From IMG/VR virus record IMGVR_UViG_2881684137_000004, positions 1 through 64,000 of that record: a DNA stretch of 64,000 bases; one strand, 5' to 3'. The number at the start of each line of letters is the position of its first letter. The first letter of the stretch is position 1. This document shows, piece by piece, positions 1 through 64,000 of the stretch. This DNA is from a virus (lineage: Duplodnaviria > Heunggongvirae > Uroviricota > Caudoviricetes). The notes beneath the pieces are model-generated. The model was not told where the DNA came from. It did not search any database and worked only from the letters and a program-made list of their open reading frames with translations. A program made the translations under genes and the position numbers.

Positions 1-1080
1 CTACAGCCTGCTTGTTCCTGCCGTGGTCACCACCGACAAAATCAGCGGCCGTCTCTCGCAATCTTTGTCCTCGATGGTGTAGGCACGCTGGATCGTTCTG
101 ACCGCTTCCAATGCAGCCGCGTTGTCCGCCTGCGCATGAACAGTGGCAATCGTGTCGCCCGCCTTGACGCGGTCGCCCGCTTTCTTGCTCAGGACCAAGC
201 CGACGGCATGGTCGATTTGATCGTCCTTCGACGCCCTGCCGGCGCCCAGCTTCATCGCCGCAATGCCCAGCTGCTCTGCAGCGATCGTCTGCACGATGCC
301 TGTTGATGGAGCGGGTACACGAATTTGCATCTTCGCTTGCGGAAGCACCCGTTCCGGGTGTTCCAACAACGCCTCATTGCCGCCCTGTGCTTTCACGAAA
401 TTGTGGAACAAGCGCAGCGCCGAACCATCCATCAGCTTTTGCTCCACCAATGCGCGCGCCTCCTCCAGCGTGTCCGCTTTGCCGCCGAGCACAACCATAT
501 GCGCGCCGAGCGTGAGCGAAACTTCCATCAGGTCGGAAGGGCCTTCCCCTTGCAGCGCAGTCAGCGCTTCCGCCACCTCAAGCGCATTGCCAATCGCAAA
601 TCCGAGCGGCTGGTTCATATCGCTGATGACCGCAGCGGTGCGGCGGCCAAGCTCAGAGCCGATCGCCACCATCGCTTCGGCAAGCGCTTCCGCTTCAGCA
701 AGCGTCTTCATGAATGCGCCGTCTCCCACCTTGACATCAAGTACAATGCTGTCGGCACCGGAGGCAATTTTCTTGCTCATGATGGAACTGGCGATTAATG
801 GAATCGATTCCACCGTAGCCGTCACGTCACGAAGCGCATACAATTTTTTGTCCGCTGGCGTCAAATCCCCGCTCTGGCCGATCACTGCGACACCAATCTC
901 GTTAACCTGTTCAATAAAACGTTCGCGCGACAATTCTGTCTGAAATCCTTGAATCGCCTCAAGCTTGTCAATTGTCCCGCCAGTATGACCGAGACCGCGC
1001 CCGGACATCTTGGCAACCGGAACACCGACAGCCGCTACAAGCGGCGCAACGACAAGCGTCACCTTATCGGAAGTGCCACC
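1..1080 (-). CDS. pdp: pyrimidine-nucleoside (thymidine) phosphorylase, C-terminal ~359 codons; host gene split by prophage insertion and read in-frame from the recombinase ORF
   Basis: Translation [37 protein letters not shown]...[20 protein letters not shown]...MSKKIA matches Bacillus Pdp from about residue 85 to the C-terminus. GC is about 57% versus about 33% downstream. Stop codon at positions 1-3. Confidence 0.8.
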
Positions 1081-1090
1081 TAAAGACATA
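1072..1090. other. prophage/host junction (att core region), inferred
   Basis: Pdp homology and the high-GC composition both end within codons encoding ...EFMSLGG|TSDKVTL. Host STGG is replaced by phage-derived MSLGG. Confidence 0.5.
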
Positions 1091-2700
1091 AATTCGACTT
1101 CAATGTCTTCTTCTTTGCCATTATATCCAGTATCAAATGCAAATTGACATTGTATCTCACCGTCTTTGAAAATTTCAATTTTATCAATGATCGTGTCTAA
1201 AAGAACTTTTTGACTTATTTGCGGTAATTTGTCAAACATATCAAGAAAACTTTTCATATTTCTTAGTATTTCATCATAAGTGATTTTATCATCCTTTTTT
1301 TCATTTGTTTTTTTCATTATTATCTCCTTTACTCTATTTGCTTCATTTAGTTCTTTTATCAACTGAATTTGATCTTCTTGGTATTCCTTTTTTAAAATTA
1401 AGTAATTTTCATCTTGTTCATCGAGTTCAAATAATAGTCGTTTTATCGATTCCTTACTTTTTTCCAATCTCCTTATTCCCTTGTTAATTTTTTCTAAATC
1501 AACTTTATCATCCAGTTGATTTTTAATCAATTGTTTTTCTATCTTGTCTGTTAAGTTATTTATGTCTACAGTCTTAATATATTCCTTTATTTTTTGAATG
1601 ATAAATTCCTCAATAATATCCTTTTTAAAATTATGATTGTTGCACTCCCTAATTGCATTACGGTTGTAACTACTTGAACAATAATAATATAGATATGGCT
1701 TTTTATTTTTCCTGGTTGAATTTCGAGATATATATTTCAAACCACACTCCCCACAAAAAAGAAGACCTGTTAATAAAAAGTTTGTTTGGTAATGTCTTGG
1801 TGGTGTGATTTTACTAACTCTTAAATCTCTCTTGCTGTTAATTAGTTGTTGCCTTTCTTCAGACCGAATTGCTTCATGCAAACCTTTAGCTATAATTTCT
1901 TTTTCACTGCCTTTTCCACCATATTCCACATAGCCGCTATAAAACTTAGAGAATATTACGTTATGGACAACATCTTTCGTCCAAAGTTCTGAGCAGTTTT
2001 TATGTTGTTTTAGTCTTCTAATGGCTTTGCCATTAGGCCTAAAGCCCAAATTTCTTATTTCTCCTCCGTTTAACCATTTAACTATAGAATAAATTCCATA
2101 TCCCTTTAGATACAAATCTTCAATTTCATAGATAATTGGAACGTCTTCTCTGCTTACTACTATACCTTTATCTGTTCTAATGTATCCATACGGTAAAGTG
2201 CCACCACCAAATTCCCCTTTTTCAGCTTTTGAACGCATCACATCAGAAACCCTCATTGAAATTGTTGCACTTTCTATTTCATCCAATGAAGCTCTTATGT
2301 TTTCCATTAGCTTCCCATATGGATCATTTAAGTTCACCTGCATTTCTCCTGTTGCTGAAAAAATTATTTCGCATTTAGCAGATTCTAAAATTGATCTAAT
2401 TGCTAAGGAATCTTCCGCTTTTCTCGAAAGTCTGTCTCTTCTGTATACGATTAGTTTATTGAAGTAGCCAGCTTTTGCATCACTTAAACATTCTAGTAAG
2501 ATTTTTCTGTCTTTTAATTTGGTTTTTGATGCAGAAACTGCGGGTTCAATATAAATTTTATAAAGAATACCTTCATTCTCTAAAATAATCTTTTCACCAA
2601 GAGACTGTTGCATTTCAATTGAATCACCATGTTCAACTTGTTTGTCAGTAGAAACTCGAATATAAATAGCATAAATTTTGTTATCAGTAATTTCAATCAC
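1081..2700 (-). CDS. large serine recombinase (prophage integrase), ~540 aa part of an 899-codon ORF
   Basis: N-terminal resolvase catalytic motif [11 protein letters not shown] and RDRLSR. Recombinase domain, Cys-rich zinc ribbon (CGECG...YYYCSS) and C-terminal coiled coil. Positioned at the prophage end. Confidence 0.85.
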
Positions 2701-2751
2701 CCCAATATATTTATGTTTTTTGTCTGGACTTTTATGTTCATTGATTATAAC

Positions 2752-2782
2752 AAAAAACGGTAAAGTAATAAACCGTTTTTTG
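2752..2782. terminator. bidirectional rho-independent terminator-like hairpin
   Basis: AAAAAACGGT-loop-ACCGTTTTTT, an A/T-flanked stem upstream of the recombinase gene. Confidence 0.5.
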
Positions 2783-2791
2783 AAAATACTT

Positions 2792-2917
2792 CTATTTTTG
2801 TTTTTTAATAAAGTCTGCTATTAATGATGCTAACAAGTTTTCGATTTCTTCTTTTTTTGTAAGGTCATTTCTTGTATTTTTAATTACTGTGAATTTTTTC
2901 GGAATATTAGTTGCCAT
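2792..2917 (-). CDS. small hypothetical protein (41 aa from internal ATG)
   Basis: RBS AAAGGAAAA precedes ATG (MATNIPKK...). The longer 62-aa form overlaps the upstream gene. Confidence 0.3.
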
Positions 2918-3539
2918 ATGTATTTTCCTTTTCCCTAAATAAGATTTTGACACTATCTTCACAAAATTTTTCGATATCATATGTATAATTTACTTTTTTC
3001 TTTTTTGAATCTATTGATACTCCGATTTTTTTACATTCTTCTCTATTAATACTTGATTTCTTACTTTCAATTGCAAATTGCACAAAATCATTAATATGTA
3101 CGAAATACGTTTCATGCTCAAATGTTTTAGTTTTCTTTTCTTTTTCTCGAAAATTTATAATAAATCCTGGGATTGTGTTATCCTTTTGAGTACTTTCCAT
3201 AAGAGATTTGACCTGTGAGTGTTTAATCATTGGCTGAGATTTTACATTTTCAGGTTTTATCCAAGGTGTTTCAGGATAAAAACTAATTCTATTATCTGAT
3301 GTACTTTTTAATTCAAGCAACCATAAATATGGAGGCTTAAAATGTAGCAAATCAAATGGGTTCGTAGTCATAAAACGTGAGTCAGATCCCCTTCCCCACT
3401 TTGCTGCATCAGCCAATCTTAAAAAATAAAAAGGTAGTTTTTTATAGCTTGCTTTCCAGTTATCTTCAAAAATCTTTCCTTCATTTTTTTTACTCAATAT
3501 ATCACTCCTCATTTTCCCCTGCGGTTCTTCTAATAACAT
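2907..3539 (-). CDS. putative PD-(D/E)XK nuclease, RecU-like Holliday junction resolvase
   Basis: Motif NPFD...LWLLELKST (D...E-x-K), similar to RecU. Likely start at the internal M (RBS AGGGGAAA) near 3512. Confidence 0.5.
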   Translation of the reverse strand: MLLEEPQGKMRSDILSKKNEGKIFEDNWKASYKKLPFYFLRLADAAKWGRGSDSRFMTTNPFDLLHFKPPYLWLLELKSTSDNRISFYPETPWIKPENVKSQPMIKHSQVKSLMESTQKDNTIPGFIINFREKEKKTKTFEHETYFVHINDFVQFAIESKKSSINREECKKIGVSIDSKKKKVNYTYDIEKFCEDSVKILFREKENTYGN

Positions 3540-3717
3540 TAAAATGTTCCATTAATACTTCTTTATTGTCTAAAAGGGCATCTCCATCGTTTGTTTCTAA
3601 ATAATCTTCTCCTGCAAATATTTCTGCTTTTGTAACAGTGCAATAAGTTATTACCTTTCTTTCTTGTGCGTCTGCCAAAAAACTTGAAGCATAAAATTCA
3701 TTATTTATTTTTAACAC
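3502..3717 (-). CDS. hypothetical protein
   Basis: ORF with GTG start and a weak RBS. Confidence 0.3.
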   Translation of the reverse strand: MLKINNEFYASSFLADAQERKVITYCTVTKAEIFAGEDYLETNDGDALLDNKEVLMEHFNVIRRTAGENEE

Positions 3718-3738
3718 CTACTTCTGCGTAAATTGTTT

Positions 3739-6700
3739 TTAAATTACTACTCTATCTTCTCTTACTTTTAAAACTCCTAACTCAGAGATTTCTTCAATTA
3801 GTAGTGTCGTGTGTGGAAACTTGGTATCCTTATAACGGTGAGGTTTGAATTGCGAACCTCTTCTATAACCACAAATGAAAAGTTTGTTTCCTCGTGTGAA
3901 CCAGCTTTTTTCTACAGTAGTCTTCTTCCCATCAGTAGCCACAGATGAAATTTGCTTATTGTAATGTGCAAATTGACCATCATAATACTTAATGTTGACA
4001 ACGCCATCAGGAGTGAGTAGTGACACAGTATGTTTATTTTTATCCTTGTCAAGAACAGTGCCAACGATTGCATCAATTTTAAACTTGGGCTTGTCCACAT
4101 CTCTGAACTTAATTCTTCCTGCAATTACTGGCTTCTCAGGCTGATTCTCGAAATTAACAATTCCATACTTTGCACGATCAATATGAGATAATTCATGAAT
4201 ATTATAATAGAAAGATAGTGAATCCATCTCCCACTTACTAATCGTTCCTGAAGCATGCTTGTCCCACTCATCATCAAATATTTTCTGATTTGTAGATATC
4301 AATACTTCTTCACTACTTAGCCATTCACGAACACCATTCATCAGTTTGTCATATTCTTTTTTAAATATTTTCTCACTAACAACTGGATAACCATCAACAT
4401 AATCAACAATACTTGCATTGGTAAAGTGCTCATTGAAGAACAAACGTGCTCTGTCATCAAGAATATAGAATTTATTCTTAACTTCCTCTTTGAATACTTT
4501 GGTCATTACATATTTGCGAAATTTGAATAGTCGAGAATATAGCTCATGCTCAGGGGGAAGCAATTTCTTTTCAATGATCAAGTTAAAGTTTTGAAGCGTT
4601 AACTTATCTTTGCGTTCATGAATTAAAAAGATAAATTCTTTCATCAGTTGCACTCGTTCTCCAAACGAATCAAAACAACCAGCTTTAATTAGTTGCACCA
4701 TCTGAGACTTCTTAATCAGTCCGGTATTGTACATCCTTTCAATGAAATCATCAAATGAAGCGTATGGTCGATGCTTTATTATAAGTTGGACAGCATCATC
4801 CCCGATTCCAACCAATCCTTTTAGTCCATATACAATTTCTCTGGTTTCGAAATCTGGTTTAAAACCAAAGTGAGCCTTATTGATATTTGGCAAACCAATT
4901 TTCACTCCATGCTGTTGCATATTCCCAATAGCAGAAGCAACTTTACCATAGTCTGTAGCTTTATTCTTTTTATCTTCTTCACTTTCTTCGCCACTAATAT
5001 CTTCTCCACTTGCTGAGTTGACTGTTAGGCAGGCTGTATTCCAGAAAAGCGGATCGTAGTTGTGATAAATATTTAACTCTTGAAGTGCAATAATACTATA
5101 CACAAGAGTGTGAAGAGTACTGAAGCTATATCCGATTTGGCGCTTTATCTGAACATTCCATATGTATTTCAATAAATTTTCTGATGCGTTATTTTCCCTG
5201 CCCTTTTCAAAAAACAATTGCTTAACTTCTTCCAGCACTTTTTTACTTCTCTTTGCTATGGCCTTTCTTAATTTATTAGCTTCCTCAATTGAAAAATTAT
5301 TAATTTGGCTATCCAGGACTATTAACATTAACACTTCTTGAGTATCTGCTACACCATAAATCTTCTTAAGATGGTGTTCCATTAGTTTAATTTCTTCACT
5401 GTTTAAGTTCCATTTATCCAGTTCATCGTACCATTTACTAATATCATTCTTATATTTTACATATAAATCTACTGGCTGCGTTTCTCCTCCATCTGCCATC
5501 AGTCTCATCAAAGAATTGGCAACAGAAGTTTCAAGTATATTCTCCGGTTTAACCTTTTTTGCAGTCTCAACACCAATTTGTGTGTTGAATTGAAATAGAT
5601 CCAAAACTTCTCCCTTTGCCATTCGCTCCCATATCTTGGGATCATCATATGTTAACACATCTGGATGGAAATATTCCTTATATGTATTACGCAAGTTACC
5701 TTTCCATTTTATTTGATCAAACTCCAGAAGCAAATTCATACTTTCTCGAATCTTATCCATTGCTTCAACTGTTAGAAGGTCATATTTAATACCTCCCATA
5801 TACTCGCTATCACCCATAGTGAACTGTGTGATAAATTGTCCATTCGGTGCTTTCATTAAAGCATTTCGTGCAGTTAAATCCTCGTTGTAGATGAAAACAC
5901 CACCTGCATGAATGCTTCGCTTATTTTCAACTCCTTCAATTTGGAGAGCCATTTCTTTTAATAGTGGGTACTTTTCAATTTCATTTATAAATTCTGTTAC
6001 TGGTTTCCTGTCTTCTTCTTCATTTCCATATAAGCAATCGGAAAGACTCCAGTTACTCCCTCTTTCAAAAGGAATGAGAGAGGCAATGTTCATCGCTATG
6101 TCATTATCTATTCCCAGACCTCTACATGACGTTAATACAGCACTTTTAGATTTTTCAGTACCAAAGGTTGCTATGTTTATTACTTTGCGTTCCCCTAATC
6201 TGTTTTTTAGTGCTGTAATAATTTGTTTTCTTTTTCCACCTTCAGAATCGATATCGATATCGGGGTGGTCTGGTCTCGACTTATGCAAGTGACGCCAATG
6301 AGGAAGATTATAAGTTAGTGGATCTACCTGAGTAATATCTAAAAGATAATTGATATAGAATCCAGCAGCACTCCCCCTTCCAGCACCAACAATACTGTTG
6401 CCCCCACAATCATCCCAAATAATATTTATGATCTCTTGAATAGTAACGTAGTATGCCGACATAGATTCACTGAGAGCTTGAGAGATATGCCACAATTCTT
6501 CAAATTCCAAATTAATACGAGCAAGTTTTTCATGAAGACTTTCTGATGTCAGAGTGTTACGTGGAACCTTCTCATCAAATCCATCTTCAATCAGTTTAAT
6601 CAAGTACCTATCTTGATCATCTTCAGAGTATGCGAGTTTCTTAATATATTCATACTTTTCATAAGCTGGTTTAAAAATGTGTCGCACCGAAAAATCAGGA

Positions 6701-7644
6701 AGTTTTATTCTAGGAATTGAAACTGGCTTAAATAGGTCGTAATCTTCTACCATATTGCCAATGAGCATTGTATTGTTTATAGCTTCTTTTGCTTGTTCTA
6801 TAGTGATATTATGTTCATCACAAAGTCTTTCTAACATTTCTTCTTCTGTTTGAACAAAACATGAGGCATAAAAACTCTCGGTTTCCCTGTCTCCTTGCTT
6901 GGAGTTTAAGTATGCACCATGTATAGCTAAATGTTCAGGTCTTAAAAAATGTGCATCAGTGGCAACTATAGTTTTCAACCCATAGGCTTGAGCAATCAAA
7001 ATTGCTTTTTTATTGAAATCTTTTTGCTCTACACTGAAAGAAGGCTGTAACTCTACAAAAAACTTTTCTTTGCCAAATACATCGATACACCATTTCATAA
7101 ACCCATTAATCTTTTTCTTTTGCTCTGTGATTCGATCTGTATCATTTATTTTTTCAGCCTCAATTAATTCTAATGTATGTATCGCTAGTTCAGATCCTAA
7201 GCAAGCTGTTGTTGCGATCAAATGCCCTTTATTTTTACTTACTATTTCAGCAAGAATGTGTTTTTCAGTAGGTACACGTTCCATAAGTCCTGTTTTAAAA
7301 CTTTGGCTCCAGGCAATTGAAGATAACTGTCGCAACTGATCATGGCCTTCTAAATCACAAGCAAGGAGAATAAAGTGTGGGAATTTAGTTACACCTGATT
7401 GGTAGTTATCTCTGACTTCTGATAACGAATCTACCAAGTAAATTTCATTCCCAAGTATTAGCTTAAAATCTTCCTTCATCTCTTTCTTTTTTTTCATTTC
7501 TTTCACTGTTTTTATTGCATTAACATGTGAAGATAAAGCTTCGTGATCAGTTATAGCTAGTCCATTATAGCCTAAGTCAACGGCAGTTTTAAGCAGAGCA
7601 TCAGTTTTATTGATACAATCCAATAAACGGATGTTGCTCCCCAT
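3739..7644 (-). CDS. dnaE: DNA polymerase III alpha subunit (DnaE-type, phage-encoded; cf. SPbeta YorL)
   Basis: 1301 aa. N-terminal PHP domain (GLAITDHEALSSHV), polymerase core, C-terminal OB-fold region. Confidence 0.9.
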   Translation of the reverse strand: MGSNIRLLDCINKTDALLKTAVDLGYNGLAITDHEALSSHVNAIKTVKEMKKKKEMKEDFKLILGNEIYLVDSLSEVRDNYQSGVTKFPHFILLACDLEGHDQLRQLSSIAWSQSFKTGLMERVPTEKHILAEIVSKNKGHLIATTACLGSELAIHTLELIEAEKINDTDRITEQKKKINGFMKWCIDVFGKEKFFVELQPSFSVEQKDFNKKAILIAQAYGLKTIVATDAHFLRPEHLAIHGAYLNSKQGDRETESFYASCFVQTEEEMLERLCDEHNITIEQAKEAINNTMLIGNMVEDYDLFKPVSIPRIKLPDFSVRHIFKPAYEKYEYIKKLAYSEDDQDRYLIKLIEDGFDEKVPRNTLTSESLHEKLARINLEFEELWHISQALSESMSAYYVTIQEIINIIWDDCGGNSIVGAGRGSAAGFYINYLLDITQVDPLTYNLPHWRHLHKSRPDHPDIDIDSEGGKRKQIITALKNRLGERKVINIATFGTEKSKSAVLTSCRGLGIDNDIAMNIASLIPFERGSNWSLSDCLYGNEEEDRKPVTEFINEIEKYPLLKEMALQIEGVENKRSIHAGGVFIYNEDLTARNALMKAPNGQFITQFTMGDSEYMGGIKYDLLTVEAMDKIRESMNLLLEFDQIKWKGNLRNTYKEYFHPDVLTYDDPKIWERMAKGEVLDLFQFNTQIGVETAKKVKPENILETSVANSLMRLMADGGETQPVDLYVKYKNDISKWYDELDKWNLNSEEIKLMEHHLKKIYGVADTQEVLMLIVLDSQINNFSIEEANKLRKAIAKRSKKVLEEVKQLFFEKGRENNASENLLKYIWNVQIKRQIGYSFSTLHTLVYSIIALQELNIYHNYDPLFWNTACLTVNSASGEDISGEESEEDKKNKATDYGKVASAIGNMQQHGVKIGLPNINKAHFGFKPDFETREIVYGLKGLVGIGDDAVQLIIKHRPYASFDDFIERMYNTGLIKKSQMVQLIKAGCFDSFGERVQLMKEFIFLIHERKDKLTLQNFNLIIEKKLLPPEHELYSRLFKFRKYVMTKVFKEEVKNKFYILDDRARLFFNEHFTNASIVDYVDGYPVVSEKIFKKEYDKLMNGVREWLSSEEVLISTNQKIFDDEWDKHASGTISKWEMDSLSFYYNIHELSHIDRAKYGIVNFENQPEKPVIAGRIKFRDVDKPKFKIDAIVGTVLDKDKNKHTVSLLTPDGVVNIKYYDGQFAHYNKQISSVATDGKKTTVEKSWFTRGNKLFICGYRRGSQFKPHRYKDTKFPHTTLLIEEISELGVLKVREDRVVI

Positions 7645-7761
7645 AGCAGTATGGCAATGAAGGCCAATAAAATTAATACACAGTGTTTATACACATCCTT
7701 TCAAAGAACAATACAACCTAAAGTTAAAATATGATACAATCCTACATAGGAGGGCTGAGAA

Positions 7762-8370
7762 ATGTTAAATGTTAAAATACAAATTACCGATGTTTCTAAA
7801 GGACTGAATTCTGAAATAGAGCTATCTGAAGCAGACAACCTTTCAAAACTAGTCATTATCCAAAATGTATTTAAATTATTTGGAGTAGATAACAACATAA
7901 TGGATACTGTAAATACATTTAATAATGCTGGAAAAGCTTATAAATCGTTTTTTGAAAAAGTAAAGCCAATAGAACCTATCGAGCCTGTAGTAAAAGATAA
8001 TAAGATCATTGCTACTGATTTAAAGGAATCTCTAATTAAAAATCATGAAAGTTTAAAAAATACTTACAAATCAAAGGATGACTCACCTGATTATTATCGA
8101 ACAGGAATAAAAGTAGATAGTAATAGCAGCCCAAGGTATAAACTTCGTTATAAATGCGATAAGTGTCACGATAATGGAATACACTATGTTTATGCGAATT
8201 CAAAATTTACATGGTGTCATTCGTGTGATCATAAACTGATAGTGAAACCTGCAATTCCTAAATATCACAGGACAGTCGTTAAACAAGAAGAAATCAATGA
8301 AAGTTATAGAGATAGTCTTGGAAATTTTTTCATAGCTGGAAACTATAGAGACACTAGTTTAAATTGGTAA
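7762..8370 (+). CDS. hypothetical Cys/His-rich protein (plus-strand moron)
   Basis: RBS AGGAGGG. CDKCHDNG...CHSCDHK zinc-binding-like motif. Followed by a terminator. Confidence 0.6.
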   Translation: MLNVKIQITDVSKGLNSEIELSEADNLSKLVIIQNVFKLFGVDNNIMDTVNTFNNAGKAYKSFFEKVKPIEPIEPVVKDNKIIATDLKESLIKNHESLKNTYKSKDDSPDYYRTGIKVDSNSSPRYKLRYKCDKCHDNGIHYVYANSKFTWCHSCDHKLIVKPAIPKYHRTVVKQEEINESYRDSLGNFFIAGNYRDTSLNW

Positions 8371-8423
8371 GATATTGAAAACTAAATTTAATTGTGAGAT
8401 ACTTATATAGTCATGTTCGATTC

Positions 8424-8459
8424 TTTTTTAGCTCACTCAGGGTTCAAGTGAGCTTTTTC
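8424..8459. terminator. bidirectional rho-independent terminator
   Basis: TTTTTT-AGCTCACT-loop-AGTGAGCT-TTTTT between convergent genes. Confidence 0.65.
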
Positions 8460-8475
8460 TATGTATTTTATTTAT

Positions 8476-8796
8476 TCAAACCGCTTTTTCAACAGATTTG
8501 TTTTTTAAAAACTTGAACATAATATTATTTTTTTCCATCCAGATTTCAATTTCTGAACATTTTTGCAGCCTATGCTTATCAACAAATCTCATAGGCAAGG
8601 AAATTAATCCTCTTGAATCAATTAATATGCCAATATTAGAACCAGTGTTTTGAATTGTGAAATTATCAAGATGATTTCCTATTCTGATTCTGTCCCCTTT
8701 TTTTAAATTGCTTTTTATTAAGTAGTTCATCGGGATGCTGATTCTTATACTTCCTTTGTCTTCAAAATGAATAGTTTTTGTGATCAAATTCATCAT
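8476..8796 (-). CDS. putative SpoVT/AbrB (MazE-like swapped-hairpin) domain protein
   Basis: GSIRISIPMNYLIKSNLKKGDRIRIG resembles the AbrB/MazE beta-hairpin DNA-binding motif. Confidence 0.4.
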   Translation of the reverse strand: MMNLITKTIHFEDKGSIRISIPMNYLIKSNLKKGDRIRIGNHLDNFTIQNTGSNIGILIDSRGLISLPMRFVDKHRLQKCSEIEIWMEKNNIMFKFLKNKSVEKAV

Positions 8797-8842
8797 CTCC
8801 TCTGTTGAATAACATCTTTATGTTTCTTTTTTGTATTTCACT

Positions 8843-9085
8843 TTATTCAATTAATAGTCCAGTGACAATAACATTTTTTTCTGTAACCTTCACAATAACA
8901 TCATCCTTCTTGAGGATATTCTCTAGAACTTCCTCTGTAAATATGTATTCTATTCCATTAATAGTGTAAACATTGTTTAACACTGGACTGATTGACCTAA
9001 CCTCGCCATTGTTGAAACATTTTGATACAAAAGCGTCTACAGTTGAATCCATTGGTTGCTCTTTTATCTTCTTAGTTTTTGCCAA
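8843..9085 (-). CDS. hypothetical protein
   Basis: ORF consistent with operon orientation. Confidence 0.5.
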   Translation of the reverse strand: MAKTKKIKEQPMDSTVDAFVSKCFNNGEVRSISPVLNNVYTINGIEYIFTEEVLENILKKDDVIVKVTEKNVIVTGLLIE

Positions 9086-9800
9086 TTACACTCACTCCCT
9101 TTTTAATATGATACTCCTTGAATCCTTCATTACTTATCTCAAGGCAATTTAATTGATAACCATAGACGCAACCTCCATCAATCCCAATTTTATCTTTTCC
9201 AAACCATATATCAGGTGAATTATGCAGATGGAATGCAGGGGTATGTCCGAATATTACTAACTTGTTTAAATTAGTTGGTTGATTAAGAAAACTATTCCTA
9301 ATCCATAGAAATTGATCATGGGATTGGTCTCTCCAGTTTGAAACATTTGGGTCTATACCTGCATGAACATAAATGAAATTTTCATCTTCGTAATAATATT
9401 CTGTTGATTCTAAAAACTCCAAATGATGCCGGTAATGCAATGTTATGAATTTCTTAGTTTCTTGTGATAGGTTATAGTCATATCCATTTTCAAACCAGTT
9501 TGTTCCTATGTAACTTTCAATAGTAAAGAATCCACCGTTTATTAAAAAAAGTTGTTCATTGCTGTTGCTGAGATAGTCAATAAACATCTGATCATGATTA
9601 CCTCGCAAAATTATCATATTATATTTATTTTTCATTTCTATTAGTTTTTCAATAACCTGTCTACTTTTAAAACCTCTGTCACAGTAATCACCAAGAAGAA
9701 TTAATTGATCCTGCTCTGGTTCATAGTTTATTATGTCTAATAGTGAAACAAACTCATCGTAGCAACCATGGATATCTGAAATTACTATTTTTCTTCTAAT
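9072..9800 (-). CDS. calcineurin-like metallophosphoesterase (Ser/Thr phosphatase / Ap4A hydrolase family); probable non-ATG (ATT) start
   Basis: LRGNHD motif in the ATG-initiated ORF (9072..9635). Motifs I/II (ISDIHG, LLGDYCDRG) lie in-frame upstream with no ATG/GTG/TTG. RBS AAAGGAG sits 8 nt before ATT at 9800. Confidence 0.55.
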   Translation of the reverse strand: MRRKIVISDIHGCYDEFVSLLDIINYEPEQDQLILLGDYCDRGFKSRQVIEKLIEMKNKYNMIILRGNHDQMFIDYLSNSNEQLFLINGGFFTIESYIGTNWFENGYDYNLSQETKKFITLHYRHHLEFLESTEYYYEDENFIYVHAGIDPNVSNWRDQSHDQFLWIRNSFLNQPTNLNKLVIFGHTPAFHLHNSPDIWFGKDKIGIDGGCVYGYQLNCLEISNEGFKEYHIKKGVSVIGKN

Positions 9801-9895
9801 TTGAAAAGCTCCTTTGTTCTTTATAATAAGGTTTCAGATATGTATTTTCTATTAATCTTTATAGTATAGATATAAATTATAAATGTCAATATGTT

Positions 9896-10408
9896 TTATT
9901 TCTTTACTCTTTTATACACTCCAAAGATTAAATCGTAAGACTTGGTATCTTCTTTATAAATAGCTTGATATGAACTGATTTCATAATCATCATGATCATA
10001 ATCTGGGAAAAATTTGTCACCTTTGAAAGAGTGATTAATATGAGTGAGATACAAGTAATCTGCAAAAGGTAGAAACTGTTTATAAATATCTGCTCCTCCG
10101 ATAACAAATACTTTTTTGTTATGAAAAGATTTTTGACATAATGAGATTGCTTGTTCAATAGAATTAACGACATGACATTCAGGGTATTTATTAGATGCCG
10201 TGTTAGTTTCCCTGGTTAGAATAATGTTAACTCTGTTAGGCAATGGTCTTCCAATTGAATTAAAAGTTCTTGAACCCATAATTACAACATTACCAGACGT
10301 AATTTCCTTAAAATAAGCAAGGTCTTCGGGAATTTTCCATGGAAGTGAATTGTTGTGATCCCCTATTAAATTATTTCTGTCTACAGCCGCAATAAGAGCA
10401 ATTGCCAT
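9896..10408 (-). CDS. dfrA: dihydrofolate reductase
   Basis: [16 protein letters not shown]...LPW...IMGSRTF...IGGA, classic DHFR motifs. Confidence 0.9.
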   Translation of the reverse strand: MAIALIAAVDRNNLIGDHNNSLPWKIPEDLAYFKEITSGNVVIMGSRTFNSIGRPLPNRVNIILTRETNTASNKYPECHVVNSIEQAISLCQKSFHNKKVFVIGGADIYKQFLPFADYLYLTHINHSFKGDKFFPDYDHDDYEISSYQAIYKEDTKSYDLIFGVYKRVKK

Positions 10409-11196
10409 CAGATAGCTACCTCCATTTTAATTGAGGGATGGCTCCGATAATTTAATAGTTTAAAATCATCAACTGTAAAATCGTAAAAATCTCTTATTTC
10501 GGGATTAATCCATAATTGGGGTGCATTGTAAGGGTTTCTATTAAGCTGTTCTTTTATCGGTTCAAAATGATTTTCATATAAGTGCACATTGTTAATATAA
10601 TGTTTAAAATATCCAACTTGTAAATTTGTCACTTGTGCAATCATGTGAACTAATAATGCATACTGTGCTGTATTAAAGCAAACACCCAATCCCAGATCTC
10701 CTGAGCGCTGAATAAGAGTGCAATTTAATTTCCCATCCGACACATCCCAAATTGTCTGGAGTGCACATGGTTGCAATACCATATCGTCCAAATCTTCAAG
10801 ATTCCAAAGAGTCATTAAATGCCTTCTTGATTGTGGATCGCTTTTAAGTCCTTCAATTAGTTTATCGATTTGACGATATTTTTTCACCTGGTATCCATAG
10901 GCTTTTCCGATAGTAAAATCTTCTCTCATCCATTCATTCCACACTTTTACGCCCATATTTTGTAACAGTCGAACATCATTACTTTGATATACATAGATCC
11001 AAAACAATTCTTTAAGCAAAGTTTTAAAAGAAACAAACTTGGTTGTTAGGATAGGAAATTCTTTTTGAAGGTCGAACTCCATTAACTTTCCAAAGATTTT
11101 TTTTGTGGGAATTCCTGTTCTATTATTATCATAGTAACCTTTATTCAGCACTTCATTTAATAGTGCTAAGTATTGCGTGTCTGCATCATTACACAT
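10408..11196 (-). CDS. thyA: thymidylate synthase (ThyA type)
   Basis: RTGIPT...LQPCA..Q (active-site Cys region). 262 aa. Adjacent to DHFR. Confidence 0.9.
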
Positions 11197-11266
11197 TTCT
11201 ACTATCAGCCTCCTATAATGTTTAGCACAAAAGAGGACATGTAGTCCTCCCTTATACTATTTTATA

Positions 11267-12019
11267 TTATTTTTTCTTTTTTTGTCGTTGGATTTCTTTT
11301 TCAATCAGTGGCTCTGGTGCAACCCATCCTTCTGGTTTGATAATTTTTCCGTGTTCGTTGTATCGAGGGTAACCATCCGCATGCAGCTTGTTCATATTAG
11401 CTTCATGGACGATATTAAAGATTGGATCAGGACAAGTGCCAAGGATGGTAAAGTCACCTTTATTGAAATAGGAAATATCAGTGCATGAGTCGATTTGACC
11501 AGTTAAAACGTCAAAATAATTTCTTGGGTATGGTTTGACTACTTGTTTATGGAAAGATTGAGACAGTCTTAATCTAAACTCAGTATACAGTGCATTAAAC
11601 TCATTTTCATTAAATGAAGTTGCATGTAATGCTTCGATTAATTCCTCTGCGATAAACCCTGTTCTATTTAAAATCATCTCTTTTGACATAGGAGTTGGGT
11701 TATCATTCATTGGATATTTGAAAGCTTTATGGAATTCACGAACTTTTTCAAATTCAGTATTAACTTGATCTCTTTTAACTATTGTATCAGTTTTTCCGCG
11801 AAATTTTCTTACTTTAACAGATTCAAGTAATGACACATGAAACTCTTTTACTCTTCGCACATCTTTATGATCAAAATATGTAACTAAGATTAAACCTCGT
11901 TCTTTTAACTGCTTGATAACACCTTTTTTCTTCAGTGGTCTAATCCAAATGCTGCTTTCAACTTCCCATGCCGTTTTTTTCCCCATACTATGAAATTCTC
12001 CTTTTATTCTAATTTTCAT
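11267..12019 (-). CDS. putative all-alpha NTP pyrophosphohydrolase (MazG / dimeric dUTPase-like) domain protein
   Basis: FHKAFKYP...RTGFIAEELIEALHA resembles the MazG/HisE EExxE metal-binding helix. Sits in the nucleotide-metabolism cluster. Confidence 0.45.
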   Translation of the reverse strand: MKIRIKGEFHSMGKKTAWEVESSIWIRPLKKKGVIKQLKERGLILVTYFDHKDVRRVKEFHVSLLESVKVRKFRGKTDTIVKRDQVNTEFEKVREFHKAFKYPMNDNPTPMSKEMILNRTGFIAEELIEALHATSFNENEFNALYTEFRLRLSQSFHKQVVKPYPRNYFDVLTGQIDSCTDISYFNKGDFTILGTCPDPIFNIVHEANMNKLHADGYPRYNEHGKIIKPEGWVAPEPLIEKEIQRQKKKK

Positions 12020-12063
12020 GTTTAAAAAGCATTGATTTTATTGAGTTTTTTGATTTACTATTT

Positions 12064-12831
12064 TTATGTATTTTGATTATCACCAATTATTTCCACTATA
12101 TATTGCGCCTTTTTGTTTTTTATAGTTGAAATAAGTATTTCGCTAACACCATATTCTTTTGCAAGCTTCACATTGCTGATTCCTGAAAGGGATTTTCTAT
12201 AAACTGCTAAAACTTGCTCGTCGTTTAATTTTCTCAATCTTTGTCTACCATCGTTTTTCAGCCTTTGATCTTTTAACATTTGTATATGTTCTTTTGTAAC
12301 CATTGACTCAAATACAGGAATAAGATGTTTCCAGTTGCTTTTATTCCTCACTCTTTTTGCTGAGCCAGGCTTCATATTGAATTTCTTCACTATGTATTTA
12401 ACACTTCTGTCGTGCAACCAAATATCTAAAACATCATCATCAGTCAAAATTGCATTCCCATTATTCTCTCCAGTTTGCACACCTTCAAATGCTCCGGTTT
12501 CCGATGCGTGTTTCATATTATAGCTTTGATCGCACCATTCCAAATTTGCATAGTGATTGTTTGTTTTATTTCTGTCTATATGATTTACAACATCATATTT
12601 ATCTGGATCTGGATTATGAACAAACAGTTTAGCAACTAATCTGTGGATTTTATACTGCTTGTTAGACAGGTTAACGATTTCATACTCATGTATTTTCAAT
12701 TGATTTTTAAGAACTCTGCCTGTACTATTATTCTTCGCTCTACCAAAATTACTTACACTGTATGTATGACCAAATTTATTAGGCAGAACACTGATTTCAG
12801 CAACATCTTTCCAAATTTCTTCTTCAATCAC
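12064..12831 (-). CDS. HNH homing endonuclease (NUMOD4/HNH_3 with C-terminal helix-turn-helix), free-standing downstream of nrdF
   Basis: HRLVAKLFVHNPDPDKYDVVNHIDRNKTNNHYANLEW motif. Start overlaps the nrdF stop. Confidence 0.8.
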   Translation of the reverse strand: MIEEEIWKDVAEISVLPNKFGHTYSVSNFGRAKNNSTGRVLKNQLKIHEYEIVNLSNKQYKIHRLVAKLFVHNPDPDKYDVVNHIDRNKTNNHYANLEWCDQSYNMKHASETGAFEGVQTGENNGNAILTDDDVLDIWLHDRSVKYIVKKFNMKPGSAKRVRNKSNWKHLIPVFESMVTKEHIQMLKDQRLKNDGRQRLRKLNDEQVLAVYRKSLSGISNVKLAKEYGVSEILISTIKNKKAQYIVEIIGDNQNT

Positions 12832-13886
12832 AGTTCATCAAAACCATTATTATCACTTGTTTTCGAATATTGACGTGACTTATTTTCAAAGAAATCAGTT
12901 TTACCAAGATTCAAGTTTTCATCGCTAAAAACTCTGATCCACGGCATTGAGTTTTCACTTACTCCATCATACACTGGAGAAAAATTCAGCATGCCAAGGC
13001 ATTTATTAGCTCTGTATTCGATGTATTCGCTCATTTCATCAATATCTACATCAATACCATTAAGAACGAAGCGAGACCACTCAGTCTCTAACTCTACTGC
13101 TCTTTTAAACAAGTTTTGCACATAAACCTCAAATACTCCGTCCTTATTAATTTCTGGATATTCACTTATGATTAACTTGAGAAGTAAAGACATAAAATAG
13201 CTATGTGCGAATTCGTCTTTGTTAATATATGAAATCATAGTAGATGTTTTTACCATCTTCTGATTACGAGCAAGGTTGTAGAAAAAGGCAAAGGAAGAAT
13301 AAAAATTGATACCTTCTAGTACAATCGATGCTGCAATTGAATTGCATAGATTAATCGGTGTAGGATTATTCTTAAACTCCTCATAGATATCGATGATCAG
13401 ACTGTTCCGTTCATAAATTTCTTTACGAGTTCTAGCCATATCAAAAGCTTTATTTTGAGATTCAAGTTTCTCAATAGATGACAACACATACGAATAACTC
13501 TGGTTATGAATTACTTCTTGATCCTCAATAACAGACAGTACCATTCTGGCACTAGAATCACTCAGATAGTCCTTCAAGACGCTAAGATAGTTTGGCTGTA
13601 CTGAGTCAAGGATAGATAGTAGCCCAATAATGTTCAGAAAGGATTTTTGTTCGAGTTCAGATAAAGTCTTCCATTGCTTTGCATCATCAATCATAGGGAT
13701 TTCTTCTGGTCGCCAGAAGTTGCTAACTAGGTTTTTGTAAATTTCATAGAATTGTGTGTACTTAATATCGTTCCAGTTCACAATTCCACTCGACTTGCCT
13801 CCAATCAGGAAGTCTGATTTATTTGGAGCAGAAACATCTAAAAATCTTGCTTTACTAAGCGGTTTATTTAAGTTCAAACTTATCAA
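12828..13886 (-). CDS. nrdF: ribonucleotide reductase class Ib beta subunit
   Basis: NWN...NFWRPEEI, ferritin-like di-iron helices. 352 aa, apparently uninterrupted. Confidence 0.9.
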   Translation of the reverse strand: MISLNLNKPLSKARFLDVSAPNKSDFLIGGKSSGIVNWNDIKYTQFYEIYKNLVSNFWRPEEIPMIDDAKQWKTLSELEQKSFLNIIGLLSILDSVQPNYLSVLKDYLSDSSARMVLSVIEDQEVIHNQSYSYVLSSIEKLESQNKAFDMARTRKEIYERNSLIIDIYEEFKNNPTPINLCNSIAASIVLEGINFYSSFAFFYNLARNQKMVKTSTMISYINKDEFAHSYFMSLLLKLIISEYPEINKDGVFEVYVQNLFKRAVELETEWSRFVLNGIDVDIDEMSEYIEYRANKCLGMLNFSPVYDGVSENSMPWIRVFSDENLNLGKTDFFENKSRQYSKTSDNNGFDEL

Positions 13887-14331
13887 TCTCCTTCATTATC
13901 TCATCTATGTAATATAATACTTTGTTCTCTTGTCCATTCAATGGAGACTGCTCTATTTTCAAACTTAATTCCTGAACATTGATACTATGTCTTTTCAAAT
14001 GATATTTTATTTCATCGACTGCTCTGCAATAGTGCATCCATTGCGTTTCACCTGTTCCAAATACAAATGTCATGGGAAAATGAGTCTTATTATCCTTCAA
14101 GTGATAAGAAAGAAATTTTCTCATTCTGGCAGGCAGTTTACCATTTCCCCAAGTGTAAGATCCGATAAGCAGAATATCGGTATCAGCCACTAATTCCTCT
14201 AAGTTAGATTCTTGAGAATGAAGATTGACAGAAGAGACGATACAGCCTCTTCTTATCAATTCTTTTTCGATGATGTCAGAAACTAACTTTGTATTGCCAC
14301 TCATTGAAGCATAAAGAATTGCCACCTTCAT
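13864..14331 (-). CDS. nrdI: NrdI-like flavodoxin
   Basis: MKVAILYASMSGNTK (FMN phosphate loop) and LLIGSYTWGNGKLP. Lies between nrdE and nrdF. Confidence 0.7.
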   Translation of the reverse strand: MKVAILYASMSGNTKLVSDIIEKELIRRGCIVSSVNLHSQESNLEELVADTDILLIGSYTWGNGKLPARMRKFLSYHLKDNKTHFPMTFVFGTGETQWMHYCRAVDEIKYHLKRHSINVQELSLKIEQSPLNGQENKVLYYIDEIMKEIDKFELK

Positions 14332-16610
14332 TACGAAGAGCAGCTTTCACAAGCCTCAGCGATATCAATCGAGGTCGATCTAACATAGTAGGTTGTTTTA
14401 CAACCTTCAGACCAGGCAGTCATGTGAATACTCAATAAATCTTTAGCTTTAATATCGTTTTTAACATAGATGTTAAAACTCTGAGATTGATCAATGTTTC
14501 GCTGTCGTGCCGCATTTTGCCTAACACTCCAAATTTGGTCAATCTCGTGTGCTGATTTATAAAACCAAGTTGTCTTGGAGTTTAGACTTGGGACAGTAAC
14601 AGGAATTTTATAGTTTTTCTTTTCTTCGTAATAGAGTTTATTAAAAACCGGATCAATTGAGGCTGTGCCATTAGCAAGTAATGCGGTACTGCCATTAGGT
14701 GCAACAGCCATAAGCCAACCATTTCTCATTCCCTGGCTCATAACCTGCTTTTTAAGCGCTCCCCAATCATGACGGTCATTGGTTTTATAATTTCTTCTCT
14801 CGAAGTATTTTCCAGTATTCCATTCTGAACCTTTATAAAGCGGATACGAGCCTTTCTCAATAGCTAGGTCAGAACTTGCTTTAATTGCATAATAAGCAAT
14901 TTCTTCATAAAGTTTATCGGCAAATTCTACAGCCTCTTCGCTTTCCCATCTAATACCTTTAATAGCCAAAAGCTCATTCCAAGAGAAGGTTCCCATTCCG
15001 GTTGATCTGTAATTTATATTACTCACTTGAGCTTGAAGGACTGGGATTGTGTTTTGATCGATAACATTATCAAGCATTCTCATCTGGATAGGAATTAGTC
15101 TACTTAATACATTGTCAACCACAGCTCTGCCAAGGTGGATACTTGATAGATTGCAAACAACCATATCCCCTGGCTTCTTGTGAATAATAATTTCTCCATC
15201 TTTAATATATTGCTTAGTGACAGTTGTTGGAGATTGATTATTTACGACTTCAACACACAAATTACTTGAGTAAATCATCCCTGCATGCTTATTAGGATTG
15301 GCACGATTAACAGTGTCACGATAGAACATATATGGAGTTCCAGTTTCAAGTTGGGAAACCATAATACGTTTCATGATGTCGATTGCCGCAACTTTATCTT
15401 TATTCAAATCGTTACAACGAACGCATTCTTCATATCGCTCTCTGAATTCTCCGTTTCCTTTTTCATCATCAAAAAAATCTTCAAGGCACCAACCCATAAC
15501 ACTTTTTACTTCGTGAGGATCAAAAAGATACCAGTCCGCTCTTTTCTCAACCTGCTCCATGAATAAATCTGGAAGACAAACTGCTGTAAAAATATCATGC
15601 GCTCTCTGTCTCTCATCACCATTATTTAGTTTTAAATCAAGGAATGACATAATATCTTTGTGCCACACATCCAAGTACACCGCGACCGATCCACTTCTAG
15701 TTCCTAACTGGTCAACTGATACTGCGGTGTTATTAAGCTGCCTAATCCACGGAATAACACCTGAACTGACATTTTTAAATCCTTTAATATCAGAACCTCT
15801 GCTACGAATTTTACCCACGTACGCGCCTATTCCACCGGAATTTTTTGATAAGTTTGCAATATCTGTATTAGAATCATATATTCCTTGCAAACTGTCTTCA
15901 ATAGTATCAATAAAGCAACTAGACAATTGACCATAAGACTTGCCAGCATTACTGAAGGTTGGTGTAGCCACAGTCATGTATTGGTTCGACAATGCCCAAT
16001 ACGCTTCTTTTACTAGTTCCATTCGCTTCTCTTTCTCTTCATCAGACATGAGAACGAGAGCAATGGTTAGATATCTCTCTTGCGGTAGCTCATAAATTTC
16101 TCCTGCATATCCTTTTGCAAGATATCTATCCACCAATGTCTTTAGGCCAATGTATGTAAATAGATAATCTTTCTCCGGTTCTATGTATGAATTGGCTAGT
16201 TTTATTTCTTCATTAGTATATTTTTTCAAGATGGTCTCTGAGTAGATACCCATTTCTCCAAGCTTTTTGAGAATCCCATAGTAGCTACCATATTTATCCC
16301 CAGGATCATATGAACGATTGTATCCTGCCTCTTTATAGAGTCTTTTCAGATATAGTCTAGCAGCCACATGTGTCCATTCCGTCTCGGATGTTGTAATGTT
16401 ATCCAAAGCATTGAGGACAAGTTTATTGCTAATTTCAGATGCTTTAATTTCTTTCTGAGAAAGAATAGATTTAATTGTTCTCTCACTAAGATTATCCGAT
16501 TGAAGATTAGGAAAATCGGACATAACTTTTTCTACATGCCTCACTAACCTTTGTTCATCGAATTCTAATTTCTGAATCTGCGACTTTCTGTCTTTTAACA
16601 CTTGTGTCAA
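14331..16610 (-). CDS. nrdE: ribonucleotide reductase class Ib alpha subunit
   Basis: 759 aa. Catalytic NLC.E region and C-terminal CESCSS redox Cys pair. No intein or intron apparent. Confidence 0.9.
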   Translation of the reverse strand: MTQVLKDRKSQIQKLEFDEQRLVRHVEKVMSDFPNLQSDNLSERTIKSILSQKEIKASEISNKLVLNALDNITTSETEWTHVAARLYLKRLYKEAGYNRSYDPGDKYGSYYGILKKLGEMGIYSETILKKYTNEEIKLANSYIEPEKDYLFTYIGLKTLVDRYLAKGYAGEIYELPQERYLTIALVLMSDEEKEKRMELVKEAYWALSNQYMTVATPTFSNAGKSYGQLSSCFIDTIEDSLQGIYDSNTDIANLSKNSGGIGAYVGKIRSRGSDIKGFKNVSSGVIPWIRQLNNTAVSVDQLGTRSGSVAVYLDVWHKDIMSFLDLKLNNGDERQRAHDIFTAVCLPDLFMEQVEKRADWYLFDPHEVKSVMGWCLEDFFDDEKGNGEFRERYEECVRCNDLNKDKVAAIDIMKRIMVSQLETGTPYMFYRDTVNRANPNKHAGMIYSSNLCVEVVNNQSPTTVTKQYIKDGEIIIHKKPGDMVVCNLSSIHLGRAVVDNVLSRLIPIQMRMLDNVIDQNTIPVLQAQVSNINYRSTGMGTFSWNELLAIKGIRWESEEAVEFADKLYEEIAYYAIKASSDLAIEKGSYPLYKGSEWNTGKYFERRNYKTNDRHDWGALKKQVMSQGMRNGWLMAVAPNGSTALLANGTASIDPVFNKLYYEEKKNYKIPVTVPSLNSKTTWFYKSAHEIDQIWSVRQNAARQRNIDQSQSFNIYVKNDIKAKDLLSIHMTAWSEGCKTTYYVRSTSIDIAEACESCSS

Positions 16611-16767
16611 TCTATCAATCTCCTTATCATTTATTTGATCAACCTCATCCCAAACCGAGGCATTTTCTCTCGTTGATCATGTGTGCTCCCCACTATCGTC
16701 GTGTTTAACCTCAACTCATTAGAGTCGACATAACTTATCTGAGCACCTTGCCCTTTACATAATTTAC

Positions 16768-16941
16768 TTATAGAGCTGTTTTAACTACACCTACAATAGT
16801 ATTTGCAGAAAGCATGTTTCCATCAATTGTAACGAATTCAAATCTGTTATCATTAAGTTCTGTTGCTAGTTTTGCAACATCAACGTTAAATACAGGAATG
16901 TTAGCGCCGCTTTTTAAGATAATATTGTATTTAGTCCCCAT
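16768..16941 (-). CDS. small hypothetical protein (57 aa), below the 60-aa ORF-track cutoff
   Basis: RBS GGGGAGAG followed by ATG. MGTKYNIILKSGANIPVFNVDVAKLATELNDNRFEFVTIDGNMLSANTIVGVVKTAL. Confidence 0.35.
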   Translation of the reverse strand: MGTKYNIILKSGANIPVFNVDVAKLATELNDNRFEFVTIDGNMLSANTIVGVVKTAL

Positions 16942-17020
16942 TCTTATCTCTCCCCTTATTTTTATATTTTTTCATCCCAAATAAATTTACAATTTCATAC
17001 TATTTTTTGTTTAAAAAATC

Positions 17021-17395
17021 TCAATGTTTCTCTAGCCTTTTGTTAATGCTTTTTAAGCTTTCAGCTATTGATTTTGAAGTTTGCTCTGTCTGTGTAGGAA
17101 AAGCAGTCCATCGCCAAATCAGTCCACTCCCTAATAGCATCGACTGAATTTTATCAATACTGTTGCCATATGCTACATCAATAATAGATATTACTGGAGA
17201 ATAATTATGGATCAGGTTTTCATCGTAAGTATTATTATAATATTCCAACTTTGAAATGAAATTTTCTCTCTCATTGATAATAATCTCCGGCTTTTCAAAA
17301 CCTTCCATTTTAACAAGTACCCCAATAAATCTTGTATCGTTTTTCAATGCTTCATGAATAACAGAATTCAATTGCTCCTTATTCATTTTCATCAC
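17021..17395 (-). CDS. hypothetical protein
   Basis: ORF, operon orientation. Confidence 0.5.
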   Translation of the reverse strand: MMKMNKEQLNSVIHEALKNDTRFIGVLVKMEGFEKPEIIINERENFISKLEYYNNTYDENLIHNYSPVISIIDVAYGNSIDKIQSMLLGSGLIWRWTAFPTQTEQTSKSIAESLKSINKRLEKH

Positions 17396-17430
17396 TCTCC
17401 TCTAATTCTACTTTATAATTCCTACAAACA

Positions 17431-17829
17431 CTAGAAACTTCGTGGTTTCTCCAGTTGTTTAACAATAGATTTCAGAGTCTTGACAACTAGTTCTGAAGAT
17501 GTTTGCGCCTGATTTTGAATCAAAAAGTTGTTGATACTCTTGTTTAAATCATATTCTAATTTAGTTTTCTTAAATTTTTCTTCTAGTTCTGAAAATGTGT
17601 TTCCATAGACCGCTGCCGCTATCTTTGAGTAAGAATTAATTATCTGAAGTTTGTCATCAATATCATTTAAAAGACAATCCAATCTTGCCAGATCAGATAC
17701 TTTCAGAATAGAAAACTGCTTTACTACAAATCCATCTTTGTCTGTTATAAGTAGTGAAATGTATTTGGCTTTTTTCTCAGTCGCTTCTTTCATAACTTCC
17801 ATTAATTCATTTTTAATATTGATTTTCAT
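17431..17829 (-). CDS. hypothetical protein
   Basis: Start moved to the internal ATG with RBS AGGAGA (MKINIKNE...) to avoid overlap with the upstream gene. Confidence 0.45.
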   Translation of the reverse strand: MKINIKNELMEVMKEATEKKAKYISLLITDKDGFVVKQFSILKVSDLARLDCLLNDIDDKLQIINSYSKIAAAVYGNTFSELEEKFKKTKLEYDLNKSINNFLIQNQAQTSSELVVKTLKSIVKQLEKPRSF

Positions 17830-18460
17830 TTTTATTTTCTCCTTCTTCTTGTAATTCTTCATCTTCGCAGTAAATACAAATTTTCGGATTTTTGCTTTCT
17901 TCCATTTCATCTGCATAGAATCCTTGTTTGCACAATTTACAATCATATCGAACATAACTAAGTGGATTATATCCACTCCAGGTACTCCCCAAATGAGATG
18001 AAATTTCTTCAATAGCACCACTGGAGACACTTATCCTCTCCAAGCAATCTTCATGTAAAATACCACCAACTTCACTATATTTGCCTAGCACTTCACCAAA
18101 ACGAATATATTTGCCTATTGCATTGCTTACTTGTTTTTGAGTAGCGATGAATACTCCTCTTACCTCACCAATTCTCCCAAAATCCCAAACCATTCTCCAA
18201 AGAAAATCGATGCTATCTTCTTTAATTACTCCTCCATATTCCCCAATTACACAACCTTTTGGCAGCTTTACAAGCTTATATTTTAGGAGTAATTCACTTT
18301 CCTTCATTGCTGCTGTCTTTTCCAGTGTCTGTTGTCCATTGCTATCTACATATGTATGAACACTATATCCAAATGAGGAGAATTCTACTGTACCATATTT
18401 CCCAGATTTCTTATGTTTAACTACTGATCCAAATGGAATGTTTCTACTCATTTGATTCAC
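17813..18460 (-). CDS. hypothetical protein with C-terminal Cys cluster
   Basis: 215-aa ORF. CKLCKQG...CIYCED motif. Confidence 0.5.
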   Translation of the reverse strand: MNQMSRNIPFGSVVKHKKSGKYGTVEFSSFGYSVHTYVDSNGQQTLEKTAAMKESELLLKYKLVKLPKGCVIGEYGGVIKEDSIDFLWRMVWDFGRIGEVRGVFIATQKQVSNAIGKYIRFGEVLGKYSEVGGILHEDCLERISVSSGAIEEISSHLGSTWSGYNPLSYVRYDCKLCKQGFYADEMEESKNPKICIYCEDEELQEEGENKNENQY

Positions 18461-18875
18461 CTTCTACTTTTGGAGTGACTTTTCCAGACTTGATGTCGTT
18501 ATCCAGGTCATTCAGTTGCTTAATGACATCCTCCATGTAATAGTATAAGTCCCAAATATCATGAGTGATATGCGTATCAAGAAAGACCTCATAGTATCCA
18601 TGTTCATAATTGACCGCAATCTCTCTTGTACGATAAAAACTATTAATTGGTGTTTTAGCTGTTTTCTCGAAACTCATTCTACTTAGATATGAATTGAACT
18701 CTTTCAAGAAATCATTATAGAGATTGACGACTTCATCAAGAGTGCGAAAAGCCAAGTATCCTTCAACAAATAAGTAGTATCTATCTGTTCCGTGACTATT
18801 ATCATTTTTGTAAACTTCAAAATCATCATTATGGAAATTAAATAAAGTTTCATATGTCTCAGTCAAAAAACTCAC
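18444..18875 (-). CDS. hypothetical protein
   Basis: ORF, operon orientation. Confidence 0.5.
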   Translation of the reverse strand: MSFLTETYETLFNFHNDDFEVYKNDNSHGTDRYYLFVEGYLAFRTLDEVVNLYNDFLKEFNSYLSRMSFEKTAKTPINSFYRTREIAVNYEHGYYEVFLDTHITHDIWDLYYYMEDVIKQLNDLDNDIKSGKVTPKVEGESNE

Positions 18876-18918
18876 CTCATCAATTAGTGTGAATCATTAT
18901 TCTCTAAAATAATTTTTA

Positions 18919-19296
18919 CTAAATGGTTTTTGGCCTATCGGTAAACTGAACTTCTCCAAAAATGTCACTTAATGACGTCCCACCAAATGCAGTGAAAGTA
19001 TGGTTATTGTCTTTATCAGTATGCTCTAGAACTAACACATTACTGTGTTGATCGATGTGAACACCTCCTAATCTAGCGAACACAGGACTCCCGTTCTGTA
19101 TAAATTGTTCATTGATGGGAGCAATAATTTCAGAAGTAAATATGTCTCTGTTGCCAAAATAGTTTCCATCTGGAATGGTGATTAAAATAGCTGTTCCATC
19201 CACAGAAAATGAAAATGTGTTATTGCTTGAATCGATTTCGATCATTCGATTGAGTGGAACAGTACCCCACACTTGAGCACCGTATCTAATTGTCAT
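18919..19296 (-). CDS. hypothetical protein
   Basis: ORF. Confidence 0.5.
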   Translation of the reverse strand: MTIRYGAQVWGTVPLNRMIEIDSSNNTFSFSVDGTAILITIPDGNYFGNRDIFTSEIIAPINEQFIQNGSPVFARLGGVHIDQHSNVLVLEHTDKDNNHTFTAFGGTSLSDIFGEVQFTDRPKTI

Positions 19297-19400
19297 TTTA
19301 ATTATTTCCTCCTAATGAATTTCTAATTTTTTTCCACTCTTTCCAACATATTGAGAAAGAGTGGGTGTTCTTACTTGTTATTTTTATTTAAACAAAATTT

Positions 19401-19655
19401 CTATTTTAGAATGAATTCTGACAGCTTGCTTTTTAATACATTGTTAGACTCAATTTGATTGCTCACATCATCTACTTCGTTATTAATTTGTCTAATACGC
19501 TCTTCAAGTTCCTCTTTCTCATTGATTCGAGTTAACTTTTCATCATTTAGCAAAATATTAGCTTGTTCAACTTCTTCTGATGCTTTGGTAAACATTGAAA
19601 TGGCATTTGCAACTTTTTGTTTTGCATGTGTTACTCTATTTTTCTTAAAATCCAT
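19401..19655 (-). CDS. hypothetical coiled-coil protein
   Basis: ORF. Confidence 0.45.
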   Translation of the reverse strand: MDFKKNRVTHAKQKVANAISMFTKASEEVEQANILLNDEKLTRINEKEELEERIRQINNEVDDVSNQIESNNVLKSKLSEFILK

Positions 19656-19672
19656 ATTTCAATTCACCCTTT

Positions 19673-20527
19673 CTATTCTAAAAATTCTTTAGGCAGTTGT
19701 AGAATTCCTGAATCCGATCCCCATACTTTAGGGAATTGAACATCCTTGATATTCTTTACAAATTCCCAAGTGATAATGTTACTGTTGATTGATTGCTGAA
19801 TGAGACGATTCGATTCGCTTTCACCACGAGCTTTTTCAATAGCAGAATCAGCTACTCCTTTTGCTTCCTCTCTTTTCCGTTGAGCTTCTTTCTTTGCGAT
19901 TTCAAGCTCAGTGTTTTTGCGCTCTAGTTCTTGTGCTGCTTCTACACGTTTGTCAATAGCTTCCTGTGTTTTTGCATCTGGTTTTGGAACACCAACTGTT
20001 ACGTTAGAGACAATGAATCCAAGCTTAGCAACATCTTCAGAGAATTGTTTCTGAACCTCAATAGCTGCCTCTGATGACTTTTCTCCATATACATCAATCA
20101 CTGTAAACTTTGAAATTGATTTACGTGCTGCATCCCAAAAGCGTGTGCGTAGATATGTATCTTCGATTTCACTAACTGGAATTGGCCCGAATGTATTAAA
20201 AATATATGAAACTTTATCTGGTTCAATTTGGTAATTGAATGCAAAATCAATCGTGATATTCTTACCATCGGAGGTTGCAATTTGAATTTCTTTGTATTCT
20301 TTAGTTTGCATGCGAACAGGATACTTGGTTACTTTATCAAATAGACCTGTTACTTGCCATCCTTGTCCTAGATTCGCATCTTTCACACCACCGTTTGGAG
20401 AATATACAATCCCCACATAGCCATTTGGAATTCTCACAGTCACCATCATAGCGACAATCAATCCGACAATCAATATTGCACCAATTACGCTTGCACCAAT
20501 TCTAAAGAAATTCATTTTTATTATCAT
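19673..20527 (-). CDS. SPFH (band 7 / prohibitin-HflK/C-like) domain membrane protein
   Basis: N-terminal TM helix, SPFH core (GYVGIVYSPNGG...), C-terminal coiled coil. Start placed at MIIKMNFF after RBS AGAGGATGA. The 302-aa track ORF extends further upstream. Confidence 0.7.
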   Translation of the reverse strand: MIIKMNFFRIGASVIGAILIVGLIVAMMVTVRIPNGYVGIVYSPNGGVKDANLGQGWQVTGLFDKVTKYPVRMQTKEYKEIQIATSDGKNITIDFAFNYQIEPDKVSYIFNTFGPIPVSEIEDTYLRTRFWDAARKSISKFTVIDVYGEKSSEAAIEVQKQFSEDVAKLGFIVSNVTVGVPKPDAKTQEAIDKRVEAAQELERKNTELEIAKKEAQRKREEAKGVADSAIEKARGESESNRLIQQSINSNIITWEFVKNIKDVQFPKVWGSDSGILQLPKEFLE

Positions 20528-20662
20528 CCTCTTGTTTTTTATTTTTGAAGGGTTGTATCTTTGTATCAATGTACTTTCCAATCTTATAATACAAGGGTGC
20601 CATTAGAATCCATAAAACACCCATAAGCATTATAATGACAATGCAGCCAGCCAAAATTTGAA

Positions 20663-20896
20663 TTAGAATTCCTCCTCCCACTTCCCGAAATTAATGTAAA
20701 TTAGTTCTTGTTCATGAGTAATTATGACTTTCTTAAACTCTAAAGAATTAATCACCTCTTTTGCTGATACATAGAGCCTTCCTGAATAGTCACCTGGTTG
20801 ATCCTGTATCACTTTATAAATATCTCCATGTAAGTGCTCAAAGACTATCTCAGCAGCTTCTCTTGCTCCTTTCCATCGCCACATTAAGTGTTCCAC
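20663..20896 (-). CDS. hypothetical protein
   Basis: ORF. Confidence 0.4.
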   Translation of the reverse strand: MEHLMWRWKGAREAAEIVFEHLHGDIYKVIQDQPGDYSGRLYVSAKEVINSLEFKKVIITHEQELIYINFGKWEEEF

Positions 20897-20950
20897 CTCC
20901 TTTAATGAAAGATTTCAACTTTCTATTTTTCAATGGAAATTTAAAATTAT

Positions 20951-21187
20951 TTATTTTTTCTTTTTAGCTGCTCGTTTCAACTTTCGTTCAGCGGCAAATT
21001 TAGTCAAAGTTGACTCTGTATTCTTACTCCCTGGAACCAAGTACAGTCCCTCGAAAGTTAACTCGAGTTTCTTACACTCTGTAATCGCCTCCCGTTCAGC
21101 TGCCGCTCTCACTCCAATTAGGTTGTTAATAACGAAGCTCTTTCCTTCCTTGTTTGTTGCTGTGGCATAGTAAATATAATTAGTCAT
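20951..21187 (-). CDS. hypothetical protein
   Basis: ORF. Confidence 0.4.
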   Translation of the reverse strand: MTNYIYYATATNKEGKSFVINNLIGVRAAAEREAITECKKLELTFEGLYLVPGSKNTESTLTKFAAERKLKRAAKKKK

Positions 21188-21215
21188 TTAAATTATCTCC
21201 TTTTATGTGTTTTAC

Positions 21216-22898
21216 TTATCTGTAATCGTCAATGAAAACTTGTTTAGTTTTTTCAATCTTAAATTTGGGTTTGAATACTTTCCATTCATTTAAATTCAAA
21301 TTACCGATGACATCAATTGTCTTATCAATAGGAAACTCTTCCAAATACTCTGTTTCGACTCTGAATTTTAATACAGTGAGATTAGGCTTTTTACTTTCCA
21401 GGTCACTCTTTTTCATGGCCCAGGTTGCTGATTCAGCAAATCCAGAAGCTTTCAGTGTGTCTAGGTTTTTTCCAATCGTATCTTTTTTAACTATGTATAA
21501 ATCTTTGATGAGAAATTTAGGCTCTGGACATTCATTCCCACTGACTTTTGCAAACTCTGCAACATCATTAATTAGCTTTTCTGTAATGTCTGACACATTA
21601 ACCGCAAAGTCATATTCAACTTCATAATCAAATCTCACATCATTTAATCCTTTATTTAAACTCAACTGAAATGCGTCAAGAGTGTTCCTTTTAATCCCCA
21701 CTCCTCCAGCACCAGGATGTCCACCTGAGAATAAAACCTCTGGCATTGAGCCAACAAAGCTCAGAAAATTGAATCCTGCAAATGACCTGAAGCTACCATG
21801 AAATTCGTCATCATTCTCCGCTGACTTTCCAAGTACAATAACTGGACGCTTAAACTTGTTAGCAATATCAGAAGCAATCAATCCATTCATATTTTTCCCG
21901 AGTGTTTCATCGACAATAATAATACATTTGCTACTTAAATCAATTGCTGGGACTATTCTTTCAATAGCAGCCTTTTGTTTAATCTTACGTTCTTCATTCA
22001 TAGCTTGCAATTCTCTTGCAAGCTTTTCTGCATATTTTTCATCTTTTGTTGTTAATAGCTCAATAGCCATTTCGATTTTATCCATTCTTGAAGCTGCGTT
22101 TAAGAATGGAGTGACACCAAATGAATAATCTGTAGACGTTAGCTTGCTCGTGTCTTTTTTTAATACTTTTAAAATAGCTTTAACACCTGGATTCTTGACA
22201 TTTTCAAGCGATGATTTTACTATGTATCGATTCTCTTCCTTCAACATTGACATTTGATCACTATGTAATCCAATTCCAGCTAAGTCAATTAAATCATCTG
22301 AATAGCTTGTCAAGAAATGATCATCTAACACCTGACAGACTTTCCATGCTAACAGTGAACCTGAAGTATGCTTATTCGGATAATTACAATCTTTATGCTT
22401 GTCATTTAATAAGATACAATAATCATTTTCGACATTCACTTCATGGTGATCAATGATAATAATATCGATGCCACGTTCACTGATTTCCTTGCATGCTTCC
22501 CATTCATTGCTGCTGCTATCCAGGACGATAAGTAAATCCGTATTCTCTGGAACTTCATCTTTCCTGAGATGAACTCCATGACCTTCAGAACGTTGAGCAT
22601 GAAAATATTTAACTTTTTTTGTGAAATTAATTAAATAATTAAAAATTATTGCTGTTGAATTCTCACCATCTGCATCAATATCAGCATGTAATGAAATATT
22701 CTCATTATTGAATATCGCTTTCATTATTCGCTCTTTTACTTTTTCAATATTCCTTAGTAGATATGGGCTATGCAACTCTTTAGTTGTCGGATTCAGATGT
22801 TTCTCTAAATCTTTTATCCCTCTTATCTTCCCAAGTTTTTCTTTTAGTTCATCTCCTTTATTGTATTTAGTAATGGGAATCTTTTCTTTCCAAGCCAT
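21216..22898 (-). CDS. DHH-family single-stranded DNA exonuclease (RecJ-like; cf. SPbeta YorK)
   Basis: DHH motifs (ADIDADG, IIIDHH) and DHHA1 (GGHPGAGG). Confidence 0.85.
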   Translation of the reverse strand: MAWKEKIPITKYNKGDELKEKLGKIRGIKDLEKHLNPTTKELHSPYLLRNIEKVKERIMKAIFNNENISLHADIDADGENSTAIIFNYLINFTKKVKYFHAQRSEGHGVHLRKDEVPENTDLLIVLDSSSNEWEACKEISERGIDIIIIDHHEVNVENDYCILLNDKHKDCNYPNKHTSGSLLAWKVCQVLDDHFLTSYSDDLIDLAGIGLHSDQMSMLKEENRYIVKSSLENVKNPGVKAILKVLKKDTSKLTSTDYSFGVTPFLNAASRMDKIEMAIELLTTKDEKYAEKLARELQAMNEERKIKQKAAIERIVPAIDLSSKCIIIVDETLGKNMNGLIASDIANKFKRPVIVLGKSAENDDEFHGSFRSFAGFNFLSFVGSMPEVLFSGGHPGAGGVGIKRNTLDAFQLSLNKGLNDVRFDYEVEYDFAVNVSDITEKLINDVAEFAKVSGNECPEPKFLIKDLYIVKKDTIGKNLDTLKASGFAESATWAMKKSDLESKKPNLTVLKFRVETEYLEEFPIDKTIDVIGNLNLNEWKVFKPKFKIEKTKQVFIDDYR

Positions 22899-22975
22899 TT
22901 TGTATTACCCCTTTCTTATTGCTGAACCAATATATCAGTGAACAGTATACATTGTCAATATAATATTTATGTATT

Positions 22976-23194
22976 TTATTTATTATCTAATATCAGACCG
23001 GATTTTTCTATATCTTGAACCATACTGCTCAATATGGCAAACTCTTTAGGGTTCAAGAATAGTTCTTTTTCTTCATACAAACACTCCATTACCTTCATCA
23101 AACCAGTATGCATATTCAATAATTGTTTTTCAGTCAATTTAAATGTACCAGTTGTTTTTGTTTCCTCTAACGTTTCGATGGTTAGTGTTTTCAT
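22976..23194 (-). CDS. hypothetical protein
   Basis: ORF. Confidence 0.4.
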   Translation of the reverse strand: MKTLTIETLEETKTTGTFKLTEKQLLNMHTGLMKVMECLYEEKELFLNPKEFAILSSMVQDIEKSGLILDNK

Positions 23195-23208
23195 AGTCCA
23201 CTATCTCC

Positions 23209-23574
23209 TTATTTGGTTAGCTGGATTAATTCGCTTTTCAGAGAGTTGATTTTTTGCTGGTACTCAATATCATTAAATAATTTGTATAAGCTTTTATAAT
23301 CTTCGATTTCCTGTAGAAGCAAATCCACTGCAAGTTTTTGTTCATTTGATAGATTTTTATCTTGAATTGGTATGCATGCCGCGTGTGCTGCCTCTATGAT
23401 TTGATTGGAATTGTTTTTTGCATGCACAAGATAAGTTACTTCCCTTTTCCCTACTCCTCGATTGTATTGATATTTAATAAAAACTGTATTGATAATGTAA
23501 ACATCATCACCATAACCATACAATTTAACTTTATCATCCAAACTAAGAGGTTTGATAGTCATGAAATCACTCAC
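23209..23574 (-). CDS. hypothetical protein
   Basis: ORF. Confidence 0.5.
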   Translation of the reverse strand: MSDFMTIKPLSLDDKVKLYGYGDDVYIINTVFIKYQYNRGVGKREVTYLVHAKNNSNQIIEAAHAACIPIQDKNLSNEQKLAVDLLLQEIEDYKSLYKLFNDIEYQQKINSLKSELIQLTK

Positions 23575-23842
23575 TTTTAGGAATTTTTTTTATTACCTTT
23601 TTATAATATTCATTTTTTAATTGATTAATAATATTCTCAAGCTTCTCGGCCTCAAGATCATCTTTATAATATTTTTCTAGATAATTCTGTAGCGCCATTT
23701 TATTCTCTTCCGTGTGATTTTCAATAGTTTCAAAAGCTTTATCAGCATCTGACAACATTAATAAGCTAGCGAAAATTAGAAATTCTCTGTCAATTTGTTT
23801 GATTTTTGTTTTTATTCTGACCATATATATCACCGCCCCCAT
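23567..23842 (-). CDS. hypothetical protein
   Basis: ORF. Confidence 0.45.
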   Translation of the reverse strand: MGAVIYMVRIKTKIKQIDREFLIFASLLMLSDADKAFETIENHTEENKMALQNYLEKYYKDDLEAEKLENIINQLKNEYYKKVIKKIPKSE

Positions 23843-23896
23843 TTAATAATATATATGAAGGAGAACGAACGTTTCACGCTCTCCTTCGAAAATTTA

Positions 23897-24622
23897 CTAT
23901 GAATTATTTACAACATGCTTTTGAACATTATAAATATCGGATCGTCCAGCACTATGAGCATACACTTGACTTTTACGTGTTTTATGTCCCAGTGTTGTGC
24001 CTTCTTTAAATACAGGATCTTTATGAACTTTTTTAGTCTTCACAGTTTCAATTGAACCAGGATTCTTCCAGATATTCATGATCCAGTGCGGTTTAAAAGG
24101 ATCTTTTAATACTTCTGTCCACCTCTCTCCATAACATAATTGCAACAGTTGTGTTTGTGTGGGATTGTTTATTCCCTTCATTTCAAAATAGCTTTTTAAC
24201 AATTCATGAAAATTTTTAAGTGCTCCACCTTCTGGACGCATAAACATCACTGATGAAACTGATGCCCGAATCTCTGTTGTATAGTATTTTTCGTCAATGA
24301 AGTTATTTATTATTGCAGCTCCAGACTCAAAATCTATATTCCCATCAATTAAACCAAAACGTATTATACAAGTTGAGCCCACATGCATAAATTTTTCAGT
24401 GTTAGGATTAAATATTATAAAATTGTACTTCAATGAACAGTTATGACATAAACAGCATTTATTTTTAAATCGGTCTGAAGTTTTATCAACTATATCTTCC
24501 AGTTGCCACTCCCTCTTAGCTTCATCAAAAGTAGAACTTTTGCAATTAATAACTAAGCGATTTACAACTGAAGAGTTAGGCGACTTCAACTCAATCTTAT
24601 CGTTCACATTAACTCTAACCAC
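23897..24622 (-). CDS. hypothetical protein
   Basis: 241-aa ORF, first gene after an intergenic promoter region. Confidence 0.55.
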   Translation of the reverse strand: MVRVNVNDKIELKSPNSSVVNRLVINCKSSTFDEAKREWQLEDIVDKTSDRFKNKCCLCHNCSLKYNFIIFNPNTEKFMHVGSTCIIRFGLIDGNIDFESGAAIINNFIDEKYYTTEIRASVSSVMFMRPEGGALKNFHELLKSYFEMKGINNPTQTQLLQLCYGERWTEVLKDPFKPHWIMNIWKNPGSIETVKTKKVHKDPVFKEGTTLGHKTRKSQVYAHSAGRSDIYNVQKHVVNNS

Positions 24623-24737
24623 TTTAAACTGATTCCTTTTAATATTGCATCACACTCCATAATAAGAATATGCGTTCGTTTGGAACACAATTCCATATTA
24701 TCATATAATACAACATATAGCAACAGGTAGAATATAT

Positions 24738-24768
24738 AATCAATATATAGTGTAATGTTAATTGTCAA
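24738..24768 (-). promoter_or_regulatory. candidate sigma-A promoter (TTGACA ... TATATT) for the downstream minus-strand operon
   Basis: Minus-strand TTGACA then a 15-nt spacer then TATATT, in a 266-bp AT-rich intergenic region. Confidence 0.3.
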
Positions 24769-24888
24769 TAAGAATTTTTTCTTATTTTATAATATAATGA
24801 GTTTATTCGTACTTATTTCCGTTTTATCATCTCAAATCCGACTTTTTCACATTTGAAAATCGCATCGATAAACGAATCATCTTCTCAA

Positions 24889-25344
24889 TCATTTTCCTTC
24901 CAATTTGTAAAGGGTAACTTCATAATCTTCGAATACCTCAGCTATTATACCCTTTACTACATTCCAATCAGCTCCACCTCGATCAGAACCAATTTTATAA
25001 GGAAGTGCTACTGAATAATTATGTCTTTTAGCAAAAAATTTGAGATCCGTTAACGTTGCTTTTAAAGCAGACAGATCGGTGAATTGCTTTCCATAACCAT
25101 AACCATCTTGAGCAAAGAGATTTGCAACAATTTTGGAGTAATTGTCCACTGCTGTGAACTGACATTTTCCCAGTATTTTTGGAGAGTGCATCTCTATAAA
25201 AGCTTTATATGTAACAAGCAAATCACTATACTTGTCACTAAGCTGTTTAGCAACACCGGAACCCATTACACCCTTACAGTTTACTTGATGGCCAATAATA
25301 TCTTCAGTTGCCTGTAATAAATCACCTTCTATAAGTTTTATCAA
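24889..25344 (-). CDS. macro domain protein (ADP-ribose binding / ADP-ribosyl hydrolase family)
   Basis: IEGDLL...HQVNCKGVMGSGVA matches the macrodomain G-D-I...N...GGGV motif pattern (cf. YmdB/MacroD). Confidence 0.75.
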   Translation of the reverse strand: MIKLIEGDLLQATEDIIGHQVNCKGVMGSGVAKQLSDKYSDLLVTYKAFIEMHSPKILGKCQFTAVDNYSKIVANLFAQDGYGYGKQFTDLSALKATLTDLKFFAKRHNYSVALPYKIGSDRGGADWNVVKGIIAEVFEDYEVTLYKLEGK

Positions 25345-25363
25345 TTACCTTCCTCCTTTGTTT

Positions 25364-26044
25364 TTACCAGCCAAAATTCTCTGGGACATATACTTGAATT
25401 TGTGTCCTTAGAATCTTTCTCAGGTCACTTTGAGGTTGCATGTGATCAGTCTCCGTGACTCGGATCAAGTATCTCCACTCATGCTCAGTTGCCCTTACTC
25501 CACGATGAATATTCCACCAGTCCCATTCTACTGCTGTACATGATGGTACGGGCGTTACCGATAGATCTTCTTTATCATTAATCTGTTCATTAACCATCTT
25601 ATATAAATCTGTTGTGGGTTCATTAGGGACATTTAGTATTGTAGGCTGTGTCACGAATTCAGTTAAGCAACCTTGCCCCGTCACCAGCAAATGAAATCGC
25701 GAGTACGTCATATTCTCTTGTGAATGAATGTCAGGATTACCTTTGGAATCAGGACGAAGATCATTACCTCTTGGTACACCATCAGTATGCCACGAAGGAA
25801 TTGCTGGATAAAAGCCTGGAACTAGCATATGTATTTTGGTATCAACAATAATATGCTTTCTATCAAACTTTAAATTCATTGCTCCAATTGCGGACTTAGT
25901 TAGTTCGCCACCGTATTTTAATGCGTCCTCTAGGCTTGCATTCCATAGCTGAGGAGTGTTTTTGATTACATCTTCAGATGGCTGAACAATTTTATTTCCG
26001 AATCGTAGGGGGTTTCTATTGAATAACACTCTCATTTTATTCAC
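25364..26044 (-). CDS. hypothetical protein
   Basis: 226-aa ORF with no confident domain. Has an HTD...H pattern but spacing is atypical for 2OG oxygenases. Confidence 0.5.
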   Translation of the reverse strand: MNKMRVLFNRNPLRFGNKIVQPSEDVIKNTPQLWNASLEDALKYGGELTKSAIGAMNLKFDRKHIIVDTKIHMLVPGFYPAIPSWHTDGVPRGNDLRPDSKGNPDIHSQENMTYSRFHLLVTGQGCLTEFVTQPTILNVPNEPTTDLYKMVNEQINDKEDLSVTPVPSCTAVEWDWWNIHRGVRATEHEWRYLIRVTETDHMQPQSDLRKILRTQIQVYVPENFGW

Positions 26045-26060
26045 CTCTGGTCTATGTTTT

Positions 26061-26477
26061 TCACTTGATTAAATGATCATCTATGTATGCCAACATTTTC
26101 AACAGTTGTTTTTGCTTGTGAAACGGAAGTTTGTTTATTTTTTCTGCGGTCACTTCCATTCTAAACCCGCTATTTGGCTCATTAATCTCCTGGAGAATAT
26201 TTTCGATCATATTATCAAGCTTGTCATTATCATAATTAGCAATTAACTCTTTGTAGTTTGAGCTAATAATTAAGAATGACTGTATAGGAGCAAAAAGCAG
26301 CAATACTAAATAACCAAAGATTTTTATATTTGCATCAACTTTATTAATACTATAAACCGAAAGGAATAAACCCCCAATAATCACCAGCACCACAATACCA
26401 ATTAATTCTAGTGAAGATTTTTTTATATACTTTGCAAATAGATTCCTGTTTTTTAAATTTCTAATTGCGTTATTCAT
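26061..26477 (-). CDS. hypothetical membrane protein
   Basis: Two predicted TM helices. Start at MNNAIRN with RBS AAGGAG. Confidence 0.45.
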   Translation of the reverse strand: MNNAIRNLKNRNLFAKYIKKSSLELIGIVVLVIIGGLFLSVYSINKVDANIKIFGYLVLLLFAPIQSFLIISSNYKELIANYDNDKLDNMIENILQEINEPNSGFRMEVTAEKINKLPFHKQKQLLKMLAYIDDHLIK

Positions 26478-26886
26478 GTTGTGCTCCTTGTGGAAATGTA
26501 ATTTCAATCCCATTGTCTTTAATATTAGACAGATCCTCATTTTTTACATCTTCTTTTACAAGACCCCATCCAAATAATGTCCTACCATAATAAAGATCGT
26601 TCAACTCTAATTCCTTATCAAACATATCTCCTCTCATTCGGACAATTCGCTCTTTAAAAAATTCATTTCCAATGATATTATACTCATCATCATACAAATT
26701 AAAAGATTCCTCATCTCTCTCACTATCCTTGTAAGTTGTGAAAATATACATCTCGTCTGGCAATTTTGGATCTGATTTTAACCATTCATACACTTCTTCA
26801 TCTGTGTTTGCAACTAAGTAAGTCAAGATACCTTTTTGGCTGTCTCTTGGTGAATAATGAATAAACATTATTTTATATAGATTCAT
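26470..26886 (-). CDS. hypothetical protein
   Basis: Start at MNLYKIM with RBS AAAGGATGAG. Confidence 0.45.
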   Translation of the reverse strand: MNLYKIMFIHYSPRDSQKGILTYLVANTDEEVYEWLKSDPKLPDEMYIFTTYKDSERDEESFNLYDDEYNIIGNEFFKERIVRMRGDMFDKELELNDLYYGRTLFGWGLVKEDVKNEDLSNIKDNGIEITFPQGAQHE

Positions 26887-26923
26887 TGTTCTCATCCTTT
26901 CAGAATAAAATCGCCGTTTCATG

Positions 26924-27457
26924 CTAGCTAGTTTGTTCAAATTCTCTTTGTTCAATCCAAGTTGCTTGAATTCTCAGAAAGTCATATTCTTTTATTTCTT
27001 CTGCCCATTCAACTTCTGCCCAATCATTAATTTTATCCCAGGCTCTACTTGTGTCATCCTTTAGTTTGAAATAATATTCTTCGTTTATTTGTGGGTAATA
27101 TGTCGATACTTGTCCGAAAATTCCTAATGATATTGACAGTTCTGAACTTCTTACAACTTCTAATTTTAATTTGTTTGCAAGTTCTCTCCATTGGATGTTA
27201 ATTTTAGAATTTTTTTTAGCTGTAGCTGGATATGTGTTTTTCTTAAATTGGTTCTCCCATTCTCTAGGGAGAACACTCCGATCAATAGTCAAGGTCTCAA
27301 TGTCAAGATACAGGTTTTTCTGCATAGGGAAACCAAGGAAGCTTTCTATTTCTATTTTATTTGCAATCCATTTATCTCCAAAAGTCCATAAGTGATTAAT
27401 TTTATCCCATGCTTCAGTGTTCCTTTTCACTTTGAAATATCTACTCAACCCTATCAT
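26924..27457 (-). CDS. hypothetical protein with internal tandem repeat (YFKVKRNTEAWDKINHLW / YFKLKDDTSRAWDKINDW)
   Basis: ORF. Confidence 0.5.
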   Translation of the reverse strand: MIGLSRYFKVKRNTEAWDKINHLWTFGDKWIANKIEIESFLGFPMQKNLYLDIETLTIDRSVLPREWENQFKKNTYPATAKKNSKINIQWRELANKLKLEVVRSSELSISLGIFGQVSTYYPQINEEYYFKLKDDTSRAWDKINDWAEVEWAEEIKEYDFLRIQATWIEQREFEQTS

Positions 27458-27653
27458 CCCCCTTAATAATTACAATTTGTTTTTTCAATAGTAACTCAAT
27501 AAAACTGTTTAAATCATATTTAGTTTTATGAGATGTGATTCCATCTCTCCATTCAACAGAAAGGGTATTTGAGTCAACTATTCTGGCATTAAACATTTTA
27601 TTTTTATGCGCACTCCAGAAAAAATTAAAGTTTTCAGGTATCAATATTTTCAC
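27441..27653 (-). CDS. hypothetical protein
   Basis: ORF. Confidence 0.4.
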   Translation of the reverse strand: MKILIPENFNFFWSAHKNKMFNARIVDSNTLSVEWRDGITSHKTKYDLNSFIELLLKKQIVIIKGDDRVE

Positions 27654-27658
27654 CTCTT

Positions 27659-29479
27659 CTATGCAGCAGCAATACTTTCAACAATATATTTGTACAAGTT
27701 TTTCGGTTTTTCATGCTTGAACCTAATTAAGTCCAATGCGTCTACAACTCTTTTTAGGTTCATCAGTATAAACTTGTAATCTTCGATATCGAGTTCTGTA
27801 CTTAATTCATTCCTTAGTTTACATTTTTCGATGATAATTCGATCTAAATATGCCTTATTATTCATTGCATCATAATACACAACACTATCTTCTACCTCTT
27901 CTGTGATTATTCCCAAAGCATCCACTTCTGTCTGTCTGATTACCATTACATCACCGATTGAAAATACATTGTGTTCAAACCCTACGATTCTGCTAATCAT
28001 TTCAAGAATCATCATAGCTCGCTCTTCCTGTGTGGATAAGCTAGTATTTGAAACACATCCTTTGAGCTTCACTTTTTCATTTAAGTTTGAAATATGTATT
28101 ATATTCTTATCTTTAGAAAGTAATTTTAGAATTCGGTCTTCTACTTTATTGTCAGAAACAACTATTTTCATTTTGTAATGTATGGCTATTTTTATTTTCT
28201 TTTCTTGTTCCAGTACTTCGTTGAAGTTGAACCAGAAGATTGTCTCATCATCGAAAAGTTCTGATCCCTGTTTAATATAAATATCATCTGAATCTAGTTC
28301 AAACCTTTCTATGTAACCAAGAGTACCACTACTTCCACTATAATGTCGCACACCACGAGCTTCTGGTGCTTTGTTTTCAATATCTGCTTGCATTTCCACA
28401 TTATCAAAATGTCCTACCGATTGTCGTACTGCTTCTTGTTTTAAAAATACATTATATTGATTTAAAGTTGTGATGTCTGGATTATCTAATTTGTCTAATG
28501 CGATTCCTAATAAGTATTTTTTTTGCTCCTTTTGTTCTGTATCAAGAACATTGAAAGCTATCTTATCTTTTACAGAATTTTCATCGATATGATTATTGAT
28601 TGCATCAATGTATGTTTCGATGTCAGATGCTTGTCCATTTAAAAAACTATCTTCTGTCAATTCACTTGCGTATTTTTTAATCAAACTTATAAATGAGTAA
28701 TATTTATCATCTCGAATAATATCTTTTCTATCTGGAGCTGTTAAATTTAGTGCTCTATCTGTTATGTGCAAATCACCTTTCAAATAGTAGAAGCTGTCTA
28801 ACTTTGTAATAAATCTTCCTTTATAAAATAACTTAAGTTCTTGACTGAAATTAGTCAAAGCTATCCAGCCTTTGAACAACTCGTTATCTTCAATGACTTT
28901 TAAAAAAGTACTATTGTCTCCTTCAGTTAAATCCTTTTTTATTTGCAGCTCCCCATTATAATAGATATCTAGTTCATGAATGTATCTACCCAACAATTCG
29001 ACTCTTTCTCTTATGGAGTATGAAGGGAATTGAGAAAAATCAAAATGATTAAGTATGAGTTTAAAACCTTTACGCTCTTCATTTTTTTCATTTACTATGA
29101 TTTCAGTATTATTTGTTCTAATCATATTCTCAACATCGAATACAATATGTTTTTTGCCGCTGTATACTTCTATGTAGTTGCTAACTGTAATGTTACTAAA
29201 GAAACCCATTCCAAAAGGAGACTCTTGTTTTTGTACATCCTCATCCCACTCTGACTCCGCAATTGAAAACAATGCTTGCGGATTGTTTAATATTGCTCCG
29301 TCATTTTCAATTATTACTCTATTATTTAATGTGTCTGTTGTCACGTACACCTTAGAAGCTTTGGCTCTCTGAGCGTTTTGAACAGTCTCGTCTAAAAATG
29401 ATAGTTTATCCTTAAATGTGCTTTGTCTTAGAAGTTTTAACTGGTTAATAACATTTACTTTCACTTCAACATTGCTCAT
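27659..29479 (-). CDS. GHKL-superfamily ATPase (Hsp90/MORC/MutL-like Bergerat fold), 606 aa
   Basis: N box ETVQNAQRA, G1 box IENDGAI, G2 box SPFGMGFFS in the N-terminal ~110 aa. Long C-terminal region of unknown fold. Confidence 0.65.
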   Translation of the reverse strand: MSNVEVKVNVINQLKLLRQSTFKDKLSFLDETVQNAQRAKASKVYVTTDTLNNRVIIENDGAILNNPQALFSIAESEWDEDVQKQESPFGMGFFSNITVSNYIEVYSGKKHIVFDVENMIRTNNTEIIVNEKNEERKGFKLILNHFDFSQFPSYSIRERVELLGRYIHELDIYYNGELQIKKDLTEGDNSTFLKVIEDNELFKGWIALTNFSQELKLFYKGRFITKLDSFYYLKGDLHITDRALNLTAPDRKDIIRDDKYYSFISLIKKYASELTEDSFLNGQASDIETYIDAINNHIDENSVKDKIAFNVLDTEQKEQKKYLLGIALDKLDNPDITTLNQYNVFLKQEAVRQSVGHFDNVEMQADIENKAPEARGVRHYSGSSGTLGYIERFELDSDDIYIKQGSELFDDETIFWFNFNEVLEQEKKIKIAIHYKMKIVVSDNKVEDRILKLLSKDKNIIHISNLNEKVKLKGCVSNTSLSTQEERAMMILEMISRIVGFEHNVFSIGDVMVIRQTEVDALGIITEEVEDSVVYYDAMNNKAYLDRIIIEKCKLRNELSTELDIEDYKFILMNLKRVVDALDLIRFKHEKPKNLYKYIVESIAAA

Positions 29480-29494
29480 CTATGTATTCTCCTT

Positions 29495-29800
29495 TTAAAC
29501 CATTACTTTATAATGTTTATTATAATGCATTCTTTTTAGTCTTTCGGTGATTGGAACTTCATTATTCTTTTTGTCCACATTTATATCAATTACTTCATTG
29601 CATTTTAATGTGAAGTTTACATTGTGATACCGAATAATTCTAAATCCTCCTGCAAACCTCATAATCGTCTTTCCGAGTTCTACGCCTCTAGTAATCTTAT
29701 ATACAACCTCTTCTAGCGAATCACATTTTGCCGCACTGAACTTGCAAACTTTTATGTATTTTTCTATTGATTTGTTTGTTACATTTAATTTCAACTTCAT
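29495..29800 (-). CDS. hypothetical protein
   Basis: ORF. Confidence 0.5.
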   Translation of the reverse strand: MKLKLNVTNKSIEKYIKVCKFSAAKCDSLEEVVYKITRGVELGKTIMRFAGGFRIIRYHNVNFTLKCNEVIDINVDKKNNEVPITERLKRMHYNKHYKVMV

Positions 29801-29845
29801 TTCTCCTTCCTGTTATTTTTTTGATATGGATAACTATACCATCAC

Positions 29846-29902
29846 AATCCTAATAGTGCAACATAATATTTTTATATTTTATATTATTGCACTACTAGGA
29901 TT
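29846..29902. repeat. 16-bp inverted repeat (AATCCTAATAGTGCAA / TTGCACTACTAGGATT) with 25-nt AT-only spacer
   Basis: 15/16 complementary arms in the intergenic region between the primase gene and the downstream gene. Confidence 0.6.
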
Positions 29903-29985
29903 TATTTAAATGCTATAAAAGAGGAATTTTATACTAAAAAGAGCACTAAAAAAGACAATGAAATCAAGAGTTTTGAAACAGGAAA

Positions 29986-31086
29986 TTAGTTAATTCTGAA
30001 GTTTTCATAAGAATCATAAAGCTGCTCAAATATTTCCCTTCCTTTATCGACCGGAGAATCTTTCTCTTCCTCGGAAAGTAAGTCTTCGCTATCCCACAAA
30101 GCAAAAACACTTCGATTCATACCAAACTTATCACCTTGTTTCTTAACATCTTCAATCCCTTTGTCCTTGTCCATTGCAATTATTACTCTGATCCCTGAGC
30201 CTAAGTCTTTGATTAACTTCACTTGTTGAGCGCTCAAATCGTCGCCGCTTATGGCTACACAGTTAGCATAACCATACTGTGTAGCTAACCAGCAGCTCTT
30301 TTCTCCTTCAAAAATTATAACTTCTTTTCTAATTAAAATATGAGTTAACGCTTTGTGGAAATTGTATAGTTCAATCACTTTATTGAAGTTATACAAATAC
30401 ATGAACTTATAAATCCCTTTTTTGTCGTAATCTTTGTGAATTGTCCTTCCTTTGATAGATACGATATCTCCATATTGATTGTGAACAGGAAAAATGATTC
30501 GTTCAGACAAAACATCAACGCCTATTTGAAAATCCACTTGTGTCTCTTTATCAATTCCTTCGCTAACATACTCTCGATACGGCTTCATCACATATTGATC
30601 TAAGACTGAATCTTCATATATTTTGTTTTCACTATATTCTTTAATGCTACTTTTCTTTCGACTGTTTTTGACCGACTTCAGCCAACTAAGATGATCAATC
30701 TTAACCGGATTTTTCAAATCAAAAGCTACTTTTCCCTTATAGTGCTTTAATTCATAGCCTAAGACATCACAAATCCATTGTTTTGCTTCATATAATTTAC
30801 GTTTTCTGCTTTCTTCAGTGTAAGAATTGAATTCTATGTATGAAACAAGGCCATAGATATCTATATTGCTTATACTCCTCGATCTAATACGACATTGCAA
30901 ATACTCTGTATTGTACACCTGGACAGACCTTGGATTATCGGAATTAAATTTGTCAGGTAATTGTGCTTCGAACCTATTTGACCTATCTACGATGTTTTTG
31001 CAGCCCAATTTTAACAGCAGTTTACTGATTTGATTCTCATTATAAATTTTATTTTTAATCTCGATTAAGTCATTTTCACTGCTCAA
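29986..31086 (-). CDS. DNA primase, DnaG-like TOPRIM domain
   Basis: TOPRIM signature IIFEGEKS...AMDKDKGIED. Confidence 0.75.
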   Translation of the reverse strand: MSSENDLIEIKNKIYNENQISKLLLKLGCKNIVDRSNRFEAQLPDKFNSDNPRSVQVYNTEYLQCRIRSRSISNIDIYGLVSYIEFNSYTEESRKRKLYEAKQWICDVLGYELKHYKGKVAFDLKNPVKIDHLSWLKSVKNSRKKSSIKEYSENKIYEDSVLDQYVMKPYREYVSEGIDKETQVDFQIGVDVLSERIIFPVHNQYGDIVSIKGRTIHKDYDKKGIYKFMYLYNFNKVIELYNFHKALTHILIRKEVIIFEGEKSCWLATQYGYANCVAISGDDLSAQQVKLIKDLGSGIRVIIAMDKDKGIEDVKKQGDKFGMNRSVFALWDSEDLLSEEEKDSPVDKGREIFEQLYDSYENFRIN

Positions 31087-31098
31087 ACTATCACCTCA

Positions 31099-32592
31099 TC
31101 AGCGTTCACGACCGTTGTTCTTAACTCTAGCCCAACAAACTTCTTTCCAGATATTTAGATCGGATATCACCTCATAAATAATTTGCTCATTTTCACTACC
31201 TTCACGATTCTTGGGAAGAAATAAAATCAAATATTTCTTTTCTTTATCTAATATGTATTCTTCCTCGTCAATTGTCCCGTCTTTTTGTTTCTTGTAATTA
31301 TAGCAATCAAATGAATTTCTTTCACCAGGGTATTCATCATCAAATACTAAGCGGCCTGCTATCACTACGGCTGCAACCTCTACAATCTCCATCGATTTAC
31401 CAATGCTGTCCAGATCAACATATCTAAACTCTTTACCTATTTTCATTTGTACTGTTGCCAAAGTTGCACAATTGTAATTCTCCTCTTTTACACAATCATG
31501 CAGCTCTTGTGCTGAGTTGGAGAATGCAAGCCATCGATCTGACTGTTGGGATAAATCTGGTTTAAAAGTATCGAAATAAATATAGCGGTAGTTCAATGGT
31601 CTGTGCAATTCAATGTTATTTATTACATCTTCAATCCTGTATTTCTTGAGAACAATCAGTTTGATAAAGTCTGGCTGATTTTGAGATAGCCATACAGCTG
31701 CTTCAAGCAATATTTCTTTTGTTTCCTTTGAATATTTCCCTCTATTAACAACATCTCGTGGGATAGGTTTTTTTAGAATCCTAGAAGCAACTGTTGCTAA
31801 CAACCTACCCTGCCATCTTTTCTTCCCTTCCTCATTTACAAAAATAATCGCTTTTTGAAATTGTAAATTGTTCTTCGGATTGAGTGCCTTAACGTTATGA
31901 TCAAAAATAGAAAGAACATATTTTTCAGTAACTATGCTACTTTTTCCTACTCCAGAGGAGAGAACAAGATACACTAGGTTACCAAGCTTTTGCCCATTAA
32001 TCCGTCTTGTCAGCCTTGGTGCATCAAAAAGTGGTAGACCCACCTCTTCACCCTTGTCTAATTCTTCAACCATTTCGACAATATCCTCTGTGAGATTGTA
32101 TACAACCACATCTCCTGAATTAATATGAGCAAAAGAGGTTTTAAACTGGTGTTGACAATATGTCAGTAATTGTTTTAATGACATATTTGCCAACTTCTCT
32201 ACATACTCTTTTTCTTCTATATTAATTAGATAATTATCTTGCATCTTCCTTAAAGATTCATACTTTTGTATCTCACTTAAATGATAATCATCATTCGGCT
32301 TTGAGGTGGAGCATTCATCCATCACTTCTTTAATTGTTGCGTAACCTCCGAACTTATCATATGTATCAAAATAAGAAGACTTACCCTTTTCCTTTGGCTT
32401 GGAGATCAGATATGTGTAAACAGTACTATCCTCAAATGTTCGGATTCCACTTTCATACATTTGAAGGCCAATTAAATAATAGAAGTACCATATGCTCTTT
32501 GTAAAAGTAGATTTTTCTATTTTATGAGATTTGTACTTAGAATAGAGATTAGGATTAAACCACAACGTACCAACTAATAATGTTTCATGCAT
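31099..32592 (-). CDS. replicative DNA helicase, DnaB-like (cf. SPbeta YorI)
   Basis: N-terminal DnaB-like domain and RecA-like core with Walker A LSSGVGKSS. Confidence 0.8.
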   Translation of the reverse strand: MHETLLVGTLWFNPNLYSKYKSHKIEKSTFTKSIWYFYYLIGLQMYESGIRTFEDSTVYTYLISKPKEKGKSSYFDTYDKFGGYATIKEVMDECSTSKPNDDYHLSEIQKYESLRKMQDNYLINIEEKEYVEKLANMSLKQLLTYCQHQFKTSFAHINSGDVVVYNLTEDIVEMVEELDKGEEVGLPLFDAPRLTRRINGQKLGNLVYLVLSSGVGKSSIVTEKYVLSIFDHNVKALNPKNNLQFQKAIIFVNEEGKKRWQGRLLATVASRILKKPIPRDVVNRGKYSKETKEILLEAAVWLSQNQPDFIKLIVLKKYRIEDVINNIELHRPLNYRYIYFDTFKPDLSQQSDRWLAFSNSAQELHDCVKEENYNCATLATVQMKIGKEFRYVDLDSIGKSMEIVEVAAVVIAGRLVFDDEYPGERNSFDCYNYKKQKDGTIDEEEYILDKEKKYLILFLPKNREGSENEQIIYEVISDLNIWKEVCWARVKNNGRER

Positions 32593-32643
32593 TTCGGAAG
32601 GAACAGTAAACTCCTTTAAATGTTTGCTAATATTAACACTCCT

Positions 32644-33258
32644 CTATTGTAGTAGGTCTGTGATGTCGAGTTCATCTTTACTGTTTGCATAAACATGACT
32701 GTTTTCTTCTTCGTTGCTATCGTCAATAACGGAAAGATTATGTATTTTTCTATTTAATTCTTTGGTCTTGTTCGCTTCGAATTTTTCCCGTTTTTTTCTT
32801 CTTAGCCATGCTTCGTTTAATTCTCCAATCATAATACTTATACAGTAATTTATTGCTCTGACATCATTGCTCCCTCTAAGTTTATTTTTAATGCACCATT
32901 GAATACTATCGTCTGCAAGAGCATAAGCTTCAAGCATTAAACTGTACTCAGCTCCCATTTTGAATCTCTTCTCTCTCTTACCTTTAACAACGTCATAGCC
33001 ATTTCTTAAAGCTTGTAGACGTATAATAATTGCTTTTGGCATTTCAATTAGCTGGTGTAGTTCTTTAACATACAGGAATAACTCATCCCATTTCTCAAGC
33101 TCTTTCGCTGTGTATTCTCTTTGTTCTATGTATTTATTATTACATCCTTCAATGCAAACATATCTTTTTTCGTTTGCAGGAACCATCAGATTAATATCTT
33201 CTTGGATTCCACAAATCAAACACTTCCTCTTCGTCACCTTCCTCTTCACTTCCGTCAT
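32644..33258 (-). CDS. hypothetical protein (possible zinc ribbon CLICG...CIEGC)
   Basis: ORF. Start uncertain; the 5' end overlaps the 3' end of the helicase gene in another frame. Confidence 0.4.
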   Translation of the reverse strand: MTEVKRKVTKRKCLICGIQEDINLMVPANEKRYVCIEGCNNKYIEQREYTAKELEKWDELFLYVKELHQLIEMPKAIIIRLQALRNGYDVVKGKREKRFKMGAEYSLMLEAYALADDSIQWCIKNKLRGSNDVRAINYCISIMIGELNEAWLRRKKREKFEANKTKELNRKIHNLSVIDDSNEEENSHVYANSKDELDITDLLQ

Positions 33259-35260
33259 CTGCAACATAACCTCCATACTCAAAGTCAATATAATCTGTAA
33301 TAAATCTACTCGGAAACGCCTCTTTATTTCTGTATTGTTGAACAAAACTAAGATTCAGCTCTTCTTCTGCTCGTGTGACTAAAACATAGAACAGCCGATT
33401 TTCTTCTTCAAGAGCCTGTGCTGGTGAGATGCTGTCTGAACACTCATTTAATGCAGAACTATGAGGAAGCACTGTCTCATTCATCAGAATCCCAAATACG
33501 TGTTTGTATTCCAATCCCTTAGACTTATGTATGGTCATTAATTTAACAGCATCTTTATTTCCAAATCCTTTAGATTCTTTTTGCTTCTTTGCATTTTTAA
33601 TGACCCTATTAACAAATCTGATATATGAACCAATATCTTCGTATCGCTTACTGGAGTTCTCTAATTCATCCAGGGTTTCGATGATAATCTCCCTGTGTAA
33701 TGAAGTAGTTTCGCTGTCATCATCTCCAATAAGATATTTTTCATAATCTTCTCTCAAGACCTTCAGAGCGATAATAGGCTTATAATCTTCAATTCGTTTC
33801 AGCGCGGATAGTTTATCAGCCACTTTTCTTTTTGCATATTGATTGTCGATCAAATTCAAAACATGCTCAATTGGTCTAGCTATAGGACTTTGTTTCTGTA
33901 ACTTACCGATATCAACTATTTTATCCTTCCTAATGTACATTGTTGGAAGTACCTCTCCAATTGCATTGAAATCATATGGATCAGCAATGACTCTCAAAAA
34001 GGCAAGTAGTGGTTTGACTATAGAGTTTTCATAAAAAACATCGTCTGTACTTGATGTGATGAAAGGAACATCACTTAACAGCAACTCTTCAAATATAGCT
34101 CTTGAATTAGAATTGGTTCGATATATGATCGCGAAATCAGAATACTTAGCGTCTTCGAGCTTTACTTTTTCCTTAATTTTTTTGGTAATCTCAGCTGCTT
34201 CGTGATCAGCAGATTCATAAACTTTTATACTTGGATAGATACTTGATTGCTTCGAAGCTAACGATTCTTTTTCAAGTCTCATCTTGTTCTTTTTGATTGC
34301 ATCATTAGCAAGCCCCAAAATGGTATTTGTTGACCTATAATTTGTATTCATCATAATAATTTTTGTTTCTGGATACCTTTTGGGGAAGTTTAAAATATTT
34401 TGTATCCTAGCTCCATTGAATGAAAATACACACTGATCTGAGTCACCAATTATAACCAAATTATTCTTCGGTGCTGTGATCATTTCAATGATTTCAAATT
34501 GCAGTAAATTTGTATCTTGAGCTTCATCAACCATTATGTATTGATATCTGTTTCTGATTGATTCTAATAGTGATGGATCTGACTTAAGCAGATGATAACA
34601 GTCTAGTCCCATATCGTCGAAATCGAGCAGATCTTTATCTCTCTTATATTCCTCATACTTATTCCATATTTTATAAATTTCAAGATTACAATTATCACTT
34701 TTACGATAATCCTTTAATGTCTTGAGCTGATTCTTGCAACTAGAAATCAACGAAAGGATATCTTCTGGTCTATATTTCTTCTCGTCAATTCCTAAAGACC
34801 GTGTAATCATTTTTATTGTGATTTGCTTGCTTTTGTCACTTGATAATATCCCTCGTTCTTCACCGTTCTCCCTCAGTATCTTTAAAAAGAAGCTATGAAA
34901 AGTTCCAGCAGTCACTTTTGAAAGTTCTTTCTTAGTGTTTAATCCAAGTTTAACTGCCTTTTCAATCATTTCTTTTGCAGCAGTTTTAGTAAACGTTATA
35001 AGTAAAACATTACTTAAATCAACTTTATGTATCTTATTTAAATATGAAAGCCTTGAAACTACTGTTGAGGATTTACCTGCACCTGCAACAGCGTTGACTA
35101 GTGCAAAGTTTTCTCTGTGTCGAACAAGTTCGATTTGACCACTGTTTAGTTTGATGTTTAGTTCTTCAAGCTTTCTGAAAAAATGAGAATCAGTGTCGGT
35201 ATCACTTACTAAATCTAGACTGGTAAGGCCATTAGACATTTGAGCTTTAGCGTATTTCAA
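33191..35260 (-). CDS. UvrD/PcrA/Rep-family SF1 DNA helicase
   Basis: Walker A AGAGKSS, FTKTAAKEM, DEAQDT, NYRS, TIHKSKGLE, VLVTRA motifs. TTG start with RBS GGGAGG. Confidence 0.85.
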   Translation of the reverse strand: MKYAKAQMSNGLTSLDLVSDTDTDSHFFRKLEELNIKLNSGQIELVRHRENFALVNAVAGAGKSSTVVSRLSYLNKIHKVDLSNVLLITFTKTAAKEMIEKAVKLGLNTKKELSKVTAGTFHSFFLKILRENGEERGILSSDKSKQITIKMITRSLGIDEKKYRPEDILSLISSCKNQLKTLKDYRKSDNCNLEIYKIWNKYEEYKRDKDLLDFDDMGLDCYHLLKSDPSLLESIRNRYQYIMVDEAQDTNLLQFEIIEMITAPKNNLVIIGDSDQCVFSFNGARIQNILNFPKRYPETKIIMMNTNYRSTNTILGLANDAIKKNKMRLEKESLASKQSSIYPSIKVYESADHEAAEITKKIKEKVKLEDAKYSDFAIIYRTNSNSRAIFEELLLSDVPFITSSTDDVFYENSIVKPLLAFLRVIADPYDFNAIGEVLPTMYIRKDKIVDIGKLQKQSPIARPIEHVLNLIDNQYAKRKVADKLSALKRIEDYKPIIALKVLREDYEKYLIGDDDSETTSLHREIIIETLDELENSSKRYEDIGSYIRFVNRVIKNAKKQKESKGFGNKDAVKLMTIHKSKGLEYKHVFGILMNETVLPHSSALNECSDSISPAQALEEENRLFYVLVTRAEEELNLSFVQQYRNKEAFPSRFITDYIDFEYGGYVADDGSEEEGDEEEVFDLWNPRRY

Positions 35261-35280
35261 TTAGATACCTCCCTATGAAA

Positions 35281-35487
35281 CTACTTGTCATCATTTTTCA
35301 ATCCAATACTAAAAGCTAGAGCAAAAATCATTACTAACATTACAATTAGAACATTGATCCATATTGGCGATAAAACCCACCACCAAGACCACAAAATATA
35401 ACCAGATATTTTCAATGCAATAAATACGATTGCTAGCATGCCTGTGAATCCTACACCATTATTAGAGCGTATTTTATTATTTTTCAT
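35281..35487 (-). CDS. small membrane protein (two TM helices, Trp-rich)
   Basis: ORF. Confidence 0.5.
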   Translation of the reverse strand: MKNNKIRSNNGVGFTGMLAIVFIALKISGYILWSWWWVLSPIWINVLIVMLVMIFALAFSIGLKNDDK

Positions 35488-35573
35488 TTTCCCTCTCCCT
35501 TCATCTTTATTACCTATAATTTTAAGTTTTGTTTGAACTTATCAAGCATCGTTATAGTATTTCCTATTCATTT

Positions 35574-35825
35574 TCAAACTTTAACTACATCATACACACT
35601 TACAAATAACTCTTTATCATCATCCCAATCAGCTTTCATGGCATATCTTCCTGGTTCCACAGGCATCTCAATTCTGTTATTACAGAAATCATTCATATCC
35701 ATCCCTACTAATCCGAAATTCAATTCATCTCCAGATTTTCTATGTTTAAAAGAAGTAATCTCTGATTCGAACGCATCAACAATAATTACTTCGACTATTA
35801 CCTCTGTGATATCAAATCTACTCAT
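35574..35825 (-). CDS. hypothetical protein
   Basis: ORF. Confidence 0.45.
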   Translation of the reverse strand: MSRFDITEVIVEVIIVDAFESEITSFKHRKSGDELNFGLVGMDMNDFCNNRIEMPVEPGRYAMKADWDDDKELFVSVYDVVKV

Positions 35826-36105
35826 TTCTACTCCTCCTTTTTTGAATGTTTTGTAATACTTCTATAAACTCATCTAGTGTAGCATCTGAAATTTCTCCAT
35901 TATTACCATGAATTTCTCTTTCTAGTCTTTCTAACGATAGCAGGTCATTTTGTGCATCTGTTATTCTCAACAGTTCATCATTGGACGATTTAAGTCTGTT
36001 GTAATTAATGAAGACCATATGATAAGAGGCTATCAGAAGAATGATAATTAACGCGATAATGATTCTTTTTAAATACACTTCGAAAAAAATTGAATACTTT
36101 TTCAT
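35818..36105 (-). CDS. hypothetical membrane-anchored protein
   Basis: ORF with N-terminal TM helix. Confidence 0.45.
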   Translation of the reverse strand: MKKYSIFFEVYLKRIIIALIIILLIASYHMVFINYNRLKSSNDELLRITDAQNDLLSLERLEREIHGNNGEISDATLDEFIEVLQNIQKRRSRNE

Positions 36106-36107
36106 AC

Positions 36108-36323
36108 TTATCTGCCCTCCTCTTTAAGTTTCTTCATTCTCAAATATTCATTAAATGCTATTTGAAAATTTACTTTCCCTGTTCTTCTGCCTGCGTACAC
36201 TATCATGTAATTTATTCGATCTTCATTTTCTACAAACGCGTTTACTAGTTGCTTTTGCCATTGTAAGAGTTTGTATCCAAAATGTTTCTCAATCCAGTCA
36301 ATCATCTCATTTGATTTATTCAT
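36108..36323 (-). CDS. hypothetical protein (71 aa from internal ATG)
   Basis: RBS AGGAGT precedes ATG (MNKSNEM...). The longer form overlaps the upstream gene. Confidence 0.4.
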   Translation of the reverse strand: MNKSNEMIDWIEKHFGYKLLQWQKQLVNAFVENEDRINYMIVYAGRRTGKVNFQIAFNEYLRMKKLKEEGR

Positions 36324-36753
36324 TAGTACTACTCCTGCTAAAAATCTTTTTAATCCACTTTGCAAATGAAATCGATGAGCGCTCTTCAAAGTTGTGACAT
36401 CCATTTTCACTCTTTTCATATGAGCATCTAAATGCCGAACTTGATGTATCGTTATTAAGACTACAATTCTTACAGACAACCTCGCTTAGCTCTTGTCTGT
36501 CTTCTTTGTTCATTATATAAAAATCAACTTTTCTTATTTTCAAATAATTGTATAAGTATACGATTCGACTGTATAACTGTTCTTCCGCAATTATATTCCA
36601 CTTGTAATATCTCTTTGGTTCCTTACAAATAATTGGCTGCTTATTATCAATGTAAGCCTTAAGCTCGTCCAGTGTATGATAATCTTCAATCACAAACGTA
36701 TCTTCAGTTCTTCCTCCAAAAGCTTGCTCACCGCTACACTTAACAATGATCAT
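36316..36753 (-). CDS. hypothetical protein
   Basis: ORF. Confidence 0.5.
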   Translation of the reverse strand: MIIVKCSGEQAFGGRTEDTFVIEDYHTLDELKAYIDNKQPIICKEPKRYYKWNIIAEEQLYSRIVYLYNYLKIRKVDFYIMNKEDRQELSEVVCKNCSLNNDTSSSAFRCSYEKSENGCHNFEERSSISFAKWIKKIFSRSSTNE

Positions 36754-36758
36754 CTGCT

Positions 36759-37445
36759 TTAAGCCTCCTTATTTACATACCAGCAAACATCTAAGCAATT
36801 GTCCCAACATACATTTTTAGTTTCTATTTCATGATTTTTAAATTCTCTAAAAAAGCCATATTTTAAATCGTCTTTCTCTAAATCTGACAATGTTGCATCT
36901 GCTTCGATCTTTAAATAAAGTTCTTCTTGGGTATTCGCATAGAAACCACCATCTCTTCCATCAGTGCAACCATATAAAACTGAATACTTATAAACCTTTT
37001 TAATTGTGTTTTCAAATATTCTTTTCAGATCATGAGAGTATCCAAATCTATTCTTATTTATGCTAATACTCTTTATTAGATTCCCGTCATCATGTCGCAT
37101 TGTTGCTGCATGCCAATCGCAAAACATTTCTACGATATCAAACAAATTCATATCTTGAATGCCATTGGGATAATGTTCAGGATGATGAGAATTTTTTGAA
37201 TAGTGATGTTTTAGTGCCACATCCATTTCATTCAAAAATGATTTGTATTCATCAGATCCATATGTGCTGTTCTTGAGTTTTGGTGTAAATTCGGTAAAGA
37301 TTTCAAGCTCAGGAGACTTTAATTTTGATTGGTCATGTTTTAGTGAACGATCAAGAATTTCCCTAGAAAACCCAATCATAAACTCTCGAACTTGTGCAAT
37401 ATGTTCTCTTGTATCTCTAATACAGTCGTCCTGTGAGTATGTCAT
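36759..37445 (-). CDS. putative HD-domain-like metal-dependent phosphohydrolase
   Basis: H...HD...H...H...D pattern (REH, KHDQSK, HHYSKNSHHPEH, DWHAA...HDD). Confidence 0.45.
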   Translation of the reverse strand: MTYSQDDCIRDTREHIAQVREFMIGFSREILDRSLKHDQSKLKSPELEIFTEFTPKLKNSTYGSDEYKSFLNEMDVALKHHYSKNSHHPEHYPNGIQDMNLFDIVEMFCDWHAATMRHDDGNLIKSISINKNRFGYSHDLKRIFENTIKKVYKYSVLYGCTDGRDGGFYANTQEELYLKIEADATLSDLEKDDLKYGFFREFKNHEIETKNVCWDNCLDVCWYVNKEA

Positions 37446-37462
37446 TTGTTATTCCTTCCTCT

Positions 37463-37783
37463 TTAAAAGTAAGTATTCGGTCGATATTTTAATGTTTCTT
37501 CCTCTAATTTTCTCTGCTCTGTGTAATGCTTATAATAACGATCAATATCGTTTTCAACAAAATGTTTCAGGATTTTTCCATCACCGAATTCATCATAAAT
37601 TACTTTATCAGGCATTCGTTCTAATATGTATTTAATAGCTCTGTTCGCTGTTTCATAAAATCTTCCTTTGAATACTCTTGGCTCTAAGTACTTGTTCTCA
37701 TCAAGATTAATTCTTTGTATAATCACTTGTTCTGGATAACGTTCAGCGCCAAGGATGTATAGCATATTCAAATTAATAATCAC
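37463..37783 (-). CDS. hypothetical protein
   Basis: ORF. Confidence 0.5.
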   Translation of the reverse strand: MIINLNMLYILGAERYPEQVIIQRINLDENKYLEPRVFKGRFYETANRAIKYILERMPDKVIYDEFGDGKILKHFVENDIDRYYKHYTEQRKLEEETLKYRPNTYF

Positions 37784-37873
37784 CTCTTATATATATTCCA
37801 CTTATAATATCTTAATTTGTAAATATAATTACTACTTTTCTGTACTTATAAATCAATTACAGTTACATCTCCT

Positions 37874-38155
37874 TTACTCTTGATAACAATACGAGAATGT
37901 GGTGTAATCAGTTAATTCTTGTGGCACCCTGACTAGATAAAAAGTGTTTGCAGGAATATATTTGCTATACTGTACCCTCACTAATCCATGTTTTGTACGT
38001 AATTTTGCTATATTTTTCATAGTCTCAAGTGAGGTAATCAGAACAGTGCTCTCTATTTTATTGCCAGCAGCTACAAACTTATCAATATCTTGATGATCAT
38101 ATTCAGGAATAAGTTGGTTCATTAGTTCGTTTAGTTTATTTATATCTAATGTCAT
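37874..38155 (-). CDS. hypothetical protein
   Basis: ORF. Confidence 0.5.
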   Translation of the reverse strand: MTLDINKLNELMNQLIPEYDHQDIDKFVAAGNKIESTVLITSLETMKNIAKLRTKHGLVRVQYSKYIPANTFYLVRVPQELTDYTTFSYCYQE

Positions 38156-38262
38156 TAAACAACCTCCCTTTTATATTGAATGTTGATAACCGTTCTATTG
38201 TTCACTTCCATTATGCTCTATACTAATTTGTGGTAGAATATTAAAATAATATTGTAATTGGA

Positions 38263-38955
38263 GTGATACTTTTGTTAAAAAACAGAGTTCTATATCAACT
38301 AGCAATAATGCAATTTCATTCCCTTAAAAGCTACTCTGAAGAAATGGAGGATTCAATTAAGTCGAGTGCAGCTAAATATCGAGAACACCTAAATGAAGAA
38401 GCTAAAAGTATTGATTCGTTTGATGATCAATTCTGGGAATATGGGTCTGATCGTCTAAAAGAGCTTCATATTGATTATCCCAATCATCTTCGTTCATCGT
38501 TACTAATCACTTGTATTACTATCGTAGAAAAGACGTTGACGAACATTCATTATGATATTAAAAATGAAACCGATATTAACATTGTAGGTTTAAATAGTAA
38601 AAAGTTGAAAGGCAGTACTATTAACAAAGTTGTAACTAGTATTCACTCTGATGAAATCTCACTTCATGAACTTATCAGCAGCGAGGAATGGAAAAATTTA
38701 AAATTCTACATTGACATTAGAAATCGTGTCGTCCATGATGCTGGCCTTGTCCATCCTAAAAAGCACGAAGAACTGTTTGGTCGTATTAAGCAAATTGAAT
38801 CGCAAGGTTCTGGTATTGTCGGCTTGAATACCTATCATGAAATAACATTTTCAGACAAGTTCTCTGAGAAAGTTATTTCAGATTGTCAGACCGTTTTGGA
38901 GCAATTCACCACTGTCATAAATAATCACTTCAAATCTAATCCTAAGCCTCTCTAA
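38263..38955 (+). CDS. HEPN-like domain protein (plus-strand moron; candidate abortive-infection / RNase-type factor)
   Basis: C-terminal FYIDIRNRVVHDAG fits the HEPN Rx4H motif (R-N-x-x-x-H). Opposite orientation to the surrounding operon, with its own terminator. Likely TTG/GTG start. Confidence 0.55.
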   Translation: MILLLKNRVLYQLAIMQFHSLKSYSEEMEDSIKSSAAKYREHLNEEAKSIDSFDDQFWEYGSDRLKELHIDYPNHLRSSLLITCITIVEKTLTNIHYDIKNETDINIVGLNSKKLKGSTINKVVTSIHSDEISLHELISSEEWKNLKFYIDIRNRVVHDAGLVHPKKHEELFGRIKQIESQGSGIVGLNTYHEITFSDKFSEKVISDCQTVLEQFTTVINNHFKSNPKPL

Positions 38956-38967
38956 GAGGCTTTTTAT
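38944..38967 (+). terminator. rho-independent terminator
   Basis: AAGCCTCT-CTA-AGAGGCTT followed by TTTTT. Confidence 0.7.
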
Positions 38968-39014
38968 GTATCACGGTATGAATTTAATGTTCAATATCAT
39001 CTTCCTCATTATAA

Positions 39015-39254
39015 CTAATACCCTTTCACAATGTTGCCTTGATATACGTCAAACCATTCATATGAATATCGTTCGAGTTTGCCCTTGTCATTTACAACCT
39101 CTATGTCACAATAAGAAGTTTTGCATACGTAAACTTTACCTTCTGTCAAATCAAAGTCGCTTGTATTTGCAATTAGCAAATCGCCAGAGCTTACTTTCAC
39201 CTCTTGACTATGGCAATTGATAGGAATAATATCGCCCCATCTGTCGGTCTTCAT
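39015..39254 (-). CDS. hypothetical protein
   Basis: Strong RBS AGGAGGAAAAGAA before ATG. Confidence 0.55.
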   Translation of the reverse strand: MKTDRWGDIIPINCHSQEVKVSSGDLLIANTSDFDLTEGKVYVCKTSYCDIEVVNDKGKLERYSYEWFDVYQGNIVKGY

Positions 39255-39504
39255 TTCTTTTCCTCCTATGAAACATGGATTTCAAATTGTTCAACGATTA
39301 ATGCTCTTATTGAACATTTTATTAAACTTTCTTCTTTTCTTTCTGTTTTTCATTAAAGTGAATGACTAGAATATATAGCTTTTGATACCATTTTAGTCTC
39401 AAACCGAAGAATTGTTCAAATAGCTCTATTGGGTGTTTATCTGCCCACTTATAAAACTCATGTGCGCTCGACATGTAAGTTTCTTGATTATCTTTCCTCA
39501 TATC

Positions 39505-39756
39505 TTATTCTGTCCACCATTTGAAATTTCTCATGGCGATGTCGTTTTCTTCTATATTGTTTCGTGCTTCTTGGACTGCATTTTTATATTTCTCAATAGA
39601 TTTTTCTGCCCAATATAATTCAGACAACCGATCAGAAAGCTCATCCTGAAGTCTAAGAGACATGTTTTCTAATTCTGTAAATTGACGCGCGCACTCACAC
39701 TCAGGGCAACTTTCGGTTTCGTACTCCACTTCACATTCTACACAAGTTTTATTCAT
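39505..39756 (-). CDS. hypothetical zinc-ribbon protein
   Basis: CVEC...CPEC motif. Confidence 0.5.
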   Translation of the reverse strand: MNKTCVECEVEYETESCPECECARQFTELENMSLRLQDELSDRLSELYWAEKSIEKYKNAVQEARNNIEENDIAMRNFKWWTE

Positions 39757-39770
39757 TTTTGTTCCTCCGG

Positions 39771-40088
39771 TTAACTTTTCATTTCGCTAACATCCACTTC
39801 GCATTCACTATCTTCGCTAATTATTTTTATATTTATGGCTCTATTCACTTCTTTATCATTAGCAAACCAGGGCTTCTTACCATCATTTAAAGGCACCCCA
39901 TATCCTTCAATATATCTTTCACCGAACCTTGCGCGGTATTGTGCAATGTTTTCTGCGTGTTCTTCTAGGTCATGCAAGTCAGCAAAGTATTCTCGATAAC
40001 CCTTCATCCATTCCTCATCCAGTACACTTTCATCAAGTTCGACTATGTATTCGTCTGTTCGCTGTACTTTACATAAGTATCTCTTCAA
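39771..40088 (-). CDS. hypothetical protein
   Basis: ORF. Confidence 0.5.
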   Translation of the reverse strand: MKRYLCKVQRTDEYIVELDESVLDEEWMKGYREYFADLHDLEEHAENIAQYRARFGERYIEGYGVPLNDGKKPWFANDKEVNRAINIKIISEDSECEVDVSEMKS

Positions 40089-40104
40089 CCATCCCTACCT
40101 CGAT

Positions 40105-40305
40105 TCAACTGTTGTGTGTGCGCCTTTCCAGGCAATTCATCATTAATTCCTTTTGATGCTCTAATTCTCTTTCTGCTTCTCTTTGCCTAGTAAAATTATA
40201 CTCACTAAGATCATGATTCCAATCGCATTTCTCACAAACGTTCCCATCAAAGGTTTTCTCGATACGAACCCTTCCACAATTCTCACACTCATAGTTTAAA
40301 TACAT
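40105..40305 (-). CDS. hypothetical zinc-ribbon protein
   Basis: CENC...CEKC motif. Confidence 0.45.
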   Translation of the reverse strand: MYLNYECENCGRVRIEKTFDGNVCEKCDWNHDLSEYNFTRQREAERELEHQKELMMNCLERRTHNS

Positions 40306-40341
40306 TTAATCACCTCAACATACTTGAAATCTGGACTCCAT

Positions 40342-40569
40342 CTATTTTCCAATTAAATATGATAGCTCAGGGACAGATAGTTCATTCAACATAATATTTG
40401 TAAGTGGAACTTCTTCGACTATAGTAGTTCTACACCTTATGTCATTAAGTTTATAGTTAATGTCTTTTTGTGAGAGATAGATATCAATTGTTGACTTATC
40501 CTCTGATAACAATAATATGCTGCTTGTTTTATTTCTAGTTTCATAAAACACTCTAAATGCCTTCTTCAT
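40342..40569 (-). CDS. hypothetical protein
   Basis: ORF. Confidence 0.45.
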   Translation of the reverse strand: MKKAFRVFYETRNKTSSILLLSEDKSTIDIYLSQKDINYKLNDIRCRTTIVEEVPLTNIMLNELSVPELSYLIGK

Positions 40570-40620
40570 TTATAAATCCTCCTTTCGTTATTCACCTTCC
40601 CGTGAAATGCATGTTTTATA

Positions 40621-41004
40621 CTAAATTAATTGTTTATCCTTAAAATGTTTTGTAGTAATTTCCCACGCTTTTGCACCATCTTCTTTGCCTTTGAGGAACA
40701 ATTCATTTTCTGATCGACCTAAATCAATATCATAAGCTCCAAAGTCAAATCCATCAATAACTCCATTTATATACTCTGGTAAAAACTCATGTTCTGAGAT
40801 TAAGGTATCAATTATTAAGTGTTCATATTCAAAACTATTCAAATCTGAAAATTTTTCTTTTGAAATGATGGATTCTCCAATACACATTGCTGTCAATAAG
40901 CAACCACAATCAGTTTCTGTGTCGTAATATTCCTTTTGTATTGGCTTAATATCTGCTTCTTCATACCAAATTGCAACTTTGTTAAGATCAATTCTCTTAG
41001 CCAT
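40621..41004 (-). CDS. hypothetical protein
   Basis: ORF. Confidence 0.5.
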   Translation of the reverse strand: MAKRIDLNKVAIWYEEADIKPIQKEYYDTETDCGCLLTAMCIGESIISKEKFSDLNSFEYEHLIIDTLISEHEFLPEYINGVIDGFDFGAYDIDLGRSENELFLKGKEDGAKAWEITTKHFKDKQLI

Positions 41005-41052
41005 TTACTTTTCCTCCATTGAGTTTATTAAAAATGCAAATTCAGTTCTAAC

Positions 41053-41502
41053 TTATAGATACCTTTCAATATATTCGTATATAATGCTTTCCTTACTGAT
41101 AATCCCAGATTCTTTCGAACACCGAGAGGTTTGCCAACAAAAATCTTGCCTGACTCTTGAAATTAAAGTGAATGTCCCGAATAAACCAAACTGCACTGCC
41201 AAATCATCAATTGTACTTTTTAATAGAATGTTATCAGTTATTTCTTTTTCTGAATCAAGATCATTTGCTGATTCTGTTTCGTCAGCGCCATTTAATATAC
41301 TTACTGTTATTTCAGAAGAAAAAATGTTCTCTGGGAACAGGTATTTATTGTAGTGTTGATATTTTAAATCAGTGCTTACTATAGCACCCCAGTACCCAAA
41401 CAAGAGATACATGTATATTTCTATTCTTAGTGAATTAAAGTCTGGATCTATTTTACTCAAATACTCTTTCAGAATTCTCGCAGATGTTAGCTGACTTTTC
41501 AT
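41053..41502 (-). CDS. hypothetical protein
   Basis: ORF. Confidence 0.5.
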   Translation of the reverse strand: MKSQLTSARILKEYLSKIDPDFNSLRIEIYMYLLFGYWGAIVSTDLKYQHYNKYLFPENIFSSEITVSILNGADETESANDLDSEKEITDNILLKSTIDDLAVQFGLFGTFTLISRVRQDFCWQTSRCSKESGIISKESIIYEYIERYL

Positions 41503-41554
41503 TTTTCACCCCATATTCTCTTCATTTCAGGTTATTATCCACTATCTGAATTCA

Positions 41555-41818
41555 TCAAAGAATTTGAGATAGTTCTTCAAGAGATATGATCTTATCTTCA
41601 TAATCCATCTCTTCACCTCTATCATCTTCATACTTTCCGCAACAAATATGCGCCTGATCCTCATGAATAAATTCAACATAAGTATGATCATAATTTTGAT
41701 AATCATAAAACTCTATTTCACTCAGAGAGTTTTCAAGATTTTCGATTTCACTTTCAATTCTTTTTCTTTCTTGTCTTAGAAAAATCAGTTCGGCAGCTTT
41801 ATTCATTATAATACACAC
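41555..41818 (-). CDS. hypothetical acidic protein
   Basis: ORF. Confidence 0.45.
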   Translation of the reverse strand: MCIIMNKAAELIFLRQERKRIESEIENLENSLSEIEFYDYQNYDHTYVEFIHEDQAHICCGKYEDDRGEEMDYEDKIISLEELSQIL

Positions 41819-41921
41819 ACACTTTCTTCAATTGTTTTTAATGCTTGGTTGCACAAACCAACTATATCCTGCTGCTCCTTAACTTGTTCACTCCTTTTTG
41901 TTAATCATGATTTTGAATTCC

Positions 41922-42587
41922 CTAGGAAATCGCATGATTCGACATGCTGGAACTTTTTAATAGAGATTGAAAGCCTCTCAGAATCATTTGGGGAATAATC
42001 CGACTCTCTGAGAATCCATAAAATCCACATGAAAACAAGCAGTGTATTTCAATAAGGAACGTTCCTTCGATATCGTTTAAGCCAACATCAATCGTATAAG
42101 CAGCTGGAGAGTAGGTATAATTTCGAATCATTTTATTTATAAGGTTGATATCAGGCATTTTAGTGAAGTCTCCAGAATAATTCTGAATTCCCACCAATTT
42201 TCCATTGTGTACAAAACCTCTCCATTCAGATTCAATATTCATAATCCTGGATACTATGTATTCTCCTTCAGGAATATGTTCTCTTTTTGACCCATGGATA
42301 ATTCCAGTGTAACCCTTTACCTTATTATTACTTTTTACGAACACATCTTCTTTCGGGAAATATTCACTATGCTTTTCTAATAATATAGGCATCCTTTTTA
42401 GATATTCAAAACTCCATAATTCTGCTGGAATGTTAATTGGTTTTATTTCGCTATGAATGTCATGATAATTAGACAAATATTTTCTAATAAACTCTATTGT
42501 CCCTGAAGGCGTATAGTTTGAATAATCATGCTCAAACATATCGTGCTTAACTTGGCCATTGATTGTTTGAATAAGAAAGTCTGCCAT
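41922..42587 (-). CDS. ATP-grasp-like domain protein
   Basis: SEWRGFVHNGKLVG (E-[YW]-R-x-F-V motif) and C-terminal IDVGLNDIEGTFLIEIH (D...E-x-[NH] metal-binding loop). Confidence 0.55.
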   Translation of the reverse strand: MADFLIQTINGQVKHDMFEHDYSNYTPSGTIEFIRKYLSNYHDIHSEIKPINIPAELWSFEYLKRMPILLEKHSEYFPKEDVFVKSNNKVKGYTGIIHGSKREHIPEGEYIVSRIMNIESEWRGFVHNGKLVGIQNYSGDFTKMPDINLINKMIRNYTYSPAAYTIDVGLNDIEGTFLIEIHCLFSCGFYGFSESRIIPQMILRGFQSLLKSSSMSNHAIS

Positions 42588-42599
42588 TCCTACCTCCTT

Positions 42600-42902
42600 T
42601 TATGTATTCGCCCCACATCTGCGACAAACTCTAAATTCTGAACAGCATGATTTGCAGTATAAAGGAACATTGCTATTTGGATGTGCATTCAGCCTATTGC
42701 AGTTACCACAGTTATATTGTGTGAACACTTGAAAAGCAATTGAACCACCTTTTAAATAAAAGCAGGTTTTACATTCTGGAAGTGAAAGTCTTCTGTTCTC
42801 ATATTTATCTTTTTCATACTTTTCAATATTATTTATTAAATCCTCATAAGCCTGATCATTGTGACTATTCATCCTTGAAATTGAAAGTTCTGTTATTTTC
42901 AT
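42600..42902 (-). CDS. hypothetical zinc-ribbon protein
   Basis: CKTC...CGNC...CKSC...CRRC motifs. Confidence 0.5.
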   Translation of the reverse strand: MKITELSISRMNSHNDQAYEDLINNIEKYEKDKYENRRLSLPECKTCFYLKGGSIAFQVFTQYNCGNCNRLNAHPNSNVPLYCKSCCSEFRVCRRCGANT

Positions 42903-42905
42903 ATT

Positions 42906-43088
42906 TCACCTCTTTATGAAGTTTATAAATGCCAAAATTATTAATGATACCGTAGCTAGCCAAAATGAAGCTTTTAAGCTATAATCCCTCTCTTGTTGTT
43001 TTGAATCAATTATTTCCCATAATAAAGACATTAGATAGATAGTACATACTGAGATTGTAAATTCCATATACATACGAGAATCAAACAT
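42906..43088 (-). CDS. small membrane protein
   Basis: RBS AGAGGAGAG supplied by the conserved duplicated intergenic element. Confidence 0.45.
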   Translation of the reverse strand: MFDSRMYMEFTISVCTIYLMSLLWEIIDSKQQERDYSLKASFWLATVSLIILAFINFIKR

Positions 43089-43090
43089 TT

Positions 43091-43260
43091 AGCCTATCTC
43101 TCCTCTTAAAGAAGGATATTTATACAATAACATCTTATCATTGTAATTCCTTTAAACAGTTTCAGGTGTTCGACCAGTTCTTGATTCTGATTAAGATATT
43201 TGATCCATAGCAGATGACACTATTGATGAATTAATCATACCTTTCAACTTAATTTCATTT
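43091..43260. repeat. decayed duplicate of 44143-44400 (3' end of gene 44178..44792 plus the downstream intergenic element)
   Basis: The segment translates as KYLNQNQELVEHLKLFKGIT versus KYLDQHPELVDYLKLFDDYN in the intact copy. The intergenic motif AGC(C)TATCT.CC.CTCT..AAA.AAGGATATTTAT...TTCCTTTAAA is conserved, with a ~120-nt deletion. Confidence 0.6.
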
Positions 43261-43846
43261 ACAACACTCCTTCATTTTTAGGTTGAAGTAAGTTAGTTTT
43301 GTTTCTGTCTTTTTTGCGTTCCAGATTCAGCTTATCAAAGAAGTAATCACAATAAGGATTGTATGTTTTGTTGTCAGTTCTTAAGTCTTTACTCAAATAA
43401 GAACTCTGATCTGCAGGATGCTTAAAATATTCTACACTCAGATAAAACCTATCACCGTAAATATTTCCACCTAAAATTCTCACACATAGCTTGGCAAATT
43501 TGCTGTCAGTCTGGGGTATCCATACATAATTGAAAGATCGATACGATCCGTCACTATCAACCTTCTTCTCACCTGCTGCATAAATAATATTATCTTCTAC
43601 ACGTAAAGCAACATCACTATTGTCTCTACGATAGCCTAAGTATTCAAATACGGTTGGCAGGCTAATTTCTACACCTTTTACTTTTGTAGTTCTAAGCTCT
43701 GTATTTACTCTGTTCTTTTCTAATTGTATTTTATCATAGAGCTTATTCATTTCACTTCTAACACCCAACTTGGCAGCTCGTGATTTTACATTTTCAAAAT
43801 CAATCTTTGCTAATTCATACTCCCGTTCCATCTCAGTTAATTTCAT
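43259..43846 (-). CDS. hypothetical protein
   Basis: 195-aa ORF. Confidence 0.55.
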   Translation of the reverse strand: MKLTEMEREYELAKIDFENVKSRAAKLGVRSEMNKLYDKIQLEKNRVNTELRTTKVKGVEISLPTVFEYLGYRRDNSDVALRVEDNIIYAAGEKKVDSDGSYRSFNYVWIPQTDSKFAKLCVRILGGNIYGDRFYLSVEYFKHPADQSSYLSKDLRTDNKTYNPYCDYFFDKLNLERKKDRNKTNLLQPKNEGVL

Positions 43847-43882
43847 CTACACAATCCTTTCTCAATATCCATCAGCATTAAC

Positions 43883-44110
43883 TTAAAACTCTGCATCATC
43901 ATTTGGGGGATGATCGAGAATCATTAAGCCATAATACCCTACAACTCTCCACTCGGAATGAGCCTCGATTAGAAATATACTTTCAACATTGTTTACACCA
44001 GCATCCAATGTGTATTCTGGGAACGCATTACTGTAGGCCTTAATCATCTGCTCTATAAGTGACAAGTCAGGCATTTTACTGAAACCTCCAGAATTTTTTT
44101 GAATTTCCAC
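43883..44110 (-). pseudogene. truncated paralog (C-terminal fragment) of the ATP-grasp-like gene 41922..42587
   Basis: QKNSGGFSKMPDLSLIEQMIKAYSNAFPEYTLDAGVNNVESIFLIEAH aligns with QNYSGDFTKMPDINLINKMIRNYTYSPAAYTIDVGLNDIEGTFLIEIH. GTG start immediately after an in-frame stop. Confidence 0.45.
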
Positions 44111-44177
44111 TCAGTTATATTCTGTTAAACCATGGCAAGCAGCTATCTACCCCTCTCTTTAAAAAAGGATATTTATC

Positions 44178-44792
44178 TCAATACAATTCCTTTAAAAGTT
44201 CTTCGCATTCATCAATTAAACTTTTTCTACCATCCTGTATATATTTCCTTATTGAGTCAGCCTGACATGATACACTCTTTCCTTTGAAGACATCGTTGTA
44301 GTCGTCAAATAGTTTTAGGTAATCTACCAATTCAGGATGCTGATCAAGATATTTAATCCATAGTAAATGATACCACTGATGAATTAGTTCTTTTTTGTAT
44401 GGTTTGTTGTTAATAATCGCATAGTCAAAATCTATTCCTTTAATCGAATTTACGTATTTCATCTTTTTGGACCAATTTGATTTTATAGAAATATTTTCAA
44501 GATTGTCATTAACATTAAATCCTTTTGATAACTGATAATGAAACTCTATATAATCCTCTTTACCAAAAGCTTCGACATTGGCTCCAAACGCTGAGAATCG
44601 TTGATCACCACAGGTTGAACACTCTAATACAATTTTATAAGTATGATCTTTTGGTAACTCTTCTATGTATTTAATCATAGCTTCTTTTCTTGTGAAACAT
44701 TTTCTATTTACATATTTATCTTCTTTGTAAGAATACACGTTGATTCCTTTTTTGTCAAACTCTATTTTATTTATTCTATCGATTCTGATCAC
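44178..44792 (-). CDS. hypothetical protein
   Basis: 204-aa ORF. Its 3' end is the template for the decayed copy at 43141-43260. Confidence 0.55.
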   Translation of the reverse strand: MIRIDRINKIEFDKKGINVYSYKEDKYVNRKCFTRKEAMIKYIEELPKDHTYKIVLECSTCGDQRFSAFGANVEAFGKEDYIEFHYQLSKGFNVNDNLENISIKSNWSKKMKYVNSIKGIDFDYAIINNKPYKKELIHQWYHLLWIKYLDQHPELVDYLKLFDDYNDVFKGKSVSCQADSIRKYIQDGRKSLIDECEELLKELY

Positions 44793-44845
44793 TTCCTTTT
44801 CTTCTTATATAGTGTATAATTGGATAATATTACTTTTGGGAGGAA

Positions 44846-45367
44846 TTGAAATACTTAATGAAAGATAAAGTTAAGGGCTTAGTAGTGGGTCTATCAATTG
44901 GCTTAATGTTTAGTGGTGCAGTTGCCTTAGCAGCTGACTATAGAACCACAATTCAACCAATGTTTAAAGAATTAAATTTTTACTTTAATGGTGATCTTAA
45001 AGTTATTGATGAAGCAATTGCACACAATGGAACCACCTACGTGCCGGTCAGAACTATTGCAAAAGCAGTAGGCACTACAGTAAAACCGGATTTTGATCGA
45101 CAAAGTATCTACTTAGGAAAAGAACCTAAAAACAAAGGGCTGACACTAGAACAAGCTATGAGTAAAGTTTGGAACAAATATAAGAACGAGCTTCCTCCTA
45201 GCTATAAGTATATGATGCTAGATAGCTTAACTGAAACAGGTGAATACAGAATAAAGATTTATGCAGTTGTAATTGATGACTATAAGACAGGATTGTCACA
45301 TACCACCACATATAATTTTTATGATGTAAATAAACACACAGGGAAAATAACTCCTGAATTCGATTAA
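44846..45367 (+). CDS. secreted protein with N-terminal signal peptide (plus-strand moron)
   Basis: MKDKVKGLVVGLSIGLMFSGAVALAADY signal sequence. GTTYVPVRTIAKAVG resembles copper-amine-oxidase N-terminal-like cell-wall domains. RBS GGGAGG. Confidence 0.6.
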   Translation: MKYLMKDKVKGLVVGLSIGLMFSGAVALAADYRTTIQPMFKELNFYFNGDLKVIDEAIAHNGTTYVPVRTIAKAVGTTVKPDFDRQSIYLGKEPKNKGLTLEQAMSKVWNKYKNELPPSYKYMMLDSLTETGEYRIKIYAVVIDDYKTGLSHTTTYNFYDVNKHTGKITPEFD

Positions 45368-45377
45368 TCAAGTCTCT

Positions 45378-45411
45378 GGACGATCAAACTTCATCGCGGT
45401 TTTGATCGTCC
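45378..45411. terminator. stable hairpin between convergent genes (no clear U-tract)
   Basis: GGACGATCAAA-loop-TTTGATCGTCC. Confidence 0.4.
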
Positions 45412-45433
45412 ATTGTCCCACATAAATGGCTAA

Positions 45434-45769
45434 TTAGATTAATCTTGCTCCTGTTACCTCAGTAAAATCTACCCACTCATACCCCTCACTAAAGTTAATT
45501 CTAAATTTCTTACTGTGACTTGAAATTTGAGAAACTGTTCCACTTATCATCCTGTCTCCATAAAGTGTAAACAAATTAACTTCAATCCCAAACCCCTCAA
45601 GATAGGAATCGCTTATACTTCGAAGAATAATCTCCCATTCATCTTCATGTATAATTGGTTTGCTACGCTTCTTATGGTTTTCCTGGCTTTCATTTATACG
45701 CTCTTTGTGCTCAGGCAACATCATCCGCGATGATTCCCAAAGGCCATTACCAGTGAGTTTCTTGCTCAT
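45434..45769 (-). CDS. yolD: YolD-like protein (partner of the Y-family polymerase)
   Basis: MLPEHKE motif and size (111 aa). Immediately downstream of the Y-family polymerase gene and overlapping it, as in B. subtilis uvrX-yolD / yqjW-yqzH. Confidence 0.7.
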   Translation of the reverse strand: MSKKLTGNGLWESSRMMLPEHKERINESQENHKKRSKPIIHEDEWEIILRSISDSYLEGFGIEVNLFTLYGDRMISGTVSQISSHSKKFRINFSEGYEWVDFTEVTGARLI

Positions 45770-47013
45770 TTATAATGACCTCCGATCTTAGCGTTCCTGT
45801 CTAGAGCCTGACCTGCTGCTGTCAAGGAACTGGCGCGTAAAATTGACACTTCCCCGAACCTGTCTTTGATTCCATCCATTGCTTTATCTACTTGCATTTT
45901 CTTTTCTGTGTTAGAAAACAATGATAGTTGATAAACCTCAGTACTAGACAAATTAGAAAGGGAAACACCGATTCTTCTAACTGGCTTTGTGTCCCAGTGT
46001 TGATAAAACAGTTTCTTAACAGCTGCGTAGACATCAACTGTCACGTTTGTGGGATCGATAAACTTTACCTGTCTGCTAAACCCTGTTGGATTATCCCAGT
46101 CTGCTCCTGAGCATCCTAGCGACACTACAGAGGCCATTAAACCTTTTTGACGAGTTCTTCTGCATACTTGTGTCACTAAATCTAAAATCACTGTCTCTAT
46201 CTCCCACGCTTCTTTGTAATCCCTAGGAAGAGTCATTCCATTGCCAATCACCTTTTGATTACTGTGAGTGCCTGGTGTTACTGGGGAGTCATCGTATCCA
46301 TTAGCTACTCGCCAAATAACCTGCCCATTTACTCCCCATTTGCTTAATCTTTTTATAGGTGTTTTTGCTAAATCACCAATAGTGCGTATTCCCATTCGAA
46401 GCAAATGCTTTTCCATCCTAGAACCAATTCCCCACATGTCACGGATAGGATTACTCCAAATGTGTTTATCCAGCTCATCTTTGTGTAATTGAAATATCCC
46501 ATTCTTATTTTTTTTGGCAATCATGTCACAGCACAATTTTGCAATCACTTTATTTTCACCGATTCCACATCTGGCAAAAACTCCAGTTTCAATCATTATT
46601 TTATTTTGAATTTGTCGTGCAACATCCTCAATAGAATTGCCAAATAAATGCATGGAACCCGTACAGTCAATAAAAAGCTCATCAATACTATACGGCTCAA
46701 CCAAATCGCTGAATGACTCAAGAATATCATTAATATGCATCGACACATCGATATACAATTGCATCCTTGGCCGCACAATCACTAAATCAGGACATTTCTT
46801 TGTTGCCTGCCATAATGCTTCAGCAGTAGTAACTCCAAAACTTTTGGCAAGTGGGCATGCGGCCAATATAATACCTGATCTTCTTTCAGGATCTCCAGCA
46901 ACCACAAGAGGCTTATGCTGAAATTCCGGATGTCGAACTTTTTCCACCGATGCATAGAAACTTTGCATGTCAATTAACATTATCGAACGTTTAGTTCTGT
47001 GTGTCATTAACAT
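45766..47013 (-). CDS. uvrX: Y-family (UmuC/DinB-like) translesion DNA polymerase (cf. SPbeta UvrX, YqjW)
   Basis: LIDMQSFYASVE...DELFIDCTG..., IMPB/MUCB/SAMB family motifs. 415 aa. Confidence 0.9.
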   Translation of the reverse strand: MLMTHRTKRSIMLIDMQSFYASVEKVRHPEFQHKPLVVAGDPERRSGIILAACPLAKSFGVTTAEALWQATKKCPDLVIVRPRMQLYIDVSMHINDILESFSDLVEPYSIDELFIDCTGSMHLFGNSIEDVARQIQNKIMIETGVFARCGIGENKVIAKLCCDMIAKKNKNGIFQLHKDELDKHIWSNPIRDMWGIGSRMEKHLLRMGIRTIGDLAKTPIKRLSKWGVNGQVIWRVANGYDDSPVTPGTHSNQKVIGNGMTLPRDYKEAWEIETVILDLVTQVCRRTRQKGLMASVVSLGCSGADWDNPTGFSRQVKFIDPTNVTVDVYAAVKKLFYQHWDTKPVRRIGVSLSNLSSTEVYQLSLFSNTEKKMQVDKAMDGIKDRFGEVSILRASSLTAAGQALDRNAKIGGHYK

Positions 47014-47024
47014 TCCTCCACCTT

Positions 47025-47038
47025 AGAACATTTGTTTG
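47025..47038. promoter_or_regulatory. LexA (DinR) Cheo box 1
   Basis: AGAACATTTGTTTG versus consensus CGAACATATGTTCG (12/14), 12 nt upstream of the polymerase start codon. Confidence 0.55.
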
Positions 47039-47046
47039 GTAATGTT

Positions 47047-47080
47047 ATTATACTACAAACATACGTTCCTTATGCAAGAG
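47047..47080 (-). promoter_or_regulatory. sigma-A promoter of the uvrX-yolD operon (TTGCAT ... TATAAT)
   Basis: Minus strand TTGCAT, ~18-19 nt spacer, TATAAT, then RBS GGTGGAGG and ATG. Confidence 0.5.
47056..47069. promoter_or_regulatory. LexA (DinR) Cheo box 2
   Basis: CAAACATACGTTCC versus CGAACATACGTTCG (12/14), lying in the promoter spacer. Confidence 0.55.
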
Positions 47081-47210
47081 AAATTTTATGGAAATATATA
47101 CAATTAATAATTTGTCTCCCATAAAGCATTTACAAATTTTGATTAACCTCTAACTAATTATATGTGTTATAATATGTACACAACACTAATAGAAAATACG
47201 GTGATCTATT

Positions 47211-47462
47211 ATGGTAAAAATTATTTTCACTAAACATGCGAAGTTGAGATGTAAACAGCAAAATATTAATATGGAAATCTTAACAAATGAACTTACAAAA
47301 ATTCCACCAGGGCATGGAAAAATCACTTGGAAAACTAATAACATGACACGGGTTGGCCTTGATTTTAAGCAAAGTAACATTGCACTCGTCACAACTGTAA
47401 TCACTAAGCAAAAATATATGTCTACTATTAAAAATAAAACTGCCAAATATAATAAAGCTTAA
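47211..47462 (+). CDS. hypothetical protein (plus-strand moron)
   Basis: ORF MVKIIFTKHAKLRCKQ.... The antisense minus ORF is low-complexity. Confidence 0.4.
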   Translation: MVKIIFTKHAKLRCKQQNINMEILTNELTKIPPGHGKITWKTNNMTRVGLDFKQSNIALVTTVITKQKYMSTIKNKTAKYNKA

Positions 47463-47507
47463 GGCATATTGATTTAGTTTTTTACTCCCTTCTATGAAAT
47501 CATGTTT

Positions 47508-47768
47508 TCATACTCTGTTAGATTTTACTTCATCTATCCTATCTAGCAGTTTATTACCCAACCTACGTACTGTGACTGAATTATGATAAACCTTATCAAA
47601 CATCCTGTAAAATTCCCTATCGGCAATTACATCATATTTTGCATTATTTTCATCATAGCAAATTGCATATAATGATAACTGTCTCTTTAAGTATTCTTCC
47701 GCGTCACTTCTTGATTTGTGCCATTGTAGATCAAAGTGTTCATCTTCTCCAATTAGATATGTATACAT
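47508..47768 (-). CDS. hypothetical protein
   Basis: ORF. Confidence 0.5.
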   Translation of the reverse strand: MYTYLIGEDEHFDLQWHKSRSDAEEYLKRQLSLYAICYDENNAKYDVIADREFYRMFDKVYHNSVTVRRLGNKLLDRIDEVKSNRV

Positions 47769-47817
47769 TTGTCTCCTCTTTAAATCATGTTATTATTGTA
47801 TTAGTTATATAAAAAAT

Positions 47818-48040
47818 CGACATCTTCTCTTGACTCTAAGTGCCCCCAAACAGTTTGAGCAAAGACTAATCTGTCTCCAATGTAATCCCAAACTTCAATT
47901 TCACAAAACTCCTCTCCGTCAATATTTTCTGCATTATTTGCGTGAACAATAACGCATTTGTCTCCATTTAAAGCTGATCTAGTTCCAGCTTCAATAAGCG
48001 ACTTGGTATTTCCTCGTTTAAAAATTCATAATTAATATTG
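47818..48040 (-). pseudogene. frameshifted ORF: ATG-AAT-TTT-TAA then +1 frame continues ~70 codons (KRGNTKSLIEAGTRSALNGDKCVIVHANNAENIDGEEFCEIEVWDY...)
   Basis: RBS AAGGAG is present, but the only in-frame start of the long frame is absent. Removing one T from the T5 run restores a single ORF. Confidence 0.35.
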
Positions 48041-48074
48041 CATATACTCCTTTATCAAACAGATTTTTTATTTT

Positions 48075-48287
48075 TCATGCTTTTCTTTTCCAGACAACTC
48101 CTTCATCTTCATAGGCAAAACCTCTACTGGGAATAACATCATTGTCATTCTGGTCAATCCCAATACTGAAATTATATTGTGCTGCAAAGTCAATTACTTT
48201 AGATACTGCCCTGCCCCATATCTGATGAACAGTTAATAGGTTATCAGATGAAATCTCAATAATTTGATCACCTTTAACTACAGTCAT
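48075..48287 (-). CDS. hypothetical protein (70 aa from internal ATG)
   Basis: RBS AGGAGGTAGTGAA before ATG (MTVVKGDQ...). Confidence 0.45.
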   Translation of the reverse strand: MTVVKGDQIIEISSDNLLTVHQIWGRAVSKVIDFAAQYNFSIGIDQNDNDVIPSRGFAYEDEGVVWKRKA

Positions 48288-48303
48288 TTCACTACCTCCT
48301 TGC

Positions 48304-49068
48304 CTAGTATGCAAGAATCTTATGCATATTAATATCAATCAACATCTTATTGACTTTTTCATAATCTGGTGTTTTAGGCAGATCAGATTTTTCATATGCT
48401 GTTTTTAAATGGTTATCATATTCTTCAATCATCTTCAGAGCTTCATCAAAAGTAAACTTTCCATCTCTACAATTCAACAGTAATTCTCTGTTTCCTCTAT
48501 ATGTGCAAAAGGTACCTGTCTCAAGTATTTCAATCGCACTTGTGAGCAGTCTAACAGCATGAGAAAAGAATTTAGTGTCGTAGCCATGCTTTTCTATCAA
48601 ATCTTGTCTTCCAGTACCATTAGAATTTTTCACTTTAATCTTTTGAATTTGAGAATGTGCATAGCCTCCAAATTTGTGTTTAATTGCTTTAGACAAAAAC
48701 AAATGACGATTATTAATTAGTTGATGCCCAATAAAAGTTAATTTCATATAGTCTTGTGGTCTTAAGAATAGAATCTCAATGTTATTTGGAACCCCTGACA
48801 TTGCATCCTTTACAAATTTATTAATATGTATGATATTAACATCTGTGTCGTCCTTAGTGTTTCTAAAATTTTTACCGCCGCTGCTATTGTACTCATTAAA
48901 CGAGTTTAATCCTAGATAGTATTCAACTGGTGGAATGCAAACACCTTTATAATCTCGATCTGAGTCTTTGGTGTTTGTCCCGTATGCATAACTCCCAGTA
49001 GGCGCAAGAATAATTGTACGCTCTTCTAGCCAACCTGGAGCATCTGAATTAAGGCATAATTTATTCAT
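48304..49068 (-). CDS. nucleotidyltransferase, Pol-beta superfamily (minimal NTase fold)
   Basis: LAPTGSYAYGTNTKDSDRDYKGVC fits the hG[GS]x9-13[DE]h[DE]h NTase signature. A downstream D could complete the triad. Confidence 0.6.
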   Translation of the reverse strand: MNKLCLNSDAPGWLEERTIILAPTGSYAYGTNTKDSDRDYKGVCIPPVEYYLGLNSFNEYNSSGGKNFRNTKDDTDVNIIHINKFVKDAMSGVPNNIEILFLRPQDYMKLTFIGHQLINNRHLFLSKAIKHKFGGYAHSQIQKIKVKNSNGTGRQDLIEKHGYDTKFFSHAVRLLTSAIEILETGTFCTYRGNRELLLNCRDGKFTFDEALKMIEEYDNHLKTAYEKSDLPKTPDYEKVNKMLIDINMHKILAY

Positions 49069-49300
49069 TAATTTTTACCTCCTCTTAAACTTTATTATTT
49101 CTTCACTTTATATAAATCAAGAAAATTAGCTATGTCCCAAGAAACAATTTCAACAGACCCATCTGATTTTACATGTTTGATATCAAATCCTGTTATTTTG
49201 TACGTTTCCTGGTTAACATGAACGTTTACAATTTCAACTTCTTCTTTGTACGCCCAATGATAATACTTTCTACCAATTAATCAGATATACATAATTCATT

Positions 49301-49648
49301 TCAACCTCCACTTACTATTTCAAAACTTACCGAAGACCTCTTTCCGTTCCAAAAATTAAAATCGTATTTAAAAGTTTTATTAAACAATAACACCGTCATT
49401 TCAAAGTAATGCTCGTGTTCAAAAACATCGATTATCTCACCGATCACTTTAGAATCACTGCTAGTCCTGTCTGAAACAAGTATATTTAGATAATCGTTCT
49501 TATTTCCGAATTTAATTGCTTTAAATTTTACTGTCATTTCTTCTGAGCAGCTATCTCCTGTAAGATCAATTGCTGATATATCATCGTAAATTCCCAATTC
49601 ACTTCGCATATCTTCGAGTGTTTTAATGCGCTCTTCTCGGGTAGTCAT
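49301..49648 (-). CDS. hypothetical protein
   Basis: ORF. Confidence 0.5.
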   Translation of the reverse strand: MTTREERIKTLEDMRSELGIYDDISAIDLTGDSCSEEMTVKFKAIKFGNKNDYLNILVSDRTSSDSKVIGEIIDVFEHEHYFEMTVLLFNKTFKYDFNFWNGKRSSVSFEIVSGG

Positions 49649-49777
49649 TAATTCACCTCACTTTTCAAAAACCTTTTCGCAAATTTTAATTGTTGCTCAA
49701 TATACCATTTATCGATGTCACTTTGATCCTGGAGCCATCAACCATATGAAATTATACATCTTCAAAACAAACCCTCC

Positions 49778-50326
49778 TTATTTCTGCAAATAGAAATATT
49801 CTTTTTCTCCTGTTTCAGTGCATGTCCTGTGCATTCTCTTTCCTTCCACATCAAAATAAATACTAAACTTTGATGACTCTGGAGGAGGAATGATTCTCCA
49901 CTTATCCGCGAACTCTTCCCATACATAAGAAACTCTTTCATTGTTTTCCCTGTTGTGTTTGATAATGTACTCAATTCTTTCAAAATTGTCATTATCAGTG
50001 CTAAAGCGTGTGCTACTGAACGGAAGAAAATCACAAGAATCAAGATCTGGCTCAGGAAAAATTAATAGTAAATCATCAGTACCAACTACAACAGGAATTT
50101 TTTCATACCATTTTATAACATCACTCATGAGCTTTTTCTTTGCTGTATTATTCTGCCTGTGTAATTCTCTGCGTTCTGGAGTAAATAAATTTCCTAGCCA
50201 GGATTCATCTTCAAATGGTTGATCTAGAATGACTTTAAACGACTTCACTCTATTCAATATCGTTTGTTCTCTGGTTTCTAGTGACATTTTTATTTTCCCC
50301 TCTTCACCACTATTATCATAAATCAT
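49778..50326 (-). CDS. hypothetical protein
   Basis: 182-aa ORF; start may be the internal MSLETREQ. Confidence 0.5.
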   Translation of the reverse strand: MIYDNSGEEGKIKMSLETREQTILNRVKSFKVILDQPFEDESWLGNLFTPERRELHRQNNTAKKKLMSDVIKWYEKIPVVVGTDDLLLIFPEPDLDSCDFLPFSSTRFSTDNDNFERIEYIIKHNRENNERVSYVWEEFADKWRIIPPPESSKFSIYFDVEGKRMHRTCTETGEKEYFYLQK

Positions 50327-50327
50327 C

Positions 50328-50552
50328 CTATTTCATATTTTCTCGTTGCTCAATGTATCCCTTAAAATATTCCCATTGTGCATCAAGTTCATCGATATTT
50401 CTTTTGATATAGCTTTCGGCAACAGAATCATCTACTAGCCCTTGGACAGACAATTGATACATTAGTTCAATCTTAGAGACCATTTCAAAAAACTCTTTTG
50501 CATATCCTTTAGCATAGTTCAGCCTATATTGATTAAGTCCATGTTTATTCAT
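50328..50552 (-). CDS. hypothetical protein
   Basis: ORF. Confidence 0.5.
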   Translation of the reverse strand: MNKHGLNQYRLNYAKGYAKEFFEMVSKIELMYQLSVQGLVDDSVAESYIKRNIDELDAQWEYFKGYIEQRENMK

Positions 50553-50554
50553 TC

Positions 50555-50989
50555 CTACCGCCTCTTTCCATCAGTTAATATATACATAGCAGCCCCATAT
50601 TTTTTCATCCGTTCCTTGTCTTTTACTGTGAATTCGATAAGCCTGGACACATCCATATTATCTTCAATATCCAATATCTTAATTTTAGTCGCCAATTCAT
50701 TTGTTTTTACTCTATAAATAAATTCATCGTATTTCTCACTCTTCCTTCTTGTGAGACAGTCAATAGCATCAACAACTTTATTAGAAAACAGATTTAGGCT
50801 TTGCAAATACTCCAGGGTGATTTCGGTATCCTCTACGATGTCATGAAGCAAAGCTACAATTCTCTCCTCTTCTGTTTCACATTTTAGCATTAAACGGAGA
50901 GGATGTAATATGTATGGATTCCCACCTTTATCATATTGTCCATCATGCATTCCTGTCGCTAATGTAATCGCCTTTGTCAATTGACTCAT
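50555..50989 (-). CDS. HD-domain (p)ppGpp/alarmone hydrolase-like protein (RelA/SpoT hydrolase-domain family, small alarmone hydrolase type)
   Basis: GMHDGQ...HPLRL...LLHDIVEDT matches the HD hydrolase motifs of SpoT/Mesh1-type enzymes. 144 aa. Confidence 0.7.
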   Translation of the reverse strand: MSQLTKAITLATGMHDGQYDKGGNPYILHPLRLMLKCETEEERIVALLHDIVEDTEITLEYLQSLNLFSNKVVDAIDCLTRRKSEKYDEFIYRVKTNELATKIKILDIEDNMDVSRLIEFTVKDKERMKKYGAAMYILTDGKRR

Positions 50990-51007
50990 CTTCTCAACTC
51001 CGTTAAT

Positions 51008-51340
51008 TTATTCTTTTGAAAGAGAGTTTTCATCGTTATTATCCCAAAACTCTTTGTAATACTTCTCACTAAAATTCTCTTTAGCAATCTTCTTTAATTC
51101 AGTAAGTTTGTTAATCATATCATCAATGTCACACATATGAATATAGTGACAATTTTCACCTTTTTCTTTTGAGTCCTCGTCATCTGGTGAGTAGCCATTA
51201 TAATAGCTCCATAAATTAATACAGCCATCCCATCTGATTGACACTTCGGTATTATTGTATTCTGAGCCAACCAAAGTCATGGAAACGACTTCATTTTTGC
51301 CAGAATGATTTTCTCTATATACCTTTCTAATATCCCACAT
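51008..51340 (-). CDS. hypothetical protein
   Basis: ORF. Confidence 0.5.
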   Translation of the reverse strand: MWDIRKVYRENHSGKNEVVSMTLVGSEYNNTEVSIRWDGCINLWSYYNGYSPDDEDSKEKGENCHYIHMCDIDDMINKLTELKKIAKENFSEKYYKEFWDNNDENSLSKE

Positions 51341-51379
51341 ATTCTACTCATCCTCCTCAAATGAAACTGAGATTTAATT

Positions 51380-51643
51380 TTATGATTTGGCTAGTGGTAT
51401 AAATTTAAAATATTCAGAGCCGAATTGATTTCTTAATTGTTCCAATCGGATAAAGCCATCGCTAATTGCTTCAATTTGAATCATACCAAAGTAGGCGTCC
51501 AGGAATCTGCCGTTGAATGAATTTCCTTCTTTGTTGATAATTAAAAATTCCAGAGAATCATATCCATGATCCTTTGCATATTCTTCAATCTCATAAATGT
51601 TCATGGCTTCTAAGTTCATATTTATTGCCTCCTTATGTAACAT
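51380..51643 (-). CDS. hypothetical protein
   Basis: ORF. Confidence 0.5.
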   Translation of the reverse strand: MLHKEAINMNLEAMNIYEIEEYAKDHGYDSLEFLIINKEGNSFNGRFLDAYFGMIQIEAISDGFIRLEQLRNQFGSEYFKFIPLAKS

Positions 51644-51682
51644 GAAAAGATTATTTTATAAGATGCAATATAGGTTTTTATT

Positions 51683-51934
51683 TTATGGTCGAGATTTATC
51701 TCTTTCAACCATATACCATTCATTATTGTGATTGTGTTCATGTTGAAGATATATTTTATTTGCGGTCTCTAGCATAAACTTGGCAACGATCTCATCGAGC
51801 AACCTGTAGCTTCCTTCTCTTAAATTATCTCGTTCCCAAGTTAAGGCTCGTAATTTATCTAGCGCTTCTGCCTCATCTGGAGAACCATATTTATTAATAA
51901 TATGCATACATTTCTGAAGATCTTTAATTATCAC
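51683..51934 (-). CDS. hypothetical protein
   Basis: ORF. Confidence 0.5.
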   Translation of the reverse strand: MIIKDLQKCMHIINKYGSPDEAEALDKLRALTWERDNLREGSYRLLDEIVAKFMLETANKIYLQHEHNHNNEWYMVERDKSRP

Positions 51935-51977
51935 AACTAATCACTCCTTTCTGATTCTATGAAACACTCGTTTCATG

Positions 51978-52697
51978 CTAAGTTAAACGGCGCTTATACA
52001 TTTCTCTGAGCATCTTTAATTGTCTCATATTTTGATCATAATTAAGCCATTCCCTAGAAATTTCAACATGTGTAGGCCATTTGAAGTATTTTATTAATTG
52101 AGGAAATCGTTTGAAGTATTTAATATCATACACAGAGTAGAATGCCAAAGACGCAAATACAAATGCAGGCGATTTAATTTGATAACTCTTTATTCCATCG
52201 GTTTTTAAAAATCTCACAAAAGATTTAGCTGACACAGAATCTCCAAAAATAAATCTCACATCTGTTCTATTGTTTTTTATAAGATATTCATGTGTTTTTA
52301 TCACAGCATCAATGGCTTGATAAGAAAAAAATGTGGAACGACTTTTGAATGGAAGAAGGGAAAGTTGTTTGAGCCCATCTTTTTCTTGTAAATGAATCGC
52401 TACGGCCTTTTGCACAGTAAAAGAGTTAAACAAGTCTTCTTCTCCAAAACAACCAAGGTCATTAACTATTACTTTTTTTCTCTTAAAGAATTTATATGTT
52501 TGCAATGAGACAATCAAGACAAAGATAATTGTTGGACAAAGTAGTAAATAAAGGAATGACATACTGAAAATATAGTCGAATCCATAAATCAAAACATTCA
52601 CAAAAATCAAGCTAGCCACGCAGATTAAGAGTGGATCAGCAAATCTCATTGTTAGCATGTATGAAGGTCTTTCGAATGCGCTTTTTATGTAGCTCAT
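51978..52697 (-). CDS. membrane protein (2-3 N-terminal TM helices plus a cytoplasmic domain)
   Basis: ORF. Confidence 0.5.
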   Translation of the reverse strand: MSYIKSAFERPSYMLTMRFADPLLICVASLIFVNVLIYGFDYIFSMSFLYLLLCPTIIFVLIVSLQTYKFFKRKKVIVNDLGCFGEEDLFNSFTVQKAVAIHLQEKDGLKQLSLLPFKSRSTFFSYQAIDAVIKTHEYLIKNNRTDVRFIFGDSVSAKSFVRFLKTDGIKSYQIKSPAFVFASLAFYSVYDIKYFKRFPQLIKYFKWPTHVEISREWLNYDQNMRQLKMLREMYKRRLT

Positions 52698-52974
52698 ATT
52701 TCCATCTCACTTATTAGTATTTTGCGTATCTCAATTTCTTTGCTTCTTCAATAACAACCTGGACGTCCTCATTCTCTACGATCATTCATTCTCCACCATA
52801 TTGAATATAAAACACATTCCCAATGAACAGTGTTTAATTTAAAAGTCATTAATTTATTTTACTAGCGTATGTGTCATTTGTTTCTCTGTTCCTTTTGGAT
52901 ATATGATACTAAAGCAGCTTTACACACTGCCTCAGGCAATTGTATGTAAGGTTTCTATTTTTCTCCTCTCAAAC

Positions 52975-53277
52975 TTAATCTGTACCTTTTTGATCATGGG
53001 TGGGGATACCTACCCCAAAAGCATCTTGAATAAAACAGCGTCCAACATGGGTGTTCAACCATCCAATAATTGTATCAGCAACAATCTCGGCAGTTTCTGG
53101 TGTTCCTTTGTGTATTGCGTTCCACACCTCATCAGAGACTGTATCAGGGTTTGTAGTGCGGTAAATAACATGTTGCATTATTTGATGCTTATATTTTGTA
53201 AGCCAAGTTTGCATCACATCAGACTCTAATCTTCCTTTACGATACAATGACATATCTTTGCAAGAACTAAATTCCAT
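52975..53277 (-). CDS. hypothetical protein
   Basis: Start at MEFSSCKDM after RBS GGGAGGAG. Confidence 0.5.
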   Translation of the reverse strand: MEFSSCKDMSLYRKGRLESDVMQTWLTKYKHQIMQHVIYRTTNPDTVSDEVWNAIHKGTPETAEIVADTIIGWLNTHVGRCFIQDAFGVGIPTHDQKGTD

Positions 53278-53292
53278 ATTAACTCCTCCCAT

Positions 53293-53486
53293 TATTTCAT
53301 CTTAACAAGTGTATGACACTCTTCTTCTATTACAAAGTATTCACCACCAACATGAAAATTTATTACCATGCCTACTTCTCCAAACATCTTTACTGACTAT
53401 CCGTTATTGAAAGGCTTGATTTGATAAGTTTTACCTTTTTCAAAATAGGTTCTAATATCAACTGTCCAATTTTTCAAACACAAATG
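53293..53486 (-). pseudogene. small ORF interrupted by an in-frame TAG (MRAHLCLKNWTVDIRTYFEKGKTYQIKPFNNG*SVKMFGEVGMVINFHVGGEYFVIEEECHTLVKMK)
   Basis: Good RBS AGGAAGGGG. The same frame continues after a single amber codon near 53388. Confidence 0.3.
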
Positions 53487-53516
53487 TGCTCTCATTTAAC
53501 GCCCCTTCCTAAAATG

Positions 53517-53735
53517 TCAATTTAGCTTGTCTATTGCCCAGTTATTGAAGCTAGATACGGAACATGATTTAATTCGATGGTCACAATCTGGATTATGCGG
53601 GCTAATTACATATGAAACCCTATTTGTCTCGTAATTAATCTTTACGATTTTCCTTATTGTATAATAGTCTCCGTAGAGACATCCAACTTCCAGACTAGAT
53701 GCTTCTGTTTCTTTAATCGTCACCGTTTTTCCCAT
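53517..53735 (-). CDS. hypothetical protein
   Basis: ORF. Confidence 0.45.
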   Translation of the reverse strand: MGKTVTIKETEASSLEVGCLYGDYYTIRKIVKINYETNRVSYVISPHNPDCDHRIKSCSVSSFNNWAIDKLN

Positions 53736-53756
53736 GTAAATATCACTTCCCTAAAA

Positions 53757-54101
53757 TTAATAATATGCTTTGCGTCCTGTTAATCGCTCATAGTAAGCCC
53801 CAATAACTCGCTCTATGCCAGGAGGTATTGAGATGATACTATGAGCATTCATAACCCTCTCTATCGCTCCCAACTCAATTTGTCCATGAATGTAACCTTG
53901 CTTTTCTGCCATTTTATTTGCAGTTTTAATCATTCTTTTTAAATTAGCAATGAATTTCACATCTTCTGGTTCATCGACTTCTACAGGCTTATTAACTGTA
54001 TCTTCTTGACATATGTCGCATTCCGTTTCGCTCCAATGTATATCTCTTCCACATTTACAACTGTGAACCATACGCCACCACCTTTTTGAATTAGTTCTCA
54101 A
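53757..54101 (-). CDS. hypothetical protein with N-terminal Cys cluster
   Basis: ORF. Confidence 0.5.
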   Translation of the reverse strand: MRTNSKRWWRMVHSCKCGRDIHWSETECDICQEDTVNKPVEVDEPEDVKFIANLKRMIKTANKMAEKQGYIHGQIELGAIERVMNAHSIISIPPGIERVIGAYYERLTGRKAYY

Positions 54102-54116
54102 GAATAAAATTATTCT

Positions 54117-54464
54117 TTATTCTTTCATTAAATACTTATCTAGTAAAACCGAAAGGTTCTCAATTGCTTTTTGGGGATTGTTCGATTGCTCAATATAAGT
54201 AACAATAGTATCTCTAATTCCATTATCATTAATTGCTACTTCTCCGTACATATCTTCCATCCAACTTTTTATTAAAATAAGTTGCTCATTCGCTTTGGCA
54301 TAATGTTCAGCTGCTTGTTCAATAGATTTTTGAATGTGCTCAGGGATTTTTTTCATTAAATTATCCGCTCCTGTCTTTTTGAAATTTGCTATATACATAC
54401 TACATAATTTATTATGGATTATTTCAATGCCGCGCGATTTCAATTGCTCTTTGCTTAGTATCAA
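54117..54464 (-). CDS. hypothetical protein
   Basis: ORF. Confidence 0.5.
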   Translation of the reverse strand: MILSKEQLKSRGIEIIHNKLCSMYIANFKKTGADNLMKKIPEHIQKSIEQAAEHYAKANEQLILIKSWMEDMYGEVAINDNGIRDTIVTYIEQSNNPQKAIENLSVLLDKYLMKE

Positions 54465-54578
54465 AAGAGCACCGAACTTGTTTTTATTTATTCTTTAAGT
54501 TTGAATAAATCCAAGAGCCACTTAGCTTCAAATCCATTTCTTTAATAGTGAATTTCCCACAGACAGCGGAGCAGACAT

Positions 54579-55010
54579 TTATCCTTTTCTCTGATCCACT
54601 TTGAACAACTTATCTCCTGAATGCCAGCCAGTAGTATAGATCATTTTTGTATCGACCACTCTTCGCACGATTTCATACTCAAACCACTGTCTGTCCCGTT
54701 TCTGTTCGCTGATCAATCTTATATCTCTAACATAGAATTCAATTTCAGATGTCGGCTGCCAAGTCAATCCAACGTATTCATTAATCTCATATTCTGCTTT
54801 TTGTATCGCAGGTGTATCAACAATTTGATTTGGCAAATTAATTATTGCATAATACTCAACAGCATTTTCACCGTCAATGTTACTTCGATCTGGGACGAAT
54901 ATTAAACCATCGTTATAGTAAGCTACATCAACGTTTTCACCGTCAGATATTAAATAGTATCGCCTTTCTTCGGGCGGATTTGAAGTGTCATATAGCATCC
55001 AATTTATCAT
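54579..55010 (-). CDS. hypothetical protein
   Basis: ORF. Confidence 0.5.
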   Translation of the reverse strand: MINWMLYDTSNPPEERRYYLISDGENVDVAYYNDGLIFVPDRSNIDGENAVEYYAIINLPNQIVDTPAIQKAEYEINEYVGLTWQPTSEIEFYVRDIRLISEQKRDRQWFEYEIVRRVVDTKMIYTTGWHSGDKLFKVDQRKG

Positions 55011-55024
55011 AATATTATCCTCCT

Positions 55025-55183
55025 ATCATTTGCCGATCTGAGAGCCGCAAGATACACACTCAATTAGTTCTAGTGTGTAGTCTCCACACATTAAAATGAA
55101 TTTTTTACTATCCACATCAACGCCCCCACGTTTATCAATCTCAAACTTTGCCTCATTTCCACAATTACATACGACCTTTATCA
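55025..55183 (-). CDS. small zinc-ribbon protein (52 aa), below the ORF-track cutoff
   Basis: RBS GGAGGAGAG before ATG. MIKVVCNCGNEAKFEIDKRGG...MCGDYTLELIECVSCGSQIGK with CxC...CG...CxxC. Confidence 0.45.
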
Positions 55184-55216
55184 TATCTCTCCTCCAAGCC
55201 CCATAAAACTATTCTT

Positions 55217-55462
55217 TCATAGCCTGTGCTCGTTCTCATCTGATTCTAAACAATAGTTGCTCCTAATTGCCTCCAAAGCCATCGCTTTTCCTTTCGCTGT
55301 TAGGTGAGGCAACAATTCAAGCAACAACTCCTCGCAAAATTGTGCATATTCATTGAATCCACCAGGCTTGTCAATCTCTTTTTCCAGTCTATTTAGTGCT
55401 TTATGTAAATCATTAGAGCGTATCAATATAAGTCTCCTCCTACTTGCACTCCAATACTTCAA
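55217..55462 (-). CDS. hypothetical protein
   Basis: ORF. Confidence 0.45.
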   Translation of the reverse strand: MKYWSASRRRLILIRSNDLHKALNRLEKEIDKPGGFNEYAQFCEELLLELLPHLTAKGKAMALEAIRSNYCLESDENEHRL

Positions 55463-55898
55463 ATCCTAACTCTTCACCTTTGATCAACTTGCTCCAAACT
55501 TCCCTCAACTCATCTTCGGTAACGAAATCTTCCTCAACGTTATTTAAAATTTCTCTAATCATAATTTCCACATTAACATTGCCATATGCGTCATAGATCG
55601 ATTCTTTCTCTACTTCATTAGAGCCAAAGTGAAAAACTCCTGCACCGTATTTGTGAAATACTTTATCAATGTAATCCCAATTGCGATCTAAATAATCTTC
55701 CACAGCCATTGACTCGGGGTCACCTACGGATAGCCAAACTGAGTGAATCCCATTTTCATAGTGTTTACTAGCTACCATTTTAACCGCATATTTGTCATAT
55801 CGTGTATTAACCGCAAACCATATTGATTTTGTGATCTTATTTAGAAATTCGTTGTTGTTAATTAGTTCCACCACTTTCGATTCGATAATCATCAGCAT
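55440..55898 (-). CDS. hypothetical protein
   Basis: ORF. Confidence 0.5.
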   Translation of the reverse strand: MLMIIESKVVELINNNEFLNKITKSIWFAVNTRYDKYAVKMVASKHYENGIHSVWLSVGDPESMAVEDYLDRNWDYIDKVFHKYGAGVFHFGSNEVEKESIYDAYGNVNVEIMIREILNNVEEDFVTEDELREVWSKLIKGEELGFEVLECK

Positions 55899-56193
55899 TA
55901 ATCAACTTCGGCTTACTCGCTTCCCAAGCTGCATTTAGTGCATTGTTTAGAACTTCGATTCCAACAATCTCAATATACCTTTTCATCATGTATTTATCTC
56001 TGTCATCCCTGTTGAGTATATAATAAGAATATTCTTCATTAATCTGACTATCCAAGAAGATCATTTTCCTCTTCCCTTTAGGAACGAATCTAACATTTTG
56101 AATGATATGATTCCAGTCATCTTCATTAAATATTACATTAACTTCCACTTTTCCAGCCTCTACTTTTTCTTCGTGTTTGTATGTACGCCACAT
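55858..56193 (-). CDS. hypothetical protein
   Basis: ORF. Confidence 0.5.
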   Translation of the reverse strand: MWRTYKHEEKVEAGKVEVNVIFNEDDWNHIIQNVRFVPKGKRKMIFLDSQINEEYSYYILNRDDRDKYMMKRYIEIVGIEVLNNALNAAWEASKPKLINADDYRIESGGTN

Positions 56194-56244
56194 GTTAACT
56201 TCTCCTCATCCTCTTCCTATAAAATAACCATTTGTTTCATGACA

Positions 56245-56613
56245 TCAATCAATTATTCGTCCCTCTGAAGATAGATTTTCTTCTTTTAAAAGCCCAAATC
56301 TCTCGCCTATTCTCATCATTTGATTTGGATGATTTACTTTGTATAGCCACATCATAGCGCCTACACAGTGCTGTTCTTTAACTGTCGTTGGCTTATCTTC
56401 GTTATAATTAACAGTTTTGTGACAAGAAAAACTTTGATCTTGCAGCAGATCGCTTTTGATTTGAATGATGCGTTTATTGAGAATAGTTTTATTTGTGCTA
56501 CTCCCTTCAACAAAAGGACAATCTTTACATGTTTGTTTTAGTTTGAACAAATCCCTGTCCTCTTTCTTATGTTTATTCTTTTTATACAAAAACTCTCTTA
56601 TGAACTTTCTCAC
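56245..56613 (-). CDS. hypothetical protein
   Basis: ORF. Confidence 0.5.
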   Translation of the reverse strand: MRKFIREFLYKKNKHKKEDRDLFKLKQTCKDCPFVEGSSTNKTILNKRIIQIKSDLLQDQSFSCHKTVNYNEDKPTTVKEQHCVGAMMWLYKVNHPNQMMRIGERFGLLKEENLSSEGRIID

Positions 56614-56751
56614 TCAAGACTATGAACTATCCCTTAATGCTTTATGTAAATTTTCATCTGTAACAGCGCGAATGTAGTCCTCAATATAATTCATACCACA
56701 TAACTCCTTATAAATGGTATTGTTTAATTTAATACTTTCCATAATAATAAG

Positions 56752-56805
56752 AGCGATATGCCAACCATTTCCTATTTCTAAGTTAAGTTTAGCATATCGC
56801 TCTAC
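56752..56805. terminator. hairpin with perfect 11-bp stem (GAGCGATATGC...GCATATCGCTC) and 31-nt loop, downstream of gene 56853..57362
   Basis: Perfect inverted repeat followed on the minus strand by TTATTATTAT. Confidence 0.35.
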
Positions 56806-56852
56806 ATACAGTCAATTAATATTAATATATGTTATATGTATTTTTCTTTTTA

Positions 56853-57362
56853 TTAGCTGAAACGAATATGTTTTGATTCTGGTGCAATTGTTGCTCCCTC
56901 AATCTTTACTTTTAATTTTAGATCTGCAAGAATATCTTTTTTAAGAATGTTATCAGGTTGCTTCTCACGATACTTCTCAGGGATTTTTGACTCATTGAGT
57001 ATCAAAACAGATGGAGGATTTCTTTGTAGTCTAACTCGAAAGACACCTGCTTCAATTTTTTCAATATTATTATTAACCATTATGCCTTGAGCATATTGCT
57101 TCAAACCTTTAAATTTATTTTCAAGGTACTTACGGCGTTTGGCAAGTCTATCTTCCTCCGCTTTGAACATTTCAATTTCCGATTCGATATTTTTTAGGAA
57201 TCTAGCAATGTTGTCGAGTTTATTTCCTAAAGCATCTTCAACGCTTTCTAGTGTTTCAATAAACATTTCCAGATCGTCTTCTTCAAGTTCATTGTCCCAG
57301 GAAGCATCAATAAATTCCATTAATTTTCTATATTGTGTTCCCAGCTCATATAATTTGGCCAT
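56853..57362 (-). CDS. Siphovirus Gp157-like coiled-coil protein (tentative)
   Basis: Size, N-terminal MAKLYELGTQYRKLMEF and coiled-coil architecture resemble the Gp157 family typically found near phage recombination genes. Confidence 0.4.
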   Translation of the reverse strand: MAKLYELGTQYRKLMEFIDASWDNELEEDDLEMFIETLESVEDALGNKLDNIARFLKNIESEIEMFKAEEDRLAKRRKYLENKFKGLKQYAQGIMVNNNIEKIEAGVFRVRLQRNPPSVLILNESKIPEKYREKQPDNILKKDILADLKLKVKIEGATIAPESKHIRFS

Positions 57363-57374
57363 ATAAAGTCTCCT

Positions 57375-58304
57375 CTATTTTTCGATTTCTGTGTATCCTT
57401 CATTTAAAAAGCAGGATTTAAACTCATCGCATTTAGTTCTCCATGAATATCCAACTGTAAACTTTTTAGACTTTAAATCAATTTTCATGATTTCATCATA
57501 CCCATTTCTGAATTCTGCTTCTTCAATATAGAACATAGTATTATAATATTTAGATTGATAAAATCTAATTCTTCGATCTTTTTCAACACTCTCATTAAAT
57601 GATTTAACTCTCTTTTTTATTTCTTGTATCTCTTTGTTGAATTCAGGATTGAGCACATGTGCGAATCTATTCGTTACATTGTGACTTCTCCCAAAGGGCA
57701 ACGATTTTGATTTACAGTGAGGACAGCCACTTGGGTATGTCCCATCTCCCATCAAAGTTCTTTCTCTGCTCATTTGAGACTCTAACATTTCTTTTGAGCA
57801 ATTATAACAGATACTAATATCATCTTTAAGATACTTCGAGTCCATATAATCATTCTGAATGATTTCAATTTTCAAATCATTATCGATAATATAATCAATT
57901 AAGCGATTAGTAATATTGTACTTTTTACTGCACTCCTGACACATGTCTCCCAATCCTTGAATAGTGATAAAGCCTTCATTGTAAATGATTCCTGAATAGT
58001 AAATGGGCTTATTGTAGTTTTTATCACCTTTATTATGGTTGCGACTGGATCTAGGATAAATTTTGTAATCACTCTTTTTATCACAATAATCACAAGAGAG
58101 TATGTATTTATGTTTCCATTTCAGCATACCTGTCTTTTCTGAATTCTTAATTATTTCATTCATAATAGGCAGCTCAAAGCCATATGAAGATTCTTTCTTG
58201 GCTTCTTCAATTACCTTCTGAGCTTCTTCCGAAACCTTACCGTCAATCAGCTCTAGCTCATCCAATGAAAGTTCAATTTTATATCTTTTGGTTTTAATTT
58301 TCAA
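57375..58304 (-). CDS. hypothetical multi-Cys (several CxxC pairs) protein
   Basis: 309-aa ORF. Confidence 0.5.
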   Translation of the reverse strand: MKIKTKRYKIELSLDELELIDGKVSEEAQKVIEEAKKESSYGFELPIMNEIIKNSEKTGMLKWKHKYILSCDYCDKKSDYKIYPRSSRNHNKGDKNYNKPIYYSGIIYNEGFITIQGLGDMCQECSKKYNITNRLIDYIIDNDLKIEIIQNDYMDSKYLKDDISICYNCSKEMLESQMSRERTLMGDGTYPSGCPHCKSKSLPFGRSHNVTNRFAHVLNPEFNKEIQEIKKRVKSFNESVEKDRRIRFYQSKYYNTMFYIEEAEFRNGYDEIMKIDLKSKKFTVGYSWRTKCDEFKSCFLNEGYTEIEK

Positions 58305-58313
58305 TCATTCTCC

Positions 58314-58565
58314 TTAAGTAATTTTATCAATGTTTCCTTTGTTTTTTTTTATAAAACTGAAGATGGCAATTAGCTCACGCATATTACGTTTATTCAGCAA
58401 CTCTGCACATTCATCTCTCAAGGTAAACAATTGCTCTTGAAAATCATTTCGCAAAGAAGAAGGACAGTCAAGTGTATCAGGTACTGCATTTAAATGACCT
58501 TCTTCGCTCTCATGGCAGCAAGTATCAAAATTGTTCCATAGGCAGTGATTGTTATTACAGTTCAT
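58314..58565 (-). CDS. hypothetical Cys-rich protein (83 aa from internal ATG)
   Basis: RBS GGAGAGTGA before ATG (MNCNNNHC...). Confidence 0.45.
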   Translation of the reverse strand: MNCNNNHCLWNNFDTCCHESEEGHLNAVPDTLDCPSSLRNDFQEQLFTLRDECAELLNKRNMRELIAIFSFIKKNKGNIDKIT

Positions 58566-59388
58566 TTTCACTCTCCATTCTATGTCTAAAGTACAATTTT
58601 CTATTTTCTTTTTTGACTTCGCACCACTTGTGCTCAAAGTCTGTCAATGCCTTAGATAGTGACGGTTTTGGTGACGAGTAGTGAGTTTCACAATATTTCA
58701 GTATCGTGTTCATATCCAGCCAGCCGTCTTCGTTTACCTTCCTGAGATCAATCAACTTATTATCTTCATACCACCACAGTCGAACATTTCTTACGTCACT
58801 TCTAACACTACTCAGAAGCTCACGGACGCGGTTCATGGTTGACCTATATGGTGTAACATATCCACCGCCTGATAAACCTCCTGATATATTGCTATTATCA
58901 AAATCATGCTTATATTGTTCGATTATTTCTTTGAAAGGATTATCATTTCTAATATTTCTATGAAATTTAGCTTTAAGATGAGATTTGAAACCATGAACAA
59001 TCATATCGCCAGGATTCAAGTCCGAATAATTCATCTGACATTCATAATCTTTCAATGGTCTTACATACAGCAGTCCGATACCAAAAGTTTTGCATATATA
59101 TTCGACCAACCAATTATCGAGCCTGGGACTATTTTTCTTATCTTTCCATGGGACAGCTACGTACACATAGTTTGCCATTTTGTATTTAGACCAATATACG
59201 GCTTGATTTAACAAATCAAGTGATAGGCTTACCTTAAGCTCAACCACAGTCGTCATACCTGTTTCTGTGTCGATGCCAACAACATCTGCTCGTTTCATTG
59301 TTCCACTAGGAGTTACTTCACTGTACACTTTTAAATCGTGCGATTCCAGCCAGCGTTTGACTGGCTCATACAATTCAATTTCCTTCAT
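58555..59388 (-). CDS. putative PD-(D/E)XK-fold nuclease domain protein
   Basis: N-terminal PVKRWLESHDL...ADVVGIDTETGMTTVVELKVS (D...E-L-K motif, Hjc/VRR-NUC-like). Confidence 0.45.
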   Translation of the reverse strand: MKEIELYEPVKRWLESHDLKVYSEVTPSGTMKRADVVGIDTETGMTTVVELKVSLSLDLLNQAVYWSKYKMANYVYVAVPWKDKKNSPRLDNWLVEYICKTFGIGLLYVRPLKDYECQMNYSDLNPGDMIVHGFKSHLKAKFHRNIRNDNPFKEIIEQYKHDFDNSNISGGLSGGGYVTPYRSTMNRVRELLSSVRSDVRNVRLWWYEDNKLIDLRKVNEDGWLDMNTILKYCETHYSSPKPSLSKALTDFEHKWCEVKKENRKLYFRHRMESENEL

Positions 59389-59662
59389 TTTTCAATTTTC
59401 TCTGCATGTGCATATTTGCTATTCGTTCCATCTGTTTTTGACGCTGATCTTCAGTGTACACTCTCGGTTTAGATTTTTGTCGGAAGGAAACTTGGTTAAA
59501 ATCTAATTCAAAGTAATGTCCTCCATCTGAATCGACACGAACAGGTTCAGAAACTTTACTGATCTTGTTGATTAGTCTGCTTTGGCAGCTATATATTCTC
59601 CACAATTTTTTTTCTTCATCAATCTGCAAAATAGTCTCTCTTTCTGCTGGTGATAATGCCAT
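59375..59662 (-). CDS. hypothetical protein
   Basis: ORF. Confidence 0.5.
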   Translation of the reverse strand: MALSPAERETILQIDEEKKLWRIYSCQSRLINKISKVSEPVRVDSDGGHYFELDFNQVSFRQKSKPRVYTEDQRQKQMERIANMHMQRKLKNEGN

Positions 59663-59871
59663 TTATTCATCTCCTTTGTTACTTTTCTACTAAGGTAGTT
59701 TCCAAATTATATCCTCGTTGCAATGCGGACAATTAACACAGAAACAAGTAATCCCATTCAATTCTCCATCTTCTTCTTGTCCAACTGTCAGAATCGTATT
59801 CGTTTCAATATCAAACTGCTCATCACAATCTCCACAGTAACCAACAATCATCTATACAACACCTCTTTCAT

Positions 59872-60330
59872 CTATAGTTTTAAAGTAATTATTTTTATTT
59901 CATTTTCTAGATTATTAATACAATCTTTCATTGTGTAGCTGACATAACCATGATCCTTGAATTCTTTATAGCCTAGTGTTACGTCAGTCACGCTGTATGT
60001 GTAACCACATCTTTCTATGTACATTTCAATACGCCTGCGTGGATCAGTCTCACATTCATATTTTATTTGTTCCTGTCTACGTCCCACAGAAGTCATGCAA
60101 GCCGAATCCAACTGCCTGTAGTCACCTAGTCCCTTATCTATCACATCAATCACGATATAATGTGGTACTACGTAGAATCTCTTTCCGCATTCGTTACATG
60201 TGGGGTCATCAAAAGCATATGCTTCAATGTCTTTATTCCGCGGAATGTCTTTCAGATCAAAATCAGCATTTTCAAAAACAACATATCCTTTGCATCCTGG
60301 TTTATTACAACGATGTGCTTCAATTGCCAT
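59872..60330 (-). CDS. hypothetical Cys-rich protein
   Basis: ORF. Confidence 0.5.
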   Translation of the reverse strand: MAIEAHRCNKPGCKGYVVFENADFDLKDIPRNKDIEAYAFDDPTCNECGKRFYVVPHYIVIDVIDKGLGDYRQLDSACMTSVGRRQEQIKYECETDPRRRIEMYIERCGYTYSVTDVTLGYKEFKDHGYVSYTMKDCINNLENEIKIITLKL

Positions 60331-60553
60331 TTACATTCCACCTTTATCAATTTGAATTGGTCGCTATACAGAGTACCAATCAATCAACTCTGAACCACCT
60401 TTTTCAATTTCTTCTTTTGCGATTTTAATGCATTCATCAACTGTGTAAGAGGTCACTGTGAAAGAACCTGTCTTATCTTCTTTTTCCCAGTGAAATCTCA
60501 TTGTTTCCATTCATTAAACCTCCTTAATTTCAGTATATATGCATTAATAACAC

Positions 60554-60814
60554 TTAATTTTTCTTTTTGAATCTAGAAATCAATCCTTTTGCTGAGCAAC
60601 TAATTGTTCCTCCATAGATGCCCAAACCTACAACCATAGCACTAAACATTAATGCGATTGCCGTGAGGAACCATGCTAATCCACCTGTAACTGTCACGCT
60701 ATAATCAGGAAATGCTAAACCAAGATATAGTGACATAATGATAAGAAGATAAAGCAAACCATATTCTTTAATATGTTTTTTCATTTTTATATTCTCCTTT
60801 CCTTTTCCATTCAA
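60554..60814 (-). CDS. small membrane protein (two TM helices)
   Basis: ORF. Confidence 0.5.
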   Translation of the reverse strand: MNGKGKENIKMKKHIKEYGLLYLLIIMSLYLGLAFPDYSVTVTGGLAWFLTAIALMFSAMVVGLGIYGGTISCSAKGLISRFKKKN

Positions 60815-60844
60815 CCTAATTTCACCAATAAAAAGTTCAACTTT

Positions 60845-61285
60845 TCAAAGCGCATGCGCATATTTAAACCAATATTCCCAATTATCAGCCATCTCAGCAA
60901 GCACATGACCATGACAAGCTGCTGGACTGCAGTAACAGCATAATACTTTACCCTTCAAGTCTTTTAAGTTAAGCAGCAAATCCTTTTGATTCACTATCCA
61001 TTTCTTAAAACACTCAATTGCTTCCTCTCTTGTGCCTACTTTGAATTCCGCTTTTGTGTTTTTCATATGAGAAAATGGATTGCCCCACATCGATCCACGT
61101 CCAATGTAAATATCATAGGGAACCTTATGATCTTTGTTGACCACTGTTGTTTTTATTGGTTCTAGGTGATTCTGCAATGCCCATTCTAACTGCTGTGACT
61201 TGGTTTGGTATTCAACTCTGCTGTTTTTAATATCTTGGATTACATTTCGAATATCTTTGCCACTTTTAACTATAGAAGATGTCAT
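60845..61285 (-). CDS. DUF4326-like domain protein
   Basis: C-terminal YDIYIGRGSMWGNPF...CCYCSPAACHGHVL resembles the DUF4326 signature. Confidence 0.5.
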   Translation of the reverse strand: MTSSIVKSGKDIRNVIQDIKNSRVEYQTKSQQLEWALQNHLEPIKTTVVNKDHKVPYDIYIGRGSMWGNPFSHMKNTKAEFKVGTREEAIECFKKWIVNQKDLLLNLKDLKGKVLCCYCSPAACHGHVLAEMADNWEYWFKYAHAL

Positions 61286-61322
61286 TACTTCAATCTCATT
61301 TTCGTTTACATATTTAATGATT

Positions 61323-61679
61323 TTATTTATAAGTAATCACCCTTATTTTCAATCCATATTTCTTTGCAATGTCATACATATGCTTACTTCCTTTACTTTC
61401 ACCGTCCCAAAATAATGCTAGGGCATCTCCTTCTTCAGCCATCTCTACATTTCTAATATATCCAGCCTTTTTTCCTAGTTCATCCCATTTGGCAGGATGA
61501 GAAGATATTACATACCCCTTCTCTAAAGCGTATCGTTCACCAAGTTTATCAGCCCCTCTTGCTGCACCTGATATGATACAAATCTCATCATTAATATTTT
61601 GAAGCAGTTTATCGAGTGACGAGCATACTAGGTCATAATCATTAAAATCACGAGAACCAGCAACTATTAATTTAAACAT
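61323..61679 (-). CDS. DUF2493 / SLOG (YspA-like) domain protein
   Basis: MFKLIVAGSRDF...ICIISGAARGADKLGERYA matches the Rossmann-like SLOG motif pattern. Start placed after the upstream gene's stop. Confidence 0.5.
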   Translation of the reverse strand: MFKLIVAGSRDFNDYDLVCSSLDKLLQNINDEICIISGAARGADKLGERYALEKGYVISSHPAKWDELGKKAGYIRNVEMAEEGDALALFWDGESKGSKHMYDIAKKYGLKIRVITYK

Positions 61680-61714
61680 TTTATTTGAACCATTCCTCCC
61701 AAGATGAGAATATA

Positions 61715-62155
61715 CTATTTGAAATGCGGTAGTGATACCGCCCAATCATAGAGTCGCTTATTAGAACTCAAAACAAATTCAAATTTACTCAAATTATCGG
61801 AATCATTATAGTTGTTTCTAATTGTATTTCCTGCATAATAGGTGCGTTTAGAGTTAATTGTATCCACATCATACTTAAAACCTTGTGGAAGAACTCTGAA
61901 TTTTTCCACTTCTCCTTCAAACATTATATAAGCATTTGGTGGATGATCACTATACCAATGACCACTGCAACAATATTTTGTTGCATATCCCTTCTGATTC
62001 AACAGTATAATTGTAGGAGCGATTAATTCGTCTATTTGCACGACATCCCCATGGCAGGAGTGTTTTGGACAATCACACTTACGTTTATTCTTAGCATTGG
62101 AAAGATTTAAAAATGAACTGTCATAAATCTCATAACAAGTTAAACAAATATACAC
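61715..62155 (-). CDS. hypothetical zinc-binding protein
   Basis: CLTC...CDCPKHSCHG motif. Confidence 0.5.
   Translation of the reverse strand: MYICLTCYEIYDSSFLNLSNAKNKRKCDCPKHSCHGDVVQIDELIAPTIILLNQKGYATKYCCSGHWYSDHPPNAYIMFEGEVEKFRVLPQGFKYDVDTINSKRTYYAGNTIRNNYNDSDNLSKFEFVLSSNKRLYDWAVSLPHFK
62104..62140. repeat. direct repeat copy 1 (5' end of gene 61715..62155), partner at 62580-62615
   Basis: TTAAAAATGAACTG..AAATCTC.TAACA shared by both copies (~27/32 identical). Confidence 0.6.
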
Positions 62156-62328
62156 AAGGCTGTCCTCCTCTTGGTTTCATACAAGTTCAATTCATATCAT
62201 AGAATATCTATATCTCATCAACATACACAACTGAACTTGCCTAATTGAGTTGAAGTGAAAAGTGAATATTTTTTACCTAAGATGGCTATAATTAATCTTA
62301 GAACGTAAGACTGGAGGTGAATATTAAT

Positions 62329-62490
62329 ATGAAATCAATAAACGGGATGGTATATGGTGTTGATCAGGCTCGCCCTGGAGAATGGAGAGTTTACTGTTTT
62401 ACAACGAAATCATTTTCTAACGAAACTTTCAAAACTGAGCAAGAGGCACTAGACGCACTAAACGGTGATGGCTTTAGTTTCTTCTATTAG
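62329..62490 (+). CDS. small hypothetical protein (53 aa; plus-strand moron)
   Basis: RBS GGAGGTG 8 nt before ATG. MKSINGMVYGVDQARPGEWRVYCFTTKSF.... Terminator follows. Confidence 0.5.
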   Translation: MKSINGMVYGVDQARPGEWRVYCFTTKSFSNETFKTEQEALDALNGDGFSFFY

Positions 62491-62505
62491 TTCTTTTGTA
62501 TTGCG

Positions 62506-62538
62506 GAGAAAGGGGATTTTAACCTCTTTCTCTTTTTT
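62506..62538 (+). terminator. rho-independent terminator
   Basis: GGAGAAAGGGG-loop-CCTCTTTCTC followed by TTTTTT. Confidence 0.65.
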
Positions 62539-62579
62539 ATACTCTTCTCTTATTTATAATGACGCTTATATTATCAGGA

Positions 62580-62615
62580 AGCTTAAAAATGAACTGCTGT
62601 AAATCTCGTAACATC
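62580..62615. repeat. direct repeat copy 2 (remnant of the gene start MLRDLQQFIFK...)
   Basis: See copy 1. Translates on the minus strand to a 25-codon remnant homologous to MYICLTCYEIYDSSFLNL. Confidence 0.6.
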
Positions 62616-62646
62616 TAGTAAAAATTTTGCTGCCTCGTTTTTGAAG

Positions 62647-63006
62647 TTAATCAAAACTTCTTAATCCTATTAGTGTGCAACCTATATTGGTTCTCGTTGT
62701 TCTTCCGTGAATATTAATATTTCCATATACACTGTCAATTCTCAGTTCTCCAACTTTCTCAGTATCTTCAGAACTGAACTCGAATTGAAAATCAATCTCC
62801 TTGCTAGAACTGAATCCAACATCCATTCCGTTATAAAAACATATGTATTCAATTACGACTGTTCCTTTAACAGTGCCTTTATCTTCAGTAGCAGTATTTA
62901 AGTAACCCCTATTTACTTTTATATTTGTGATATCAGAGTTTGTGTAAAGTTCGTTGTGAGTTACTACCTTACAAAAAACAATATCTTGCTTTAATAGATT
63001 CGTCAT
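62647..63006 (-). CDS. hypothetical protein
   Basis: ORF. Confidence 0.5.
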   Translation of the reverse strand: MTNLLKQDIVFCKVVTHNELYTNSDITNIKVNRGYLNTATEDKGTVKGTVVIEYICFYNGMDVGFSSSKEIDFQFEFSSEDTEKVGELRIDSVYGNINIHGRTTRTNIGCTLIGLRSFD

Positions 63007-63041
63007 TCTATTTACTCCTGTGAAAGCATCATTTCAAATTA

Positions 63042-63377
63042 TTAATAGTAATGAATATAACTCTTCCAATCCCACGAACTTAGATTCTCAATTTGCTCTC
63101 TTTTAGGAATTATGCGAGGTATAATTATGTCTTCAACATATTTTTCATCAATATGTTGATCAACATATACTTCATGATATCTAATAACTCTTTGATCGGG
63201 ACTGAACTTTAGACTTCTTATCAGTTTGTGTTCTGTTTCAAAAGCATTATAAAAGCTTTTTACAATCTTTTCACTCCACTCTTCCAGTAATCGTTCTGTT
63301 TGGAGAACTGCGGTTAATTCAGATTTCCCAAACACAACAATATTTGTTTTGGTGATTAAACTACTCATCTTCGTCAT
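63042..63377 (-). CDS. hypothetical protein
   Basis: ORF. Confidence 0.5.
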   Translation of the reverse strand: MTKMSSLITKTNIVVFGKSELTAVLQTERLLEEWSEKIVKSFYNAFETEHKLIRSLKFSPDQRVIRYHEVYVDQHIDEKYVEDIIIPRIIPKREQIENLSSWDWKSYIHYY

Positions 63378-63651
63378 CCCAATAAAGATTCTTTACAAAT
63401 TCCTCACCATCTTCATATGCCTCTTCAATTAAACCATCAACTGACTTTGAAAATGGAGTATCGCCATTCTCTTCTTCCCGATAATGAAACCAATTTTCAC
63501 AGAAGTATTTAAAGAAATTACCTTCATCAGTAATTTTATATCCGTCTGGGTGATTGTTTATTACAATCAGCAACGCCTCTTTACTAATCGTAACAACAAT
63601 TTGCTCTTCTTTTTCTTCGATTTGTGCAAAATAATTATTATTATAAGTCAT
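63361..63651 (-). CDS. hypothetical acidic protein
   Basis: ORF. Confidence 0.5.
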   Translation of the reverse strand: MTYNNNYFAQIEEKEEQIVVTISKEALLIVINNHPDGYKITDEGNFFKYFCENWFHYREEENGDTPFSKSVDGLIEEAYEDGEEFVKNLYWDDEDE

Positions 63652-63675
63652 TTGTGTAACTCCTTTTTAATTAGA

Positions 63676-63996
63676 TTAGTAAGCTTTGGCTAATTTATAA
63701 TCATCTGCATGCTTCCATTGTCTAAACCATTCTTTTGAATGAACATAGAATACATCTGCATGTTCTTGACTATCGTTCACAGTCCAGGTCTTTGTTTCTA
63801 TTTTGTAATCACCCATCCCAAATCGCTGATAACATTCTTCTTCAACGATATTCAGTCTGTTTGTTTTCCAGTATGATTTAAAAGGCCAAAAGTCAACATC
63901 TGCTTTTGTGCTGCCTACTTTCCAATTCTCAATCTTCCCATCGAGCAGCAGTACATTAGCGTGTAGCTCATAAGGATATTCATCGAGCCTACTCAT
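63676..63996 (-). CDS. hypothetical protein
   Basis: ORF. Confidence 0.5.
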   Translation of the reverse strand: MSRLDEYPYELHANVLLLDGKIENWKVGSTKADVDFWPFKSYWKTNRLNIVEEECYQRFGMGDYKIETKTWTVNDSQEHADVFYVHSKEWFRQWKHADDYKLAKAY

Positions 63997-64000
63997 TGGT

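What the first reader, a model, noticed from the sequence alone, without database searches (positions are those of the whole stretch)
44846..47462. SOS-controlled translesion polymerase cassette (uvrX-yolD-like) with two Cheo boxes, bracketed by plus-strand morons
A Y-family polymerase and a YolD-like partner have a textbook promoter: TTGCAT, then TATAAT, then GGTGGAGG, then ATG. Two 12/14 matches to the B. subtilis LexA box CGAACN4GTTCG overlap the promoter spacer and the transcription start. The cassette is somewhat more GC-rich than its surroundings. It is flanked by a secreted-protein moron with a hairpin on one side and a small plus-strand ORF on the other. This fits a horizontally shuffled, host-SOS-wired mutagenesis module inside the prophage.
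Basis: partly seen in the sequence, partly recalled or inferred. Interest (0 to 1): 0.55.

Follow-up and report, generated by a model that had tools for sequence, protein, structure and literature searches.

The report
LexA-controlled translesion polymerase operon in prophage
An SPbeta-like prophage of a Paenibacillaceae bacterium carries a two-gene error-prone DNA repair operon whose promoter holds two conserved binding sites for the host DNA-damage repressor LexA; this is a well-known arrangement, so the finding is real but ordinary.

Summary
On the minus strand lie a Y-family polymerase (45766-47007) and a YolD-like gene (45434-45769) that overlap by ATGA. Upstream are TTGCAT, TATAAT, GGTGGAGG and ATG. 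Two Cheo-type boxes sit in the promoter, one in the -35/-10 spacer (47056-47069) and one just after the predicted start (47025-47038).

Taken alone, 12/14 matches are no rarer than chance (11 found, 9.2 expected). Comparison settles it. The same TTGCAT-AA-box-TATAAT-box layout recurs upstream of relatives in about 35 of 44 loci and in all 11 viral contigs. GAAC and GTTC never vary while the central four bases do.

Corrections:
- The promoter spacer is 19 nt, not the textbook 17, and this is conserved.
- The true start is the second ATG.
- Gene order is pol then yolD, the reverse of SPbeta, whose UvrX is only 37% identical.
- The GC excess lies mostly in codon positions 1 and 2, so it does not show recent import.
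- The closest relatives sit in similar SPbeta-like prophages.
- The small plus-strand ORF is an orphan without support.
- The hairpin has no T-run.

LexA binding and damage induction remain untested. This is a new member of a known kind, of low interest.

The parts
47072..47077 (-). -35 element TTGCAT
   Evidence: Read. It is present in 20 of the 22 unique related promoters. In all 11 viral loci a -35-like element lies 8 nt upstream of box 1.
47056..47069 (-). Distal LexA (Cheo) box GGAACGTATGTTTG. It fills the 19-nt -35/-10 spacer.
   Evidence: One search gives 2 mismatches to CGAACN4GTTCG. One search gives an exact GAACN4GTTT core. Its PWM score of 17.1 is the best in the window. A box at the same place occurs in relatives.
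47047..47052 (-). -10 element TATAAT
   Evidence: Read. It is conserved in all 22 unique related promoters that match the full architecture.
47025..47038 (-). Proximal LexA (Cheo) box CAAACAAATGTTCT. It covers about +3 to +16 of the predicted transcript.
   Evidence: Supported. Its PWM score of 16.3 is the second best in the window. The CAAAC half-site never varies across the 22 unique related promoters.
47015..47022 (-). Ribosome-binding site GGTGGAGG, 7 nt before the ATG at 47007
   Evidence: Read. The start at 47007 agrees with the 413-aa NCBI protein P0001.
45766..47007 (-). Y-family translesion DNA polymerase, 413 aa, of the YqjW/UvrX group
   Evidence: Pfam IMS, IMS_C and HHH, NF002848 and phrog_1268. 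Catalytic D13 and D109/E110 and steric gate Y18 align to DinB. QLSLF at 360-364 and the C-terminal tail are shared with SPbeta UvrX.
45434..45769 (-). YolD-like protein, 111 aa. Its start overlaps the polymerase stop (ATGA).
   Evidence: PF08863 at 58.2 bits and phrog_3352. A homologue lies directly after the polymerase in 37 of 42 genome loci.
45377..45412 (.). Perfect 12-bp hairpin with a 12-nt loop, between the convergent stops of yolD and the secreted-protein gene. It is a possible two-way terminator, but it has no T-run on either strand.
   Evidence: Searches give dG of -18.5 and -20.3 kcal/mol and z of -2.0 and -2.4. It is inverted repeat I8. The terminator scan did not call it.
44858..45367 (+). 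Secreted 'stalk domain' protein, 169 aa. It has a signal peptide with an ALA-AD cleavage motif and a Cu_amine_oxidN1 domain. It runs opposite to the phage genes.
   Evidence: PF07833 at 26.8 bits. P0122 is identical at 169 aa, and there are only 4 homologues, all from Paenibacillus or metagenomes. The gene neighbours this polymerase cassette in other loci.
47211..47462 (+). 83-aa orphan ORF, divergent from the polymerase. Whether it codes for a protein is unproven. A TGnTATAAT extended -10 lies at about 47166-47174.
   Evidence: It has no Pfam, NCBIfam or PHROG match. Its only database match is itself, EBB07_28425. It has no homologue in the related loci.

Best explanation
This is a two-gene operon carried by an SPbeta-like prophage of a Paenibacillaceae host. 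It encodes a Y-family translesion polymerase and, translationally coupled to it, a YolD-like protein. The host SOS repressor LexA keeps the operon off.

In undamaged lysogens, LexA dimers would occupy two operators. One fills the spacer between -35 and -10 and would block RNA polymerase binding. The other covers about +3 to +16 and would block promoter escape. DNA damage activates RecA, LexA cleaves itself, both operators clear, and the two proteins are made.

The polymerase then docks on the beta clamp through QLSLF and copies past lesions, at the price of mutations. YolD is the proposed counterpart of UmuD and is thought to bind the conserved polymerase tail.

Shown here: the gene families, the intact catalytic and clamp motifs, the promoter anatomy, the conservation of the operators, and the prophage context. 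Inferred: LexA binding, damage induction, the transcription start, the role of YolD, and whether the benefit goes to the host, to the replicating phage, or to both.
For: - Families and motifs.
- Operators match the Gram-positive LexA consensus CGAACRNRYGTTYC (PMC2248561). Both are of the GAACN4GTTT type, which PMC4234289 lists as the predicted LexA box of the C. difficile lexA, recA and ruvC promoters.
- A PWM built from relatives ranks the two boxes first and second in 64 kb.
- Phylogenetic footprint. Of 44 related loci, 35 have at least 2 core matches within 110 nt upstream. The density is 15.9 per kb there against 0.076 per kb elsewhere. GAAC and GTTC never vary, while the N4 bases and the flanks do. 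All 11 IMG/VR viral contigs show the same layout.
- SPbeta's yolD-uvrX promoter also carries a box inside its TTGAAT/TAATAT spacer, plus a second box.
- Literature. YqjW, UvrX and YozK-YobH were predicted to be under LexA control, and YqjW and YqjX are SOS-induced (PMC6511836). Listeria uvrX is used as a LexA-dependent SOS reporter (PMC9043618).
- Prophage identity.
Against: - There is no experimental evidence for this locus or this host.
- The host lexA gene and its own SOS boxes lie outside the window and could not be checked.
- Each box has 2 mismatches to the 10 specified bases, and such matches occur at chance frequency in the window.
- The distal box here is weaker than in the closest relative (GGAAC against CGAAC).
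- The 19-nt spacer makes the assigned -35/-10 pair suboptimal, so the true start site is uncertain.
- All neighbouring phage genes share the same strand, so read-through during lytic growth could express the operon independently of LexA.
- The role of YolD/YqjX in polymerase function remains unresolved in B. subtilis (PMC13335488).
Confidence: 0.85

Rival explanations
1. The two boxes are chance matches in AT-rich promoter DNA. The operon is simply a phage gene expressed with its neighbours, with no LexA control.
For: Matches with up to 2 mismatches occur at the chance rate in the window: 11 against 9.2, and 5 against 3.6 for the core. The cassette shares its strand with the surrounding phage genes, so read-through is possible.
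Against: Two of the five core matches lie 31 nt apart at exactly this promoter. Going, the chance of at least two in a given 110-nt stretch is about 2e-5. The boxes are conserved in place and core sequence across 22 distinct related promoters while the N4 bases and flanks vary. Density is about 200-fold higher than elsewhere in the loci.
Confidence: 0.04
2. The palindromes are operators for a phage-encoded repressor or another factor rather than host LexA. The cassette would then follow the phage lysis-lysogeny switch and not the host SOS regulon directly.
For: The proximal box has an invariant, non-consensus CAAAC half-site in all 22 unique promoters, and the unusual 19-nt spacer is conserved. 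Selection on features beyond a plain LexA site might produce this. All the close relatives whose context was examined are prophage-borne.
Against: The motif is the canonical Firmicutes LexA site (PMC2248561), and GAACN4GTTT is listed as the predicted LexA box of C. difficile SOS promoters (PMC4234289). SPbeta, Listeria and B. subtilis homologues are predicted or shown to be LexA or SOS controlled. No other repressor with this specificity is known to me, and no strong additional sites mark the regulatory regions of this phage.
Confidence: 0.06
3. The cassette is LexA-controlled, but it serves the phage. It would let the phage replicate damaged phage DNA after SOS induction, rather than acting as a host mutagenesis module.
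For: The cassette lies on the same strand as the phage replication genes and about 10 kb upstream of them: helicase, DnaB, primase and YorL polymerase. It holds a comparable position in the closest related phage, L044. It is carried by 120-204 kb viral contigs.
Against: Sequence cannot tell the two beneficiaries apart. A LexA operator gives expression in any SOS-induced lysogen, whether or not the phage excises. PMC13335488 suggests that the SPbeta YolD-UvrX may account for higher host mutagenesis.
Confidence: 0.3

Closest known systems
Bacillus subtilis yqjW(polY2)-yqjX operon (chromosomal, SOS-induced)
   Same: It pairs a Y-family polymerase of the YqjW/UvrX group with a YolD-family protein. 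It is predicted to be LexA-controlled and is SOS-induced (PMC6511836). The polymerase has a clamp motif and a conserved C-terminal tail. From memory, not checked here, the polymerase gene comes first and the YolD-family gene second, as in this window.
   Different: The cassette here is prophage-borne. I could not obtain the YqjW sequence or its promoter, so identity and operator layout were not compared.
SPbeta prophage yolD-uvrX (yolE) operon
   Same: It sits in a large SPbeta-type temperate phage. It pairs YolD with a Y-family polymerase. One Cheo box lies inside the -35/-10 spacer (TTGAAT-GA-AGAACGTTTGTTCT-GT-TAATAT) and there is a second box. The polymerases share the QLSLF motif and the C-tail.
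   Different: Gene order is reversed: yolD then uvrX in SPbeta, pol then yolD here. The polymerases are only 37% identical. The YolD proteins are barely alignable, with 10 of 33 residues identical at E = 0.001. SPbeta's second box lies upstream of the -35, not downstream of the -10. In SPbeta the cassette sits beside the sublancin genes.
pol-yolD(-yhjD) cassettes of Paenibacillus SPbeta-like prophages, annotated 'DNA polymerase IV'
   Same: The polymerase is 60-82% identical. The TTGCAT-AA-box-TATAAT-box promoter is the same, and yolD overlaps the polymerase stop. The two contexts examined are SPbeta-like prophages, and the polymerase lies upstream of the replication genes in the closest one, L044.
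   Different: In the relatives whose gene context was read (the P0003 and P0030 loci), a third gene, YhjD (PF26325), follows yolD. Here it is absent, and a convergent secreted-protein gene sits in its place. The distal box here has one more mismatch than in the closest relative.
E. coli umuDC (Pol V) and plasmid mucAB/impAB
   Same: It is a LexA-repressed two-gene operon for an error-prone Y-family polymerase and a small accessory protein, often carried on mobile elements. The steric-gate tyrosine in the SFYAS context resembles UmuC; that resemblance is recalled from memory.
   Different: The accessory protein belongs to the YolD family, which has an SH3-like fold. It is not a UmuD/LexA-type self-cleaving protein. 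Gene order is reversed, and the operator is the Gram-positive GAACN4GTTC type rather than CTGTN8ACAG.

Membership tests
Y-family DNA polymerase (YqjW/UvrX group) | IMS catalytic core and little-finger (IMS_C) domains score above the curated cut-offs | tested here: met
   PF00817 scores 147.7 bits against 23.2. PF11799 scores 83.5 against 20.7. NF002848 scores 623 against 381.
Y-family DNA polymerase (YqjW/UvrX group) | Catalytic acidic residues and steric-gate residue are present | tested here: met
   D13, D109, E110 and Y18 align with the DMD...F and SLDE motifs of E. coli DinB in the alignment; their identification as DinB D8, D103, E104 and F13 is from memory. They never vary in the alignment.
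Y-family DNA polymerase (YqjW/UvrX group) | Beta-clamp-binding motif, followed by a conserved RecA-NT-like motif and C-terminal tail (Timinskas and Venclovas 2019) | tested here: met
   QLSLF at 360-364 and the ...MDxI..(F/Y)G...ILRA.S.T.AG....GGH tail are shared with SPbeta UvrX. The function of the tail is inferred from PMC6511836.
Y-family DNA polymerase (YqjW/UvrX group) | Lesion-bypass polymerase activity | not testable with these tools
   This needs biochemistry or genetics.
YolD-like protein family (PF08863) | Profile match above the cut-off, and the gene is adjacent to a YqjW/UvrX-type polymerase gene | tested here: met
   The match scores 58.2 bits against 27.5. The gene overlaps the polymerase stop by 4 nt. 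The same adjacency occurs in 37 of 42 loci.
YolD-like protein family (PF08863) | Physical or functional partnership with the polymerase (a UmuD-like role) | not testable with these tools
   This is unresolved even for B. subtilis YqjX (PMC13335488). No solved structure is related by sequence.
Firmicutes LexA (Cheo-box) regulon | An operator matching GAAC-N4-GTT(C/T) or CGAACRNRYGTTYC | tested here: met
   Both boxes have an exact GAACN4GTTT core. They are the two top PWM hits in the window.
Firmicutes LexA (Cheo-box) regulon | The operator overlaps core promoter elements or the transcription start | tested here: met
   Box 1 fills the -35/-10 spacer. Box 2 starts 8 nt after the -10. The start site itself is predicted, not mapped.
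Firmicutes LexA (Cheo-box) regulon | The operator is conserved upstream of orthologues (phylogenetic footprint) | tested here: met
   35 of 44 loci have at least 2 boxes. There are 22 unique promoters with the full architecture. Enrichment is about 200-fold. All 11 viral loci show it.
Firmicutes LexA (Cheo-box) regulon | LexA binding and RecA-dependent induction by DNA damage | not testable with these tools
   No experimental data exist for this host. The host lexA gene and its own boxes lie outside the window.
SPbeta-like temperate phage | SPbeta-type replication module with a YorL-like polymerase | tested here: met
   The 1301-aa polymerase is 57% identical to SPbeta YorL over its full length. 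RNR, RecJ-like, DnaB, primase and helicase genes are present.
SPbeta-like temperate phage | The cassette has the same gene order as SPbeta yolD-uvrX | tested here: not met
   SPbeta has yolD (14467-14799) and then yolE/uvrX (14792-16042). Here the polymerase precedes yolD.
Moron (self-contained accessory gene with its own promoter and terminator) | For the secreted-protein gene 44858-45367: its own promoter and a factor-independent terminator | tested here: inconclusive
   It runs on the opposite strand. A TATAAT lies at 44814-44819 but has no clear -35. The RBS lies 14 nt from the ATG. The hairpin downstream lacks a T-run.

The most novel reading that the evidence does not exclude
The unit that moves may not be just a gene pair. 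It may be a complete promoter, double operator, pol and yolD module that is exchanged among SPbeta-like Paenibacillus phages. Its conserved departures from consensus would then be tuned features. These are an invariant CAAAC half-site in the proximal operator and a fixed 19-nt spacer filled by the distal operator. They could set very low basal and late SOS expression, or allow a second regulator to bind. The secreted stalk-domain protein recurs next to the cassette in two different arrangements, so it could be functionally linked to the cassette rather than a bystander.
Probability: 0.15. Interest if true: 0.35.

Novelty: new member of a known kind. Interest (0 to 1): 0.2.

Why it matters
The finding adds a Paenibacillaceae example, and a set of about 50 related promoters, to the known class of LexA-wired error-prone polymerase operons on Gram-positive prophages.

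It has three practical uses:
1. It gives a clean comparative data set for the Paenibacillus LexA operator and for a two-operator promoter design.
2. It shows that many 'DNA polymerase IV' annotations in Paenibacillus genomes are probably prophage cargo, sometimes in several copies per genome.
3. It offers a natural system for asking whether YolD proteins matter for the polymerase, which is still open in B. subtilis.

It does not change current understanding.

Tried and rejected
- Megablast of 44000-48500 against 50,697 phage records gave no match. Only protein-level relatives exist there.
- Exact-sequence look-ups of the polymerase, as 415 aa and as P0001, found no contig on record. The host genome around the window could therefore not be read, and the host lexA, recA and uvrB promoters could not be checked.
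- The 16-18 nt promoter scan did not report the promoter, because its spacer is 19 nt. The terminator scan did not report the hairpin, because it has no T-run.
- I looked for direct or inverted repeats flanking the cassette that might mark an insertion. Only short, chance-level matches turned up.
- Rfam and tRNA scans of the whole window found nothing.
- YolD has no relative of solved structure by sequence.
- The 83-aa ORF has no Pfam hit even at E up to 10, and no PHROG, NCBIfam or homologue. My impression that it resembles DUF4258 was not supported, and I dropped it.
- I tested GC content as evidence of recent transfer and rejected it. The excess is mostly in GC1 and GC2.
- Au et al. 2005, which lists the B. 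subtilis LexA sites including yqjW, is not held. The yqjW promoter was therefore not compared.
- A GAAC-N5-GTTC element in the first codons of the polymerase (46983-46997) has the wrong spacing. In relatives the CGAAC at that place falls in the conserved Arg-Thr codons. I treat it as incidental.
Full report
**What is there**

The finding spans four annotated genes. Identical database entries suggest NCBI locus tags EBB07_28410 to EBB07_28425, from a 'Paenibacillaceae bacterium' contig of 467,101 bp.

Two of the genes lie on the minus strand, like almost every gene of the window.
- A 413-aa Y-family DNA polymerase at 45766-47007. It matches IMS at 147.7 bits and IMS_C at 83.5 bits, plus the thumb/HHH domain. 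It matches NCBIfam NF002848 at 623 bits against a cut-off of 381, and phrog_1268.
- A 111-aa YolD-family protein at 45434-45769. It matches PF08863 at 58.2 bits against a cut-off of 27.5, and phrog_3352.

The polymerase stop and the yolD start overlap as ATGA, which suggests translational coupling.

The polymerase looks active.
- D13, D109 and E110 align with the catalytic motifs of E. coli DinB, and Y18 aligns with its steric-gate position; the DinB residue numbers D8, D103, E104 and F13 are from memory.
- A perfect clamp-binding motif, QLSLF, sits at 360-364.
- After it comes the conserved C-terminal tail that this polymerase shares with SPbeta UvrX. Timinskas and Venclovas (PMC6511836) interpret this tail as a RecA-NT-like motif plus a YolD-binding tail.

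**The promoter**

On the minus strand the sequence reads as follows:
- TTGCAT at 47077-47072, then AA.
- GGAACGTATGTTTG at 47069-47056, then TAG.
- TATAAT at 47052-47047, then AACATTAC.
- CAAACAAATGTTCT at 47038-47025, then AA.
- GGTGGAGG at 47022-47015, then AATGTTA, then ATG at 47007.

The -35/-10 spacer is 19 nt, not 17, which is why the standard scan missed the promoter. The ORF's first ATG, at 47013, lies 1 nt from the Shine-Dalgarno sequence, so the second ATG is the start. This agrees with the 413-aa NCBI protein.

**Is it more than chance?**

On their own, no. Matches to CGAACN4GTTCG with up to two mismatches occur 11 times in the window against 9.2 expected. The core GAACN4GTTY occurs 5 times against 3.6 expected.

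However, two of those five core matches lie 31 nt apart at this one promoter. At the rate seen, the chance of two or more in a chosen 110-nt stretch is about 2e-5. That figure is my own arithmetic.

I also built a PWM from 42 unique sites taken only from related loci. It ranks the two boxes first and second among all positions of the 64-kb window, at 17.1 and 16.3 bits. Three of 30 shuffles reached 16.3 once, and none reached it twice.

**Phylogenetic footprint**

This is the decisive evidence. A scan of one genome per species returned 42 loci. Nearly all are Paenibacillus, with polymerases mostly 60-79% identical. IMG/VR returned 11 viral contigs, all but two of 120-204 kb. Exact look-ups of two close relatives added four more loci.
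- In 35 of 44 loci, at least two core matches lie within 110 nt upstream of the polymerase.
- Match density is 15.9 per kb in that stretch and 0.076 per kb in the rest of the loci.
- Thirty-three loci, giving 22 distinct sequences, share the full architecture: TTG(C/A)(A/T)T-AA-box-2/3 nt-TATAAT-3..12 nt-box.
- GAAC and GTTC never vary, while the central four bases and the inter-box DNA do.
- All 11 viral contigs have both boxes, with the -35 element 8 nt upstream of box 1.

The motif fits the Gram-positive LexA consensus CGAACRNRYGTTYC (PMC2248561). Both boxes are of the GAACN4GTTT type. PMC4234289 lists that type as the predicted LexA box of the lexA, recA and ruvC promoters of C. difficile.

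Two departures from consensus are themselves conserved. One is the CAAAC half-site of the proximal box, which never varies in the 22 unique promoters. The other is the long spacer, 19 nt in the main group and 18 nt in a second group.

**Context**

The window is a large SPbeta-like phage.
- Its 1301-aa polymerase is 57% identical to SPbeta YorL over its full length.
- It carries ribonucleotide reductase, a RecJ-like nuclease, a DnaB helicase, a primase and a second helicase.
- The 467-kb source contig implies a prophage.

SPbeta's own cassette is only a distant cousin of this one.
- UvrX is 37% identical.
- The YolD proteins barely align.
- The gene order is the reverse, yolD then uvrX.
- SPbeta nevertheless uses the same trick: a box inside the TTGAAT/TAATAT spacer, and a second box, there upstream of the -35.

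The close relatives are cassettes in other SPbeta-like Paenibacillus prophages. The 82% and 69% relatives sit among small same-strand genes that include Phage_SPbeta_YorH and Mu Gam or Sipho_Gp157. In the 82% relative, L044/L045, the polymerase also lies upstream of homologues of this window's helicase, DnaB and primase. In those two contexts a third gene, YhjD (PF26325), follows yolD. Here it is missing.

**Is it a shuffled module?**

Partly. Nucleotide similarity to relatives starts at 47084-47089 in 33 of 58 alignments. That is 7-12 nt upstream of the -35. It ends inside yolD at about 45613-45711. Nothing else in 42-50 kb aligns, apart from two tiny pieces. The conserved unit is therefore promoter, operators, pol and yolD, set among variable neighbours. 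No flanking repeats mark an insertion.

The GC argument is weak. The polymerase gene is 0.399 against a gene mean of 0.34 (sd 0.028). The excess lies mainly in codon positions 1 and 2: 0.469 and 0.389 against means of 0.419 and 0.304. GC3 is 0.339 against 0.296 (sd 0.046). This looks like the composition of a conserved enzyme, not a recent arrival.

**The flanks**

The plus-strand gene on the low-coordinate side is real.
- It runs from 44858 to 45367 and is 169 aa, and its start is confirmed by an identical database entry.
- It has a clear signal peptide, KDKVK-hydrophobic-ALA/AD, seen by inspection.
- It has a copper-amine-oxidase N-terminal 'stalk' domain.
- Only four homologues exist. The gene recurs next to this polymerase cassette in L010, L029, L037 and L042, where it is divergent from the polymerase promoter. 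It also lies beside a 74-aa polymerase remnant in L061. It is not next to a polymerase in L059 or L060.

Between its stop and the yolD stop lies a perfect 12-bp hairpin at 45377-45412. Its dG is -18.5 and -20.3 kcal/mol on the two strands, with z of -2.0 and -2.4. It has no T-run on either strand, so a terminator role is plausible but not established.

The 83-aa plus-strand ORF at 47211-47462 has an extended -10 (TGTTATAAT) and a weak RBS. It has no family, no homologue except itself, and it overlaps an equally long antisense ORF. Whether it codes for a protein cannot be decided.

**Mechanism**

The best explanation is a LexA-repressed operon. One LexA dimer in the spacer would exclude RNA polymerase, and a second at about +3 to +16 would block escape. 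RecA-stimulated LexA cleavage after DNA damage would release both. The polymerase would then be recruited by the clamp for lesion bypass, with YolD as a possible UmuD-like partner.

This matches published predictions that YqjW, UvrX and YozK-YobH are LexA-controlled, the reported SOS induction of YqjW and YqjX (PMC6511836), and the experimental LexA dependence of Listeria uvrX (PMC9043618). The role of YolD remains unsettled in B. subtilis (PMC13335488). LexA binding, induction, the start site and the beneficiary (host or phage) are inferred here.

**Verdict**

The arrangement is a known kind, seen here in a new host family. Interest is low.

Noticed in passing
window 24665-24678 (minus strand CGAACGCATATTCT): This is the fourth-best LexA PWM hit in the window, at 14.9 bits. 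It lies at about +11 to +24 of a good TTGCTA-17 nt-TAATAT promoter (24723-24695). That promoter sits upstream of a 241-aa Cys-rich ORF of unknown function (23897-24622, minus strand). It could be a second SOS-wired phage gene. The score is not significant alone, because several shuffles reach it. No homologue was available to test conservation.
   Followed up: partly
window 23862-23875: This is the third-best PWM hit, AGAACGAACGTTTC, at 15.0 bits. It sits in the loop of an 8-bp hairpin (GAAGGAGA...TCTCCTTC), just after the stop of ORF 23897-24622 and before the next minus-strand ORF. It is probably a terminator-like hairpin and the match a coincidence.
   Followed up: no
window 46983-46997 (minus strand AGAACTAAACGTTCG): A GAAC-N5-GTTC element lies in codons 4-8 of the polymerase. 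The spacing is wrong for LexA. In relatives the CGAAC at this place comes from conserved Arg-Thr codons. It is likely incidental.
   Followed up: partly
window 44858-45367; loci L010, L029, L037, L042, L061: The rare secreted stalk-domain protein has only 4 homologues in the large protein database. It keeps turning up beside this polymerase cassette. In other Paenibacillus loci it is divergent from the polymerase promoter, and twice it lies next to truncated polymerase remnants. Here it is convergent, downstream of yolD. This could be shared ancestry or a functional link. It is unexplained.
   Followed up: partly
loci L044-L047 (11544-11927 in L044) compared with window 45377-45434: The relatives whose context was read carry a third gene, YhjD (PF26325), right after yolD. 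The window cassette lacks it, and the hairpin and the convergent secreted-protein gene sit there instead.
   Followed up: partly
window 44178-44792 (minus strand): A 204-aa protein matches the DarT1-associated NADAR antitoxin domain (PF22397, 34.4 bits against a cut-off of 27). No DarT toxin was seen nearby. It might be a phage counter-defence enzyme that removes ADP-ribose from DNA. An ORF at 24889-25344 has relatives with a faint Macro-domain hit.
   Followed up: no
window 48304-49068 (minus strand): An RlaP-type nucleotidyltransferase of the RNA repair pathway family (PF10127, E = 1.7e-18; phrog_388) lies about 1.3 kb upstream of the cassette. Relatives carry an RNA ligase or a DNA ligase in the same neighbourhood. 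This hints at a nucleic-acid repair gene cluster in these phages.
   Followed up: no
loci L002, L025, L028, L042 (Paenibacillus glacialis DSM 22343): One genome carries four copies or remnants of this polymerase cassette on different contigs. Other species carry two. Many 'DNA polymerase IV' annotations in Paenibacillus are therefore probably prophage cargo.
   Followed up: no
window 47211-47462 (plus strand): An 83-aa lysine-rich ORF is annotated in the source genome (EBB07_28425). It has no relative among 5.8 billion clustered proteins, apart from itself.
   Followed up: yes

Follow-up and report, generated by a model that had tools for sequence, protein, structure and literature searches.

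The closest described relative of the gene considered here is Aph1 (BACCAC_01146), which is encoded by a Bacteroides caccae prophage and whose structure is available (PDB 7SMG; Ahmad et al., PNAS 2023, PMC10083569). Aph1 is a compact eight-helix HD protein that forms a tetramer and is active with Mg2+ or Mn2+ (Ahmad et al., PMC10083569). Hydrolysis of (p)ppGpp by Aph1 is undetectable, and some activity of this kind is gained only in the D24R+R119A double mutant; the same study set a six-residue (p)ppApp signature, which consists of D24, R96, D116, R119, K133, and Y134 in Aph1 numbering (PMC10083569). Two of the 12 Aph homologues assayed have modest (p)ppGpp activity. In prophages of Streptococcus pneumoniae, Mannheimia, and Pasteurella, apk2-iapK-aph1 modules are found (Bartoli et al. 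2023; PMC12226406), and the Aph1 proteins are interchangeable, providing a "universal" immunity that cross-protects against non-cognate Apk toxins.

Related hydrolases are also encoded by phages as stand-alone genes. The stand-alone SAH of Salmonella phage PVP-SE1 ("PbcSpo") neutralized the toxSAS toxins CapRel, PhRel, PhRel2, FaRel, and FaRel2, and the SAH of phage SSU5 ("PaSpo") likewise neutralized all five (Jimmy et al., PNAS 2020, PMC7229694). It was proposed in that work that incoming phages bypass alarmone-based abortive infection by means of such hydrolases (PMC7229694), and the SSU5 SAH is in routine use for detoxifying CapRel, PhRel2, and FaRel2. The faRel operon of Cellulomonas marina encodes an SAH antitoxin (type IV), ATfaRel, for which degradation of (p)ppGpp as well as ppApp is reported. 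In addition, ATfaRel, which is likewise a PbcSpo SAH, restored aminoacylation after FaRel2 had pyrophosphorylated the CCA end of tRNA (Kurata et al.). Published work already covers the Aph family (2023), the presence of its members in phages, and the proposal that stand-alone phage SAHs serve in counter-defense (2020); in the literature searched, we found no demonstration of a phage SAH or Aph countering defense in a real infection.

Here we describe a gene, aph, that lies in a 64,000-nucleotide (64-kb) stretch of phage DNA, which we call the window. The window has a GC content of 33.9% and is read almost wholly on the minus strand. It carries a large serine recombinase at positions 1-2700, and also encodes a 1301-aa DNA polymerase III α, the large and small subunits of RNR, NrdI, ThyA, DHFR, and a MazG-like protein, together with a RecJ-like exonuclease, DnaB, a primase, a helicase, and YolD with a Y-family polymerase. 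Along its whole length, the DNA polymerase III α shares 57% identity with YorL of SPβ, phi3T, and SPR. On sequence grounds, the source is an SPβ-like prophage of a Paenibacillaceae host; the prophage is probably about 130 kb long, of which 64 kb is covered here. A megablast search of the 48-54 kb region against 50,697 phage records gave zero matches, so the phage is without a close sequenced relative at the DNA level.

The same phage has further orphan homologues of enzymatic antitoxins. An orphan DarG-type macrodomain matches the PADLOC DarG model (1.1e-17) and DarG macrodomain structures in the PDB, and a DarT1-associated NADAR domain is also present. Separately, an RlaP-type nucleotidyltransferase is encoded in the window near aph.

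Table 1. Features at the aph locus, in window coordinates.
Feature	Position	Strand	Basis
aph gene, 144-aa predicted Aph1-family adenosine 3'-pyrophosphohydrolase ((p)ppApp hydrolase)	50555..50989	-	ORF, residues, PDB 7smg, AlphaFold2 model, Foldseek
Shine-Dalgarno GGAG, 8 nt 5' of the aph ATG	50998..51001	-	read from sequence
74-aa ORF downstream of aph, unknown function, PHROG 8350	50328..50552	-	ORF list, profile search
110-aa ORF upstream of aph, unknown function, same operon	51008..51340	-	ORF list

According to the ORF listing, aph is a minus-strand frame of 144 codons with an ATG start, and it sits in a long same-strand early/replication operon. The stop codon of the upstream gene is at 51008-51010, which leaves a spacer of 18 nt to aph, and the 74-aa downstream ORF of the same operon begins only 2 nt past the aph stop codon. 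A scan of 47-56 kb found no terminator on the minus strand. Because of these short gaps and the absence of a terminator-like site in that region, aph is taken to be a single cistron within a long operon of closely spaced genes. Promoter-like sites in the same region number 40, versus 42 expected from shuffled sequences.

The neighbors of aph themselves offer few clues. Searches of PHROGs and Pfam with the flanking small ORFs (49301-50552 and 51008-52697) gave nothing informative beyond PHROG 8350, and no PADLOC model fits the Aph protein or its immediate neighbors. The downstream ORF has no BLAST similarity to IapK, and its adjacency to aph is not kept in a related prophage (L001, see below). 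On a viral contig (L092), a homologue of the upstream ORF (52% identity) precedes the aph homologue by about 1.1 kb. The GC content of aph is 35.9%, versus a phage average of 34.0 ± 2.7%, and both its GC and its GC3 are within about 1.3 SD of the other phage genes; a recent capture of aph from the host was rejected on this basis.

A search of PDB sequences with the Aph protein gives 7smg, the "(p)ppApp hydrolase" Aph1, as the best match to a solved structure (E 8e-38, full length, 47% identity), whereas the HD domains of Rel/SpoT proteins match at E 1e-9 or weaker and Mesh1 at about 1e-3. In addition, PHROG 990 ("metal-dependent phosphohydrolase") matches at E 7.5e-49, and 1130 database homologues are found at E <= 1e-10. 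Generic RelA/SpoT models, in contrast, under-call the protein: Pfam HD_4 scores 20.6 bits, under its gathering cut-off of 27.2, and TIGR00691 (spoT_relA) matches only through profile positions 1-85 of 687, with 55.5 bits against a cut-off of 499. The first-pass annotation had reported a 144-aa ORF with HD...HP...LLHD(I/V)VED motifs. Its coordinates are correct, and a residue check by script recovers every motif (HD at 15-16, HP at 29-30, and LLHDIVED at 47-54), together with a second ED(N) at 109-111. In the HMM check that it proposed, HD_4 stays below threshold and TIGR00691 matches only in its N-terminal part.

Taken as a whole, we have high confidence that the window gene is a member of the Aph1 family, as regards both family and enzyme, on the strength of these matches and the residues described below. 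An identical protein is present in NCBI on a 467-kb contig under the name "GTP pyrophosphokinase [Paenibacillaceae bacterium]". The 144-aa protein lacks the long RelA/SpoT/Rel architecture (HD plus synthetase plus TGS/ACT), and since it is hydrolase-only, the name is a misnomer. This is of practical use for annotation, as is the failure of HD_4 to reach its gathering threshold with this protein.

For comparison at the residue level, we used a MAFFT alignment of 121 sequences, in which the query and Aph1 stand beside 119 database homologues. The metal ligands of the Aph protein are H29, H49, D50, and D107, and the catalytic residues are the E53-D54 dyad and N111. Aph1 has the same residue at each of these seven positions, which vary little or not at all in the alignment. 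The specificity signature is also complete, with all six residues (D20, R93, D113, R116, K130, and Y131) identical to those of Aph1 and likewise conserved among the homologues. In particular, the equivalents of Aph1 D24 and R119 are kept as wild type (D20 and R116). Moreover, the guanine-binding R43/R44/S45 of Thermus thermophilus Rel correspond to D20/K21/G22 in the query, which resembles the D24/K25/A26 of Aph1.

These residues bear on the alternative that the protein is a SpoT/Mesh1-like (p)ppGpp hydrolase that collapses the host stringent response. The HD fold and the catalytic residues are indeed common with (p)ppGpp hydrolases, and both the dual activity reported for ATfaRel and the modest ppGpp activity of 2/12 Aph homologues show a precedent within related enzymes. 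However, both D24 and R119 had to be mutated before Aph1 hydrolyzed ppGpp, wild-type Aph1 is without detectable (p)ppGpp activity, the full Aph signature is found here, and the guanine-binding residues of Rel are replaced by D/K/G. We therefore consider this alternative very unlikely. By its signature, the Aph protein almost certainly hydrolyzes (p)ppApp with little or no (p)ppGpp activity, although, since the specificity is deduced in this way, it may still turn over a little (p)ppGpp.

The structural comparison points in the same direction. An AlphaFold2 model of the Aph protein, built from a 63-sequence alignment, has a pLDDT of 96.1 and a pTM of 0.89. When this model is compared with the PDB using Foldseek, the four chains of 7smg come on top (TM 0.88-0.93, RMSD 1.0-1.5 Å, 47-48% identity); on 7smg_A, the TM score is 0.93 when normalized by the query and 0.94 when normalized by the target, with an RMSD of 1.0 Å over 139 columns. 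Mesh1, PaSAH, RelH, SpoT, and Rel rank below 7smg, with TM 0.6-0.77 and an RMSD of about 3 Å or more. Among them, the Mesh1, PaSAH, and RelH matches have TM 0.72-0.77 and RMSD 2.9-4.0 Å, and these targets are about 30 residues longer. The model is a compact single-domain fold of 144 aa and lacks the additional helix that other SAHs have at the C-terminus. This large gap between Aph1 and the Mesh1/Rel/SpoT structures is a further argument against a (p)ppGpp hydrolase.

More generally, the Mesh1, PaSAH, RelH, and SpoT/Rel HD domains belong to the same superfamily as the Aph protein, and have in common with it the H..HD..ED..D..N constellation and metal dependence. They differ from it in that they are mostly 17-25% identical and have extra helices (nine or more), and in that the guanine-binding Arg is missing in the query; the long RSH proteins have, besides, additional synthetase and regulatory domains. 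The first-pass annotation had assigned the gene to the SpoT/Mesh1-type (p)ppGpp hydrolases. A stand-alone phage HD hydrolase of the RelA/SpoT-homologue superfamily remains of this assignment, but the subtype gives way to Aph1, which fits far better in both the sequence search (8e-38 versus 1e-9 to 1e-3) and the structure (TM 0.93 versus 0.6-0.77). The ED and metal-binding residues that the assignment called for are present on the alignment (H29, H49, D50, E53, D54, and D107). Of the two roles that were suggested together with it, the dismantling of the host stringent response is unlikely in view of the signature and the replaced guanine-binding residues, whereas the degradation of (p)ppApp made by toxic small alarmone synthetases is the reading that the Aph1 match and the signature favor.

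To see in what contexts such genes occur, we collected the relatives of aph. By tblastn, homologues are found in 464 phage records, all with less than 60% identity, and their contexts fall into two classes. In the first, represented by pneumococcal prophages such as IPP46, the gene order is portal, MuF (Apk2), the 69-aa IapK, and then the HD protein. In the second, represented by large phages such as PVP-SE1, the aph homologue stands alone. An Apk2 domain is directly upstream in 24-25 of the 80 best IMG/VR relatives, where the distinction between solo and toxin-linked copies is made by BLAST with a single pneumococcal Apk2 reference, which divergent synthetases may escape, as could be the case around the B. 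caccae Aph1-like sequences. The eight closest viral relatives (50-56% identity), several of which are on 135-167-kb contigs, have no Apk2 directly upstream, and Pfam searches found no synthetase among the sampled neighbors in six of the eight (L092-L097). Among the host genera of the 464 phage matches, Bacillus is outside the ten commonest (at most nine records), while there are at least 12 SPβ-type records, so most of these are probably without aph.

The nearest relatives in bacterial genomes are all from Paenibacillaceae. One homologue (L001, 75% identity) is in a related SPβ-like Paenibacillus prophage, which has DnaB, the primase, and Gp157 in common with the present phage, although the immediate neighbors of aph differ. 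Another Paenibacillaceae relative is on a 212-kb phage-like contig, and some are in ordinary non-prophage chromosomal neighborhoods, such as rplS-lepB-rnhB...sucCD. In a neighbor-joining tree without bootstrap, which is indicative only, the toxin-linked copies group together, and the query groups with the Paenibacillaceae and the stand-alone viral copies.

These contexts allow the described systems to be compared with the present locus. The Aph protein resembles Aph1 in its 47% identity, its helical HD fold of about 145 aa, its metal and catalytic residues, and its complete signature; however, Aph1 directly follows a MuF-Apk2 toxin and a Tis1-like immunity gene, whereas the window gene is stand-alone in an early/replication region. 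Similarly, the Aph protein is 45% identical to the Aph1 encoded by pneumococcal phage IPP46, whose signature differs only by K at the R93 position, but the IPP46 gene belongs to a three-gene toxin-immunity cassette beside the portal. There is no such cassette in the window, and the query is outside that tree cluster.

It is conceivable that aph neutralizes a (p)ppApp synthetase of the phage itself, in the manner of apk2-iapK-aph1, with the toxin gene outside the 64-kb window. Immunity of this kind is the role of the founding Aph1 and of its counterparts in pneumococcal, Mannheimia, and Pasteurella prophages, the IPP46 gene order and the Apk2 domains directly upstream in part of the viral relatives provide a pattern for it, and the structural module of the prophage lies beyond the 64 kb covered. 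On the other hand, characterized aph1 genes always come directly after apk2-iapK in the head-morphogenesis module, and not in an early/replication region as here; the toxin-linked tree cluster, as stated, does not include the query. We searched for such partners directly. Among the window ORFs, over the whole 64 kb and with unannotated ORFs pooled, no RelA_SpoT synthetase and no Phage_Mu_F Pfam domains are found, and MuF-Apk2 and IapK of IPP46 have no BLAST match in the window, where BLAST is insensitive for small divergent IapK/Tis1-like proteins. Likewise, no RelA_SpoT, MuF, or IapK-like sequence is found within ±10 kb of the aph homologue in L001. We regard immunity to a toxin of the phage itself as improbable. 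Note that "Serglycin" Pfam matches obtained in the ORF search are artefacts of the GS linkers used in pooling and were discarded.

Among stand-alone genes, that of PVP-SE1 is the natural comparison. Its gp220 is the sole homologue in that genome (41% identity, E 2e-31, 5/6 signature residues) and for this reason is presumably the SAH used in the toxSAS experiments. Both genes are stand-alone phage genes, and an RlaP-type nucleotidyltransferase and a macrodomain protein are common to PVP-SE1 and the window. The differences are that PVP-SE1 is a lytic myovirus of Enterobacteria, whereas the phage here is temperate, SPβ-like, and from a Firmicute host, and that gp220 has 169 aa, an N-terminal extension, and G at the R93 position. 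ATfaRel is comparable as an RSH-family hydrolase that destroys the product of a toxin, taking the 3'-pyrophosphate off ppApp and tRNA-CCA; unlike aph, it is encoded beside its toxin, and ppGpp degradation is reported for it. For the present gene, the family membership, the intact active site and signature, the fold, and the stand-alone context are established here.

The substrate of the enzyme, the timing of its expression, and its role in counter-defense are what we infer, as follows. In the SPβ-like temperate phage and its Paenibacillaceae host, aph would be co-transcribed with genes of the early/replication region. Its product would be an all-helical HD metalloenzyme that holds Mg2+ or Mn2+ on H29, H49-D50, and D107 and uses E53-D54 as the catalytic dyad. 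It would take the 3'-pyrophosphate off pppApp, ppApp, and pApp to give ATP, ADP, and AMP, respectively, and (p)ppGpp would be hydrolyzed little or not at all. By analogy with ATfaRel, a further substrate may be tRNA 3'-pyrophosphorylated at A76 by CapRel, PhRel2, or FaRel2. Since (p)ppApp and tRNA modified in this way are both adenosine 3'-pyrophosphates, an adenine-specific enzyme could in principle counter both toxSAS classes without touching (p)ppGpp.

The proposed role of the enzyme is to undo the adenosine 3'-pyrophosphorylation that toxic RelA/SpoT-homologue synthetases impose on an infected cell. Candidate opponents are the toxSAS that make (pp)pApp (FaRel type), MuF-Apk2 toxins from rival phages, and secreted toxins of the Apk1 type. 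The outcome would be that ATP pools and purine synthesis (PurF) are restored and phage replication proceeds. The co-resident orphan DarG-type macrodomain and NADAR domain fit a set of enzymatic antitoxins and in this way give the locus a counter-defense theme. We lean, by a little, towards this complete explanation, namely a stand-alone Aph1-family hydrolase that includes a counter-defense role.

The same chemistry could also serve the metabolism of the host cell or the conversion of the lysogen. In this case, the phage copy would supplement a host Aph, clear endogenous (p)ppApp (e.g., from SasA-type enzymes or under stress), and, by lifting the inhibition of PurF and the sequestration of ATP, supply phage DNA synthesis; another option is that it would shield the lysogen from the (p)ppApp toxins of competing bacteria. 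Because some Paenibacillaceae chromosomes have their own Aph homologue, the phage copy may merely boost a host housekeeping activity. Genes for nucleotide metabolism abound in the window (RNR, NrdI, ThyA, DHFR, and the MazG-like protein), close homologues are found in ordinary Paenibacillaceae chromosomal contexts, and the GC content of aph, being near that of the phage, suggests a long-resident gene. Furthermore, ppApp is a product of Bacillus subtilis SasA, and the T6SS toxin Tas1 is among the toxins that Aph1 protects against (PMC10083569). However, endogenous ppApp is reported to be non-growth-inhibitory, and the orphan DarG-type macrodomain and the NADAR domain point to counter-defense instead. 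The position of aph in a replication operon without a recognizable promoter or terminator of its own also speaks, if weakly, against expression in the lysogen. On balance, we consider a metabolic or lysogen role rather unlikely.

The counter-defense explanation can be extended, tentatively, to an arsenal of orphan enzymatic antitoxins in which Aph would act against toxSAS, the DarG-type macrodomain against DarT2, and the NADAR domain against DarT1. Acting on (p)ppApp and on tRNA-A76, Aph would then be a universal antidote to both toxSAS classes that spares (p)ppGpp signaling, and it might cooperate with the RlaP-type nucleotidyltransferase in tRNA-end repair. This extension is a possibility to be kept in mind, to which we attach limited credence.

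The novelty of the present gene is that it adds a member to the Aph family, in an SPβ-like Paenibacillaceae prophage lineage without a close sequenced relative. Escape from toxSAS by means of phage alarmone hydrolases, which was proposed in 2020, is backed by co-expression assays, and a tractable SPβ-type phage that carries aph together with the orphan DarG-type macrodomain and NADAR could suit a test of counter-defense at the level of infection. If its function is as we infer, the known range of stand-alone Aph-type hydrolases would grow to include temperate SPβ-like phages of Firmicutes, and there would be a further case of a phage copy with close kin among the aph genes on chromosomes of the host family.

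Table. Further features of the prophage window, and one chromosomal homologue of the hydrolase gene (window coordinates unless a locus is named)
Feature	Position	Strand	Basis or setting
Large serine recombinase, 899 aa	1-2700	-	PHROG 95 integrase, 1.9e-98
HNH/NUMOD4 homing-endonuclease-like gene	12064-12831	-	
DarG-type macrodomain, 151 aa, stand-alone	24889-25344	-	PADLOC DarG, PDB
606-aa ORF	27659-29479	-	Mid replication module; primase/DnaB genes on one side, small ORFs on the other
R2K-clade ATP-grasp protein	41922-42587	-	Pfam R2K_2, 6e-24
75-aa ORF	43883-44110	-	By-eye resemblance to C-terminal part of R2K-clade ATP-grasp protein
NADAR-DarT1 protein, 204 aa	44178-44792	-	Pfam
RlaP-type nucleotidyltransferase, Pol-β family, RNA-repair-associated	48304-49068	-	PHROG 388, Pfam RlaP
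DUF4326 gene and neighbouring YAcAr/YpsA-like SLOG-domain gene	60845-61285 and 61323-61745	- (both)	
Aph homologue, 64% identical	L088 6001-6420		Candidatus Pristimantibacillus chromosome

The window opens with the stop codon of the recombinase gene and thus begins at the edge of this gene, much as SprA lies at the end of SPβ. The homing-endonuclease-like gene is inserted between the MazG-like and RNR small-subunit genes, with a 4-nt overlap at the start of the RNR gene. Salmonella phage PVP-SE1, which carries an Aph homologue, has HNH genes of a similar kind.

The stand-alone macrodomain matches PADLOC DarG (1.1e-17) across the N-terminal macro region, its PDB matches are the DarG macrodomains 5m3i/5m31, and PVP-SE1 encodes a homologue (gp232, 'Tk.4-like'). 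We regard it as a candidate anti-DarT counter-defence gene that would reverse ADP-ribosylation. The NADAR protein is a further orphan antitoxin-like enzyme: it exceeds the gathering score of Pfam NADAR-DarT1 ('DarT1-associated NADAR antitoxin'; E 3e-7), no toxin gene was detected next to it, and a PDB sequence search gave no match.

The RlaP-type gene, 1.5 kb downstream of aph, matches PHROG 388 at 2e-74 and Pfam RlaP at 4e-17, and has a possible tie to tRNA-end repair; PVP-SE1 again encodes a homologue (gp166, 36% identity). The SLOG protein matches PADLOC PsyrA weakly (3e-5), and the aph homologue of two viral loci, L093 and L094, has a YpsA SLOG gene directly upstream.

The 75-aa ORF, placed 1.3 kb downstream, may be a truncated duplicate of the R2K ATP-grasp gene: by eye it is similar to the C-terminal portion of the ATP-grasp protein (…FSKMPDLSLIEQMIKAY… vs …FTKMPDINLINKMIRNY…). 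PHROG and Pfam searches with the 606-aa ORF gave no match.

For the protein identical to the aph product (50555-50989) and for many Paenibacillus homologues, NCBI uses the name 'GTP pyrophosphokinase', and JGI calls the same proteins '(p)ppGpp synthase/HD superfamily hydrolase'. Both names are misleading, since proteins of this kind, 140 aa long, lack a synthetase domain. The Candidatus Pristimantibacillus homologue lies in an ordinary chromosomal, non-prophage neighbourhood (rplS, lepB, GTPase, rnhB, UPF0102 ... sucCD); a chromosomal Aph is therefore present in some Paenibacillaceae, a hint that members of the family turn over (p)ppApp as part of their physiology.
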